64,000 bases of DNA from Neodothiora populina (Eukaryota), in assembly GCF_041146345.1 (NCBI RefSeq), contig NW_027191415.1, positions 124,001 to 188,000 on the forward strand, in the 5' to 3' direction. Both the position numbers and the translations under genes were made by a program. The notes below the pieces were generated by a model, which was not told where the DNA came from, did no database searches, and saw only the letters and a list, made by a program, of their open reading frames with translations. Positions within the stretch are counted from its first letter, which is position 1; each line of letters begins with the position of its first letter. This document shows positions 1 through 64,000 of the stretch, piece by piece.

Positions 1-1471
1 TGAGTATGATCTCAAAGGAAGGGGTTTGTATTTTTCAATGTGTCATAATGATGCGCGAGTACTTTATGATCGAGGCGGTGTTGCCTTCGAGCAAGATTGA
101 CAAAACGCAACGGTAATCCCTATCGTTATCCACACCTGCGAGAGATATCAGCCAGAGAACCTTGCTTCACATAGTTCTCATCTTCCTTCCACGCATCATA
201 CCCCGCTTTGAAGTGAAGGCAGGAAACAGTGGTGCGGTGCTGTTCTTGATAGGTGCCCTCAGTCAACCATCCCCTCGAACCGTGTAGCCTAGCCCAGCGA
301 TCCAGCAGTATGGGTTGAGGCCAAGTCGAGACGCGCATGCTTCCCTTTTCCTCAGTTGTCTCACTGCGCCCGTCTGGTTCAAATTACGTCTGTGTCTGCG
401 CCCCTATCTGTACCCCTCGCCGCATACATGCGGGAGTCATCACACTACCGATAAGGTATCTATCTTACCCTGAGCTTACTGTATTAAGACAATGTACTCT
501 GATTCGGCGGGAGATATTTCCTTTTTCCTTCTTTTTTCTTTTTCTTTTCACCGCAGACTCAGAACTTCAGCTCGCGCTTGGAACACTCCCTAGACGCATC
601 CACTTCCATCACTGACTGTGCTGTGTAATCGTACGCTCTGAACCCACAGGGATGACAACACTTCACTATCAACTTGCTCTTCTCACCGCGAGAGACATAT
701 CTCCACGACTTTCTTTCTCAGTCATGATTTATTGGCTATGAGACGCTTGAGGTCAATGGGGCCATACAAAATGGCGAGCAAGTTGAGTTTGTCGTCATAT
801 TTCTTTCGCAGGAAGACTCGTACGAGTTCTCTGTCAGAAGAAGACAGACCATGATGCTGGATTTTATTGTTGAGCAAATATGGATTGTTGCTTCTCGATT
901 CGTGTTCTCGTGAGTTGCTTTTTGAAAACTTCATCTCACTCACATTTTCCTTGTCGATCCACTCCGTAGAAATGAGACAGACGGAGTATGTAACCACTTA
1001 GCACAGAGCGTAAGGAACACATCCTTGCTCTCTTCTACCAATCATAACAGACTTCGACTCTGCTTCCTCCTCTTCTCCATCTTCACCATCTCAGCAGAAC
1101 CCTTGAAAGCAAGCACGCAGCAAATATCTGTGTTATTTCTGATTTGGAGTATTAGGTAGTAGATATGTACAACATGAACAGCTCGAAGAACAAAGGAAAA
1201 TATATGTATCTAAAGATGAGCGCTGGAGAACCTTTTATCATCGGGCCCGCGGAGGGGTCCCCAAAGTGGGTATAAATCGTTGGACGAAGGATGCCAGAGA
1301 GATTACCCTCCCGGAATCGGAATAAGTAGAGAAAGGAAAAGGAAAGACATGAGCCGCCCATTGAACCACCGCCACCACCGCTACCACCATACGCGTCTTT
1401 TTGTTTGCAGCAACAACATATGAATATTCTCAACTCTTCCCTCATCTTGCCCAGAAGATGATAGATCGACC

Positions 1472-1551
1472 TCATTGTCCACTCGAATCCTCAAATTTCG
1501 CACCGCTCGTGTTGTCAATTCGCTGCTGCTGATGCTGAGGCTGATGCTGCC

Positions 1552-1584
<33 letters not shown>

Positions 1585-3430
1585 TGTCCCCATGATCCAC
1601 AGCCAGATGATGATGTTGATGATGTTGACCAGTCTCGAAGTCCTCATATGGACGATCCTCTTCTTCGTCGAAATCGTACCCCTCCCCTGTCGCCCCCAAT
1701 GGATCTGGAGCATCTCGTTGATGAAGATTCCCACGCCCGTCGTCATTGGGATCCAAGTTTAGTTCGTCGGCTTTGGCTTGACACGCCGTGGCTGAGAATC
1801 CGTTGCCTACTTTGCTGGATATGATGCGCCAGCGATCGTTGTTGTAGTCGTGAATTGCTGTTTGTAGTCTCTGGATCTGTGGTTGCGGGAAAGACCGTCG
1901 TGTCAGTGATGGGTTCGAGTCAATTACTATGGATGAACAACACTTGTTCGCGGATCATGTATGTTGGTGGAGGATTTTGTGCTCTATCTTTGTTTTTCGG
2001 AGGGGCATATACGAATGTTGGGCATGAGTATGGTCTCGGGCAACCCATAAGAGATGCTGTGTTGGGACAAGCCAGGTCTGAGCATCTTGTGGTTCACAAA
2101 GTCTGGCCAACCTTCGCGTATGGAAGAGAATTGGAAATACGGATGCGAAATCAAGAGGAGCATGAGAGACAATAGATTTGAGAGAATCTCCACGTGAAAC
2201 CATATCTTGAGCATGTTCTTGGCCAAGACATCGGACGTGTCAAGATTGTTATGATGCGGAATCCAGTCTTGATTCCGACCTTCTGCCCTGACCTCGTGGC
2301 AGCACAGCCTCTCGCGCAAGACTTAATGCATTGGCAGAGTTCAATGCTGTTCTGAACAGCAAGTGGCAGTGCCAAAGCAAGCCCAGGAGAACAAGAAGAA
2401 AATCGCGTGGGAGCGGGACGATGGCGAAACTTCGAAAGGAAGGGCAGAAAAAATCCGAGCGTATGATTATAAAGGAACAGAAAACAACTCACCATCTCAT
2501 CAGACCAAGCTGTAGTCTTCGCCTTCAACTTGGTGCAATACCTCACTTGCAATGTACCCGAACTCCGGCCAGGAAAGAAGTCTGCGATTTGTTTCCAGGT
2601 AAGATCTTTTGTTTCCTTGAGCTCCACAAGTAAAGCATCTTCTTCGCGCGTGAATTTGAGTTTGGGTCCTTTCGGTCGAGGAGCGGGAGATGGCATGCCT
2701 TCCTGTCCTACCATTGATGGAGGACCAATCTCGCGATTCGTAGGGGAGGAAACATTGCCGTCGCGACTTTGCTGCTGTGAGGGGAGCCTGTGATGATGAT
2801 GGTGCTGTTGTACATCGTGGGTCGTCCGAGAATGGCTTTCGCGACTGGGCAGATGCGGGTGCTGTTGTGGGGATAGTCTGGATCGCTGAGATCGGGGGGA
2901 ACGGCTTTGAGAGGGCGAACGATGTCCAGGAAGCATGGAGGCAGCGGGCACTGGTTGCGGGTGTAGTGTACGGTTTGATATGTCCGAGGATGTTTGGTAC
3001 CCAATGTTGTCAGGATGCCCTGCAACAACTCGATATGCTGGATAATCTGCAAAATCGTCCTCCATTCGACTCCTCTTCCTGGAGGGCGTCACCGCTGGCG
3101 CAAAGACTACCGGCATCTGCGATATACCAAATTGTGGAGAAAGATTCTGTTGGTTGAGATACTGATGAGGACTCAAGTGCTGGGTAGGCATGGTGAATGA
3201 AGTGCCTACTCCATGGATATCCCGATGGACCGGATTCCCAGTACTGGACTGCTGCGATTGCGCGCCGAGGTTGTACCCATGCGGCGAAGTTGCAAGATAT
3301 GAAGCCTGCTGTTGCGGGTAGCCTGCAGAAACGAGCAGCTGGTGATAGCCAACATTCTGCGCCTGCTCCTGACCTTCCACATCCTGCGTGGGAAGGTCAT
3401 ATCCTAGGCCAAACCCGGTCTCGTATGGTC
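1472..3430 (-). CDS. Myb/SANT-like DNA-binding protein. Two exons seen: (~3430)..2493 and 1876..1472. True start uncertain.
   Basis: Myb repeat KLKFTREEDALLVELKETKDLTWKQIADFFPGRSSGTLQVRYCTKL. GTGAGT donor at 2492, ACTGAC branch site, CAG acceptor at 1877. Splicing continues a second repeat in frame (WSDEM|IQRLQTAIHDYNNDRWRIISSKVGNGFSATAC) into the polyQ tail. Confidence 0.85.
1524..1581 (-). repeat. CAG/CAA trinucleotide tract encoding polyQ in the last Myb exon
   Basis: (GCT/GTT)n on the plus strand; translates to QQQQQQQQQQRQHQPQHQQQ. Confidence 0.9.
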
Positions 3431-5293
3431 CTGCCAGGGTTGCAGATGAGCATAAGCGCTGTTGCCGATGAGGGAGCAAGTAGCTGGGATCAGAGAGGGG
3501 GGTATCTTCTCGGTGGCGTATGGCCTCCAGGATTGCCGGCACTGAGGATGCTTTTGAAGTCCAGAAACCCAGACCGTGAATTCTCGAGGATGCTTCGTAC
3601 GAATTGATGCGAATATCAATGAAACAAGAAGGCTGATTGCTCCGGCGAATGGCAACTGTTAAAGGTGATAGTTCCACCGGACAGTGAGACAGAACTGGTC
3701 AGATGTAACACCAAATGATCGAAGATGATTTCTATACTTGGTCTCGCAGTATTCAGGTAAAGAGGGCCGGGTATGATCTTGTGCCACAATACATGAGCAT
3801 CTTGCCACCAGTCAAATACGCAATGTAGATCAATTCTCGAAAGAGGCTTTGACGTCAAGAGAAAGAATGTCGAACAGGAGGGTGTATAATATGTATTTGA
3901 GGGCTAACGCGCCCTCTGCAGAGATCCACCCATTCAGGTTCGTAGTGTTTGACGTAAACAGATACCAAAGCTGGCCGCTCGCTTATATTGACATATGTAA
4001 CGGTGTACATGGAACATGGAGCAGAGGTCGAGTGCCGACTGGGTCGTCTTTCTTCACGCTGTTTCGAGATTGCGTGCAAAAGAGGGCGGGCGCATTGGGC
4101 AAATGGAGATACAGAGAGGTGCCTCGCAACGGGACTATCAGGAGGTAGCCATGCTCAGCCCGGACGGATCTGCACAATCATGCGGCTCGGCTAGTCCGGC
4201 GAAGGGCCATGCCGTATGATTCGAGAACCTGTTGTGATCAAGTTCCAGGATCGTGTGGAGAAGCTTAAAGGGAACAAACGTGGAATGTGGCTCAGCTCTT
4301 TTTTCTTGTGATTGCTTTTGAATGCTGTTGCAAAAATAGAAATTTGCAGGAACCTGTGCTGTAACAATGACAATGTAACTTGAATGACCAACCATGGCAA
4401 AGATGATGATCGGTCACCATATGCAAGACCAGACTTGACATTTCTCTTCTGATTCGAGGTGTCAGTGAACCGCAGCAGGTACCGGATCTGCCCGCTGGGC
4501 GTGTGCCAACAGTATCGTGAGGCAGAGAGGCTATATCTGACGCTCCTAGTCTATAAAAGCCCCGCGCGGGAGCCTTGGTGGTTCAAGCCCCATCGAATGG
4601 GTGTTTGACAGCAGGATAGCAGCTGCCGACGCTACATATGCGAATGTCTTCCATCGCAAGCAGAAAATGGAATCCAGAGGCACAGAGTTCTCTTTGCAGT
4701 GTGATAGGGAATCAGAGCCTAGCTGCGCCTCACCGATCTTGCATGAGGATGAACAAATTGGAAGGTGTCGGAAGGCTTCAGGGACCATACACCACAGGTA
4801 CAGATGGCTTACCTGAGGAGGGGTCCATGCGGTAGCAGAGCCGCATGTTTCAAAGCGTAGACCAGGGAGGGCCCCACTGAATTGGAACATTTCTCTCTAC
4901 CTCTAACAAGGACACTACTTTACCTGACGTTGGCATCGAAACATACCTATCTTAGAATCGTATACCTCGAATCGGAGCATGCCACGTTCACTATATCTCT
5001 GTTTTCGGATAGATGAACTCTTCGTGATTTCCATCATGGCGGATCCACGGAGATGGTCTAATCGTCTCATCTTCGGCGTACCAGAGCGTGACGGGCCTAC
5101 GGCGGTCTGTAGATACTTGAGGTGCAGCGAGTTCCTTTTTCGATCATCCTGGTCCGACAGTCCTTCGTAAGCCGGCAGATTGATGTTTAGGTAAGGTTCA
5201 ATTGTTGTCATTCGGTAGTTGAACATTATCAGCTTCGTCTGATTGTATCTTTTGGTGGATTATATTGCGTTAAGTCTCAACCATGTTTCATCA

Positions 5294-5379
5294 GCCCTCT
5301 TAGCTCAGTTGGTAGAGCGCGGCACTAGTATCCTAAATACGCAATGCCGAGGTCGCCAGTTCGACTCTGTCAGAGGGCA
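5294..5379 (+). tRNA. tRNA-Thr(AGT) with a ~13-nt intron (5331..5343)
   Basis: Acceptor stem GCCCTCT/AGAGGGC, D arm TAGCTCAGTTGGTAGAGC, anticodon stem CGGCA/TGCCG with AGT at 5327-5329, T loop TTCGACT, T-runs just downstream. Confidence 0.93.
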
Positions 5380-5875
5380 TCCATGTTTTGTTTTGCGAGT
5401 CTATTGTGTGAACTTGTAGGAAGACCTCAAGTCTGCTGCCTTGCTCACGATTTGTAAAATCCCATCTCAGTACGTGCTCGGAAAACAATATTTCTTGACA
5501 GGTTGATGCTTCGCCTCAGTGATACTTACCACTAGTGTGGATAAGGTATCTAACGGTACCTCGGATCGGACATCAAGTGGAACCAAGGCATTTTATCACA
5601 GTGAACAATGAATTACTTGTGAACGGGTAACTTGATATACATTACTCATGTTTTTGTATTCGACTTTCTCTAAGCATAGTAAGGTATGTGTCAATCTGGT
5701 TTAGGTACTATGATACAGACTAAGGTTTCGAGCGAAAGGAGAGTATAGGCTAATCACAACGGATGTGCGGAAATCATTACCAACGCCGTTTGTAAAATGC
5801 AGCGCTCCCGTTTACGTGAAAGCGTCAATATGGTAGAAAGGTATTTCGGCTCTGGTTATCGCAGACGAAACCTCC

Positions 5876-6995
5876 TTACTTCCTCCTGTTCTGCTGCATG
5901 GCAAGAATTTGGACCATGCGGACAAAGATGTTGATAAAGTCAAGCTCGAGGCGGATAGCCTCGTTGACAGGATCCCTTCTCATCAGACCTCGCTCGCTCA
6001 TTCTGGCGTGTTGGAGGATCTTCTGAATGTCGTATAGAGTGAAGCCACCGAAGACGGCAAGACCTCCGTACAGCCAGATGTTCTCGGTGAACATCAGTGC
6101 ACGACCAGCAGTTGCGGGCAGGACCATGGGTGCAAGTCCAGAAAGCGCAACGATGGCAACACCAGCCAGGAGGGGACCACCGAGGTAAAGATACTTCTCC
6201 TGCTTGGCGGTGGCACCAACAAAAGCGATGGAGCCCATCATGCCGAGAGTGTAAAGACCAGCGCGGGCAAGGATCTGAGGAGCGAAGAACATCATGGGCG
6301 AAAGAAGAGCGGCCTGGGTCAAGTTGAAAGCAGTCCAGAGAGCATATTTGGCAACGTAGCTATTCGAAGTAAGTCACTAGTTTTCACTCAGACACCAACA
6401 CCTGCTCGGGCCCAAAGGGACAATCGGATACTTACTTCTGAGGAGGGCAAGCATAGGTACCGTACATGGTACCGATGCTACCAACGAGACCAATACCGAG
6501 AACGAGCCAGGGGTTTGCGGCCATAAGTCTGTAGCTCCATCCGTTCATGTGCAGAGCCCTTGCGGCAATACCGATGATACCAACGCCAAGGCCAGTGTGC
6601 AAGAAGGTTTCATTAAGGTATGATCTCTCGAATGGTGGCATTCCACCGTCTTCACGGGTTTCGCGGTTGAACATGAAGTTGATGGCGACGAGGGTTCCAC
6701 CGAAGATGGCGCCACCATAAATGAGACGCTGGGTGAGGTTGCCACCCTGAGCGACCGGGTTGAATCCAGCCTGCTGTTGGTAGCCACGACGGAGAGTTTG
6801 CTGGAAAGTGTTGCGAGACGAAGAGAGGCCCATCTTAATAGTGTTGCCAGTCGCTGGCTTGAAGAAGCTCTTGAAGGCATTTTGCTTTGCAGGTGCCTGG
6901 TGGAAGTTTCGGACCACGGTCGAGGAGATCTGAGGCGAAGCTGCTTGCTTGAGAGCTGAAGTGACGGCAAAAGGTCGCCGTAGCATGAACGCCAT
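5876..6995 (-). CDS. Bax inhibitor-1 family membrane protein (GHITM/MICS1-like, probably mitochondrial); join 6995..6436, 6359..5876
   Basis: Arg/Ser-rich presequence-like N-terminus, several TM segments, LYGGLAVFGGFTLYDIQKI and DPVNEAIRLELDFINIFVR motifs; a GTAAGT..TAG intron at 6435..6360 restores the frame. Confidence 0.92.
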
Positions 6996-8026
6996 GCTTG
7001 CGGTTATGGCTGTTTTCTTGATGAGAGTGTGCTTTTCTCCTAGATGGATTTTGTTGGATTTTTGTCACGATGGCAATCGTTCAGGTCTAGGTGGTGTGTG
7101 AAAAGGACTGGTATAGAAGTTCGCACCTTCCAAAAGATGACCACGACAAGAAGCGCGGATGCCTTTGGAATGAGATCACTTGCCAAGACTTTCTTTCGGT
7201 ATCTGCTTACCTTTACTCCGAGCTTTCGAGACCTTTCTCCAAGTGCCACCCACTATCTCCGAGTAGCTAAGCTACTTTTGGCAATCGAGGTCAAAGCACC
7301 TCCGCCTTCCGAGGCACCTGTACAGTCCTCCGTACTGTACCACGAGGTACTCGAGTTCAAGGTGCTGTAAGTGCTGTAGTTCATGCCAGGTCTTTGAAGA
7401 TCGGCTTGAATGGCCTGACGAAATTCTTCCATTATCCGTCACTAAATCCCTATCTGTATCTGACCTATAGCACACCAAAAGCCACCAACTTCTCAGCATC
7501 TACAGCTGGTTGCGGCACCCAGCGCTTACGTGTAAGGTAGCCTCTATCTCCGCCGTTCGATCAGATCGGACGGAGTGGACTCGCCCGTTCACCTTACCTC
7601 ACTGTATAATGTAGACGTCACTCTTAAACGTTCCAGGTTGCCTGTGTATAGCGTTCCCGTTCATCCATGTATCGTTCTGCCCCTGCTCTAGCCTGGTACA
7701 AGCACAGTATTTGGTGCTGCAGAACTTTACCTTATCTTCTATGGTTGTCTTGAGCATCCAACGCTGCAACTTTTTCTTTCTTCAATCCTAACCTTTACTT
7801 AATCTGACCAGCCCCCGGTAGCAGTCCTATCACTTCTTAGCTATTTCTTCACCTCGTACCTGAGATCACAGACACTCATTATTTCGTACCCATTCACACC
7901 CGTGTGTGAATAATCAGTGTGTTGCTGTATCACATCTTCTTGCACCGGGAATAGCCAGGTTTACGCCTAATTGTCTCTAGTCATCTCAACACTCTTGACA
8001 TTATTGTGTGCTGCCAAATATCCAGA

Positions 8027-10386
8027 ATGTGCGGCATTTCTTGTATATTAGCATTGCAAAACCACGCCTGTGACCACCACCTCACGTCCACACAGGATCG
8101 CTCGAATGGTCCCATCCAGGGTATAGAGCTCAACGGTGATGTCGAGCACGACGCCATCGCTCACGAGCTCGATGCTTCCTTGGAGCAAATCAAGCATCGC
8201 GGGCCTGATAGTAGAGGGCAATGGATAAGTCCGGACAAGCGCTGTGGTCCTCTGAGCCAGCCCTTTCTGTAACGCCAGCTTCCTTGCACTCTTCATACTG
8301 ACCTGTTCTCTCACATGCAGCTTTTGGTCATGTGCGTTTGGCCATCAATGATCTGTCTCCTGATGGCGCCCAGCCATTCCACTCTGCCGACGGCTCAGTC
8401 CATGCAGTGGTCAACGGCGAATTCTACGACTACGATGCCATCCGTGCCGACCTCCTCTCCAAAACGCAATATCACTTCCGCTCCCGTAGCGACAGCGAGC
8501 TCATCATCGCATTGTACAGTCATTATGGCCTCAACTTCGTTCACTACTTACGTGGCGAGTTTGCGTGCGTCCTCTTCGATGAAGACCAGCAGCTTTTCAT
8601 TGCTGTCAGAGATCGCTATGGTATCAAACCCCTTTTCTGGACCGTGCAAGAGGGTCGACTACTCGTTGCTGCGGAAATCAAAGCGTTCCTGCCGTTGGGT
8701 TGGAAGACGCGGGAGTGGGATGTCCGTAGTCTGCTAGATGGCGGCTGGAACCATGACGAGAGGACCATCTTCAATGGGATAAACAAGGTATGTGGTGTTC
8801 GTGCATCTTACATCATACCTGTCTGCTCACGCCTAAGAAGATCCGTCCTGGTCATTACTTGACTTGTCAAAGCTTTGGTCACATCGAACAGAGAGCTTAT
8901 TGGGACCTTACCTATCCTGACAAGGTAAGTCCACATTTCAACCTGCTTGAAGTCACAGCGTAAGTCTTATGTTGATCTCCAGAGAATCCCCGATCCACGT
9001 ACTCCTGATGAGTTAATCCAGGGCGTGCGTGAACGGCTTCTAGAAAGCATTCGCCTCCGCCTTCGTGCCGATGTCCCAGTTGGAATCTACCTCAGTGGTG
9101 GAATTGACAGCTCAGTCATCGCTGGAATGGTGACACATTTGGTCAAAGAACAGGGTATCTCGATGGGCAGCGCAGATCCGACAGCTCGCCTTTCCTGCTT
9201 TAGCATCGCTTTCGATGAAAGCAGCGGTTTTGATGAGTCTGCGATCGCCAATCGCACTGCGGAATGGCTGGGTGTTAAGTACATCAAGAAGCATATGAAT
9301 GAAGCCGAGCTTGCCCGGCGATTTGAAGATGCAACTTGGCACGCTGAACATCACAACCCAGACTTCAACTACGTTGGCAAATACGCACTCAGCGAAGTAC
9401 CTTATGAAAATGGGTACAAAGTTGTCTTGACCGGTGAGGGGGCCGACGAGCAATTTGCTGGCTATCCCGTTTTTCTTCCCGACTATCTCAAGGAGCCGGA
9501 TCCATCTTGGACTTCTTACAGAAACATAGGTGAAGGTGAACGAGCGATTCAATATCGGCTTGCTGAACGTCAAGTAGCAGCATATTACAAGTCCGTTGGT
9601 GCCGACGTGTCGAACCGCAAATCATGCACCGCAAGTCGCATGCTCAACGACATCAGCATTCCTGCTTCAATGGCAGCATTTCAGCTCAACATCTTTGCCC
9701 CATGGACCGCGAAAGTCTACGGAAACTGTAATCCGCAAAACACAATCGCCAATAATGTCGATGGTCGCGTCAGAGACGACATGATCAACAAATGGCACCC
9801 CTTGAACTCAGCAATGTATGTTTGGCAAAAGGGTCACTTGGCCAATCTGTTTCTCACCTGTTTGGGCGATCGAGGAGAGATGGCACACAGCGTTGAGGCT
9901 CGAACACCCTTTCTCGACCATGAGTTCACGACTTACTGCAACAATCTCCCTCCTAGCGCCAAGATTCGATGGTTCAGTGATGAAGTCGACTCGGATGGTG
10001 TTGCTAATGGTCACTCGCTGGAATTCAGCCAAGGAGCAAATGGCGTTGAAAGGCGCAGTCATAACAAGCGATTCGTAGAGAAATGGGTCTTGCGCGAGGC
10101 AGCGAAACCATTTATTACACAAGAGCTCTACGAGCGTAAGAAGCATCCATATTCTGCACCGACTACATGGCCTCGCGATGGGCCCCTTCACAAGCTTCTG
10201 GCTGGTCTGCTAGTACGCTCCGAGGTTGAGAAATTGGGATTCGTTGCTTGGGAGAAGTGTCAGGGTTTGGTCGACAAAGCTTTTGGAGAGTCTGGAGATC
10301 CTGGTGCGATGAGATTTTGTATCGTCCTGGCCCAGTGGGTTGTTCTGGGAAATAAATTTGGCATTGAAACTGCCTTGGCTGTCTGA
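8027..10386 (+). CDS. Asparagine synthetase (glutamine-hydrolysing)/AsnB-family amidotransferase; exons ~8027..8246, 8321..8787, 8841..8924, 8983..10386
   Basis: N-terminal MCGI, HRGPD, GHVRLAIND, VNGEFY, DRYGIKPL, LSGGIDSS, LTGEGADE, EARTPFLDH; three frame-restoring introns (first donor weak). Confidence 0.93.
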
Positions 10387-12092
10387 GGTGGGAAATTCAG
10401 CGTGTCTTTGTCGTGTACCTATCTTAGATTTCTATTCTTGCTTGTGTGTCGTTCGTCTTTATACATTTGATTTGGAATAGTAGAATCTTGCTTCATTCCC
10501 TCTCACACTGCTTGCTAAATTTGGTATTCATGCCTTGTTGTTTGAACGTTCTTTTGTTGTTGCGGGTCCTATAGGATGCTGTGGAGTGTGTCGTAGATAA
10601 ACGTTCTCCTAAAGAATAGACATGGCGAATCATAATGGCCGTCGCCCAAAAACGACGCTGAAGAGACACCGGAGCGTCGAACACATCATACAGAATATCC
10701 AGTATGACATATATTTACTTGTAACATCCGATTTTGACCCAGTGTATTGTATGAGAGTACATGACACGTTCAACCGACGTGATGGATTCACTAGAGATGG
10801 TAGACAGGGTCGCCCTCAAGCTTACAAAATGGGAATGAAAAGCATATTTACGTCTCACTCGGTCTGCCTTATACAGCAGTGTTGAGCTAAGTCTCCCAGC
10901 TCCATAAATCGAAAGGTAACTACCTTAACCGTTCATAAAGCTACTGAGTCTACATTCAAACGTGGTTGACCAATTGCTGTCTCCAATAAGTCAATGACCC
11001 AAAACGAGATCTTATGTACAAGAGCTGTACTACTAAAGCCGGCTTGCCGAGGCAGAGCCACAATTCGAGCATTGGCAGAAGCGCCGCAGCTTGGTCGTAG
11101 CACTCTTTTCGCAGACAACAATACTGTTTGGTTACTGCTGCTACGAACTAGCTCGAAGGCGACTGTCAGGTGAACAAGATATATTGTTCAATCCTGATCG
11201 CGATACAGTCTACTGGGCGCCGAGAAAGACGATTAAGTATAGCCAAAGACAAGAGGGAGGTAGATTATAGTAGGGCACAGCCCCCCCGACTGTTAACACT
11301 AAATTTAGGTTGGAGATTCTTTGGAGAGAGAGAGAAAGAAAGGATCTCCAGCCATGCCAGTTTCGGCCCGCTCGTAGCCGCCCAATGATCAGCGCGATGT
11401 GGGACCTTTGTCGCGACAAGCTGACAGCCCGAAAGGCTGACCTGCAGAGAAAAGTGTACCGTACAGATTGTTGACCTCATAAGGCCGTGGGGGAGAGGGC
11501 CGCCATCAGAGGGATGCATGCATGGATGCAGGGTCGACAAAATGACCTCGTGTGCGGGTTTTTAGACGAAGGTCCGAAGGACAGTGGACTCTTTTCGCGC
11601 TCTGCTCTCACACCCTGTCTGTCCCTTGGAAGAGTCTATATACAACGACTTTCTGACACAGGAGAATCAGACAGATAAACTTCGGCCACCGTTGCGCTGT
11701 TGTTGATTCGTTACCAGCCCGAGAGGTACAGCGCTGTACAGTACCTGGTCAGCTCAGGACAAAACGCCCTCGTCGGAAGAAGCGTAAGAATAGGTTGACG
11801 GGTGGGAAGTTGTACACTACAAGAGTACCTTTGTCTTATGCTATTGCTCTGTACTTCGTTTTCTTCTTATTTCTTGAATGAAGTCTTACTTGTCAAGAGT
11901 TTGCGATATCATTCCAGAGAGACATCTCGTCTTGAGTCGTCTAAGCTCGTCAGGGGGGAGTCAAGCTCGTATATGCGACTGGATATGAACCACGCGTCAA
12001 CGACATCGACTGTTCCTGTGGGAGAATATTGTCTATAGCTGCTTTTGCCGCTGCCGCTCGTATATTCTTCTCTCCTAATGGCTTTATGAACA

Positions 12093-15000
12093 ATGGCCCG
12101 ACATCACGATGACACGTACGCCCATATTAATGCTGACCAAGGGCATGAAAATGCATACGACAATCACGAAGCACACGTCTATACAAACAAGCAATCATCC
12201 GACAGAGAGGGCGACGCCAGCGCGACTGATGAATCATATGGATATAGCACAGATGATGACACAAGCGATATTGGGCGGGCGGTGACGACGTCGACCTACC
12301 AGCCTGCGACACCCTCGAGAGTATCAACATCGACTTCGAATGCCAGATATACATCCCCTTCACCACGACCACACTTTCGAAACGGATCACGCGAGAGTCG
12401 AGTCGCTGGCTTCCATCCTCGTTCCCGTTCCAACCTTGGGTCTGATCCACCAACCACACCGCCGTCGCGACGAGGCTCCCTGCGCGCGTCTCGGACTTCG
12501 ACCCCAACAACCTTTGTGCCGTCCAAACAAGATCGCCTGCGTTACAGCTGGCAGTCTCTGGTCGACGAGGATGAGTCTAGCAAGCCCCGTATCCACGTCA
12601 TCAAGATTGTATCGACTGCCTCTACTGCTTCGGCAGGTATTGGCCAAGAGGAGGCATTTGGGTTTTCCATCTCTGGTGGAGGAAAGAGGATAGCAGTCTA
12701 CAACTCGGCGCGCATCTTCATCTTACAAACTGCCGCGTTGCCCGTCAATGTGTCGCAAGAGTATGCGCTGAAGAGGAAGCCGTTGGCGGTCGAGGTTGTG
12801 GATGAAGAAAATGTGCTGGCTGTGCTTGCAGACGAACATACTATCAACATATATCATCTGTCGCATTCTGATGTTCGCCGATCGAGAACCATCAGACCAG
12901 ATCATCCCACCTACACCATTGCATTATCCAAGACTGGAGCACTTTTGGCAGCTGCGTATGAAGGAGGCGTCGAGATCTTTTCCTTGGCCCAAAGTGCGCT
13001 GAGCACCGATAGACGCGCAATCAGGTCGCCGCGCATGGACAAGCTTCTCTTCTCAGACGATTCATCTACTCTGCTGGGCACCACGACTCGCCTTCACGCT
13101 TCTTCGACAGTTGTTGTTTCCGTCCCAGTCTTTCCTGCTAACCCTGATGGAGTGCCAAGCCATGATGAGCTCAAGAACGCATGGTGCGGTGGTCTCTTGA
13201 ACCCCGAAAACATTCGTAACAGCAGCCACGCGACCTTCTGGCGTGAAGGAACTCACATGTCGAATGAGGACATATTTGCCTGGGATGGTTCCGAGGATAC
13301 ATTTGGAATCATGCATCTCCCATCGCTCGAATACGGCAATGTTGCTTGTCCACTCGGCGTTTCGCAACCTCTTTCCGTCGTCGGAGGCCTTGGCGCCGCC
13401 GTCCATTCCACTCCTGCCGTTGACGAGTCAGGTTGCTCGGTCGCCATGATCGTGAACCATACCACCGTGCGTATCTACACAATCCCACAGGAACCGGTCG
13501 AGGGCGATGTTCGAGTCGAAGCTCACAGTCTGGATCACGAACTCAATGATGAGTATGGATGTCCATTCGCCGATGTGCGCTGGGTCCACTCTCACAAAAG
13601 CATCGCGCCACCGGCCGATTGCGACGTAAGGACTCGAGGTCGACTCATAGTCGCGAGCCCGGGAAGTATGTGTGATCCAGAAATGGCGCAGCAGACCGTA
13701 CAGGATATCGAGGGCGGACGCATCATCATTTTCGACTTTGATCCGCAATATGCTGGTCAGCCAGGCCAGCTCTTTACTTTCACGCTCGGAAAAGCTCCGC
13801 CACTGAAGCTGGACGAAGAGGACTTGGATGTGGCTACAGAGGTCGATCTTGTACGGCGACGTACCATCTCGCGAAATAGGAATGGTACTCTGGGCGAGAA
13901 GCCACCTTCGCTTGGTCGCACCGCCACCACGAGGAGGAAGAACGAACTCAGCCGCATGCACAACAGCAGTCCTATGTTTGAGCCGTCCACTTCGATGCAG
14001 AACACTCCTATTCAGGAGCATGCGCCTATCCACCTGTTCAGTCATCTTAGGGGAAGTCATCATCCAAGCAGTTCCCTTGCTTCGCTAATACCAGAGGCCA
14101 CTCGCTCGTTACCAGATCTTCTCGAAGCTAGTGAGCTTGCGTACGAGCAGCCGTACACTCAGGGTGCTCCCCGCTCCGGAGGCGCTATCCAGCGCGCTGC
14201 CACAAATGCAAATAGACATCGATTTCAGACACTGGAGGAGCAGAGAGTCGAACACATCAACCCTGATGGCTTGACTTTGCCCGCCTACAGTGAGATTGCC
14301 AATCAGCCCTTGCCAGCTAAATTTCGCAAGCTGGCTGGACTCGACATACCATCTACAGGACGGTATATCCACACTTCGGGTATTGCAACGGCTCCTCCAA
14401 CGATACAAGAAGCACGTGATGGCTATCCCTTCCCGACCACTGCAGCTCGACCGGCAAACCTGAGTCCTATCCTGCAGAGCACACCACGTGCGTCCGACAG
14501 TGACGTCTCAAGTTCTGTGAGTAGAACAACGGCAAGCTCTCACGAAGGTTGGGACAGTGATTCGCCAGTTTCGAGCCGGACGCCTACCATGCCAATTTTG
14601 AGTCATCAACCCAGCTGGGAGACGGTCACCACGCAACAGCGTGATCCCTTTTATCCGTCTTCGGAACAGTCATTTTCTCCAATATCTCGTACGGCTACGC
14701 AAGCTAGTGTAGGTTCGCCGACGTCGCCGGGATTGCAATCCCCACCAATGCTACCACTCCCGTCTGCGCAGCAGAGTCTGCCTGAACCGTCGTCTTCTGT
14801 CTCTCATGAGGTTCCTTCTGCCGCTTCTGTCCCAAACCATCTTGGCATATCCTTCCGCCACTCCTTGCTGCTTCCGCTTGACCAGTACCCTTTGTCAAGC
14901 GAGGACAGACCTCCCAGTGCTGCCAGCACGAGCGCAGCTCACTCGCCTATACATGGCCAAGTTAACATGAACGCCAATGGTAACTCTAACTCTTACTACC

Positions 15001-15758
15001 GTGCTCTCACGCAACGCCAGACGCCTTTCCAGCGTGTGAATGGACTGGCTACCGGGGTGGGTGGCATAAGTGCACCGCGGAGTTCATTGGCGAGCGGCAA
15101 CACATCGAACGGCGTAAGCTCGGGCAGTGTTCCTCATCCAGTCACAGGCTGGTACGCACCGGCGCCGAGATCTCCAGCTGTTTCCTCTGTGCACGGGAGC
15201 AACAGCAGCATGAATGGCAGTGATAGACCGTCTATATCAGTCACGCCATCCCCAATAGATCCAGGAACGCCAACTTTCCAAACCGGCATCAACGCTGTTC
15301 GTGACCCTCCGAGACCAGACTTTGCGACTCGCGCGGCCTCGGCGCCTTTGACCAGGTATCTAGCCACGAACTCTCCCTCCGACAACTCGGGAACAAAGAC
15401 GACCATAATCTCGACAGCGAACAAGGGCACCAACCCTCACGACTCCTCAGCGTCCATCAGCACTGATCCCAGCAAGGGCAAACCGACCGCTTTCCTCAAC
15501 AGGAACGGCACCGTGACCCAGAGCCTAGCAGTCCCCAACATCGCGGTCCAGCGAAGCAAATCCGTCGGAGGCGTCGGCGGGATATACAACAACATCAGCG
15601 GCAAAAGAAGAACACTGCGGGGTGCAGGACCAGGAGAAAGCAGTCCCAATAGTCTCTCAGCCAGCGGCGAGGGCACTCCGACAAGGGGATCCTCGCTGCA
15701 GATGAGAGATGAGTTTAAGGAATTGGAGACTCAGGGTAAGAAATGCGTCGTCATGTGA
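12093..15758 (+). CDS. Large intronless hypothetical protein with a predicted beta-propeller/WD40-like region, a Ser/Pro-rich tail and a C-terminal CaaX motif
   Basis: 1221-aa ORF; repeated beta-strand segments (ALSKTGALLAAAYEGGVEIF, LLFSDDSSTLLG); ends KKCVVM*. Confidence 0.75.
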   Translation: MARHHDDTYAHINADQGHENAYDNHEAHVYTNKQSSDREGDASATDESYGYSTDDDTSDIGRAVTTSTYQPATPSRVSTSTSNARYTSPSPRPHFRNGSRESRVAGFHPRSRSNLGSDPPTTPPSRRGSLRASRTSTPTTFVPSKQDRLRYSWQSLVDEDESSKPRIHVIKIVSTASTASAGIGQEEAFGFSISGGGKRIAVYNSARIFILQTAALPVNVSQEYALKRKPLAVEVVDEENVLAVLADEHTINIYHLSHSDVRRSRTIRPDHPTYTIALSKTGALLAAAYEGGVEIFSLAQSALSTDRRAIRSPRMDKLLFSDDSSTLLGTTTRLHASSTVVVSVPVFPANPDGVPSHDELKNAWCGGLLNPENIRNSSHATFWREGTHMSNEDIFAWDGSEDTFGIMHLPSLEYGNVACPLGVSQPLSVVGGLGAAVHSTPAVDESGCSVAMIVNHTTVRIYTIPQEPVEGDVRVEAHSLDHELNDEYGCPFADVRWVHSHKSIAPPADCDVRTRGRLIVASPGSMCDPEMAQQTVQDIEGGRIIIFDFDPQYAGQPGQLFTFTLGKAPPLKLDEEDLDVATEVDLVRRRTISRNRNGTLGEKPPSLGRTATTRRKNELSRMHNSSPMFEPSTSMQNTPIQEHAPIHLFSHLRGSHHPSSSLASLIPEATRSLPDLLEASELAYEQPYTQGAPRSGGAIQRAATNANRHRFQTLEEQRVEHINPDGLTLPAYSEIANQPLPAKFRKLAGLDIPSTGRYIHTSGIATAPPTIQEARDGYPFPTTAARPANLSPILQSTPRASDSDVSSSVSRTTASSHEGWDSDSPVSSRTPTMPILSHQPSWETVTTQQRDPFYPSSEQSFSPISRTATQASVGSPTSPGLQSPPMLPLPSAQQSLPEPSSSVSHEVPSAASVPNHLGISFRHSLLLPLDQYPLSSEDRPPSAASTSAAHSPIHGQVNMNANGNSNSYYRALTQRQTPFQRVNGLATGVGGISAPRSSLASGNTSNGVSSGSVPHPVTGWYAPAPRSPAVSSVHGSNSSMNGSDRPSISVTPSPIDPGTPTFQTGINAVRDPPRPDFATRAASAPLTRYLATNSPSDNSGTKTTIISTANKGTNPHDSSASISTDPSKGKPTAFLNRNGTVTQSLAVPNIAVQRSKSVGGVGGIYNNISGKRRTLRGAGPGESSPNSLSASGEGTPTRGSSLQMRDEFKELETQGKKCVVM

Positions 15759-16229
15759 ATTTCCGAGTCTTGCCCTTTGCTGCTCACGCGCAGACTTCTC
15801 GTCGGATGGGATCATTTTATTCTTTTTCGGTTTTCTCTTGGGGTTGCGGAGCATATTTATATCATATCATATCATTTAGCGGCATCTTTTACCATTTTGT
15901 TCTTTTGTTTTCAATGACATGCTCAAACATGATGGAACGTATGCATAAATTTTTCCCATGTGCGCGAACGTCGGGGGATTTCTCATAAAGATCACGTCCT
16001 GGATCGAATACCAGGAAGACAGACAGGCATATCCTAGTCTTTTGCGAAAGAGGAAAGTTCCTAGAGAATGAACACCTTTTCTCCTCCTGACACTGATACT
16101 GATGCTCTGCTTTGGTTAGTGGATGATTGTTTGAGGAATACGATAGTCATGAATATATATATACTAACCATATGATTTTCTCTTGTTACATTGCACGGAT
16201 CAAATTGCATGTGAGAAGGAATGGGAGAC

Positions 16230-18554
16230 TCACCATTCACCGACAAAGGTAGGGAACTTGGTGACCTGAGCGAGATATTCGGCTTGACCACAAACAGCAC
16301 CGGCCACATATTGAGAGTAAGTACCCGCTGCGGCAAAGTAGTAGACGTGCTCGTCCATGACAATGTTAGCGTCGGCATCAAAGTAGGAAACCCAGTGGTC
16401 CGCGCCCTGGAAAGAGGTTTGAAGCATGAGAGGAATGCGGGAATCGACCATGGCAACGCGAGCAAGGCACTCAGTGATGTAGGTAACAATGTAATCAGAG
16501 GCGTTGGACGACAAGCCAGCGGTCGTACCAAAGCCGGCGAGGTTATCCGAGGCTTCGTTGATGGGAGCAATGGTCCATGAGAAAAGGTTGCCGCTCTCGA
16601 CGAAGAAGTCAAGAATGGCATCAATAGCTTGGTAGGAGTACTCGAGATTGGTGCTGCAGTGACTAATCAGTATAGGATCTTCTGTTTGACCAAGTAATCG
16701 AGCGTACCTATTGAAGAACCAGTCATCGTGCTGCAGAAATTCAAAGTTAGCTTTCAATTGCATTTGATCCACAAGACAGTTGTCTATAGACTTATCATCA
16801 GAGCCTCGCCAATATCGAGGTTGTTGACACCACCGGGAAGAGAGTGCAGGCCGATGATAACGTGTATGCCATAAGTCTTGATAGCGTAGTCGCAAATGGT
16901 CTTGAGATAAGACTTCTGTTTACCGTGATAGAGCTCAGAGCCAAGAACTTCGACCCATGCAGCATAGGTATTAGGGATCCTGCACCAGTGATCAGCGATA
17001 GAATGTTACATAAAACCGTAAAAGCTGCTCGGTATTCGCAATGGGAATGTCGTACCTGAGAATATTGACACCGACGCTTGCAAGTTGGTCAATTGTGGAG
17101 GTGTTGAAATAAGATTCGTAACGAGCTTCAAGTGTAGGACCACATTCCTCGCCATGAGTCTGGCACAAGTGCCACTCATCGGTAACCTGAGTCCATGGCC
17201 AGTCTGTAAGCCTTACTTGGTATGTTACGAAGAATAACAAACCTCTGTAGCGTTGACAACGCCGGCCCACCAGATAGGATCGTGAGTCTGTTCCTTTTCG
17301 AGCCAGCCTCCAAGGTTGGCACCGTAAGCCTTGAAGCTTCTCCAGTCAAGGAAAGCTCCACTGGTAGTTGGAGTGGCAGCTGTGGCAGAAGAAATAACCC
17401 AAGTAGAGGTGCTAGCCTTCATGCAGGTGCCAGGGTCGACGGAGCTAGAGAATCCGTAGCTGTGGGAGATAGTGTACTTGTTGCTACCGGAAGTGGATCC
17501 ACTGTTGGTAGCTTAGGAAGATGACCAGGTCTGAGTATACAGTTGGCAGTACTGTCCGATAGCAACGTTGTTGCGAGAAAGAATGTAGGTGTTGAAGAAC
17601 TTGCAAGACTTGCCACCATTCTTGATGCTTGCAGCACTCTTTGCATTGCACGCACTTGCGCACAGGCCAGCATCGAATGGACCACCGGTGAACACCCCAC
17701 TGCTCAGGAAAGTAGTCTAGCCATTGCAGTCCACAGGAGCGTCAATAGCAGTGGTGCCGTAGTAAGCGGGAGTGCTGAATCCATCGGCCGCAGTGATGGT
17801 ATTGTTCACATATCCATTAGACCCTGCAATGACGACGTGGAAGTCCTTACGCCATTCACCATAGTTGACAGCATTATCAGTGGTGACCGGACCACCCCAG
17901 AAGACACACTTGATGTTAGTGGTGCTGGAAGGGTCCTCACAGCCAGTGCCAGGGTTGACCGTAGGGCCTCTCTCAAAATGGAGGTTGAAAGCGGCACAAG
18001 CGGATATAGCATCGCACTTCTTTGCGCAGGTGGCCGTGTCGTAAGCATTTAGAGCAGTATAGCCCAAGTATCCTGCAGAGGCATTAATATGTCGTCAGAC
18101 TTCGAACTGCATCGTACCAACGCACCATAAGCATTGTTTGAAGCATTCAAGTTAGTGGAGGACTGAGTGTAACCAGAAGGAATAGTAGCGGATTTGGCAG
18201 CGCTGGCGAAAGCACTGTATGACTGGAAAGCTGCTGGTGTATAGGGGAAGGCACCGCGCCATAGCCAGTGGGCTGGGTGGCACAAGTGCTACGCTTTTCC
18301 AAAGCAGCAGTGCCGTTGCTGACATCGGAACTGTCAGACAGATCCACAGAAGCATCGCTCGAAAGGACCGAGGTCTCGACAGCCGAAGCAGCGGCCTCAG
18401 AATCATAGGCAACAACTTGAGAAGTGACATCAGAAGGGACTGTCACATTCTCCAGAGTTGCGATAGCGTCAATAAGATCAAGGTCAAGGGACTGAGGGAA
18501 AGGAGAGGCAATGGCCACAGCCGCAAGGGCCGACACAAGAAGGAATGAACGCAT
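16230..18554 (-). pseudogene. Disrupted secreted protein: signal peptide, two Cys-rich (PAN/apple-like) modules and a GH5 glucanase domain
   Basis: Signal MRSFLLVSALAAVAIASP; GH5 motifs GANLGGWL, DEWHLC, LRIP, GLHSLPGG, PINEA, DEHVY, FVGEW. Lesions: frameshift ~18242, TAG 17719-17717, TAA 17515-17513, apparent donor ATAAGT at 16795, no recognisable exon after GEW. Confidence 0.88.
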
Positions 18555-20908
18555 GTCGAAACCGAGTGACTGGGAAGGTGATGATCTACCAATCGAGACG
18601 ATCTTCACAGCCTATTTTTACGGATAGATCGAGCAGAAGGTAGAGGGGGGTTCTTGATCGACGATTATTCTCAGGCCCGATACTGGCACTTATGAGCAAG
18701 ACAGACCGTAAATTTAAGCATGACAGGGATCATTCGGTGGATCGGCTAGTAAGTTCGTGGCTAGAATTGGAATCGTCACCAGGTGTTATGGTCGTTTGAG
18801 AAAGGCATAATGAAGCCCTACTATTGCCCTACCCTGTGTGCCTCGTGTCGATGGCACCATGTGGTGCACCCTAAGATAGACCTCGTGGGTTTAGGGCAGA
18901 TGTTCTGCAGTCTTTGCCGGTCTATCACGGTACCTCCTGGATGGATGTTACCAATCCAAAGGTAAAAGAGTCGGGTGCACTCTGCAACCGTGGATATTGT
19001 TCTTGCTGAAGTCGAGGACGCTAGGACTCGGGAGCACATATAATTCAAAAATTTGAACCAAGCCTTGTTCCTGATATCTATCTTCAAAGAAGAAGGTACA
19101 GGCAATCATCCGTACATTGGCAATCAGATACCTGGTGCAATCAAAGGGGCCGGGATATCTCAAACTGCAACGGAGGGGGGCATACAAATACTTACGTCCA
19201 CTTCCTAGGATGACTTGCTGTAAAGATTAAGAGTCTCAAACCCTGAGTTCTATGGCAAGACGTTGATTATCAGAGCCATGGCCGTATGAGTAGATTGTCC
19301 GGGCCCACATTATGGGGCTCCTATAGCTGCCCTACACTATACTTTCTCGGTCATAGACTGGGACTTGAGCATTGGCGACAAAGTTGAAGATGGAAACTGA
19401 ATCTGTGTCTCTTCGGATCATGCCAGGCACTAAATCAGTCCTTGATCGCGATTTCTCGGTCGATGAAGTTATCGACATCGATGGTATTGGCTCACATAGT
19501 ATTCCAATAGAGATAGTGATGGAGAGAGTCTTTCAGACAATAGGTGCTCATACAACCATACCTCAAACACTTTCGAGGTGTGGCATTTCTTCGAGAAGAC
19601 TTCCCACCTATCGCACCCGCTTCTAGGGCAAATGCCGATGGAGTCCAACAGACAATTCGCAACCTTATTCCACGAAATGATCCACAATATGATAGAAATC
19701 ACACTTCGACAGAAAATTTGCCTGCGGTGCCCACTCTTGCAAGCGTGAGAATAAACAGTGCTTGCGGATAAAACGGCTACGCCGTGATGTCCAAATGCCA
19801 TCCTTACAAGCCTTCGCAGCTTGTCAAGACCGCTCTACCGCCTCTCGAATTGTTTATACGTGGGGTTCGTACATGCGATAGAGACTTAATCAAGAACTCG
19901 CGGCCTTACCCAATTAAAGACGATCGGAGGCGTTATCCACGGTTCATACTTCCCACAAAGTAGATGTTCGCACGTGGGAAGGCTAAAGCCTTATCTACAG
20001 CCCTAACCTAGATTCAAATTAACGGGCGGTCGAAGTCTTTGCAACCAATGATGTAGTAATCACAACCAATATTGGAAAAGGGCATCGTATTCACAAGGTC
20101 GAAGACCAAGACCTCCCGAGTGCATTAGGTTTCGCGCATTCTTCGATGGAGGTGCTGGTAACAGGTAGTCCCCCTGCATCCAACAGCAATCAGATAGGGC
20201 GAGGCAATCTGAGCACAACACTTGGTCGATGTTGCATGTACCGCGTGGATCAATCTATGGTTTCCGATCAACCCCAGACCTGCAAGAGAGCGCTCGGTCT
20301 GCCGCTATCGTCAAGTTCGAGACTGGATGCAAGTGTGAAGTGGGTCAGAATCACAGATGATCACCAAAAGAACATTCGAGATCACGTTGAGATCGCAGAC
20401 ATGAATTTCGACTGTCCGCATCACCCGGAAACGCCTTGGAGAAGTAACTTCGCAAGTTTTATATATGGGCACCACCTAACATTAGGGCTCCGGTCGGTGC
20501 CGACGCCCGATTGCGGAAGCTTTCGACTTCATCTGATATGGTTCTCTTCACAAAGCCATGTTTAGATATCTACCACTTACTGTAATTCTCAAGTATGCAT
20601 CAGACACACGGTGAAAGTACGATTTCAAAAACATGGTGTTTCAACGATCAAGCATTCATTCATCATTATAATTGATCAACGGATCATTTCCGTTCCGAAC
20701 AGCGACATTTCTCGATTCAGCAACCAAAGGGCGTCGATGTCTTTGCCCGCCTAAATCTGGGCTTCACAAGGCGTGCATCTCCAAGCTTAGGATGTTCTTC
20801 GATCTTTCATCACCATGTATATATAGGCCTATTGAGATGTCAAGTTATACATCAGAAACCATAATCAAACACTTTCATAATTGATATTGATACAAGCATC
20901 CTTCATCC

Positions 20909-21604
20909 ATGTCTTCTGTACAAAGCACATCATCGACCGAGGCGGCCCCAAGACGTTTCAAAGCTATCATCTTCGATCTGCTTACCGCTCTCCTCGATTC
21001 TTGGACTCTTTGGGAATCCTGCATACCTTCCGGGTCATCTTGTACTGGTCACAGCTGGCGTGAGCGATATCTCGCCATCACTTTCAACCAAGGATCTTAC
21101 AGCTCGTATGCCTCGCTGGTCCACGAAGCAGCTAGAGATGTCGGTCTCCCAGCATCCGCTGCTGAAGCGCTACTGAACAACTGGTATCAGCTTGAGTCTT
21201 GGCCAGAAGTACCTGATATTATCCAAAAGTTGAGAAGCTCTGGCATGAAACTCGTTGTTCTCACAAATTGCTCGAGCAGTCTCGGACACCAAGCAGTCAA
21301 CGACCTGTGCCGTATAGTGGAAGAGAGAAGCGGCGAGCCATTTGCGTTTGATGTTGTGATAACAGCCGAAGAGAGTGATTGGTATAAACCACATCACAAG
21401 GCGTACGAGGCTGGCCTGAAAGCGCTGAATATGGACCCAGAAGAGGTTTTGTTTGTCGCTGGGAGTGCTGGAGACGTAGCTGGTGCAACAAATGCGGGGA
21501 TGAAGGTAGCATGGAATAATCATATCGGACTTGTACGATACGACAGTGTAGAGCCGTTGAGGGAGGGAAGGTCCCTGGAAGAAGCACTGCGCGGAATAAT
21601 CTAA
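20909..21604 (+). CDS. HAD-superfamily hydrolase (haloacid dehalogenase-like)
   Basis: 231-aa intronless ORF; motif I AIIFDLLTALLD, motif II VLTN, motif III YKP, motif IV FVAGSAGDVAGA. Confidence 0.9.
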   Translation: MSSVQSTSSTEAAPRRFKAIIFDLLTALLDSWTLWESCIPSGSSCTGHSWRERYLAITFNQGSYSSYASLVHEAARDVGLPASAAEALLNNWYQLESWPEVPDIIQKLRSSGMKLVVLTNCSSSLGHQAVNDLCRIVEERSGEPFAFDVVITAEESDWYKPHHKAYEAGLKALNMDPEEVLFVAGSAGDVAGATNAGMKVAWNNHIGLVRYDSVEPLREGRSLEEALRGII

Positions 21605-24364
21605 GTTCCTCGCTATATCAAATGTCGTTTGAGATGAATTCCTCATTTGTATAATGATCTTTTGGCTGTAGGTGACTCAGGCGACAGGACCGTTGCCAGA
21701 CTGCGATCAGAGTATCGACATCATATTGCGAGACCAGCTGCTGCATTCGGCGGCGCAAAGTAAGAGGCCTAGTCAACATATATGGATCATCCATCTCAAG
21801 CGCGCGTTCTAATCCCTGATTTATTCTGTGGTACCTTGCTTGCGACAACAGATGTGAAGTCAAGCAAGAAAGACCAAACAGCGGACGAATCGAAAGATTT
21901 TACTCTTAATACGTAGTTGCTTCTTCCAACAACGATCTCGCCTTTGACTGATAATCGCTCCACGTATGCACGGGTATTACTTCGATTTACCTTCCGAAGC
22001 GGGCCCTTTGATCTGATCCTCATTCTCGAGCCCATTCCCGAAAGCCTCTGGTTGTCACTCTCTTCGACAATGTAGGCTTTGTTTGAAGGCATAATATAGA
22101 TTTGAGCCGGTAGAACGATCGAAGGTCCCTGAAACGAGTCAGGTACAATCTGATAAATGAGCTGCCCAAGGGAAAGTTCCAAGCTAAAGTATGGTACAAT
22201 ACTCCAGTAGTACTAATGTACATGTCCTTCGATGTTGTGGGACATGGTGGAGAAGGCACGTGCATTGCCAAGCTCTCAATCTTTGTGATGGTTTAGTGAT
22301 AGTGGAAGGCACCTCGATGTTACCTTCTCGCAGAACACTTCTAAGTTTCTCGAAACACACATGATGTGAAACGCAAACGAGGCATGCGCACACCTGTATT
22401 GTCGAGCTAATGAAGCCGATCAGCACCTCCAGAGTTTACAATAACTACACCTACAAGAGGCTGCTGACGAGTTCAGGCAGCAGGGCTCTAGAGCAACAAG
22501 TGGGAGCCATTTATCCTCTCGCGCCACCATGGAGCCGGTGTTCATGCTGCTACATGTCTACAAGAGCAAGGTAAAGGGTCACTGCATGAACGATAGAGCC
22601 ACCTCATCAGTGTTTACCCGCATATACTTGATCAACGACAGCGTCTAAGAAGCGCATTAGCGGTCTCGGCATTCACGTTCAGATCATTTAGAGCACGCGA
22701 CGTCGCTGCACAATCTAGACCCCTGGCCATAAAAAGAGCTATCCGGCAGGTTGGTGCCCCTGTAACAATTGGATGCCTGAGAGTCAGCGACGGGATGAAA
22801 GGGAAGAAATCACATTATTACACCTCGTCAACTTCTCACGAAGAAGGTATCGTCGATCAGGCATGATGAAAAGCGAAGCTAGAAGGTAGCAGGCCTGCCT
22901 TCTCGCTCTTCTGATCATAACAATTTGACCAGCAATTGATCCAGGTAGGATGACCTCCAATGCACTACGCTTCTCATTATTGGTATTGTCCTAATCAGGT
23001 AGGTGTTGCCAAGGAATAGCAAATCCCTCGGTCTCGATCATGGGGGATGTCTCCACATAGCGCGACCACTGATTAGCGGAAGGACTGGCAGTTTACATGA
23101 CAATATCTGACAGCGAGCAAGAATCTGAACTGTTCAGTTCACGATTATGTTTGGAAGGGGGAGCGCAATAGGGCCAGCAAATTCCTACGTGGTAGTGATG
23201 ATTGCATCAATCGACCTGTATGTCATAGCAGCAAGGCCATGACATAACCTTGGGAGTATTACTGTTTGCACTTGTGTGCTTTGAGTTCGAGGAACCAGAA
23301 AGTAACGTCCAAAGTGAGCAATGAAAAAGCTTCGTGTTATCGACTTGCGCGAAACGGGCGCAACTGGAGCCGTTGCCCGCCTTGAATGAGTAACTTAAGT
23401 GCCTTACCACAGGAGAGCCCCAAGCCAGCACAGCTGCAGAGTTGAGTGCAGAGGCAGATCATCACGGCGATCTTCTCTCTAGACTTAGATGTCGACTCGA
23501 CGATATGATGGTGATATCTGTAGTCGGAGACGTCATTGAACAGTATCACTCCCCCAGTGTGTGCCGCCGTGCCAGCGACCAGCACGATGGCGCGGGTATG
23601 TCCCAGGCCATGTGACGTGCAGATGAACAGGGATGGTCGAGAGGGGGTTTGTGAAAATGTGTTTCAGCTACCGAATAGAATTGAGGCCCGGGATCCGGCG
23701 CTAAACCGTGGTGAGGTCAAAAGCGCTGAGACTGCGATAATGTTCTCTTTCCCCGCAATTGAGAAACCTCGAGCTGCCCCCGCATCCCTCCCATCGTCGA
23801 CCTTGGACAGGCTGATCCCTCGAAGGCCCGATTCGCTGCGAACCAGACTAATTTCAAGCCGCATACGACACTGGGCCAACGCGAGGTCTGGGTTGATTTC
23901 ATTGCGCTGGGCAAAAAGCTGAAGGTTAGTCGCCGCTTTTTCCTACGGGGCCAAGCTTCATTGGACTTTTGCCTCCCCCACCTATACCAAATCTTTCTCC
24001 CATCTACATCTGCACGCTTGCTATCACAGCCTGGGACACCATCATTCGCACGGACGTAGACTTGTTTTGTTGGTGCCAAGGAACCCATCATCCTGAGACG
24101 GGGCGTCTTTCTAACACAAGCCACCAGAACGAGATCCATGTATTAGTCGTGATGGCCTGGCTACCTTCCTGCCTAAACGTCTTTTGCTGAGCGCCTTCCA
24201 CACGATCAGTCCACAGCGAAAAAACCCGTCTAGCCTGCCATAGCGCTCCAGATCTTCACCCTCCTCGTACAGCAGGCGAGGCGAACGCCCCATGACATAT
24301 AGTCCGGACCCGCACATACTTGATCTTTTGTACCTTTCATTGCACGCAACCGTGCCAAGTCATC

Positions 24365-25569
24365 ATGGCGTAAGTCTCACCTTCATGTACTGTGTTCAGG
24401 ATAAACTTCGATACCGTGTGTGAAGTGGAGAAAGCTGGGCCGGTACTCTTGTCCGGACCACTCTCTTTCTGCATACATCCTAAAGACAACGTACTGCCGC
24501 TGTCTTCATGTCACTAGATGCCACATGTCTTATTACCACGGCACTTCGCTGACGTGGCAAAGCAACAATTCCACTCAGAACTCGAGGGAGCGCAATATCC
24601 AGCCGCAGAATAGCCAGGCGCTCTCGCTGCCCCCGAGTCAGCTCTCAATCCCACCGGGAATCACAATACCACCATCTTATAGCAACCCGTATCAGCATTC
24701 GCCGTATCCGGCGAATCCATCTCCCTTCGCCTTCCCATCTCATCAGGGCCTGTCGCACCAGAATCCGTTCGGACAGCACAACTCGATATCTCAGTCGCAG
24801 TCATCTAACGCTCATGTTCCCCAGTCTCCTGGTCTGCACAATCCGCGCAAGAGGAGCATCACCGAGCTTGACAGCGCATCCACCTTGAGCTCGAACTATC
24901 CGCTTGATCATCACGGTCTTTTCAGTCCCACTGACTCCGCCAAAGGTATTCACGGCAATACCTACGGCATAGCTGGTCCCTCGTCCGCGGCTGGCCCATC
25001 TGGAGCGGAGCCTCTTCCTCAAGGAGGTGAAACCAGCGCGACCCCAAAGCCTAAGAAGGGTCGCACAAACACCCCATGGACGCCCGCCGAAGAGCACAGG
25101 CTCAAGGTTATGCGCGACGCTGGCAACAGCTGGAGTGAAATTGCCAAAACCTTTCCCACCAGGACCGAAGGCAGCGTGAAGAAGCATTGGTACAAGGTAT
25201 GTTGACTTCCCCATCACCCCATTATGGCGACAACGCCATGGTTTTGCCGGTTCCCACTAATAATTATTCTTACTCAGGACATGCACTATGCGGAGTTTGC
25301 TGAAGACGAGGTCAGCCATTTCGTTCGCCTCTCCACACCGTGGTGGTGTGCGCATTTCACTGACATCTTCACAGAGTGCTGCATTGCTCGCCGCCATCAA
25401 AGAGTACGAATCAAGCAAGTGGAAGGTCATTGGGCAGAAAGTTGGCAAACCGGCAAAGGTGAGGAACCTCTCCAGCAGCAGCATTGCAAGAAGCCTGAGA
25501 GCTCCAGACTGACTTTTAGCAAAGGCTTGTGAACAGTATGCCAAAGAACATTTTGGGACGAAAAGTTGA
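24365..25569 (+). CDS. Myb-like DNA-binding protein; join 24365..24369, 24563..25196, 25278..25310, 25375..25458, 25525..25569
   Basis: NTPWTPAEEHRLKVMRDAGNSWSEIAKTFPTRTEGSVKKHWYK|DMHYAEFAEDE|SAALLAAIKEYESSKWKVIGQKVGKPAK|ACEQYAKEHF; GT donors and CTRAY branch sites. The 5-nt first coding exon ATGGC is less certain. Confidence 0.88.
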
Positions 25570-28500
25570 GCAGCGCGGTGAAGCTGTAATGATCAAGTAA
25601 TTGGAGAACTTTTTGCGGACCATGAATATCGCACTGGAACTACAAAACTTACCTGGTCGAGGCTTTGTCTCTTTCGCCCGCGCATTTCAGCAAAAGCCAT
25701 CGAGAACCAGCCATACACAGCATCTTCGCCTCTGACGCGTAGTCGCATCATCTTATCAACCTTTGGACGCGTTTTCGTACGATTTTTATCACGTCTCTTT
25801 CTCGCACTGTCGCACAGATATCGTTACGGCTGATGGATGGACTTTCACTTGATGGAAAATTGCGAGGATACCACTTATGTGAAGCATTCTCCTTCTCTTG
25901 CACTTGCTATGGGAGAGGTATGCTCACGAATCATGTTACGTTAGGCGCATTGGGATCACAGTTTGCACGGCGTATGGACCGTCCATTACGAAAAGGTCTG
26001 TGAATTGGCAAAGGTACTTTCGTATTCATGAATCTCATATGCAAAGTGCTCTTTGCACTCCAGACACCTCATGTTCTGCTCGGCATCATACTCAGTGACC
26101 TCGAGCCAGCCGTGGGATCTTTGTTCTTTGTCCTCAAGCTCACTCTTGAAGTATCCTTGTATAGATTCTGACTGCTGGACGAGCGGCGTTCCCCCCTTGG
26201 CCATAAGTCGACGAGATCTAGTTCTTACCGCAGCTCAGTCTTCTAAACCGATAGCTCTCACACTCACAAAATGCGTTAACGAGAGCTGCAGCAATGGGTA
26301 GAGCCTCTGATCAGTTCTGAGCGCATGAATCCTTCCTCGGCAACGGCTGGGAGCTGAGGGCTAGCAGCGATCACACCGGGTTTTAGTGTTGCGCCGCTTC
26401 GTCTACTAGCAGCCAACCCAAGCTCGTCCCTGGAGAGAGTTTCGGCGCCTAACCAACGCGTGTGTGTCGCAGCGCGGTTCAGGAGCAATGGTACCTCGGA
26501 GACCTCGTTACCATGGAATTGTTTCTAGGATTGTATCTCTCGCACGTAGTAATATCTTGCTTAGCAACGTTACTGATCCAACGCTGTGTTCAGCCTTATG
26601 AATGCTTGGCTACATTGCCTGCCTGTTGTGTAAATGTGCTGTGCCCTTTTGTGGACGCTAGCCAAATTGGTGCGGCTCTCATTATGCGCGTGTCCAAGCT
26701 CCGCCAATCACTTTTCCTGTTAAAATGCAACCATGCAGCGAGGTTCGTCCTCCAGCCATCTAAGAGTCCTCTAGGGGCTCTCTAGGGGGACCATAAGTCA
26801 AACATTTTAGGCCAGGATTGGAAGGCATAATGAGCTATGAGGGCCATTGTTGCATCTAACTGGCCGCGCCACCACATGCTCATATTTGTACGCCACCATC
26901 GACCACTACGGCTATTCTTTTACAGCCTTACGATCGCCGCGCGTTCATTGCTTTTGTCCAAACGCGCAGCCACCAAAAGGTAGCGGCAGCCTTGAATTGT
27001 TTATGCATCATTCTGCCCTTTCCACCTCGAGGGTTGGAGCTACCCACGATTACTCTACGAAATCCGGCAGACACGTTTTCACGGCGAAACGCGTTCTTTT
27101 TGTGATGGGTCGGTTCAAGCTAAAGAAGCAGTGCATTAACACATGCTCAGCGTACACGCGATGATCCCAGGCACATGCCCTTCAAGCACGTGCTCAGACT
27201 TGATGAACCGAAATGCTGCATGTGCAAGCGCATGCAACGTTGTTTGCAAAGTCTGGCGCATCAAGAAGCCGACTTTTTTTCACGTCGCCTTCGATTTCCT
27301 GGAGGAATACGGGGTGCTACTGGAGCTGGGGCTACCTGTACCGATGCTGGAGAATGAAAGGCTCGGGTACAATGACTCGTCAACGCGACAAACTCGCGCT
27401 ATCGCCAATTAAGGCCCTAGCAGATCGGGAATGCTCCATGGCGCTTGCACTCGTCCCTGCGTCCCTGCGGGCTTGTTTGAGTCATGTGCAATCAAGTTCG
27501 TCTCCACACTCAAGTCGGCGTTCACAACAAATGGACAGTGCTAGAAGCCGATGCACATACAAACAACATCCTGCCGTCCCAGAATTGCTAATAATTTGCT
27601 TACCTGATTCGGGTAACATGACGGCCATGTCCTCGAGCGCCACTCTCAAGGATTAACTCGTATCCATATTCAGAACTGTGTAGCGATAACCCGGAGTACA
27701 TTCCGTCTGTTGATATGCATCTTGAAAAGTGTAAGACTCTCTAGATGCAGCTGGTTGATCACTACTGGAATCTAGTTGCAATACCGAAAGTGCTGCCGAT
27801 TACCGAAACCGAAAGGTGCAGATCCTTAGTATATGAAGGCTGTGATAGCCGTTGCTCAACTTGTGCTAGCCGAGCCAGTCGAGCCGAGTAGTCGTCTTGT
27901 CAGCCGAATGATTATTTTGTGGCTCAAGGAAATGATCTGGTCTAATGTTGGGAAATTGGGAAGCATCGAGACTTCACAGGATTACCATACATGCATGAGG
28001 AAACAAGTAACGGTTCTGATGGCTTAGCGCGATCTGAGATGATCCGCTTACCACTATACCATGCTCAAATGGAATGTCGATAATGGTCTGCCTGAGAAGC
28101 CCTAGAGTTGAGGTGCTTTAAGTTAGGGGACCAGTCATGCTTCCTGCAGGAGGAGTTGTGATCCAAGTACGTGATAAGAGATGTTTCGGGTTCACTCGGC
28201 TCCATCCCCACTAAATGCTCACGCGTCTCTGAAAATACATTGTGCACGTGGGGCCTCGAGGTGGTGAAAAACGATCATCATCAACACAAATGCCTCTGAT
28301 TTCAAGAGTGGTAAGGAATGACACCAAAGGAGCGCCAGCCCAACTGGGGTCGACAAGCTTGCAGGGATTCGAGGCGCGCGGACGTTGATATATGCTTCGC
28401 GCTCTTTGCTCGTTCATGGCATCGCTCGTGCACACAACAAGCGCAAAGCCGGTCGGTCAGGTCATTTTGGCCGATCCAATCTAGAGCCGCCTGTATGTCA

Positions 28501-29181
28501 TCGCAGAGCCTTGTCCTTTCCCTCAAGGCTTCAGTGCTTTCGCAAACCCGCCGTCCTTCTGCAGGGGGTTGGCGGGGGAAGGTCTCTCGCTAGACCCCGC
28601 GTTTTACCGATCGTAATCGTGACAGGCTCGTTCCACTGCAGCAGCCGCAGCAGCAGCAGCAGCACATAAGACACGTCCCGTGAAGAGAGACAGAAAAAGA
28701 AAAAGTGATATAAAGTTTGTATGAAGTTTCGCTCGTCGTATAGAGCAAACATGCGTCCTTCTGGACAGGGTACGAGTGTATCTTGATTGGTGGTAAAATT
28801 AATGAGTCCGCCACGTCCTGGGACGAAGACAAGACACTTCCGGGTGACGACTCTAATTTGAGTCGTACTGTGTCCCTTCCCAAAACGCCATTTCCCCAGA
28901 GACCATTTATCCACTATGTTGCGGCTTGTGTAGCTCTTACACTATACCAGTGCATGAAAGATGCGGTCGAGCATGATAAGGATATATAGGACATCTCCAC
29001 TCTCTCCGCAGTATGAATCGTAGAGGTAGTGTCAATACTGCCTGCCTAATCTCGCTAGTGTCTTTGTTATTCATCACACTCGCATGAATATATTACACGG
29101 AAAATAATGCTTCATGCTGCAGGGGGAGATTCAGACGAATGCTGGAGTTACTCTAGGAGCATCCTTACATCGGTCGAAGGT

Positions 29182-30550
29182 TCATGATGTCGTTGGACTC
29201 AATGTTATCAAGTCTCGCGTAGGCTCGTCGAAAACCCCCCACTCCCCGTCGAAGATCACCGAAATCTCGTTCTCTTGGAGCAAACCTATGAAATCTCGAT
29301 TGCTCTCGCAGTCCAGTGGATGATACCTCCACTTGTTGGTTTTGTACGGATCTATCCTGACATCACCGTTGTTGTAAAGTGAGAGCTCATGAAACTCTGG
29401 AAAATAGCTCGACTTATGTGGTGCAAGGCCAGAAAGCCAGGAGAAGAGTTCTTTTATCTCAGCTGTAGGTTCAAGAGTGTCGTCACTAGTGTTGGTGCAC
29501 CAGGACCATAAGAAATCAACTTCGACTTAAAAGCCTAATTTCTGCAGACTGTTAGGAAGAATTGTATATATCGGCGGTGGTACAGTATAATCTTCTTTCG
29601 CTTCCTCATAGTCCTGGAACTCCATAATGGCTGGCAGAGGTAGATGGAGCCGGCGTAATCTGTGAAAAGGCTAAAAAAATTCTCGTTACGGAGGGGTGGG
29701 TCGATTTCCAATGGGCCTCCGTCAGTGAACAGTTTGATTTGGAGATCTTGAAGACTATCGTGTAGATGCGACAAAGTGTTAACCACTTCAGTAATATCGA
29801 ACCACTCTGCTCTCTGCAGCATGTAGTGGTGACAGATATCAATTTCGATATGAAGCACCGCCAGATCTCTGGGCCACTGGAGGAGAGGGTTCATCTCTTT
29901 AGTGACCGCCGTACACATATAGAACTCGAGATGTGTCACATTCGAAATTCCCGGTTGATTATACATTACGGGGACCTTGGCAAGCATATCAAGCATGGCG
30001 AAAAGGCCCAGATGAGTTACAGTCGGTATCTGGAAGATCCCTAGTAGTCTGCCAAAGTCCGGCGGGTCGAATTCGTTGAGCATGGGTATCCATAACGACG
30101 TGACACCAGGCACCATCCAAGGCAACGAAGACTGCTGACGGGGTAGAAAAAGTTGAAGTGTGCGTAATTTGCGGGATTCAGAAAGGAGTTTTGCTGTATC
30201 TCCAAGGATGTCCTCGAGCTGCTGATTTCTTGTATGGGCCATTTGCAACGATCGGAGATATCGAATACGTAGTCGTAATGCCATCCTAGGTTGACTTCGC
30301 GTACGCAGTTCCTCCAGCTAGCGGAGCTTTTCAAGCTTCGCTGTAACATGGTCAAATCTCGCACAAAAGTGCCAGTCTGCGAGTAACATGTACCAAAGCC
30401 ATCCCAGAAGATTGAATGATATAGAGCTACTTGGGCTTCTCCGTAGCATAGATGCGAGACGAGTGCGAGGCTTTTGAGGTTCGTCGTTGTGCATTATCGC
30501 ATAATCTCTGCCCATATTTCCGAGGGTAAATGCACGCTGTAGGCAACCAT
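29182..30550 (-). pseudogene. Disrupted tandem paralog of the adjacent F-box-like gene
   Basis: Colinear with the 31042..32406 product (LPSEIW/LPLEIW, IFWDG/IIWDG, LLSES, FQIPTV, LHLPLP, ELFSWL, PLDCE). Stops TAA 30496-30494 and 29529-29527; frameshifts ~30250 and ~29675 (homopolymer run). Confidence 0.88.
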
Positions 30551-31041
30551 GCCAAGAGCGATAAGAGCTTGCCTACTTGAGAGATGAGCGGTGCCCATGC
30601 GACTTATGTCCACTGATGTATCTGTGGTCCGGTAAAGTGCTTGCGAATGGTGAGCTCACTCCTATTGGACCAAGTAAAACTGACACCACCTGTCGCCACA
30701 ACGCGCGCGCTTGCTTAGGATACCACTGTATAATGCAGCTCTTGAGGGATTATGATCAGTTCCTGCTGCAATCATTAGCGCCAAACAGAAGAGTGTACTC
30801 TAGAGGATCCAACCAAGGTAAGCTCAAGCTTACTGTCCGATCAGAATAGTATCTTCTAATTATATCTACACTCGAAACGATGATAATGTTCGCAGGATAT
30901 GACCGCAATGTATGTTGACTGACTTTACCTTGAAACACAGAAACGACAGATATGATGGGTATTTGATTCCTTGCTGTGCGAGTTGTATATCATGGGAGTC
31001 CTGTTTCCATACCCCTTCGATCTAAAGTGCACCTCTTGGAA

Positions 31042-32406
31042 TCAGCCCCGGTATAGTCCTTTCCGCCTGGCTTCGGAGTCAATTTCTGCTTCTCCATTGA
31101 TGACAATCGAAATGCCACTCTTCTCGAAAGCTTCGAGAAAGTCCCGAGTATGTTCACAGTCCAATGGTAGGAAATCACGGGCGTCGTAAGGCTGGCTGTA
31201 TCTACTTGTCTTGGGCGGATCATCTGGGTCACCAGTCCACAGTGAGAGTCTCTTGAAACTTATGAAACAAGTACCTTTGTGTTCTGCAAGTCCAGTGAGC
31301 CAGGAAAAAAGCTCTCGCATCCCATCACTAGGCACAGCAGCTGTCCAACTAACTTCATCGGGGTAACCTTGCCATTGAACATCTTCCTCAAGCTGTAGGG
31401 TAAGCTCTTGTAAGCTACGAGGAAACCGGAGATGTATAGGTGGAGCGATGTCATATTCCTCTACTGGGTGTGAAGCATCGTAGAACTCCATGAGCGTAGG
31501 AAGCGGCAAATGTAGCTGCTGAAGCTTTACGCACGATCGATATTCGCCTTGAAGTGGCTCACCAACGGACATACCGCCCCCTCCGTGATATATCTGAAGA
31601 CGGAACTCCTGGAGAGTGTCTCTCACAGGCCATAGAGCATTGAGCGTCTGAGAGATATCAAAGTAACCTCCATCATACACCCATCGATAGAGATCCACGC
31701 CAAAATAGAGTACTTCGAGATTCTTTGGCCATGCAAGCAGGTCTGAGATCTCTTTGTCGACTGGGCCACAAGCTTCAAAGATAAGCTGTGTTACGTTGGA
31801 AGATCTTGGTAGACGGCAATCTTCCGGAATGACATAGTTGAGCCGGAGCATACACGACAGCTCGATCTTTTTAACAGTAGGAATCTGGAATAGCTTCAAC
31901 AGACCGTGAAAGTCCTGATTGTGCTCTTCGTCGCACATAGGTATTGACAATGAGGTTAAGTGTGGTATGTCGTAGGGTAACGAAGAGTAAAGTTGAGAGA
32001 TGGCAATACAAATGTCCTCTATCTCGGTAGACTCTGACAGAAGGCTTGCCGTCTCTCTGAGCGTATCGTCGATTTTTTTATTTGCAGCAACTGGAAATGG
32101 GTCCTGTGAAGTGGCGATAAAAGTCCACCGATATTGCCATCCCATATCAATCTCATGGACGATAGATCGCCACTCTTCCGACTCGAGGAGGTACTGTAGT
32201 AGCAATTCCAGATTCCGCACTCGAGTGCCAGCCTTTGTACGATACTCACCATAGCCATCCCAAATTATCGACTGGCAGAGCTGTCTTCTCGCCTCGTAAT
32301 ATGTTCCCTGACATACGCTAGCGAGGATCTTGAGTACACCTGTAGAACAGTGTTCCACTATCGCGGACCATATCTCAAGAGGGAGAATCCCAGTGGAGCC
32401 TGCCAT
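31042..32406 (-). CDS. F-box-like protein with an LRR-like C-terminal region, intronless
   Basis: N-terminal LPLEIWSAIVEHCSTGVLKILASVCQ fits the F-box pattern, followed by LxxLxL repeats (LTSLSI, LEVLYF, LQEFRL, LQQLHL, LQELTL). Confidence 0.78.
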   Translation of the reverse strand: MAGSTGILPLEIWSAIVEHCSTGVLKILASVCQGTYYEARRQLCQSIIWDGYGEYRTKAGTRVRNLELLLQYLLESEEWRSIVHEIDMGWQYRWTFIATSQDPFPVAANKKIDDTLRETASLLSESTEIEDICIAISQLYSSLPYDIPHLTSLSIPMCDEEHNQDFHGLLKLFQIPTVKKIELSCMLRLNYVIPEDCRLPRSSNVTQLIFEACGPVDKEISDLLAWPKNLEVLYFGVDLYRWVYDGGYFDISQTLNALWPVRDTLQEFRLQIYHGGGGMSVGEPLQGEYRSCVKLQQLHLPLPTLMEFYDASHPVEEYDIAPPIHLRFPRSLQELTLQLEEDVQWQGYPDEVSWTAAVPSDGMRELFSWLTGLAEHKGTCFISFKRLSLWTGDPDDPPKTSRYSQPYDARDFLPLDCEHTRDFLEAFEKSGISIVINGEAEIDSEARRKGLYRG

Positions 32407-33155
32407 GCTTATTGGAAGATTCAGTTTGAGGAAGATGATTGAGGACAAAGATTTTGGGACACACGAGGCAGGTCTTAATAAAGTATTCCCCTACTTTGCG
32501 ATTGGAGACCTTTCCTCGGACTCAGCCGTGTTTTCATATTCACACAGTCTAAATTATCAAGTTGTTACGGTTGGCGCCCGCTTCAAAAGCAGCCAACATC
32601 TCATTACGCGCTGCACCTACAAAACAGCCCCACAAAACGACCCAATAACAATCTCGGACGCACCACCATCTTCCGCGCGCAAGTATGTTAAGGGGCTATG
32701 CTATGTACCATTTGTTGTTGTTCTCTCAATATAGTACAACAGAAGATAGCTCATGGCGTCGATACTCAGGAGAAATAGGGTGAGCATCAGGCTTTCTTGC
32801 CGAACACAACCCTTCATGCCTTATTCGTATCATCCAACCTCGTGATTGAGTGCCTGGGTTTCCGCGCTTACCAGCCTAGCGTAAGATGGCACGAATCAAG
32901 ATGAACTTGTCGACGCCAGGTATGCTTCACATTTAGGGTCAGTACGCGCCAGTAGGTAGGCATAGGAGAGCTTGACGTCGCTTGAAACCAAGTAGATTTT
33001 GGTCCCCTCAGATTGAACGACTATGCAGGAGTATTTATCATGGAATCGGCTGTTGTGAGGTATAAATGAAGACATATCTCTCGGTCACGATAATATATCG
33101 TTTTAATCATTTACGACGATTCAAGATATACCATGACCTGAATTTATTGAGTCAT

Positions 33156-36100
33156 ATGATGCTAGAGCTGATGCTTCGTCATGCTCTTTACCTGCTCATT
33201 TTGTTTTCGTTTGACACTTGTGCCTCGACCACTGCTCGGGATCAAGTCGCTGTAGGAATTCCTATCTACACCAATAGCAGTACTACTGGAACCGCGACGG
33301 TAGGGTCTTCGCTGGATCAGACGGACTACCATGTAGTCTCAGGATCGGTACTTCCCATGCCTCCAATGTCCATATTAGCCGATATGAAAAAAGTTTTCGC
33401 GTGTACAACACGACCTGACCATCTTTCTAGAATACAGCAAGCTCCTTTGCACTCCCTTCATCAACCTCCGCCTCTCAATCCTCCTCAAGATCGAAGACAG
33501 GCACAGGATCCAGCCTTGGACTGGCGATAGTCGTAACATATGCGTTCACTAATCGTCCTATAATTTCCCGCAATACGTCCACGTGGAGTTTCATGGAGAG
33601 CCATTCTGTACCCGTGACTTGACATCTATGACAAGTTGCTCCAGGACAAGCGGATTTGTCACGGTGACGATGACTTCGACATCTAGTACCCACCAGCATG
33701 ACGGCATGAATATGACACTGATTGGCTCTGGGTCTTATGAGAAGAGTTCTCAGACCTTGAGCAGTACAGACGCAGACTACCCTGCATCGCCTGCTACGAC
33801 TTTGGTCCCTCTGGTCCCTCAAATTACTTCCGGAAACAGTGCAGCAACAGTACTAGCGACTATTACTGCCAGCGCGGCATCTACGTCTACTCTAAGTAGT
33901 AAGTCAGGCATCATTCAAGACACGCATTTCAGTACCACCGACTCTAATGGCCGTCCGACGATCTTGCCCCTCTTGTGGGGTTGTAGTTTCTGTGGGGATG
34001 AGGGGATCGCACTATTTGGCTTTGGACCAGGACCAGGAGTATTCGCTTGGCCACCCGTGCCTGCCTTCTCTGGCCTGCCCCTGATGAGCCTGACAGTGAG
34101 AGTGATTCGTCTGTGATTTCCAGAACACAAGATTCACGGAAGACTACCACAAGTACTGAGCAGGAGAGATCTTCAGGCTCAACTTCGATACAGTCAAGCA
34201 CTTGTAGTACAATATCATCAACAGAGCAAATCTATGTTACATGTTATTCGGCAACCACACCGGTTCCGTCTGGCCTAGCGACGAGATGCCAGACTTCAAC
34301 ATCTACTGCCGTAGGTTGCCACCTCACAGCCACGACTTTGATGACCACTGTGTCCATAGCCTCGGGGTGTTGGCAGTATTCAGCTTCTGGCGATCACGTG
34401 CCTCAAAAACTTGATGACGACTATGATGATGATGATGATGAAGATGATGGTGGTGATGATGATGATGATGCGGATTTATGGGCCAGATCAAGGAGAAGTG
34501 GCCCCAGAGGAGTCAGCGAGAGGAACGTATCATCCCATAGCGCGCATAAGTCTCTTGCGAATGCCCAAGACTACTGTAAGTGGATTCTCACGGGAAACAG
34601 GTACACTACATTGACATGGCTCAGCTCTCACCCACAGTCGTCTCGCTCGCATGGCTAATAAAAATACCGTATTTGGAACATGTGCGCTCAAAGGACAATT
34701 ATCGATACCACCTTATACGACTCGAGGTGAAATTCAGAAAGATCGTCTGAAAGACTTTATTGAACAAGACCAGTGGCGGTACATGGTACATAGGAGAGAT
34801 TGCCCCGAGGCATCAGAGATCTATCACAACACAAAATTTCTCCGGGAACTCGATTTGAAGGCTATGACCAGCGTCCATGCTTGTAAGTATCTCAGAAAAG
34901 AACTTGAGCAAGCAAACCCAGCTATGCTCAATCCAGGAAGATCTTCATCACCGATTTTTGTTAGCAGGTCGCTGACCCAAGACATTTCAAAGATGAAAAT
35001 TCTTTGCCGAAACACTTTTTCAGCTGGATGTTCCGAGATGACCATCCTGCACAATGCACCGAATTCAATAGGCTCTTCTTGGAAACGCCTGATAGCAGAT
35101 ATCCTCGAGGCTGGACACGTAATGTCAAGGATCCCGTGGACTCTAAGAACCCCAACAAATCTCAACAGAGCAGATTGATGTCCTTGTACAATATGCTGCC
35201 CAATAAAATGAACAATCAATTTATCGGTGTTGACATGGTTGTCAATGGCATGAAAGGGTGCTTTTTCAATCCTGGTTTAGATGGCCTACCAAAAATAAAG
35301 TCAAGTGGTACGGTCGCAGATATCAAGAGTAATTTGGATCTGTGGAACCTGCTTGGGATGACCGTAGACTTTCTGACCAACTATGAAGCAGTCCATAGGA
35401 CATTTACTGACATTTAAAACCAGATCTATGGGGCACTCGTCAGGTTCGACGAGCTGTGGGACGGATGCGAAGATCCAATGAACCTGGCAGAGGTTGGTGA
35501 AGGCTTTGAAAACAACGTCTTGCTCGGCTGACAGCCTTTTCAGAGACTACCGTGAATTCATGAGAAGTCTTTTGGCAGATCACATTGCTTCAATACAGGC
35601 TCATGCTACACAGGTTTCAAGGTCCCTAGTCCAGTACGCAGTAACCACCGACGTCAGTGGTAGACTGAACAGCTATGGTCAAGCTATGTATTATATATAT
35701 TGCGGCAGCAGACATCGAACACAGAAAAGCTGATGGTCGTAGCAATAACTTGGAGCAGAGATATCCCCTTGGCAAGATGGCCTTCCCAACCGATCCATTT
35801 CTCCAATTTGCAGAAACGACAGCAGACATCATGAAACGCCAAGCAGCATGTACCCCAACCCAACCTCCAACGATGACAACAAGTACGGACAGCAGTACAC
35901 AAATGAGCTCATCAGTTTCGAACACGACTGTGCTCCCCGCAGGCACGACACCCGCCTCTAATGCTTCTGCGGCTTCAGCTGGAGCATGTGCGCTTTTAGC
36001 TGCATTCCAAGATGCAGCGTTAGCATCATCGGCTAGTGTCGCTTCCAGATCATCTGCCAATGCTGCCTCTCTCTCATCTGCAAGCGTCGCCTCGGCGGAT

Positions 36101-36796
36101 GCTCCTGCCAGTGAGGCTTCCATCGCCGTGTCAAGCGCCGCCTCTATCTCTCAAGCTAGTGTGGTTTCAATGTCTTCAGCCAATGTTGCATCTGATATAC
36201 TTGCGTCAGTAGCCTCTGCTGCTTCTGGAGCCTCAGTCGCATCAATTGCTTCGGCAGCCTCTCGGGCATCAGCAGTCTCGGTCGCGGCAACTGCAACACC
36301 AATTGCTCAATGCTATCTTTGGGACAATTGGAGTGTGGCTTATGCAATTGAGATCACTCCGATCAATGGCTGGACTCCCGACGGCGATTCCCTCAAAAAA
36401 GAACTAAGCGGCTGTAGCGTAATTTCCTCGTGGAACTTCGGGACATGGACAAACGGAACTCAATACGTGACATTTGATATCCTAACGATATCTAAAGCTG
36501 GATGCATTGAGCGGGCTATTCACAGTGCCGGTGGACCTTCTGGACTTTCCTGCCGGAAGATGGGCTACTACTTGAGTCACATGCTTAGTGAATATTCTGG
36601 TACCACTGATGAGGATGGTGCGAAGGCTACAGGAAACACTGCCGGGGGCCTGATAGGCGACACGAACGTCAAAACCCCAGGCTCGGAGAGTGTCCAGAAC
36701 TCGACGAACGCGAATCACGCATCTGGTGCTACGATGTGGGAGAAGCCAGTAGTATCGCCATCGGTACCCCCTATACGGAGTGCAAAGCGATACTGA
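33156..36796 (+). pseudogene. Large secreted modular protein (Ser/Thr stalks, Cys motifs, central HAYE domain, small C-terminal Cys module), apparently disrupted
   Basis: Signal-like MLRHALYLLILFSFDTCAS; same-strand fragments GCSFCG..GPGVF, TCST..C..CQT..GC, FGTC, SVHA|YE (intron 34883..34992), VNGMKG, GCIERAIHSAGGP. Frame breaks near 33619, 34100 and ~35700-35750; stop TAA 35415-35417. Confidence 0.65.
34412..34469 (+). repeat. (GAT)n-rich tract encoding poly-Asp
   Basis: gatgacgactatgatgatgatgatgatgaagatgatggtggtgatgatgatgatgat. Confidence 0.85.
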
Positions 36797-37323
36797 TGGT
36801 GTCATGGAATGTGGGGCAAGGATTCCTTGATAAAGGAGGGGCGGCTGTGGAGGATCTCTTGATCACTAATCTATTCTTGCTGGTTTTCCAATTTTTGCTA
36901 TTGGGTGGACTATGAATGTTACAGTTTGGCTAATAGTGGAGAGTATGCACATGGAATTCCAAGCTTCGCAGCATAGTGCGAACCTTTCTCCGTGCCGGCC
37001 TTCGCTAGAGGCACATATTGGTATCACTATACTGTATCAATTTGGAACACCGCCGAGATTTGTCTCGAAAATTTCTATGCACTGTCAACTCAAGAGGAGA
37101 CGACAATCTGCCTACTGGATCAGTTGCTCGTGCGGTCCAGGATTTTTTGTTTCCTCTATCCTGGGCATGAGAATATCGGGGACCACAGACAATAATTGAC
37201 AGGGCATAATCCTTAAACGCCACAAACACCTTGCCCTCACAAGCCCTACACGTAAGCACAAGCACGAAGCACAAGGTATCAGACAAAAGGAGAAAGTGAT
37301 AGTGAAGAGAGCAAAAACAAAAA

Positions 37324-37442
37324 ACATACAGCAGCTGGGATTCCCACGTGGTCACCCACCGTAGTACTAATCAGCCGGTCAACTGCTTATGTCTGGCAGA
37401 GCGGACGGGATGCCCAGTTCTCAGCTGCCTGTGGCCGTATGT
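37324..37442 (-). rRNA. 5S rRNA, dispersed copy, 119 nt
   Basis: ACATACGGC...GCTGTATGT terminal helix; internal CATCCCGTCCGCTC and TTAGTACT..GGTGGGTGACCAC motifs; T-run Pol III terminator immediately after. Confidence 0.95.
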
Positions 37443-37572
37443 ATTGTAACCAGTCAATAATGCAGAATAGATAGTTTTATCATGATTGAGCACGTGTATG
37501 CAAGTCATTTCCTGTATGGGTATGGGGACATTACTTTCAATCGCTTCATCTATCATAAAAATAAGTACTTCT

Positions 37573-38697
37573 CTACTCTCCTCGATCAACAGCCTCCAAA
37601 GTCTCCTCAATCGTCTCCCCAAGCAGTTTAAAGCCCCTTTCGAAATGCTTGACCAGAATTTCCTCGGCCCTCTCGCGCGGCACGACATGTGTAAAATCAC
37701 GTCCATAGTCGCCCGAGTCTATCGGGAAGTCGTGCTTTGGACGCAGGACCCGTAGCAATTGAAGGATGTCGTTGAAGTTGTAAGCTTCTCCGAAGGCGAA
37801 AATGCGCTCGTTGACTATCGTCGGGTCTGTGAGTGCTGCGACGTGCAGACGGGCTGTGTCGCCTGCGTTCACCATCCATTCTGTTGTTGGCTTTGTTAGT
37901 GGCTAGGTAGATCTTCAAGGTGTGGGAGGGCGTGTAGTCAGTGGATACTCACGAGGTGGTAGTGATTTGAGAAAAGCCATGGATGCCTCCCGTTTCTCGC
38001 CCTTGTCGGCATACATGTCAACCACAACACCGCCAGTGCTGCCACTCTGGCCGTACCGTCTTCCTAGTACTTTTCCCAGCACAAGATTCGGTAAGACGGC
38101 ATTAGCCTCGAACTTTAGTCTTCCCTTATTCTCCTCCATGAACTTCCACATGGCCTTCTCGCCTAGCGCTTTACTTGCGCAGTAGACATGAGCGCCTTTC
38201 GTCGGGCTATCGTCACTCTCTTTGTACGCCTGCTCGACAGAGTAGTCATTCCAGCTATCCTGCGTGATTTTGATTTCCTTGTTCGGCGTGGCAAATAGCG
38301 CCGCCGCACTCGAGCTCGTAAGTACGAATCGAACGACACTGTCCGTCTTGGCCACCGATTTCAGCACGTTCTCTACTCCGCCGACGACAGAGGAGATGAC
38401 GCGCTCCGCATCACTGCTGAAACTGAGATCACTGGCGACATGAGCCACGCCGGCGCAACCCTGCATCGCTTCAAGAAAGGCATCGGGCGTACTCATGTCC
38501 GGTACGACCGCCAGTTCAAATCGACCTGCTCCGTATCTCTCGGAAAAGTAGTCTTTCAGCCAACTACCACGAGGCTCGGCGCGGACGGTGCCTCGTACGT
38601 GGAAACCGCATGAGAGGAGTTGGTCCACTACGTGGGAGGCTAGGAAGCCATTCGCGCCTGTCACTAGTACTTTGCTGCCGAGGGGGATTCGAGACAT
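37573..38697 (-). CDS. NAD(P)H-dependent aldehyde reductase II-like / extended SDR epimerase-dehydratase; join 38697..37953, 37880..37573
   Basis: VLVTGANGFLA, HVAS, LTSSSAA, YCASK; GTGAGT..ACTAAC..CAG intron 37952..37881. Confidence 0.92.
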
Positions 38698-39627
38698 GAT
38701 TTCCGTTTCGCTGCTATGTGTTTATTGCGTAGAGAAGCTGTTGCGATCTTTTTTGAGCAAAGATCTGGTGAGTAATGCCCTGTGGTTCGCTTAGTGTTGG
38801 CAATTACCTTTGCCGATGTGGTTTGACTAAGGCAACGTGATGATCGAAGAGAGAAAGGTAGGAAAAGTTGCAGTAGAAAAGTTTATAACATTGTCGAAAA
38901 GAGTCCGAAGTAGGAACAGGTAGCTTGATTGTATACATAAGGTATTTATGGGAACATTTCAGGATATCTTAATTACTGAATGACGAGCTACGTCCGTCGA
39001 AGGTCCGGAGCAGAGCCGAGAGCTTGTGCGCGCTATCGCAATCGGACGTTTCGCCAGAATGGACATATTGTTGTGCATGTGTGAAATGGAGAGTCGGACT
39101 GATTGATCAAAGTCCTTCTAGTGCTGTACGGATGAGTCTGTCTCTGTATCTGATCTGAAAAGAATCGCAAACGACGCCAGTAGCGATCACGGCGTTGCAC
39201 AGGTGAGCTCATCGTCGGATGTTGGTTTACAGGTCGCTGGTCCAAGTGCTTACAAGATCTGAAACTTTTTCACGATTACTGTCCCGCCACCAGCGGCGCC
39301 GATAGAGTCCCCGCATGACGTTTTGGTGGGATCGCGCCAGGACTTCCGTTTAGAACATAAGGTGAGAAGGTAAACATCCGAACAAGTCCAGAGGATATTG
39401 GCTTTAGAAGGTATGTTGTTGGCAGAGAGCACAAGTACAACATGTACAGCGTGTGATATAACAATCATTGCATCGAGCAACACATCGTTAGTCTACATAA
39501 TCCAAGGTGGGATATCTAGGAATTTCAAAAGGTGCTTGAGAAACAACCACCTTCGCTGTACCAAATGCATTTTCAGAAACTGTATCTACATGAATGAGAA
39601 GAAGCATTCATTTAATCCTTCCCATGA

Positions 39628-40880
39628 TCATAATCTTGCTTTGATAGGCTGATCAGCCGGTGCAGCTCTATCTTGAATGGCCACCGCAACGATGACAGCG
39701 ATGTCATCCGGCTTTCCTCCTCGCCAATTTTCATTAGGGTAGTACCTATGCACCTCCTTAGCGAACGGACCATTCCTTCGCTGATCGAGACCGGCAAGTT
39801 TGGCTGCTTTCGTGACGGCATATGCCAGTTCTGCTGGCAGGCTGTCCACTGCTTTCGAGGCGTCTTTGTCTGATGGCGGAGGTCTTAGAGCATCTGTATT
39901 TACATTTGCAGTTGAGCCCTTGGAGGAAGACCAGTAGCCGTGCTTCTCCATGAGCGGAGTGATTATAGCGAGGGTATCTATTGGGCTGAGATTGTCCCAT
40001 ACACCATCTGTTGCGAACACCAGCACATCGCCGTGCGTTACTTGGTGATTTGTGACGTCTGCGTCCTTGGGCGATTCTGAGATGGCAGCACCCCTGCCGA
40101 ACATGGCGTTCTGTGCGCGCATACGCGGAGTGAGCTTTGATAATTGGTAAGGTGTGTTGAATGCGTGTGTCTGCGCCGGAGATCTGAAAGCGACCTTGTT
40201 CGGTTGAAGGATAAGAAACCCCGAATCACCGAGGCTGCAACAGGACTCCGTCAGTGATCATTCCAGAGGGGCATGCTCCGAATTAACATCCTTGGGGCAG
40301 CTTACTTTGCGACTTCAACGCTTCCGTTAGGCTGCATGGCAGCAATGCAGGCTGTACTTCCACCAGCAGCAATTTTTTGATTTGCCTGCACAAGATCGTA
40401 GCCGTGCTGTAGCAGTTTCTGAGGCCGGAGGTCGTCTGCGCTCTCAGGACGGTAGGTCTTCTCAGCCATGTATTTACATAGACCATGCGAGAACTCTCCT
40501 GGATCAACGCCTGAATCCGCCCAGCCTCCGACTCCGTCAGCAATACCAAAGGCAACATAGCGGTTACTCTTGGCTATGTGCGCCATGAAGAATGCATCTT
40601 CGCCAGAGTGTCGCGGTAAAGAAGTGAAAAAGGAAGGATCGCGATCTAAAAGGCTATTATTGAAAAGTGTTTTGCCGTTCTCTGCCGGTCGAAGACTGGT
40701 TTTCTTGCTACAAGATGAAGCACCCAAGCGATAAGAAAAGGGGGCCATTGAGGAGTGGGAGTGCCATCGTGCGGTACCCTGTGCCCAGATACGGTTGAGT
40801 ATAGAATTTGCAGTCACTTGCGGACGGGTCTGCTCCATCATTTGGCGGACGGCATTATGAGGAAATCGTGCAGCTAACAT
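39628..40880 (-). CDS. PTC7: PP2C-type protein phosphatase, PTC7/Azr1 family; join 40880..40306, 40234..39628
   Basis: SGEDAFF, ADGVGGW, GGSTAC, AN|LGDSG, QTHAFNTPYQLS, ATDGVWDN, GGKPDDI. Confidence 0.92.
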
Positions 40881-41452
40881 GGACGAAAGGCTGATAAGAA
40901 GTGGAATAATACTATGGCATGTCGTTGGTATAGATCGAAAGAGATTGTAGAGAAGAGGACAGCCTCGTGCTAGACATGAGTGGGTGGCCCCGAACGAGGT
41001 AAGACTTACAGTGATATGATTAGATAAGTCTTTACAGAAGGCATCGAAGAAGAAGAGGTATTGATGTCATGCACAAAAGATAAAAACATGTGGATCGTAA
41101 CTGGGTACTGTACCCTACTCGTACCTGCGAGGCACCCGTCGGTCAAACTTTCGTGTCTCGGACATTGCGATGATTATTTCCTTTGGCACTTGCCTTGTTC
41201 CCGACACTTTTGACAATGAAATGGTCACAATGTGGGGAAGGAACCTGGCGCGACTTCTGTAAATGGAAGTGGCAGATTCGACCATCAGCAATTATTGCTA
41301 TACATCTTCCTCTGCGGATCTGACATTACAGAAGAGCTCACATTGATCCACACTAAAAGATCAAGTGCAGGATTGCATAGACTAAAAAGCGCGGCTCTTC
41401 TAAACAACTCTTTTGCACCTTACGCATCGTTCGCCTGCTGGATACCGCAGCC

Positions 41453-43139
41453 ATGGCGATGCATCCATCGCGACAGGCGTACGTGGAGGAGGCAGGACAA
41501 GAGGTGAGCCATACTACCCCGAGCATTGCGTCGCATGTGTTTACATGTGTATACAGTTCTGGACCGTCCCATATGCTAGCACAGAAAGCAGCCAACGGGG
41601 CAGACTGGGCGCAAACACAGAGCTAATCAAAATGATCACCAGGATACGGAAATGACATATGACCTCAGCAATGTGCCGATGGATACAGATTATTACATGC
41701 CCAATGAAAGCGGCACAAACGAGAAGGCATCAGCTGTTCTTGCACAATTCACCCGGAAGCGCAATCTCGCCGCCGTGGCAGTTCCCACTGACGATGGCAA
41801 AGTTCGCGCCAGACTACGAGAACTCGGTGAGCCGATCACATTGTTCGGAGAACGACCAGAAGATCGCCGAGACCGTCTGAGGGAGCTGTTGTACACTGCG
41901 CAGGAAGGAGGAGAGGATGTGGCCATGGAGGACACTGCGGAGGCGGAAGAAGACGACGACGAAAACCAGGAATTTTACACCCAAGGCTCAGACGAACTTA
42001 TCGAGGCGAGGAAACACATTGCACTCTACTCATTACCACGCTCGCGTCAACGTATACACTATCAGAGGCTTGAAACGACAATTCCTTTGCAACGGCACGT
42101 CGAGCATCGTCAGAGGATCAGGGAGAGGCTGTCTGGGTTTGAACTTTTCGGCTCTCAGATTGCTGGAGAGAGACCGGTGGGTATGGCTCGCTTCTCGCCA
42201 AACGGCGAAACAATTGCGGCAGGAAATTGGGGCGGCACGATCAAATTGCTCGACGTGCCTAATCTGAATGAGAAAGGGCTACTACGGGGTCACACCGCAC
42301 AAGTGAGCGGTATCGCCTGGCTACCTGGTTCGACACTATCTGGTACCACTGTTTCTCCTGGCAGTCTCAACCTTGCATCAGGCGGTGGAGAGGGCAATGT
42401 TCATCTTTGGTCACTAGAACAAGACACGCCGATCGCAACCCTCTCCGGCCATGGTGGTCGCGTTTGCAGGACAGAATTTCACCCTTCTGGCAAATACCTC
42501 GCATCTGCATCTTACGATACAAGCTGGCGCCTGTGGGATGTGGAGACGACTACGGAGCTATTGCTTCAAGAAGGTCATTCCCAAGAAGCATACACTGTGG
42601 CGTTCAACACAGACGGCTCGCTTCTTGCATCCGCCGGGCTTGATAGTATCGCATGTCTCTGGGACTTGCGCTCCGGTCGCCGCGTTCTGTATCTGGAATC
42701 ACACATCAAGCCTATCTATGGACTGGACTGGAGCCCTGACGGCTATCGCATCATGACAGCGTCAGGAGATGGATTTGCAAAATGCTGGGACATCCGTCAA
42801 ATGCGCGAAACAGCGTCCATAGGTGCGCACAAGGGTGGCGTGACGGATCTCAAGTGGTTCAAGGGCCTTGATGGACCTCTCAGTGGCAAGGATCCCGCCA
42901 AAGCATCCGACAACGAGGACCTGATTCCCAAGAAGGCCGGTACTTTCTTTGTGTCTGGAGGCTTCGACAGGAACGTCAAGATCTTCTCTGCCGATGACTG
43001 GGCGCTGTGCAAGACGTTGAGCGGTCACTCAGGGCATGTCTTGAGCACTGATGTCACAAGTGATGGAAAGTGGATTGTCAGCTCAAGTTACGACCGTACA
43101 GTGAAGTTGTGGGGACGAGATGCTATGGACGCTCTATGA
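41453..43139 (+). CDS. PRP4: U4/U6 snRNP protein Prp4 (PRP4 motif plus WD40 repeats); join 41453..41503, 41643..43139
   Basis: VPTDDGKVRARLRELGEPITLFGERPEDRRDRLR followed by WD repeats (LLQEGH, SASYDTSWRLWD); GTGAGC..GCTAAT..CAG intron. Confidence 0.95.
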
Positions 43140-43699
43140 TTCTCGATGCTACAAGACTAATGGGGTTTGTGAAATATAAATAGAAGACTTCACTGTACAT
43201 TGAGTAGAAGACCTCACTCCACTTTGAGTGGATGATACATTGATAGTAGTGATGGGCAAGTGATGGGCAGCAGGAAAAGGTGCAACCCTGGAATAATCAA
43301 TCCAGGCCTTGGCAGTTGCCCCGACAACAGTAGCGCGGCGAAAACAAAGCGCGACGCCGAAGCAACTGGACGTCAATTCACACCTCGAACTTTCTTGGAG
43401 TCCACCACGACCAGCGACAAAACATGTATAATCCTTTGCGACGATAGCGCTCCGACACCATTGACCCTGCGTGAATTAGCCAGCGACATAATATCTAGCA
43501 TTCCATTTATGGAGATAGTTTTTGGACGCGCAATTGGCCGCTTTACCCCCTCAGGACGACGCACGTAACACTACCTTCTTTAATACACCCCCGACAAACA
43601 CCATCATCCGACATCATCGGAGAATAAAATAGCACATCCTGGTATTTGAATCTCTAGTGAAACTACCGAGATAGCGCATCCAGTAGTTTTCTGCATTCA

Positions 43700-46396
43700 A
43701 TGAGCAGCTATCAACAATCACGACCTTATTTGCGCAGAGGATCCCCGTTGTCCATATTCAACCCATCACAAGGATTCGCTTCCGACGCGCCAATGTTGCA
43801 AAAAATCGACGTGGGCGACTCGTCCGATGATGAGATTCCCCAGCCCATGAAATTCAGTGCCTTGACGAAGGCTTTGCTTGAGTCAGGCGCAACTCCGGAG
43901 AAGCAAGACAATGGAAGGGAGTCACGCAACGACTCCCATCATTACGCGGCGATGAAAGACCTGGAAACCGCTGCAATTGATACACCGAGTAGAGCTCCAC
44001 TGTTGAAAATTGTACGCCGTGGCTCGCCTTCGGTCACCGGGTCTGGCCGTAAATCACCTCCTCGTGTTGTTCACGTCAGTGGGGGCAGACCAGAATCGGC
44101 GAGAAGGACTGTGAGTGTCCACGACGCCGCTTCTGTGAGAGGCAGAAATGGAACGCCGCGTAATGAATTTAAGACTCCTGCTCCATCTCGAGTCACCAGA
44201 TCTGAGAGACAGCGATCCGAGAGTCGACACGCATCACCTATGACCGGCTATGAAGCATCCGCCACACGATCAGCATCCAGCCAGGATCACCATCTAGAGA
44301 ATCAGGATCAGACTGAAGACCACTTTTCGACGTCACGTGGTCCGGACCATTTGTACAGACATGTTCCATCGACTTTGGCGCGATCGAGAAACGTGTCGGG
44401 CGAGCCCATTCCACCTCCTGGATCAACGCGAGTCAAGAGGGTCCCCATAGGAGCGGGTAGTTTCCTCCGTGGTGCGCCGGTCCGGCGAGGGTTCCGCCGT
44501 CGTGAGAGCGACGACAACGTCAACCCAGATGATCAGCCGACCGCGGCCGACGGCACAATCAACGAAGACCAGCAGAATGAAGGACCCGAGGCTGGGTCTT
44601 TAGGCAACAGTTCGAGCATGCTCTCTGGCCCTTCCCAGCCCCGACACGAGTTTGCCTCGTCTAGAGGCCATAGCCGAGACGTACCTGTTCCTGGCAGGCG
44701 AGACATGAGCCTCGAGCGTCCACGTGGCCGTTCAAGTTTGGGATTGAGGTCTGAATCTAGGCAATCGAGCCAGGAACGGGACAACAGACAAATCAGCACA
44801 GAGCGACATTCGCGACAACCAAGCGCTGAGTTTCTATCAAATCCAGAACGAAATGGCTCCTTGGCACGAGAAGCAGCTCATGTGAATCCCTCGAGACGAC
44901 CAAGCAACGACCGTTCAGGCCTCAGGCCGCATATCGACCAACAACTACCACTGCAGCAGCGGCGACCTAGCCTGTCCCGTCCGCCACCTATGCGACCGTC
45001 CTCAAGACATACCGACGCAGCCTCAGACCAAGAGAATATGCCGCCCCCAACCTTCAGACGCAACAACAAGGAGAACGATTTCAAACTGCTTGGGAAACTA
45101 GAGAAGGTGTCTCTACAGAATGTCGAAAAGGCACGACACGTTGCCGAGACGCCTGTACCCGTGCCTTCACGACACTCGCCACGCAGACCTCTGGTATCGA
45201 TTAGCAACAACACGCCTGCCCGACCGGCCCCGCCACCGCCGCCTAAGATGTCCGTACTTGACGCGGCCACAAAAACAGCAGGAGCTAGCACTACTAAGAG
45301 CAAGAAGCGACGACAGCACATCTTGGTGAACGGCAAGCTTTTCACACAAATGAACAAAGTCGGCAAGGGAGGTAGCAGTGACGTGTATTGTGTCATGGCA
45401 GAGAACTACAAGCTTTTTGCCCTGAAGAAAGTTAAACTCGAAGATTGCGATGAGACAGCCATGCGCGGGTTCAAGGGAGAAATCGACCTTTTGGAGAAAC
45501 TCAAAGATGTCGAACGAGTCGTCCGCTTGTTCGACTGGGAACTGGATAACGAAAAGCAGATTCTCTCCGTGCTCATGGAAAAGGGCGATAATGATCTGAA
45601 CCGCACTCTGACCATCCAGCTCAATGGGTCTGACCCCAAGTTCGACCCGGTATTGACTCGGTTCTTCTGGAAAGAGATGCTGGAGTGTGTCCAAGCAGTT
45701 CATGAGCATGACATTGTACACTCGGATCTGAAGCCCGCAAACTTTCTTTCCGTACAAGGCAAACTCAAGTTGATCGATTTCGGCATCGCGAACGCAATCG
45801 ACATTGACAATACCGTCAACGTTCATCGCGACACGCACATCGGAACTCCGAATTACATGTCACCAGAGAGCATCACAGACACAAACGCGCCCACGCCTGG
45901 ATCAGCCCGCGACGGCAGCGGCGGCAGGATGATGAAACTCGGCAAACCCTCAGACGTGTGGAGTCTAGGCTGTATTTTGTACCAAATGGTCTATGGCCGT
46001 CCCCCATTCGCACACATTGCGAACCAGATTTCCCGTATCATGGCAATCACAAACTCGCGCGTCGTGATCGAATACCCATCCACCGGCGTTGGTGGCGTCA
46101 ATGTGCCGCCGGCAGTCAAGAACACACTGCGCAAATGCCTGCAACGAGACCCCTCGGCCAGACCCACTGTTTCTCAGCTATTAGCGCGGAACGACCCTTT
46201 TCTGTATCCTGAAGCCGGTAACAGTGTCTCTATGAGCGAAGAATTGCTGGCGCAGATCATCGACAAGGTCGTCGAGAGATGCAAGGACCCGAGAGGAGTC
46301 CCCGGCAGGGAAGAGGTCAAGGCCTATCCCGCGAGTTTCATGGGTAAAATACGGGAAATGATAGAGTTTGACGGGGTCGCTGTCTCCAAGGATTGA
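43700..46396 (+). CDS. MPS1: Mps1/TTK spindle-checkpoint kinase
   Basis: GKGGSSDVY, ALKKV, IVHSDLKPANF, LKLIDFGIANAI, GTPNYMSPE, DVWSLGCILYQM; long disordered N-terminus. Confidence 0.93.
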   Translation: MSSYQQSRPYLRRGSPLSIFNPSQGFASDAPMLQKIDVGDSSDDEIPQPMKFSALTKALLESGATPEKQDNGRESRNDSHHYAAMKDLETAAIDTPSRAPLLKIVRRGSPSVTGSGRKSPPRVVHVSGGRPESARRTVSVHDAASVRGRNGTPRNEFKTPAPSRVTRSERQRSESRHASPMTGYEASATRSASSQDHHLENQDQTEDHFSTSRGPDHLYRHVPSTLARSRNVSGEPIPPPGSTRVKRVPIGAGSFLRGAPVRRGFRRRESDDNVNPDDQPTAADGTINEDQQNEGPEAGSLGNSSSMLSGPSQPRHEFASSRGHSRDVPVPGRRDMSLERPRGRSSLGLRSESRQSSQERDNRQISTERHSRQPSAEFLSNPERNGSLAREAAHVNPSRRPSNDRSGLRPHIDQQLPLQQRRPSLSRPPPMRPSSRHTDAASDQENMPPPTFRRNNKENDFKLLGKLEKVSLQNVEKARHVAETPVPVPSRHSPRRPLVSISNNTPARPAPPPPPKMSVLDAATKTAGASTTKSKKRRQHILVNGKLFTQMNKVGKGGSSDVYCVMAENYKLFALKKVKLEDCDETAMRGFKGEIDLLEKLKDVERVVRLFDWELDNEKQILSVLMEKGDNDLNRTLTIQLNGSDPKFDPVLTRFFWKEMLECVQAVHEHDIVHSDLKPANFLSVQGKLKLIDFGIANAIDIDNTVNVHRDTHIGTPNYMSPESITDTNAPTPGSARDGSGGRMMKLGKPSDVWSLGCILYQMVYGRPPFAHIANQISRIMAITNSRVVIEYPSTGVGGVNVPPAVKNTLRKCLQRDPSARPTVSQLLARNDPFLYPEAGNSVSMSEELLAQIIDKVVERCKDPRGVPGREEVKAYPASFMGKIREMIEFDGVAVSKD

Positions 46397-46822
46397 TTGT
46401 TTCGTTTGTTTCTTGCTGTTTCGCTCTTTTTTTATTCAGAGGAGACTAAGATGATAATGAGGAAAGACAAGTCATGTATGAGTTTGCCATACTCGACGAT
46501 AAGAAAGAGTTGGAATCGATGGAGAGACAGACGAACAAATGGTTGATATGTCCCCTCTTTTCATTAGCCCTTATTGATACTCAGGGTGTCTTGATTCAAG
46601 AGCATCATTTTCGCTCGCTTATATCCCACTACGTTAATTTTTTCCTTTCTGTCTGTCTTTTAACGGGAAATCGAGCTGGGTGGAGGGTGCTTATGGAAGA
46701 GGAACAGTTATGGAAAAGGAAAAGGAAAGGGGATGGAGTTCATCATCAGCGATGCGTTTGTTCCTTCGTTTGCTTCTCTAGGATTACCGATACCAATACC
46801 AAGTCACTACTATTTCTCCTTT

Positions 46823-46864
46823 CATACATACACACACACACATACATACTCTCTCTCTCTCTCT
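46823..46864. repeat. Compound (CA)n/(CT)n microsatellite; a (GCAG)n tract lies nearby at ~47000-47022
   Basis: catacatacacacacacacatacatactctctctctctctct. Confidence 0.85.
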
Positions 46865-47652
46865 ATCCATGATTCCCTTAAGGTCTCGGCACATCTCTGT
46901 CTGTCCTGTCTGTGCTGCGTGGACAGGGTGACGCCGAAACACGTAAACACCCGAAGACTCTCAAAGGCTGGCTAGTCGAGAGCGATGAATTGAGTGTGGA
47001 GCAGGCAGGCAGGCAGGCAGGCAAGCATAGGTACCAGAGCCACTCAAGCCAAGAAGACGAACAGAGTACCATTCGACAAAGCGAGGAAGTCACTCAGAAT
47101 AGAAACCAGAAAGCAACAGAGTCGAGAAAGACGGTCGAACCTTCGACGCTTTCGTCATCTCTATCAGACTCGAGACAAGAAGAAAAAGGGAATTGTTGAG
47201 GTCTGGATCATAAGACTGTATTTTTGTTTTCCACTCGAGGAGAAAAAAGGGGAATGTGGAAGAAAGATATATATACGTCAGAACGCGCACCGCCATGCAT
47301 GCATGCGTCGAAAAAAAAGAAGGGGAAGTCCTGATGACGAATCAACCGCGATAAGCTGGAAGCAGCAGTGACAGAAAATGTAGCGTTTCCCCTCTACAGC
47401 CACGGGAAAAACAACAGACGAATGAATAGAAAATGAATCTCGAAACAAAAAACGCCATTCCCTCTCGTCCGGTTCCTTGCCCAGCCCCACGCTATGCCAA
47501 ACAACAACAGATCATCAGAAAAAAACAACAAACAAATCTCGTTCCGGATGCATTAATAGTTTGCCCCTTCTTCTCTTCATCTTTTCGCCGTCGAGTCTCG
47601 AATGCTCACAGATAAGACTTTTGTGCGAGAAAAGAAAAGAAAAAAATAATAA

Positions 47653-50516
47653 TCACATGACGGTGCATTCCCTGTCGGGAACTTCACTGGCAACGGTCTT
47701 TGCCTTTTTCATCTTCTTGTGCGACAGCTTCTCTTCTTTGCCCTTGAGCTTCTCCTCGCGCAGTCGACTCCTCTCCTCGCGCTTCTGGCCCATCTTTTCT
47801 TTCCAGTTGCGCTTCCTGTGTTCATCGCTGACATCAGCTATCGCGATCGTGTCGGGTTTGCTGCCCAAGCTCTCGGTGCTGCCGCCGGTCAGTATGCCAA
47901 GGCTGGCAACTGATCCGTCGACGCTGGCGGTCCCGGAATGCTTCTTTTCCTTTTCGGTGGTAGCGTTGGTGGCGATTGGGTTTGTGACATTTTCTTCACT
48001 CAACTCCAGGGCTGGCGTCACCGAAGGGGTCGCGACCGGCGTGGTAGCGCTGCTTGTGACGGCTTCTTCGCTCGTCTTGACCATAGAAGCCAGGTCACTC
48101 TTGCTCGACACTCGTCCGATGTTGCTGATCTTGCTCATGTTGAACTTCAGACCGAATCTGCCTTCTCTTTCTTCGGCGCCCTGACTGCTCGGTCGGCTCT
48201 TGCTCTTGACTGCGTTGATAGCTTTGCTGCCCCTTCGCGACATGGGGAGGCCGAGGAAAGAGCTTCGGCTCTCGTCGACGGGTGTCACAGGTACAGAAGT
48301 AGCGGCCTTGTGACTGCCAAACGTCGGAGACATCAAATCCGTTCCAGCCGAGGACCGATTTGATGATGTCGAGTTACGACCTCGATGTTCGCACGGGGGT
48401 TGGTGACCTTGTTCGTCGAGAATGGTGTTGATGTCAATCGAGGTCCTGGTCGAGGTAGACCAATCGACTACTTCAGTGTTCAGGGCTGGCGCGCCGTTCG
48501 GTGAGGTTCCCGACTCGTCCTCGACAATGACAGTGTCTGGAAAATCACCTTCGTCCGTCTCGTCGAATGAGCCCAGCATGCGTTGTTTCTCCGGTGAAGC
48601 GGAGACATTCGATGGTGCCCTGTCGCAACTCTCTTCGTAGGTCGGCGGGAGATCGTCGATGGGCTGCACCTGGTAGAAAAGGAGGTATGGACACTCCTCC
48701 TTGAGCTTCTGCTCGACATTGACGTAGGTGACTCGCTCCTTGGCGAGATCGTCAAACAACATCCACGGGTCCGGCTCGTCATCGCTAAAGGGACTATCGG
48801 GTCGTGAATCCAGCGAACCTCCGTCTCGTGCGTTCGCAGCCTGGCCACGGACAAGGGATACGTAATGTCCGCTGTTGACAGACGAGCCTCTGTGGCACAC
48901 GACGGACTGGAGAACAAGCTTGAAGTTCCCGACCAGGGGGCTGTCGTCACCGATGTTGTCGTCCGACACAAAAGCCGGCACCGCAATCTCCAAGGGAATG
49001 TCGACGTAAGTGTTGAGTCTGCTCGCGACGCCCTCGTGTGTGACTTGGTATCGCTTGAGGGCTATGCCGAGCACGGGGCGTTTGTGACTGAAATGGGCAG
49101 CGACTTGAGCATCCGAGGTCGGAACATTATCCGTGTACCAAGGCAGCAATTTGAAAAATTGCCAGGCTGGCATCAGAACCTCTGTCCGTACCGAGGCCTT
49201 GCGTTGTCGTTCAGGAGTCGACAGGTCTGCATCATCGCTGGCCTTGGAATCCAACGGAGCCATGCGACGCTGGCTGAATATACTGTCGGCGCGATTGCGA
49301 CCCAAGCCTGGCCGGACCTTGTCCAGGGTAGATTTGACGGGGGTCAAAGGAACCTCTGTTGCCGGCGACTCGGCCATCTCTCCTACGGCAAACTCGACTG
49401 TTTCCACCTGCAGGGCTTCCGACTTCTCGTCATTCGTAGGCGGCAACCTCTCGGCAGAGTGCCTCGATTGCAGCATTGCGCCTCGTGTCCTCTCCATGTG
49501 TCGCTTGACCTCGATTCGATTGTTGAAATAGTTCTCAAGGCAGTCTTCGAGGGTGATGACGTCGCTTCCTTCCACGGGGCTTTCGAGAATGGCCACCTCG
49601 AGTAATCGCTCATTCACAAATCTGTGGTCATCATCGGGCTCCTCCTTCCCGGTGTGATACAGATCCATTTTGAGGGTCAATAGTGGCAGCTCGAGCTGTC
49701 CAGTAATGAAGGTAAAGGCTTCCGAGGTGTCTTGTTGGACCAGCTTGGCGGCCGACTCCCATCCGCACTCGGCAAGGGCGTCTTGAAGGATCTTGGTCTG
49801 GAAAAGCTGAGTGTCAGTGCATGTGCAGATAAAACAAGCAGAAAGAGTCGACGCACTATGTCTGTCGTGATCAATTTGCCGTCTCGCAGCAGGTTGACCC
49901 AGAGGCGCATGAGACCGGCGAGCTTCTTGCGCGGCGGGTCCTCGAAAGCATTATATAGCATGGCCTCGAAACTGTCAAGTCTTGCGAACATGGCGAACAG
50001 CAGAGCGTCTAGATAGCAGGTGACTCCTGACCGGTTCTCGGCGCCGAGCAATTTGGTGTTGGGATTGTAGGACTTGACGAGGCCTTCGTGCGTGTCTTCG
50101 AATAACAGCAACAGACGGAAGGCATCGTCCATGTTGCCCTGGGTGGCTTTTGATCGTAATGCGTAATCTACGTTTGCTTCGTTGAACATTGTGATGCCGG
50201 CGCTGTGTAAGCGAGCGAGGATGGTTTTGATCTTTGCGGGTGTCAGCATTCGAGCAGACATGGCAGTGTTTGGTTCGTGAGACTCACCGTCTTCTCCTCG
50301 TCCTTCTCAAACTTCTTCTTCCTGTTCTCCTCGTCCGGGAGGAAGAAGCCGGCGAAGGTACCGACATCTGGAGCGACATGGGCATCGACGTGCGCATCGG
50401 CGGTGGACTGGAAGGAGCCTAGTCAGCAAGAGGAAGACAGGAAAGGATGTAGTTGATGGTCTTACTTTCGGTCGGCGATCGCGTCTGGACAGGAAGCGAT
50501 GTATGTTGCCGGTCAT
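47653..50516 (-). CDS. Ubiquitin-specific protease (C19, CYLD-like Cys box); join 50516..50466, 50407..50288, 50231..49857, 49797..47653
   Basis: Cys box ENRSGVTCYLDALLFAMF, QQDTSEAF, His box VVCHRGSSVNSGHYVSLV, WMLFDD, PYLLFYQ; ends RECTVM*. Confidence 0.9.
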
Positions 50517-51343
50517 GGCTGTGTGGGTGGCAGAGCAAGAAAGAAGGTGGGGGGAAATGAATGCGATTTCCAGGCAGAGTGCAGGGTGAATTGCTACCGT
50601 AAAAGCCAGCCAACCTCCATCAGTCGCAGGAATAGCAAGAGTCTTTGTTCAGTATTTGGGAAACAGAGACACTGTATCAGGGTCGAAGGAAAAGGGCCAG
50701 AGCAAGAGCGGGTCGAGATGTTATGGCACAAAAGTAAAGTTGACGATGCTCAAAGTAAACGACGGGGCAGAGAGACAACGGAGATTCGGGGTCTGGGCTG
50801 GTAAATCTGGTCCAGAGTTTAATTGTGATTTAGTTCGAGTAGCCCAAGCGAACCCTCGTAAACCGTAGAGCCTCAGGGATCGGGGGTGACTGTTTGGCCA
50901 AAAAAAAACGAGGGTGAGGAATGTGGAGAAGACGGAAAAGGTCAAGAAAGCAAGGGTTGTTGAGGAGTGTGTTACATGTACTCCGAACGCCTCAGCAGTG
51001 TCTGTGGAGTAGAGTAGAAGACGACGATGATGAAGAATCGACAGGCAGAAGAATGAACCGAGATGGGAATATGCGTCAGGTTCAGGCCAAGAGTGGAGGC
51101 AGCAGCGCAACAACAGCAGCACTGTGCAGCATAAGGCAACCTGAGGAAAGGTATACAGCGTGCACGCAATTGGAGGCTAAAAAGAGGGCTGTGACGTTGA
51201 CAATTGTGGGCGCCTCACAATCACAGGGCAGACTGACAGAAAAAGCGGAGGAGTCCATCCATCATTACCTCGTTATCACTGGAACCATGAATTCACCAAT
51301 TCATCAATCATCAATCAGCAACTCGCGCCCACAGGCTGGGCGT

Positions 51344-51370
51344 AGCATTAGCAGCATTAGCAGCATTAGC
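51344..51370. repeat. 9-nt tandem repeat (AGCATTAGC)x3
   Basis: Read directly from the intergenic sequence. Confidence 0.8.
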
Positions 51371-52422
51371 ATGGCTCTAGGTAGCCACAGCCCCCCCCAC
51401 CAGCGAATCACCATTCGTACTAGGGTCGGTGATGAACGACGAGGCGCTTGGGCCTGGCGGGGCTATTGGAGAGACTCGTGGCTGGTCTTCGTGTGCCCCG
51501 ATGTCAATGGCATGAGAGTTGCGAGATCGACCTTTAGCCTGCGCCGTAGGCTGCAAGGGTCTGCAGACAAGACGGTGGTTTGTTGCACCCGTGCCGCTGG
51601 ACGAGGGCTGTGAAACGCAACGCTTGCACATCCATCTATTGATCAGCAGAGAAAAGGCGGGAGGAAGTGATTCGTCCGATTGCTTTGCTTTTTTGTACTC
51701 TTGGTCGCAGGTCTGTACCTAGCCGAGGCGGGCGTCAGGCAGACAATTTAAGCAAGCAGGCAATACTTGCCGTGAACAGAAAAAGCGGCTAATTTTTGGT
51801 TTTGATGCTTCCGTATGGTCTCTCACCGAACGAATTTCTGGCAAACCTTGTGCACACTCGCCGGATTGGGTGATTTACGTGACCTGATGATCTGGTCGAG
51901 TAAAGAGGCGAAAAAGCACCTCATGTCAGCAAAGTCGCACGTGAGGGCGCACGAGAGGTGCACGCGAGAAGGAAGATAATCGAACGATGGAGGGAAACGG
52001 CAGAAGAGGAGAAAAGAGGCCTAACGCCGAGGGTGTGGATCGGGGTTCGAAACAGAGTGGAATCTGCATAATCCCTATTCGACACCTGTGCATCAAGATC
52101 TGATCTAATTAATGCTTGCATAAGGTAAGGTCTTGGTCAGAAATGCCAAGATTCGCGTCCGCGTTCGGACGTGTGTCAGGTCCTCGCGGCATTAAGGCTG
52201 AGTCTGACTTGCGCAGCTCCGGCAGCACAAGCAGAAAGCAGAAGGGCAGCCGGGCAGTCTTGATCCCGTCTTGGAAGGAGCGTCGGCGGATGGGCGTGAA
52301 TTGCTCCGACGCAGCAGAAAGTCGAACAAAGTCTAGGAAAGAGCGTGAGAAAGTTCACAGGCAGCAGGTCTTGAGTCTTGACAGTGAGGCTTGACAACAA
52401 CCACACAACTACACAGCCCGTC

Positions 52423-53672
52423 ATGTCGGTGCAATCAATTGCGCGGCCCTTTGTCAGGCAGACCAGACGATTGAATACATCAACCCTGTCCTCATCCTCG
52501 CCATCATCATGTCTGGCCTCATCTTCACACCAGTCATTCGCACACACCTCACTCCAGCAACAACACTCGCTGCCGCTGCGACGACATGGCTCTACAGCAA
52601 CAAGCAACCAAGATGCTCAGTCGTCCGCGCTCCAAGACCTCGAAGCCGCTTCCTCTCTGGCCTCAACATCCACGCCAGCAGGCTCTCTTCCCAAATATGA
52701 CCCCGTCGCAAGAGCGGCAAAGAGAAATCGGGAACTACCACCCAGCAGGTCAGCAGCCTCGTCTCCGCCCCCGTACTCGTTCACACACTGACCCAGCATC
52801 AGATACAAGTTTCGACCTCCCAAGTATTACCGCGGACCTCTTCATCCCCATCAGCCGCCTCCTCCCTCGGACCCCTCCTCTAGACTCTTCGAGCCTGGAC
52901 CATTCACCCTTCCACGACTTCAGCAGACCTACGAGTCCACCTTCGCTCCAGACTTGATGACTCTCGCCTACGTGCATTATCCTCCGGGCTACGAGGCCCC
53001 TGCAAAGTCACCCCGTCTGCGTCCGTGGGAGGGCCCCAGCCCATACTACAAGAACCGCCCCCTTCGCGGTCCGAGAGGTGCCGACGTCTTGAGGTTGTTG
53101 CGCAAGCCCATCACCTTCCGCAACATCCCCCACATCGAGAAGATCACCGTGCACACCATGGTCAAGGGCGCCCTCGACGATAGCGCCCATCTGCACGTCG
53201 CCGGCATGGTCGTCCAGGCCATCACCAACGTGCGCGCCACAGCACACAAGACCAAGAAGTCGGTCGCCGGTTTCGGCATCCGCAAGGGTCAGCACGTCAG
53301 TGTCACCGCCGAGCTCAAGGGCGAGGACATGTATCACTTCCTGAGCAAGTGCATCGACGTCATCATGCCCAAGATCAAGGACTGGAGAGGTGTCAAGGGT
53401 AGCTCTGGTGATTCCAGCGGAAACATTGCCTTTGGTTTCTCCAGCGAGGAGGTCGCTCTCTTCCCCGAAGTTGAAGTTAATTATGATGCGTGAGTTTTGT
53501 CATTTCCTGCGACCGCACCGCCGAACATGAACTGACTGGAGATTACAGTTACCCGCCTCGCATGATCCCTGGATGCCACGTCGTTGTGCACACGACAGCG
53601 ACCAATGACAGAGACGCCAGACTGCTTCTCAGCTCTTTCGGCATTCCGTTTTACGGCAAGCGCGTCAACTAG
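52423..53672 (+). CDS. MRPL7: Mitochondrial ribosomal protein uL5m; join 52423..52748, 52803..53489, 53549..53672
   Basis: Presequence-like N-terminus; IPHIEKITVH, WRGVKGSSGDSSGNIAFG, FPEVEVNYD, PGCHVVVHTTA L5 motifs; two frame-restoring introns. Confidence 0.92.
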
Positions 53673-54042
53673 ACAAAAGGAGTGCGAGGAAATTTATGTA
53701 TCAAAAAGGTACCGAGCGAGGTAAAGGGACCTCATGTAAAATATCACTGTGTACATGTTCTAAACTACTACTGGCGAAAATGCCAGGAAACATCAACTAC
53801 TGTACCATATATCTGACTTGCTGATCGTGATCGGAGACAGCAGTGACCACGTCTAGACGTCCCCACAATCCTTGGTGACTTCCCCAGAACAGTGAGCGCT
53901 TGTTTCTCTGTCTTGTGGCCGTCTAGAATGCCTACCAGAGTTTATAGGATAGACGTATATAAGCAGCTGTGGCTGGAACAAGGACAAATGACAGGCAAAG
54001 GCATCGTTGCGCCACATGGACGCGTATCTTGGCAACGTGAGG

Positions 54043-54094
54043 TAATGCTGTCATTCTGTAATGCTGTAATGCTGCAATGCTGTCATGCTGTAAT
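54043..54094. repeat. Degenerate 8-nt tandem repeat, consensus TAATGCTG, ~6.5 copies
   Basis: taatgctg tcattctg taatgctg taatgctg caatgctg tcatgctg taat. Confidence 0.85.
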
Positions 54095-54400
54095 AACCTT
54101 GGAATGTTCTGCGGAGAGAGGCGAGAGAAAGCTGGCGCCTGCCTGCCTGAGCTGTGGCTGATGGATTGCCGCTTGTGGCTCCTGCTTGTTACTTATCGCT
54201 ACTGCCGCCGCTGCTTATTGCTGTGCAACTGCCTGCTTGTAATCGCCTGAGTTCAGCTCCGAGTTAACATAAGGCAGCTGAGACTTGACAAGTCACGCGT
54301 CAGTCTATTTCAACACAATCTCCATCTCCCTCATTCTGCCTGATGGTTGGATGAATTCAGTCCGTCATCTGTAGCATCACCGGACACGCAGAAACCCACA

Positions 54401-57400
54401 ATGGCGAGGGCGCGATTGGGGACGATAAAGACGAGTCTCCTATGGCTGGGTCTGGCTCTTTCCTCCTTGACCGGAGGAGCAGTGGCCGCTGCCAAAAAGG
54501 ACAAACCAGAAATCGGCGAGACGGGCTTCGACTCTCTACCGTCGAATCTGTTCTACTTTGACGACAGCGACGTGGTCCTGGTGACGGATGTGCTGCCGGG
54601 CATCGTGTATAGATCCACCGACGCGGGCCAGAACTGGAAGGCCGTCAAGGACCTCACCAAAGGCGCGATATTGGGTGTTTCAGCGAATCCGTACAACAAC
54701 AAGGTCGCCGTCGCCGTGGGAATCGAGAAGGAGCATTGGATCACCAAAGATCAGGGAGAGACATGGAAGTCGTTCAAGACAAAGTATCCCGCCGTCATGA
54801 CGCGGCCGCCCCTCAGTTTCCACGCCTCGGACCCGGACCGCATCATCTTCCATGTTGCTGATTGTCTGATGGAACTGCTGGATTGTGAGGAAAAGGCTTA
54901 CTACACCCTCGACGGCTTCGGATCTCTGAATATCCTCCACGACAAGGCCATTTCGTGTCTCTGGGCCAAGAGCACTGATTTGTTCACCACTGGTGACGAA
55001 ACCCTCGACAAGAACCAGGTCCTCTGCGTGACTGAAGGAAGATACTCGATATGGCAGAAGGACTACCGTCTGCTCATGTCCAGCGACTTCTTCGACAAGC
55101 ACGAAGTCGAGCCCGACTTGCTCGATGGTCGCGCTGTCCCTGGTGTCATCAATGTTGCCGCTGTCAAGAAATACATCGCCGTGGCTGCAAAGTCCGAGGG
55201 AACAACCGAGCTCGCCATGTACATTACAGACGACACCGTCACCTGGCACAGAGCCGAGTTTGGGGACCACAAGCTCGAAGAGGATGCTTACACTCTGCTC
55301 GAGTCTACAAACTACAGCATTCAGGTCGACGTCATGAACTCGAAACCCACCTCGGCCATGGGAGTCCTCTTCACCAGCAATTCCAACGGAACCTACTTCA
55401 CCAAGAGCATCGAGCACACCAATCGTAACTTCCGCGGCTACGTTGACTTTGAGAAGATTCAGAACATCCAGGGTATTGTCTTGGTTAACACTGTGGACAA
55501 TTACGATGAAGTCGACAAGTCGTGGCAAGCAGACAGGAAGCTGAGAACTTCAATCAGTTTCGACGACGGCAGAACCTGGCAGCCGCTCAAGGTCGACAAG
55601 CACGACCTCCACTTGCACTCGGTCACCGACCAGCGCAATTATGGTCGCATCTACTCCAGCCCTGCACCCGGCATCGTCCTGGGCGTCGGCAACACTGGAA
55701 AGTCCCTGGGCACGTGGGACGAAGGAGACACTTATATTTCCGACGACGCAGGTGTCACCTGGAGGAAGGCGCTGAGCAAGCCTCATCTGTACGAGATCGG
55801 TGATCAAGGAGCCGTCCTGGTTGCTGTGGCGGATGGAGAGACTGATCAGGTCAGATACTCGTTCAACCACGGCAAGAACTGGGATTCTGTCGAGTTGGAG
55901 GGCAAAGTCAAGCCCATGGCTTTGCTTACTGTTCCCGACTCGACAAGTCTGAAGTTTATCCTCGTCGCTTCCAAGGGTGGCGGCGACAGGCTCAAGTACT
56001 TCACCATCGCCATCGACTTCTCTGACATGCATGAGCGCAAGTGTGGCAGCGACGACTTTGAGAAGTGGCCCGCCCGTGTCGACGAAGACGGGAAGCCAAG
56101 CTGTATCATGGGACACAAGCAGTTCTACCGCAGGCGCAAGGCCAACGCCGAGTGTTTTGTCGACGAAGAGTTCAAGGATCCCCAGCCCGAGTTCGAGGAC
56201 TGCAAGTGCACCGATGCTGACTACGAATGCGATTACAACTTCATCAAATCCGAGGATGGCAAAGACTGTCTTCCCGCCGGCCCGCTTTCGGCCCCTGCCG
56301 ATGTCTGCAAGAGTCCAGACGACGAGTACGAGGGAAGTTCGGGCTTCCGCCTCATCCCCGGCAACACATGTATCAAGAAGGATGGAGTTGTCAAGGACGA
56401 ACCGAAAAAGAGACCTTGCAAAGACACCTTCAAGGCCCCCGCGAATGGCAAGATCACCAATGAAGTCAGCACTTTCAAGGCTGACTCCGTTCTCGAGTAC
56501 TATTATCTCGAACGCAAAGACTCGGCCTCTGGGACTGATGAGACCATTATCATGCGTACCGACAGACGCGAGACTTATATCACGTACGACCATGGCAAGA
56601 CCTGGGAGGAGGCGGTGGACGATGAGATTGTCGCCATCTATCCTCACCAATACATCAATGACAGGGTGTATATGATCACTGCCTCCAAGCGCGTGTACTA
56701 CTCCGAGAACCGCGGAAAGGCAATCCACCACTTTGACGCCCCTGAAGCTCCTAATCAAGACAGACTTCAGATCTTGTCGTTCCACCCTCATGAACCCGAT
56801 TGGCTCCTTTGGACCGGCGGTAAAGATTGCAGTGGCTTTGGCACTGACTGTCATTCTGTTGCTCACGTGTCGACCAAGCACGGCGAGCAGTGGACCACTC
56901 TGCTTAGATATGTTCGCAAGTGTCAGTGGGTGGCCCAGGAGGGTCGCAACGCCAAAGAAGAGCTTGTGTATTGCGAGCAGTTCAAGGACGAAGACACCGA
57001 GAACCCTCTTCAGCTGGTATCAAGCGAGGACTGGTTTGAGCACAAGACCACATATTTCGAAGATGTCATCAACTTTGCGACCATGTCCGAGTTCATTATT
57101 GTGGCGCTACGCGACGAGGACCAAAAGTCGCTTCGCGTGGATACCAGCATCGATGGACAAGTCTTCGCCAATGCCAAATTCCCCAAGAACTTTGAGGTTC
57201 CTCACCAGCAAGCATACACTGTCCTGGATAGTTCCACGCATTCAATCTTCTTGCATGTGACCGTCAACAACAAGCCGGATCAAGAGTACGGTAGCATTGT
57301 GAAGTCCAACAGCAATGGCACATCATACGTGATGAGTATTTCCAACGTCAACCGTAACACTCCGGGCTACGTCGACTTCGAGAAGATGCAAGGACTTGAG

Positions 57401-58956
57401 GGAGTTGCCATTGTCAACGTGGTAGCCAATGTTGCTGAAGTAGATGGAGGCTCGAAGAAGAAGCTCAAGACTATGATCACCCACAATGATGGCGCCGAGT
57501 GGAGTTTGATCGATCCTCCTGCCAAGGACTCGGATGGCAAGGGCTTCGATTGCAAGGACGCTGTTCTCGAACACTGCTCACTGCATCTCCACAGTTACAC
57601 CGAGCGAAAGGATCCCCGGGATACGTACTCTTCTCCTTCCGCCGTCGGTCTCATGATGGGCGTCGGCAACGTTGGGCCTAATCTTGGTCAGTACAAGGAG
57701 GGTGACACTTTCATCACCCGTGACGGAGGTGTCACTTGGCATGAGGTCTTCAAGGGAACCTACATGTGGGAGTATGGTGATCAGGGATCTATCATCGTGA
57801 TTGTACAAGAAAGCGCAGCCGTCAACTCGGTCTATTACACTGTCGACGAGGGTGACAACTGGACCGAATACCAGTTCAGCGAGAGCAAGATGCTTGTCGA
57901 CGACATCTCAACAGTGCCGTCTGATACATCCCGAAACTTTCTGCTGTGGGCCCATAACGATAAGGGCAGCCTTGTTACGATCAACCTCGACTTTACCGGT
58001 CTGACCGACAAGCAATGCCATCTGGACGACGAAGATCCGGAGGCGGCCGACAGCGATTACTATCTGTGGGAGCCCAAGCATCCTCTTTCCGACAACAATT
58101 GTCTTTTTGGCCACATTTCTCAATACCACCGCAAGAAGTCTGACAGCAAATGTTACAACGGCCCAATGATTGAGCGTCTGCACAAGGTTGTCGAGAATTG
58201 CACCTGCACCAGGCAAGATTTCGAATGGTGAGTATTTGTTTTCTGTCGATCTGCAGAACGAAGTGCTAATGATATTATAGTGACTACAACTACGAGCGTC
58301 AGAACGACGCCTCATGTGCTCTGGTCCCCGGCGAGCAGCCCCTCGATCCTCAAGCACAGTGCGCCGCGGACCCGAAACTCATCGAGTTCTACGAACCCAC
58401 CGGCTACCGTCGCATACCATTGACGACCTGCGCAGGAGGCCGCGAACTGGACGTGAGCACTTCCCACCCGTGCCCAGGCCGCGAACCACAATACGAGCAG
58501 AAACACGGCGGCATCTCTGGCGTACGACTGTTCTTCGCAATCGTGTTACCTATCGCCGCCGCCGGTGGCGTAGGCTACTGGGTATGGAAGAACTGGGAAG
58601 GCAAATTCGGCAGCATCCGTCTGGGCGACTCATACGGCGGCCTCAGCGGCGGTGGACCGTCGTTTAGCACCGACGCGCCATGGGTCAAGTACCCCGTCGC
58701 CGCTCTCAGCGGCTTCGTCGCCGTACTCGCCGCCATCCCCATGGTCGTTGGCGGCATCTGGAGAAGCGTCAGCGGCCGCTTCGGAAGAGGCGGGTCTAGC
58801 GGAGGTGGATTCGGCGGGTTCGGAGGCCGAGGCGGCTCGGGATACACGAGACCGTATACCACCAGGAGTAGTTTTCAGAGGGGCAGGGGCGATTACGCTA
58901 TCGTTGATCCTGACGAGGGAGAGTTGCTTGGGGATGAGAGCGAGGAGGAAGTCTGA
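54401..58956 (+). CDS. VPS10: Vacuolar sorting receptor Vps10/Pep1; join 54401..58227, 58281..58956
   Basis: Signal peptide, two Vps10 domains with Asp-box repeats (SxDxGxTW), YVDFEK, Cys-rich CTxxD(Y/F)ECDYN segments, one TM helix, acidic tail GELLGDESEEEV. Confidence 0.96.
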
Positions 58957-59301
58957 TGTTTTATTTATGTAGAAGACGAAGACCTGAGATTGGTGATGGT
59001 GATGGTGATGGTGAATGATGATTGTAAGAAGTTAGAAAGACGAAAAGAAATATTATTATTTACATGAACAAGGAGAGGAACAAGGCTTGTGTGTGTTGTC
59101 ATGTTTGCCAAAGATAGAGAACGAAGGACTTTTGCCAGATCAGTGCTAGAAGCATACCCATTCGTGGACTCAACGATGGGTGTTTCGGCAACATGTTTTG
59201 TGTCTACAGTACATAGACAGCGATATAAAGAGCAAAGTATATACACGTTGATAGCAGGACCAATACCCACCTTGGATTTCCACACGCACGTTTCTCCAAC
59301 T

Positions 59302-61218
59302 CTACAGTTTCGCCAAGACTGTATTCCGCCCTCCCTTTCCCTTTCCCTCTTTTCTTTCCTCATCATCACCATCATCAAAACCATCAAGCAGAACCCTCTC
59401 CATCCTCCTCTTCCACTCCTGCACAAGCGCCTGATCCATAGCGTCAGCATCATAGCTGACATTGACGTCGATACTGAAGCTGTTTTTGTCTGTTGCGGAA
59501 AACGAAGACCCGCTTATGCCGACTAGGAACTCGCCCTCGCGGGCTCGGACGTTTTGTCGCGTTGAGAGGAAGTCGGCTGCGAAGGATAAGGGGTCTTCTT
59601 GCTCTTCTTCTAGGTCTTGAGTGCTTGTGGTGTGAGCTGAAGAAGAAGAGGAAGAAGAAGAAGAGGAGGAAGAAGAAGAGGAGGAAGAAGAAGAAGAAGA
59701 GACGTCGTAGACGCCCGACGCCCAGCCCGTCTTGCCCACCGAGCTGATACCGCATGTTCCTCTCTGGGGTGGCGCGCGAGGCACAAGACTGCCCTGAGGC
59801 GAGGCGTTATTGGCGCCCGTCAAAGCCTGCTTGAGCGCCGTCGTGGGCAGCTTATCCCTCGCGCGCTCGACGGAGGAGATGTAGTTCGTCGCTAGCATTC
59901 TGCCGGCGCCTCTGCTGCCCATGTAGGAGATCGGGTCTGTTTCAGCAGCAGGCGAAGAGGCGCGCTTCTGGTACAGGCGGAGTTGGCGGTGGGATTGGCG
60001 CACGAGGACTCTGAATCTTTGAGCGGTGTTGAGGTCGCTGGGCAGGAAGGGCAGGGAGACGCCGCCGTCGGAGAAGGCGAGCATCATGCTGTTTGGCTCT
60101 TCGTGGTGGTTGAAGAACGGACGGGGGTTGATGGGGAAGCCGCCGAGGAAATTTTTGCGCTGCGAGAGGGGGATCGAGGGGAAGGCGCTTTCGTACATGG
60201 ACATCATGACTAAGGCTACTAGGGTGAAGCATCCGGCTCCTATGCTCGTTCTTGTTTCGCGACATAGACTGTAGAGACGGCGAGAGGCGTGGGGTGATAG
60301 TTTCAGTGGACAAGTCAAGGTCCTTGTCGGAGGCCTGACGCTGTAGTCGAAGAGTTTTGGGTATGTATGAGCAAGGTTCGTAAGGGCAGGGGAAGGAGTG
60401 GGTTTGAGAAGGGGGTTGGGGAACTCGGTTGGCAGAGGCCTTTTGACATGGCGCAAGACTATGGTGAGAAGCCAGAACCAGCGCTGCTTTGCCCGACACC
60501 CGCTTAGACGTGGGTAGAGGTCTTCTTGTGGCAAAGGTAGTCGCTTGCGGATTGCAGCCAGGTCACAGGCGTCCGTCAGCTGCTTGTTCAAGTCCGAGAG
60601 AGGAAGATTGAGGAGACGGAGGAAATGGCTCGTCCATGAGAAGTTGGTGAGTCCGTCGGAGATCTCGTGGCTGATGACAAACAAAAAGCTCAACTTCGCT
60701 TTACCGTCAGGGCCTGGATGGAAAGGTAGCACGAAGAGCTTTGCCAGTGCCTCTGCCGAGTCGAATGTTCTGCCGGTGTTTTGGGCATGCAGGAACAACT
60801 TGTTGCCATCCAATTGGCTGTAGTGGTCTTGAGTATATACAATCTGACTCGACGCCTCCTGAATGGCCTCTTGGGGCGTTCGAGGAGGACTCAAAAGGAA
60901 GAACCTGTTGTGTGAGGCGTGGTCCGATATCATGTACTTTTGCTTGTTGACTGCCTTGCACATGAGAAGAACATGATGCAATCGTATGAGTGCCCAAGCA
61001 GTCTCGATTCTCCTGCGAAACTGTGTCTGAGATAGATGACATTTGACTTGCAATTCGAGAAGTGCATTGATGTCGGCTCGCCCCTCAAAGTATCGACCGT
61101 CGGTATCGAATGCACTTTCCACAAGTCCTAGTGGCCGATAGATTACAGTCCGTTTTTTGTCCTTTGTCTCATGCCATGAGTGGTAGTTGTTGGCGTACTG
61201 GTCCAGCCAGTGAGGCAT
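59302..61218 (-). CDS. Putative CoA-dependent acyltransferase (alcohol O-acetyltransferase/condensation-like fold) with PTS1-like -AKL
   Basis: 638-aa intronless ORF; RPLGLVE N-terminal motif, HxxxDG motif FVISHEISDGLT, poly-Ser insert. Confidence 0.72.
   Translation of the reverse strand: MPHWLDQYANNYHSWHETKDKKRTVIYRPLGLVESAFDTDGRYFEGRADINALLELQVKCHLSQTQFRRRIETAWALIRLHHVLLMCKAVNKQKYMISDHASHNRFFLLSPPRTPQEAIQEASSQIVYTQDHYSQLDGNKLFLHAQNTGRTFDSAEALAKLFVLPFHPGPDGKAKLSFLFVISHEISDGLTNFSWTSHFLRLLNLPLSDLNKQLTDACDLAAIRKRLPLPQEDLYPRLSGCRAKQRWFWLLTIVLRHVKRPLPTEFPNPLLKPTPSPALTNLAHTYPKLFDYSVRPPTRTLTCPLKLSPHASRRLYSLCRETRTSIGAGCFTLVALVMMSMYESAFPSIPLSQRKNFLGGFPINPRPFFNHHEEPNSMMLAFSDGGVSLPFLPSDLNTAQRFRVLVRQSHRQLRLYQKRASSPAAETDPISYMGSRGAGRMLATNYISSVERARDKLPTTALKQALTGANNASPQGSLVPRAPPQRGTCGISSVGKTGWASGVYDVSSSSSSSSSSSSSSSSSSSSSAHTTSTQDLEEEQEDPLSFAADFLSTRQNVRAREGEFLVGISGSSFSATDKNSFSIDVNVSYDADAMDQALVQEWKRRMERVLLDGFDDGDDEERKEGKGKGGRNTVLAKL
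59638..59702. repeat. (GAA/GAG)n tract encoding ~20 Ser on the minus strand
   Basis: gaagaagaagaggaagaagaagaagaggaggaagaagaagaggaggaagaagaagaagaagaga. Confidence 0.9.
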
Positions 61219-61396
61219 CTCTATAGTGGCGAATTTAGATATAATGTATATAGCCGATGTAGTCCACTGACCTGGACGTGAAGTACACTCCCGGCGTGAA
61301 AATCGTCCGGGACAGAGATCAAAGGGTTAGCTCCTTAGATACTACTCAAGGGCAGTCTGCGAGCTCCACTGTAATCACACAAATGCTTGATCGTCG

Positions 61397-61422
61397 ATAT
61401 ATATATATATATATATATATAT
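61397..61422. repeat. (AT)n microsatellite in the divergent promoter region
   Basis: About 13 perfect AT units. Confidence 0.92.
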
Positions 61423-61749
61423 GTATACCCTACCTTGATGTAGTACGAGTAGATCTGTTGTAGCACCATACCGGCATGTCTTCGGGTAGATCACATGCGC
61501 ATGTACCGCGCTATCCCAATCCGGTCGGGTTGCGCCACCTCTCATTGACACCTCAAACGGAGGAATGCAAGTGATTATTCATCCTTTTCCTTGGTTTTCC
61601 TTTTCTATCATCTTTGACTGACCGCATAACACCTTGCCTCACAGATAGTCCGTCAAATTAGAACAGAAAACTCCAGAAACAGAGTACAGCAAAGCAAGAA
61701 GGAAAAAGAAACAAAAGAAGAGACAGTGAGCCTCTAGCAAGAGAGCAGG

Positions 61750-63393
61750 ATGAGCGAAGAGGCAGCACTACAAGCAAGGATCGCAGCGCTGGCTGGTAAG
61801 ATCAACCACCTCTCGTCGTCATCGAGCGCGAAATCACTCAACACTGGCGCAAGAAGTAACACGTCGAAAACAGGGCGCATCAATCAGCAGAAACAGAGCG
61901 ATGGCTCTGCGCCGACTAACGCATATAGCTACAGCGGCGGTCATCGTGCAGCTCAGAACAGATGGACTCCGTATGCGCAGTCGCATTCACCGTATCCTAG
62001 CAGAGGAGGAGATGGCGCTTATCAGCGACCGTCGTATTCTGCCCATCGCAACAAAACCCTCGTAGTGAATAATGCTGCTGGACCTCCTTCTAAAACCGAT
62101 GACTCACATGTGACGCCAGCGGCAGATTCGCCTGGCTGGGTGTCAAGACGTGATCGAGGTCATATGCAACTCATCAACACGAACGTCTACGATCAGAAAA
62201 TGCAGCAGAAACAAATGGACATGGAGGAAACAGCGAAACAGAAGCAGCGTCTGAGAAACGAACAGGAGAAAAACAAGGTCATTAGACATGTACACGGAAC
62301 CACCACTGCTCAGCCAAACTCGGCGGCTGCAGCAACTCCTCGAGATATCGTCATCAACGATCTGAAGTTCCGCGTGTCCACTGATGGCAGTAAACTCATA
62401 CGTGTGTTTGGTGAGTCTCCAGATCGGTTTGGCCTTCCAGGATATACGCTCAATGAAGCAGACGGCTCCAACAAGGACGCGCAATCCACTCCAAAACAAG
62501 CGAAAGTCGCAGGTGTCACTTTTCATCGCAGCAAGCATGGAAATCTATACCGCGCTGGCCTTGTAAAGAGCTCCATGAGGTACTCCGCAAAGCCTCACCT
62601 GGGCACCATTCGGTCACTTACTGACCGCGACAGAAAAACAAAACCGGCAAAGAGCGTGAAGCTTTGTCCAAAATTCACATCTACTGGTACCCGTTCTTCC
62701 ATAACATCTCTGGCCAGTCGACGATTGACAGGAAGACATGAGACGAATCCTCTCCTGAATACTGTTGGTAGGCCCGATGGACAATCACTGACATTGAATG
62801 CAGGTATATGCCCTCTTGGGCCGCGTTGCCGGTTCACCCACGACGTCAGCAGGATCGCAATATGTCCGCATTTTCTGCGCCACGGAGAATGCGCCGCCGG
62901 AGATGAGTGTAACCTTTCGCATGACCTCACCCCTGAACGTGTTCCCTGGTGCATACATTTCATCCGTGGTCACTGTACCAAGGAAGACTGTCGCTTTCTG
63001 CACGTCCGTCCCAGTTCGACTGCACCTGTCTGCGGCCCCTTTGCCACCATGGGGTACTGCGAAAAGGGCGCCGAATGTCAAGGTCGTCACGTGAATGAAT
63101 GTCCAGATTATGCTAACACAGGTGTTTGTCGTAAACGCGATTGCCGTCTGCCTCATGTTGACAGTGTTGCGAACAAGCGCAGGGCAGAAGCGGTCAAGGT
63201 TGGCGACTCACAAGGTAGTCCCAACGCCATTGCCAATGATGCTTCTGATCTGTCCAGTGACGAAGACGACTATCAAGAGATTGACTCTGACGATGTCGAC
63301 TCTGATGACCTGGATGAGGAGGATGTGATCATGACTGGCTCTGGCCTACAAAGCCACGAGCTCTCTCAGCAACAAGACTTCATTTCCTTTTGA
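61750..63393 (+). CDS. Tandem CCCH zinc-finger protein (ZC3H3/Red5-like); probable introns 61796..61873, 62411..62461, 62580..62633, 62687..62803
   Basis: Five C-x7/8-C-x4/5-C-x3-H fingers after splicing; HMQLINTNVYD and TFHRSKHGNLYR motifs; acidic tail. Confidence 0.88.
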   Translation: MSEEAALQARIAALAGKINHLSSSSSAKSLNTGARSNTSKTGRINQQKQSDGSAPTNAYSYSGGHRAAQNRWTPYAQSHSPYPSRGGDGAYQRPSYSAHRNKTLVVNNAAGPPSKTDDSHVTPAADSPGWVSRRDRGHMQLINTNVYDQKMQQKQMDMEETAKQKQRLRNEQEKNKVIRHVHGTTTAQPNSAAAATPRDIVINDLKFRVSTDGSKLIRVFGESPDRFGLPGYTLNEADGSNKDAQSTPKQAKVAGVTFHRSKHGNLYRAGLVKSSMRYSAKPHLGTIRSLTDRDRKTKPAKSVKLCPKFTSTGTRSSITSLASRRLTGRHETNPLLNTVGRPDGQSLTLNAGICPLGPRCRFTHDVSRIAICPHFLRHGECAAGDECNLSHDLTPERVPWCIHFIRGHCTKEDCRFLHVRPSSTAPVCGPFATMGYCEKGAECQGRHVNECPDYANTGVCRKRDCRLPHVDSVANKRRAEAVKVGDSQGSPNAIANDASDLSSDEDDYQEIDSDDVDSDDLDEEDVIMTGSGLQSHELSQQQDFISF

Positions 63394-64000
63394 TATGTAT
63401 CTTTGGCCGCACGATCGCGCATTTGGCGCCGGAGGGAGTTTTGGGCCTTTGCTAGGCCTTTCATTGATACCCTGCCTCTGGACTTGTTCTCGGCTTGGAT
63501 AGCTATCGATTCTTTATGTCGACTAGTAGATAATAAGCAACAGAAATAAAAAAAATCACTACTATATATATTACTGTCCACTTGCTTGACTCCCATGACC
63601 GCATTAGACAGGTTGCGCTTGTTCATCTATCCCCAGCCTTCTGAATCCACAGCAAAGCCCCCTTGCCCCTCGCGGCTTCTATAAACAGTAACCCATTACG
63701 AGCGCTATACTCAATCACGAGTAGATACAGCAGGAATAGGATGGAGAAATGTCGACTGCGACACAATATGTTGGCTTGGCCCGGTGGCACAGCCTCAAAT
63801 CCGACAGCTCCTCCGCAAGTCAGCCAACAGCGTTTACCCCGACCGGTTGATCGTCATGAGACACGGTAGGTATGGATGGATCAAGCACCGAGCAATACTC
63901 GAGTACAAAGAGAAATCTCCAGTGGTTGCACGCCTTGGGAGCTAGAAGACCCAATCGCGAGAATTATATACAACTCTGACGGCGATCCACCCAGGCTTTC

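What the first reader, a model, noticed from the sequence alone, without database searches (positions are those of the whole stretch)
61750..62840. All four apparent introns of a CCCH RNA-surveillance-type gene are 3n and stop-free; one splits zinc finger 1
Seen: four GT..CAG segments of 78 (61796-61873), 51 (62411-62461), 54 (62580-62633) and 117 nt (62687-62803). Introns 3 and 4 have clear ACTGAC branch sites; those of 1 and 2 are weaker. Each is a multiple of 3 with no in-frame stop, so the unspliced RNA is one 547-aa ORF. Removing intron 4 builds CPKFTSTG|ICPLGPRCRFTH (C-x8-C-x5-C-x3-H); retaining it inserts 39 aa into that finger. Four of four being 3n has a ~1/81 chance before requiring no stops. 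Known: 3n stop-free introns escape NMD and tend to be under-represented, and ZC3H3/Red5 belong to PAXT/MTREC, which targets aberrant and unspliced RNA. Inference: combinatorial intron retention could give up to 16 translatable isoforms and toggle one RNA-binding finger, possibly as feedback on nuclear RNA decay.
Basis: partly seen in the sequence, partly recalled or inferred. Interest (0 to 1): 0.75.

Follow-up and report, generated by a model that had tools for sequence, protein, structure and literature searches.

The report
Frame-keeping introns in a zinc-finger gene
A fungal gene for a five-zinc-finger RNA-binding protein has short introns that, in this species and in relatives from several fungal classes, keep the reading frame when left unspliced, which suggests that unspliced messages are meant to stay translatable.

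Summary
The ORF at 61750-63393 (547 aa) is open, and the four GT..AG segments sit at the stated coordinates (78, 51, 54, 117 nt). All are 3n and stop-free; the joint chance is about 2e-4. They are real introns. Homologues lack them, and removing them restores conserved junctions and a canonical C-x8-C-x5-C-x3-H finger.

- Intron 2 is 3n in 35 of 38 clusters, intron 3 in 33 of 43, and intron 4 in 35 of 44.
- Intron 1 is 3n in only 5 of 15, as chance predicts.
- In-frame stops are depleted: 51 against 120 and 104 in the other frames.
- Substitutions show no codon periodicity, so only frame and openness are conserved.
- Intron 4 has a conserved non-consensus donor and is retained in some transcript-like contigs.

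Best reading: inefficiently spliced introns selected to stay translatable. The nearest precedent is yeast PTC7. There are no RNA or protein data, the Red5/ZC3H3 link is untested, and feedback on RNA decay remains speculation.

The parts
61750..63393 (+). Whole gene from ATG to stop. Unspliced it is one 547-aa ORF. Spliced at the four introns it would give 447 aa.
   Evidence: ORF. (alignment with homologues); the public model P0001 has 486 aa, removing introns 1-3 and keeping intron 4.
61796..61873 (+). Intron 1: 78 nt, phase 1, donor GTAAGA, 3n and stop-free here. It lies inside a confidently predicted N-terminal helix of the protein.
   Evidence: Frame not conserved in relatives: 3n in 5 of 15 clusters, absent in 12. 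Helix 3-26 of orthologue P0030, with the intron site at residue 16.
62411..62461 (+). Intron 2: 51 nt, phase 1, donor GTGAGT, 3n and stop-free. It falls in a loop of a small predicted beta domain.
   Evidence: 3n in 35 of 38 clusters, with 27 also stop-free. Removed exactly in transcript-like contigs L038, L043 and L049. Loop after strand 200-203 of P0030.
62580..62633 (+). Intron 3: 54 nt, phase 2, non-consensus donor GTACTC, branch site ACTGAC at 62620-62625, 3n and stop-free. It falls in a low-confidence linker.
   Evidence: 3n in 33 of 43 clusters, with 26 stop-free. The linker has pLDDT below 50 at residues 240-243 of P0030.
62634..62686 (+). Exon 4: 53 nt. It encodes the first half of zinc finger 1 (CPKFTSTG, from 62665).
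62687..62803 (+). Intron 4: 117 nt, phase 1, non-consensus donor GTACCC, branch site ACTGAC at 62787-62792, 3n and stop-free. It splits zinc finger 1 between C-x7-G and x-C.
   Evidence: 3n in 35 of 44 clusters, with 22 stop-free. The donor lacks G at +5 in 39 of 44 clusters. Retained in transcript-like contigs L038, L049 and L063, and removed in L043.
62767..62773 (+). Internal donor-like element GGTAGGC inside intron 4. It lies 36 nt from the acceptor and about 20 nt upstream of the branch site.
   Evidence: Such an element occurs in 22 of 44 intron-4 sequences against 8.4 expected from shuffles, 0 of 31 in intron 2 and 4 of 39 in intron 3. It is conserved in alignments of two clades. Function unknown.
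62804..63156 (+). Second half of zinc finger 1 (to 62841) and fingers 2-5 (62863-63156). Together they form a CPSF30/Yth1-like tandem CCCH array.
   Evidence: Pfam zf-CCCH. (Yth1 E 1.7e-15, CPSF30 E 3.5e-12). (weak fold matches to CPSF30 only).

Best explanation
This is the Neodothiora-type copy of a gene found across Pezizomycotina. The species name comes from the best database hit, P0001. The protein has an N-terminal region of no known family, a small beta domain, five CPSF30-like CCCH fingers and an acidic tail.

The gene has four genuine short spliceosomal introns. Introns 2, 3 and 4 sit at conserved positions. In most lineages their lengths keep exon 2, exon 3 and exon 5 in one genomic reading frame. 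In many lineages they also lack in-frame stops, while their sequences otherwise drift freely.

Inferred mechanism: these introns are spliced inefficiently or in a regulated way. Intron 4 has a weak donor in nearly all lineages sampled, and intron 3 has one in this clade. Because the retained segments are 3n and stop-free, intron-retaining mRNAs are not frame-shifted or truncated, and they yield near-full-length protein.
- Intron 2 would add an unconstrained loop.
- Intron 3 would lengthen a linker.
- Intron 4 would break finger 1 but leave fingers 2-5 in frame.

Selection acts on frame and openness, not on the peptide. Shown: the anatomy, the conservation of frame, the stop depletion, the weak donor, and partly spliced transcripts in relatives. 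Inferred: translation of the retained forms, and any function for them. That intron 1 is also 3n in this window is a coincidence.
For: Real introns:
- Distant homologues lack all four segments, and the junctions ALA|GRIN, RVF|DGSN, SSM|RKTK and STG|IC fit the family consensus.
- L038 is 99.8% identical to genomic L030 but lacks introns 2 and 3 exactly. L043 lacks introns 2, 3 and 4 exactly relative to L018 and L027.

Frame conservation, on 48 clusters from 80 loci:
- Intron 2 is 3n in 35 of 38 clusters, intron 3 in 33 of 43, and intron 4 in 35 of 44.
- Exon 3 and exon 5 are in the same frame in 40 of 43.
- Intron 1 of the same genes, as an internal control, is 3n in 5 of 15. Fisher tests against intron 1 give p = 3e-5, 4e-3 and 3e-3.
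- One further distant cluster (L069/L070) also has all three introns 3n.

Phylogeny-aware check. On the IQ-TREE tree, parsimony needs 14, 24 and 29 length changes for introns 2, 3 and 4, and 29 for the sum of introns 3 and 4. If each changed branch randomises length mod 3, the observed 3n counts are reached in 1e-4 (intron 2), 4e-4 (intron 3) and 0 of 20,000 simulations (intron 4 and the sum).

Stop avoidance:
- Stops inside introns 2-4 number 51 in the upstream-exon frame against 120 and 104 in the other two frames.
- Stop-free introns number 24, 31 and 25, against 15.9, 16.0 and 12.8 expected from shuffles.
- In 16 of 40 fully measured clusters the frame is open from exon 2 into finger 1.

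Other points:
- Not coding sequence: differences between 9 close pairs fall 93/99/93 on codon positions 1/2/3 in introns, against 53/31/225 in exon 5.
- Weak donor: intron 4 lacks G at +5 in 39 of 44 clusters, against 0 of 31 for intron 2.
- Retention seen: of 7 transcript-like contigs, 4 keep at least one intron. These are L011 (intron 2), L038 and L063 (intron 4), and L049 (introns 3 and 4).
- Structure: the intron 2 site lies in a loop and the intron 3 site in a linker with pLDDT below 50, while the unconserved intron 1 site lies inside a confident helix.
- Breadth: nearest named proteins place the clusters in Dothideomycetes, Eurotiomycetes, Sordariomycetes and Leotiomycetes.
Against: - The intron-encoded peptides show no amino-acid constraint, so a specific function for the longer isoforms is not visible.
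- Many lineages are closed. Among 3n introns, 8 of 35 (intron 2), 7 of 33 (intron 3) and 13 of 35 (intron 4) carry stops. One clade has TGA or TAA at the intron 3 donor itself.
- In 8 clusters, introns 3 and 4 are each non-3n but sum to 3n, although the read-through frame there holds 2-6 stops. Translation cannot explain that compensation.
- Retained introns in transcript-like contigs are not all open. The L038 intron 4 has a stop, and the L049 intron 3 is 64 nt.
- Sampling: the loci are the best 80 of 158 relatives, ranked by a tblastn search whose query was the unspliced ORF, so some bias towards same-frame loci is possible. Natural pairs argue that it is small. E-values for same-frame versus split-frame relatives are 6e-93 and 6e-91 (L046, L079), 7e-84 and 4e-83 (L029, L047), and 1e-81 and 2e-80 (L051, L039). 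The weakest kept loci are near 1e-63.
- Clusters are not independent.
- Lengths for introns 2 and 3 between anchors may include exonic codon indels. Intron 4 is free of this problem.
- The tallies include 4 introns taken from transcript-like contigs. Without them the counts are 34 of 37, 33 of 42 and 33 of 42.
Confidence: 0.55

Rival explanations
1. Coincidence plus inheritance. The introns are ordinary and constitutively spliced. An ancestor happened to have 3n lengths, few net frame changes have occurred since, and the sample is tilted towards same-frame loci.
For: - The window's joint chance of about 2e-4 is not extreme for a scan of very many genes.
- The loci are the best 80 of 158, from a search with the unspliced ORF.
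- Clusters share ancestry.
- 3n persists even where stops close the frame, as pure inertia would predict.
Against: - Lengths vary widely: 48-75, 42-93 and 72-124 nt. Parsimony needs 14 to 29 changes per intron, yet most are 3n. Simulations on the tree give P of 4e-4 or less.
- Intron 1 of the same loci is 3n in only 5 of 15 clusters.
- Stops are depleted specifically in the exon frame.
- Split-frame loci have E-values like those of same-frame relatives, far above the cut.
Confidence: 0.2
2. Damage limitation only. Splicing of these introns is error-prone. Selection keeps them in frame so that unspliced messages give a harmless full-length protein rather than a truncated N-terminal fragment without fingers. 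The longer isoforms have no role of their own.
For: - There is no codon periodicity or peptide conservation in the introns.
- The tolerated insertion sites are a loop and a linker.
- Weak donors are present.
- The trait has been lost repeatedly.
Against: - The non-consensus intron 4 donor is itself conserved in 39 of 44 clusters, and an internal donor-like element is conserved. This points to maintained inefficiency, not mere error.
- Intron 4 retention destroys finger 1, which is hardly harmless.
Confidence: 0.25
3. Retention is a feedback sensor. The protein is the Red5/ZC3H3 orthologue of a nuclear RNA-decay complex, and its own intron-retaining transcripts are substrates whose translatable escape adjusts the level or finger content of the protein.
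For: - Architecture as described for ZC3H3: CPSF30-like fingers towards the C terminus and an N-terminal region of no known family (passages of PMC2700372).
- One source names an orthologue 'Zinc finger CCCH domain-containing protein 3' (P0083).
- ZC3H3 and Red5 belong to PAXT and MTREC (passages of PMC7049725 and PMC8187409).
- The weak donor and the internal U1-like site fit regulated retention.
Against: - Orthology was not tested. A search among longer proteins found nothing.
- There is no expression data.
- Nothing in the sequence shows that the transcripts are decay targets.
Confidence: 0.15
4. The segments are not introns but lineage-specific coding insertions. The public model's treatment of intron 4 as coding sequence implies this for that segment.
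For: - All four segments are open and in frame.
- P0001 and several other public models keep one or more of them as coding sequence.
Against: - The boundaries are GT..AG and branch sites are present.
- Substitutions are neutral and without periodicity, at 0.33 per site against 0.23 at exon third positions.
- The segments are removed exactly in transcript-like contigs of relatives, including intron 4 with its odd donor.
- A 39-aa insert would sit between the first two cysteines of a canonical CCCH finger.
Confidence: 0.03

Closest known systems
PTC7 retained intron of Saccharomyces and relatives (Juneau et al. 2009, as cited in PMC7491326; passages read)
   Same: A fungal intron whose length is a multiple of three and lacks stops in each species where it is retained. 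Both spliced and unspliced mRNAs are therefore translatable. Loss of the trait goes with gain of a stop.
   Different: - PTC7 has one intron, and the retained form gives a protein with a different localisation. Here three introns of one gene keep the frame, across at least four classes.
- The encoded peptides here are unconstrained.
- One intron here splits a zinc finger.
- No RNA or protein evidence exists for this gene.
Exitrons (Marquez et al. 2015, PMC4484396; passages read)
   Same: Spliceable segments without stops, enriched for 3n lengths, with weaker splice sites than ordinary introns. Retention keeps the protein full length.
   Different: Exitrons lie inside annotated coding exons and show coding features such as prevalence of synonymous substitutions. 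These segments show none. They are ancient, conserved-position introns that are removed in the canonical mRNA.
General counter-selection of stop-free 3n introns (Jaillon et al. 2008, not read; as described in PMC2911113 for Yarrowia, passages read)
   Same: The same logic linking intron length mod 3, in-frame stops and the fate of intron-retaining mRNAs.
   Different: The direction is opposite. In Yarrowia 29.4% of introns are 3n (25.5% of introns of 41-60 nt), and over 90% carry in-frame stops. Here 77-92% are 3n and 50-71% are 3n and stop-free.
ZC3H3 / Red5 (PAXT / MTREC) and CPSF30 / Yth1
   Same: A tandem CCCH array most similar to Yth1 and CPSF30, placed in the C-terminal half behind an N-terminal region of no known family. 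This is the arrangement described for dZC3H3.
   Different: Orthology is not shown. Yth1 and CPSF30 are short proteins whose fingers start near the N terminus (chain residue 46 of 208). Here the fingers start at residue 254 of 448 in orthologue P0030.
SUS1-type retention through non-canonical splice signals in yeast (PMC3201863; only the search listing and the start of the abstract seen)
   Same: Non-canonical intron sequences contribute to retention of an intron in a gene of mRNA biogenesis.
   Different: Frame preservation across several introns is not part of what the abstract describes.

Membership tests
U2-type spliceosomal intron | GT..AG boundaries with a branch-site motif upstream of the acceptor | tested here: met
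   all four have GT..AG. ACTGAC is present in introns 3 and 4. Introns 1 and 2 have only weak branch-like motifs.
U2-type spliceosomal intron | Removal restores the conserved protein and frame | tested here: met
   homologues lack the segments and the junction residues match the family consensus. Finger 1 becomes C-x8-C-x5-C-x3-H.
U2-type spliceosomal intron | Removal seen in RNA | tested here: inconclusive
   Seen only in relatives. L038, L043 and L049 lack orthologous introns exactly. There are no RNA data for this organism.
Conserved in-frame retained intron (PTC7 type) | Length 3n and no in-frame stop, kept across species | tested here: met
   Intron 2: 35 of 38 clusters 3n, 27 stop-free. 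Intron 3: 33 of 43, 26 stop-free. Intron 4: 35 of 44, 22 stop-free. Intron 1: only 5 of 15 3n.
Conserved in-frame retained intron (PTC7 type) | Substantial retention in RNA | tested here: inconclusive
   4 of 7 transcript-like contigs of relatives keep at least one intron. This is not quantitative and not from this species.
Conserved in-frame retained intron (PTC7 type) | Both protein forms made and functional | not testable with these tools
   Needs proteomics, ribosome profiling and genetics.
Exitron | Coding-type evolution (synonymous changes prevail) inside a coding exon | tested here: not met
   differences fall 93/99/93 on codon positions in introns against 53/31/225 in exon 5.
Exitron | 3n, stop-free, weaker splice sites | tested here: met
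   Weak donors apply to introns 3 and 4 only.
ZC3H3 / Red5 | CPSF30-like CCCH fingers in the C-terminal part, N-terminal region without known domain | tested here: met
   Pfam finds only zf-CCCH families, at aa 370-423 of the unspliced ORF. Yth1 and CPSF30 are the best solved relatives; the description of dZC3H3.
ZC3H3 / Red5 | Reciprocal best hit to Red5 or ZC3H3 | not tested
   No yeast or animal proteome was searchable by name. The search among proteins of 959-2735 aa found none. One orthologue (P0083) carries the source name 'Zinc finger CCCH domain-containing protein 3'.
ZC3H3 / Red5 | Association with the Red1/ZFC3H1-Mtl1/MTR4 module and Pab2/PABPN1 | not testable with these tools
   Biochemical.
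CPSF30 / Yth1 | Short protein with the five fingers starting near the N terminus | tested here: not met
   The Yth1 match starts at chain residue 46 of 208. Here finger 1 starts at residue 254 of 448 in P0030.
Spliceosomal twin intron (stwintron; definition recalled, not from a call) | An internal intron interrupts the donor, acceptor or branch site of an outer intron | tested here: not met
   Read. The internal GGTAAGT/GGTAGG of intron 4 is not preceded by AG, and no second acceptor completes an inner intron. Transcript-like L043 shows one-step removal from the outer donor.

The most novel reading that the evidence does not exclude
Across Pezizomycotina, a CPSF30-like, probably ZC3H3/Red5-type RNA-binding protein gene maintains three deliberately inefficient introns. 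Only their length mod 3 and their lack of stops are under selection. The cell therefore translates a graded mix of spliced and unspliced messages, including a variant without finger 1. A conserved weak donor and an internal U1-like decoy site in intron 4 set the ratio, which makes the gene a read-out of splicing or nuclear-surveillance capacity. The compensating indels in introns 3 and 4 would then mark selection on co-retention of both introns around a 53-nt exon.
Probability: 0.3. Interest if true: 0.85.

Novelty: new variant of a known kind. Interest (0 to 1): 0.66.

Why it matters
Stop-free 3n introns are usually selected against, because their retention escapes nonsense-mediated decay. 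Few fungal genes are known where the opposite holds; PTC7 is the textbook case. Here three introns of one gene appear to have kept the frame through at least four classes of filamentous ascomycetes, while their sequences drift neutrally. That is a clean signature of selection on translatability alone.

If confirmed, this gives a tractable model for several questions:
- how weak splice sites and in-frame retention are maintained;
- whether retention is a tuning device or a safety net;
- how a zinc-finger array can be switched from five to four fingers.

There is also a practical point. Gene predictors mis-call these introns as coding sequence, as in the public model of this gene.

Tried and rejected
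- RNA evidence: no RNA holder was listed for 61600-63500.
- Own genome: none is held for this window, so no genome-wide intron control was possible.
- Earlier scan notes: none found by place, words or sequence.
- Antisense ORF as the cause of 3n: rejected. An antisense frame is open over exon 3 to finger 1 in 1 of 44 clusters, and no other sense frame is open in any.
- Coding insertions: rejected by the absence of codon periodicity.
- Intronic RNA gene: Rfam found nothing in 61300-63700 at E up to 1.
- In-frame alternative donor inside intron 4: the internal donor-like site is at a 3n offset in only 9 of 22 cases, so it is not a frame-conserved alternative site.
- Stwintron reading: not met (see membership test).
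- Fold of the N-terminal part: the AlphaFold model of orthologue P0030 has mean pLDDT 59.2. Foldseek against the PDB gave no match at E of 0.001 or better; the best hits were CPSF30 chains at E about 0.01.
- Red5/ZC3H3 link by sequence: a search among longer proteins found none. A literature search for Red5 in filamentous fungi returned nothing relevant among the 10 papers listed.
- First anchor set: it missed a clade with GSKLAR and gave a misleading 31 of 31 for intron 2. This was corrected to 35 of 38.
- Prior reports: none of the papers listed describes frame-keeping introns in this gene family. This is not an exhaustive search.
- Neighbour ORF 59305-61218 (-): no Pfam family.
Full report
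**1. What is in the window**

One search lists a single ORF at 61750..63393 on the + strand, 547 aa.

| Intron | Coordinates | Length | Donor | Phase |
|---|---|---|---|---|
| 1 | 61796-61873 | 78 nt | GTAAGA | 1 |
| 2 | 62411-62461 | 51 nt | GTGAGT | 1 |
| 3 | 62580-62633 | 54 nt | GTACTC | 2 |
| 4 | 62687-62803 | 117 nt | GTACCC | 1 |

All four end in CAG, are multiples of three and have no in-frame stop. ACTGAC branch sites lie at 62620-62625 and 62787-62792. With shuffled interiors, the chance of being stop-free is 0.41, 0.44, 0.67 and 0.15. With 1/3 per intron for length, the joint chance is about 2e-4. Taken alone, it could still be a coincidence in a very large scan.

**2. They are introns**

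- The best database hit (P0001, named by its source as a hypothetical protein of Neodothiora populina, 486 aa) is this gene with segments 1-3 removed at exactly these coordinates and segment 4 kept.
- In an alignment of 19 proteins, more distant homologues lack all four segments. The junction residues fit the family consensus, and removal of segment 4 gives C-x8-C-x5-C-x3-H.
- In relatives the orthologous segments are removed exactly in transcript-like contigs. L038 is 99.8% identical to genomic L030 but lacks introns 2 and 3. L043 lacks introns 2, 3 and 4 relative to L018 and L027, which shows that the odd intron 4 donor is used.
- Between 9 close pairs, intron differences fall 93/99/93 on codon positions 1/2/3, at 0.33 per site. 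In exon 5 they fall 53/31/225, with 0.23 per site at third positions. The segments therefore evolve as non-coding DNA.

**3. The gene**

- Pfam finds only generic CCCH-finger families.
- The finger array (finger 1 split by intron 4, fingers 2-5 at 62863-63156) is most similar among solved structures to Yth1 (E 1.7e-15) and CPSF30 (E 3.5e-12).
- The array sits in the C-terminal half, behind a region of no known family. That is the arrangement described for Drosophila ZC3H3 (passages of PMC2700372). ZC3H3 and Red5 are PAXT and MTREC components (passages of PMC7049725 and PMC8187409).
- Orthology to Red5/ZC3H3 could not be tested. A search among proteins of 959-2735 aa found none. Only a source name on one orthologue, P0083, points that way.
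- An AlphaFold model of the fully spliced orthologue P0030 has mean pLDDT 59.2. It gives a confident N-terminal helix (3-26), a long helix (124-165) and a small beta domain (184-235). Foldseek gave no match at E of 0.001 or better.

**4.

A scan of metagenome contigs with the protein alignment returned 80 loci, the best of 158 relatives. I located conserved exon anchors in all three frames (improved). I annotated splice sites and collapsed the loci, plus the window, into 48 clusters at 97% or more identity of exon 5. Nearest named proteins place the clusters in Dothideomycetes, Eurotiomycetes, Sordariomycetes and Leotiomycetes.

| Intron | Clusters where present | 3n | 3n and stop-free |
|---|---|---|---|
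| 2 | 38 | 35 | 27 |
| 3 | 43 | 33 | 26 |
| 4 | 44 | 35 | 22 |

- Exon 3 and exon 5 share a genomic frame in 40 of 43 clusters.
- One more distant cluster, L069/L070, read by eye, also has all three introns 3n.
- My first anchor set had missed one clade and gave a misleading 31 of 31 for intron 2. The corrected figure is 35 of 38.
- Four of the tallied introns come from transcript-like contigs. Without them the counts are 34 of 37, 33 of 42 and 33 of 42.

**5. Controls**

- Intron 1 of the same genes is present in 15 clusters and is 3n in 5 of them. It is absent in 12. This is the chance expectation, and it differs from introns 2, 3 and 4 (Fisher p = 3e-5, 4e-3, 3e-3).
- On an IQ-TREE tree of the clusters, parsimony needs 14, 24 and 29 length changes for introns 2, 3 and 4, and 29 for the sum of introns 3 and 4. 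Of these, 11, 12-16, 17-20 and 23-26 are multiples of three.
- If every changed branch randomised length mod 3 from a 3n root, the observed numbers of 3n tips would be reached in 1e-4 (intron 2), 4e-4 (intron 3) and 0 of 20,000 simulations (intron 4 and the sum). The counts of changes for introns 2 and 3 may include exonic codon indels. Intron 4 is free of that.
- In-frame stops are depleted specifically in the exon frame: 51 against 120 and 104. Stop-free introns exceed the shuffle expectation: 24, 31 and 25 observed against 15.9, 16.0 and 12.8 (first anchor set).
- The frame is open from exon 2 into finger 1 in 16 of 40 fully measured clusters.
- An antisense ORF does not explain this (1 of 44).
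- For comparison, 29.4% of Yarrowia introns are 3n and over 90% carry in-frame stops (passages of PMC2911113).

**6. Possible sampling bias**

The 80 loci were ranked by a tblastn search whose query was the unspliced ORF, so same-frame loci might be favoured. Three points argue against a large effect:

- Split-frame and same-frame relatives have similar E-values. These are 6e-91 and 6e-93 for L079 and L046, 4e-83 and 7e-84 for L047 and L029, and 2e-80 and 1e-81 for L039 and L051. The weakest kept loci are near 1e-63.
- Split-frame loci are present in the sample.
- Intron 1 shows no excess.

I could not sample fungal genomes independently, so this caveat stands.

**7. Signs of regulated or inefficient splicing**

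- The intron 4 donor lacks G at +5 in 39 of 44 clusters (GTACCC, GTACCG, GTAACT and similar). This compares with 0 of 31 for intron 2 and 10 of 39 for intron 3. In the window's clade, intron 3 also has such a donor.
- An internal donor-like GGTAAGT/GGTAGG lies 31-55 nt from the intron 4 acceptor in 22 of 44 clusters, against 8.4 expected. It occurs in 0 of 31 intron 2 and 4 of 39 intron 3 sequences. It is conserved in alignments of two clades.
- Of 7 transcript-like contigs, 3 lack introns 2-4 entirely (L026, L037, L043) and 4 keep at least one: L011 (intron 2), L038 and L063 (intron 4), and L049 (introns 3 and 4).
- On the model of P0030, the intron 2 site follows strand 200-203 in a loop and the intron 3 site lies in a stretch with pLDDT below 50. 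The intron 4 site is inside finger 1. The unconserved intron 1 site is inside the confident N-terminal helix.

**8. Reading**

The best-supported explanation is that introns 2-4 are inefficiently or regulatably spliced and are kept translatable. Selection acts on length mod 3 and against stops, not on the peptide. Retention would add a loop, lengthen a linker, or break finger 1 while leaving fingers 2-5 in frame.

The closest precedent is the PTC7 intron of budding yeasts, whose length is a multiple of three and stop-free in each species where it is retained (passages of PMC7491326). The segments are not exitrons in the strict sense, because exitrons show coding-type evolution (passages of PMC4484396). 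Whether the retained forms have a role of their own, merely limit damage, or feed back on nuclear RNA decay cannot be decided from sequence.

**9. What does not fit**

- Many lineages carry stops in 3n introns: 8 of 35 (intron 2), 7 of 33 (intron 3) and 13 of 35 (intron 4). One clade has a stop at the intron 3 donor itself. Recent loss with slower change of length can explain part of this.
- In 8 clusters, representing at least 6 lineages on the tree, introns 3 and 4 are each non-3n yet sum to 3n. Examples are 61+119, 62+118, 92+124, 53+94, 71+94, 86+103 and 80+115. The read-through frame there has 2-6 stops.
- Uncompensated states are few: L049, L071, L075, and the 117/118 variant within one cluster. 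Translation of unspliced RNA does not explain this compensation, and I have no explanation for it.

**10. Verdict**

Isoform function, the Red5/ZC3H3 identity and the proposed feedback remain untested.

Noticed in passing
window 62687-62803, and P0001: The public gene model of this locus (486 aa) removes introns 1-3 but keeps intron 4 as 39 coding residues inside zinc finger 1. This is probably an annotation error caused by the intron being 3n and stop-free with an odd donor. Public models of orthologues (P0005, P0022, P0023, P0024, P0039, P0054) likewise keep one or more of these introns.
   Followed up: partly
window 62767-62773; loci L018, L022, L027, L045, L051, L039, L001-L004 and others: A conserved internal donor-like element (GGTAAGT/GGTAGG) lies inside intron 4, 31-55 nt from the acceptor and about 20 nt before the branch site. 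It occurs in 22 of 44 clusters against 8.4 expected. It looks too close to the branch site to serve as a donor and may be a decoy U1 site. This is unexplained.
   Followed up: partly
L001, L002, L004, L015, L039, L047, L055, L062: Introns 3 and 4 carry compensating non-3n lengths whose sum is 3n, in lineages whose read-through frame is closed by stops. L001 and L004 differ by -1 in intron 3 and +1 in intron 4, with the total unchanged. This is unexplained.
   Followed up: partly
L046 versus L079/L080: Within one cluster at 97% or more identity, intron 4 is 117 nt in one contig and 118 nt in two others. This is an uncompensated 1-nt length variant at the tip of the tree.
   Followed up: no
L020/L021, L042; L009, L010, L012, L014, L035, L042, L044, L051: Intron 2 is absent from genomic contigs of two lineages (L020/L021, L042). 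Intron 1 is absent from at least eight genomic clusters. Introns 3 and 4 are present in every genomic cluster.
   Followed up: partly
window 61398-61425: A (TA)n microsatellite lies in the roughly 530-nt divergent intergenic region upstream of the gene.
   Followed up: no
window 59302-61218 (-): The neighbouring 638-aa ORF on the minus strand contains a run of about 24 serines and has no Pfam family.
   Followed up: partly
intron 3 across clusters: Intron 3 is in phase 2, where GTGAGT or GTAAGT donors would create an in-frame stop. Most lineages use GTATGT, GTACNN, GTCAGT or GTTAGT instead, and only 6 of 39 use GTGAGY or GTAAGT. In phase-1 intron 2, GTGAGT is the commonest donor.
   Followed up: partly
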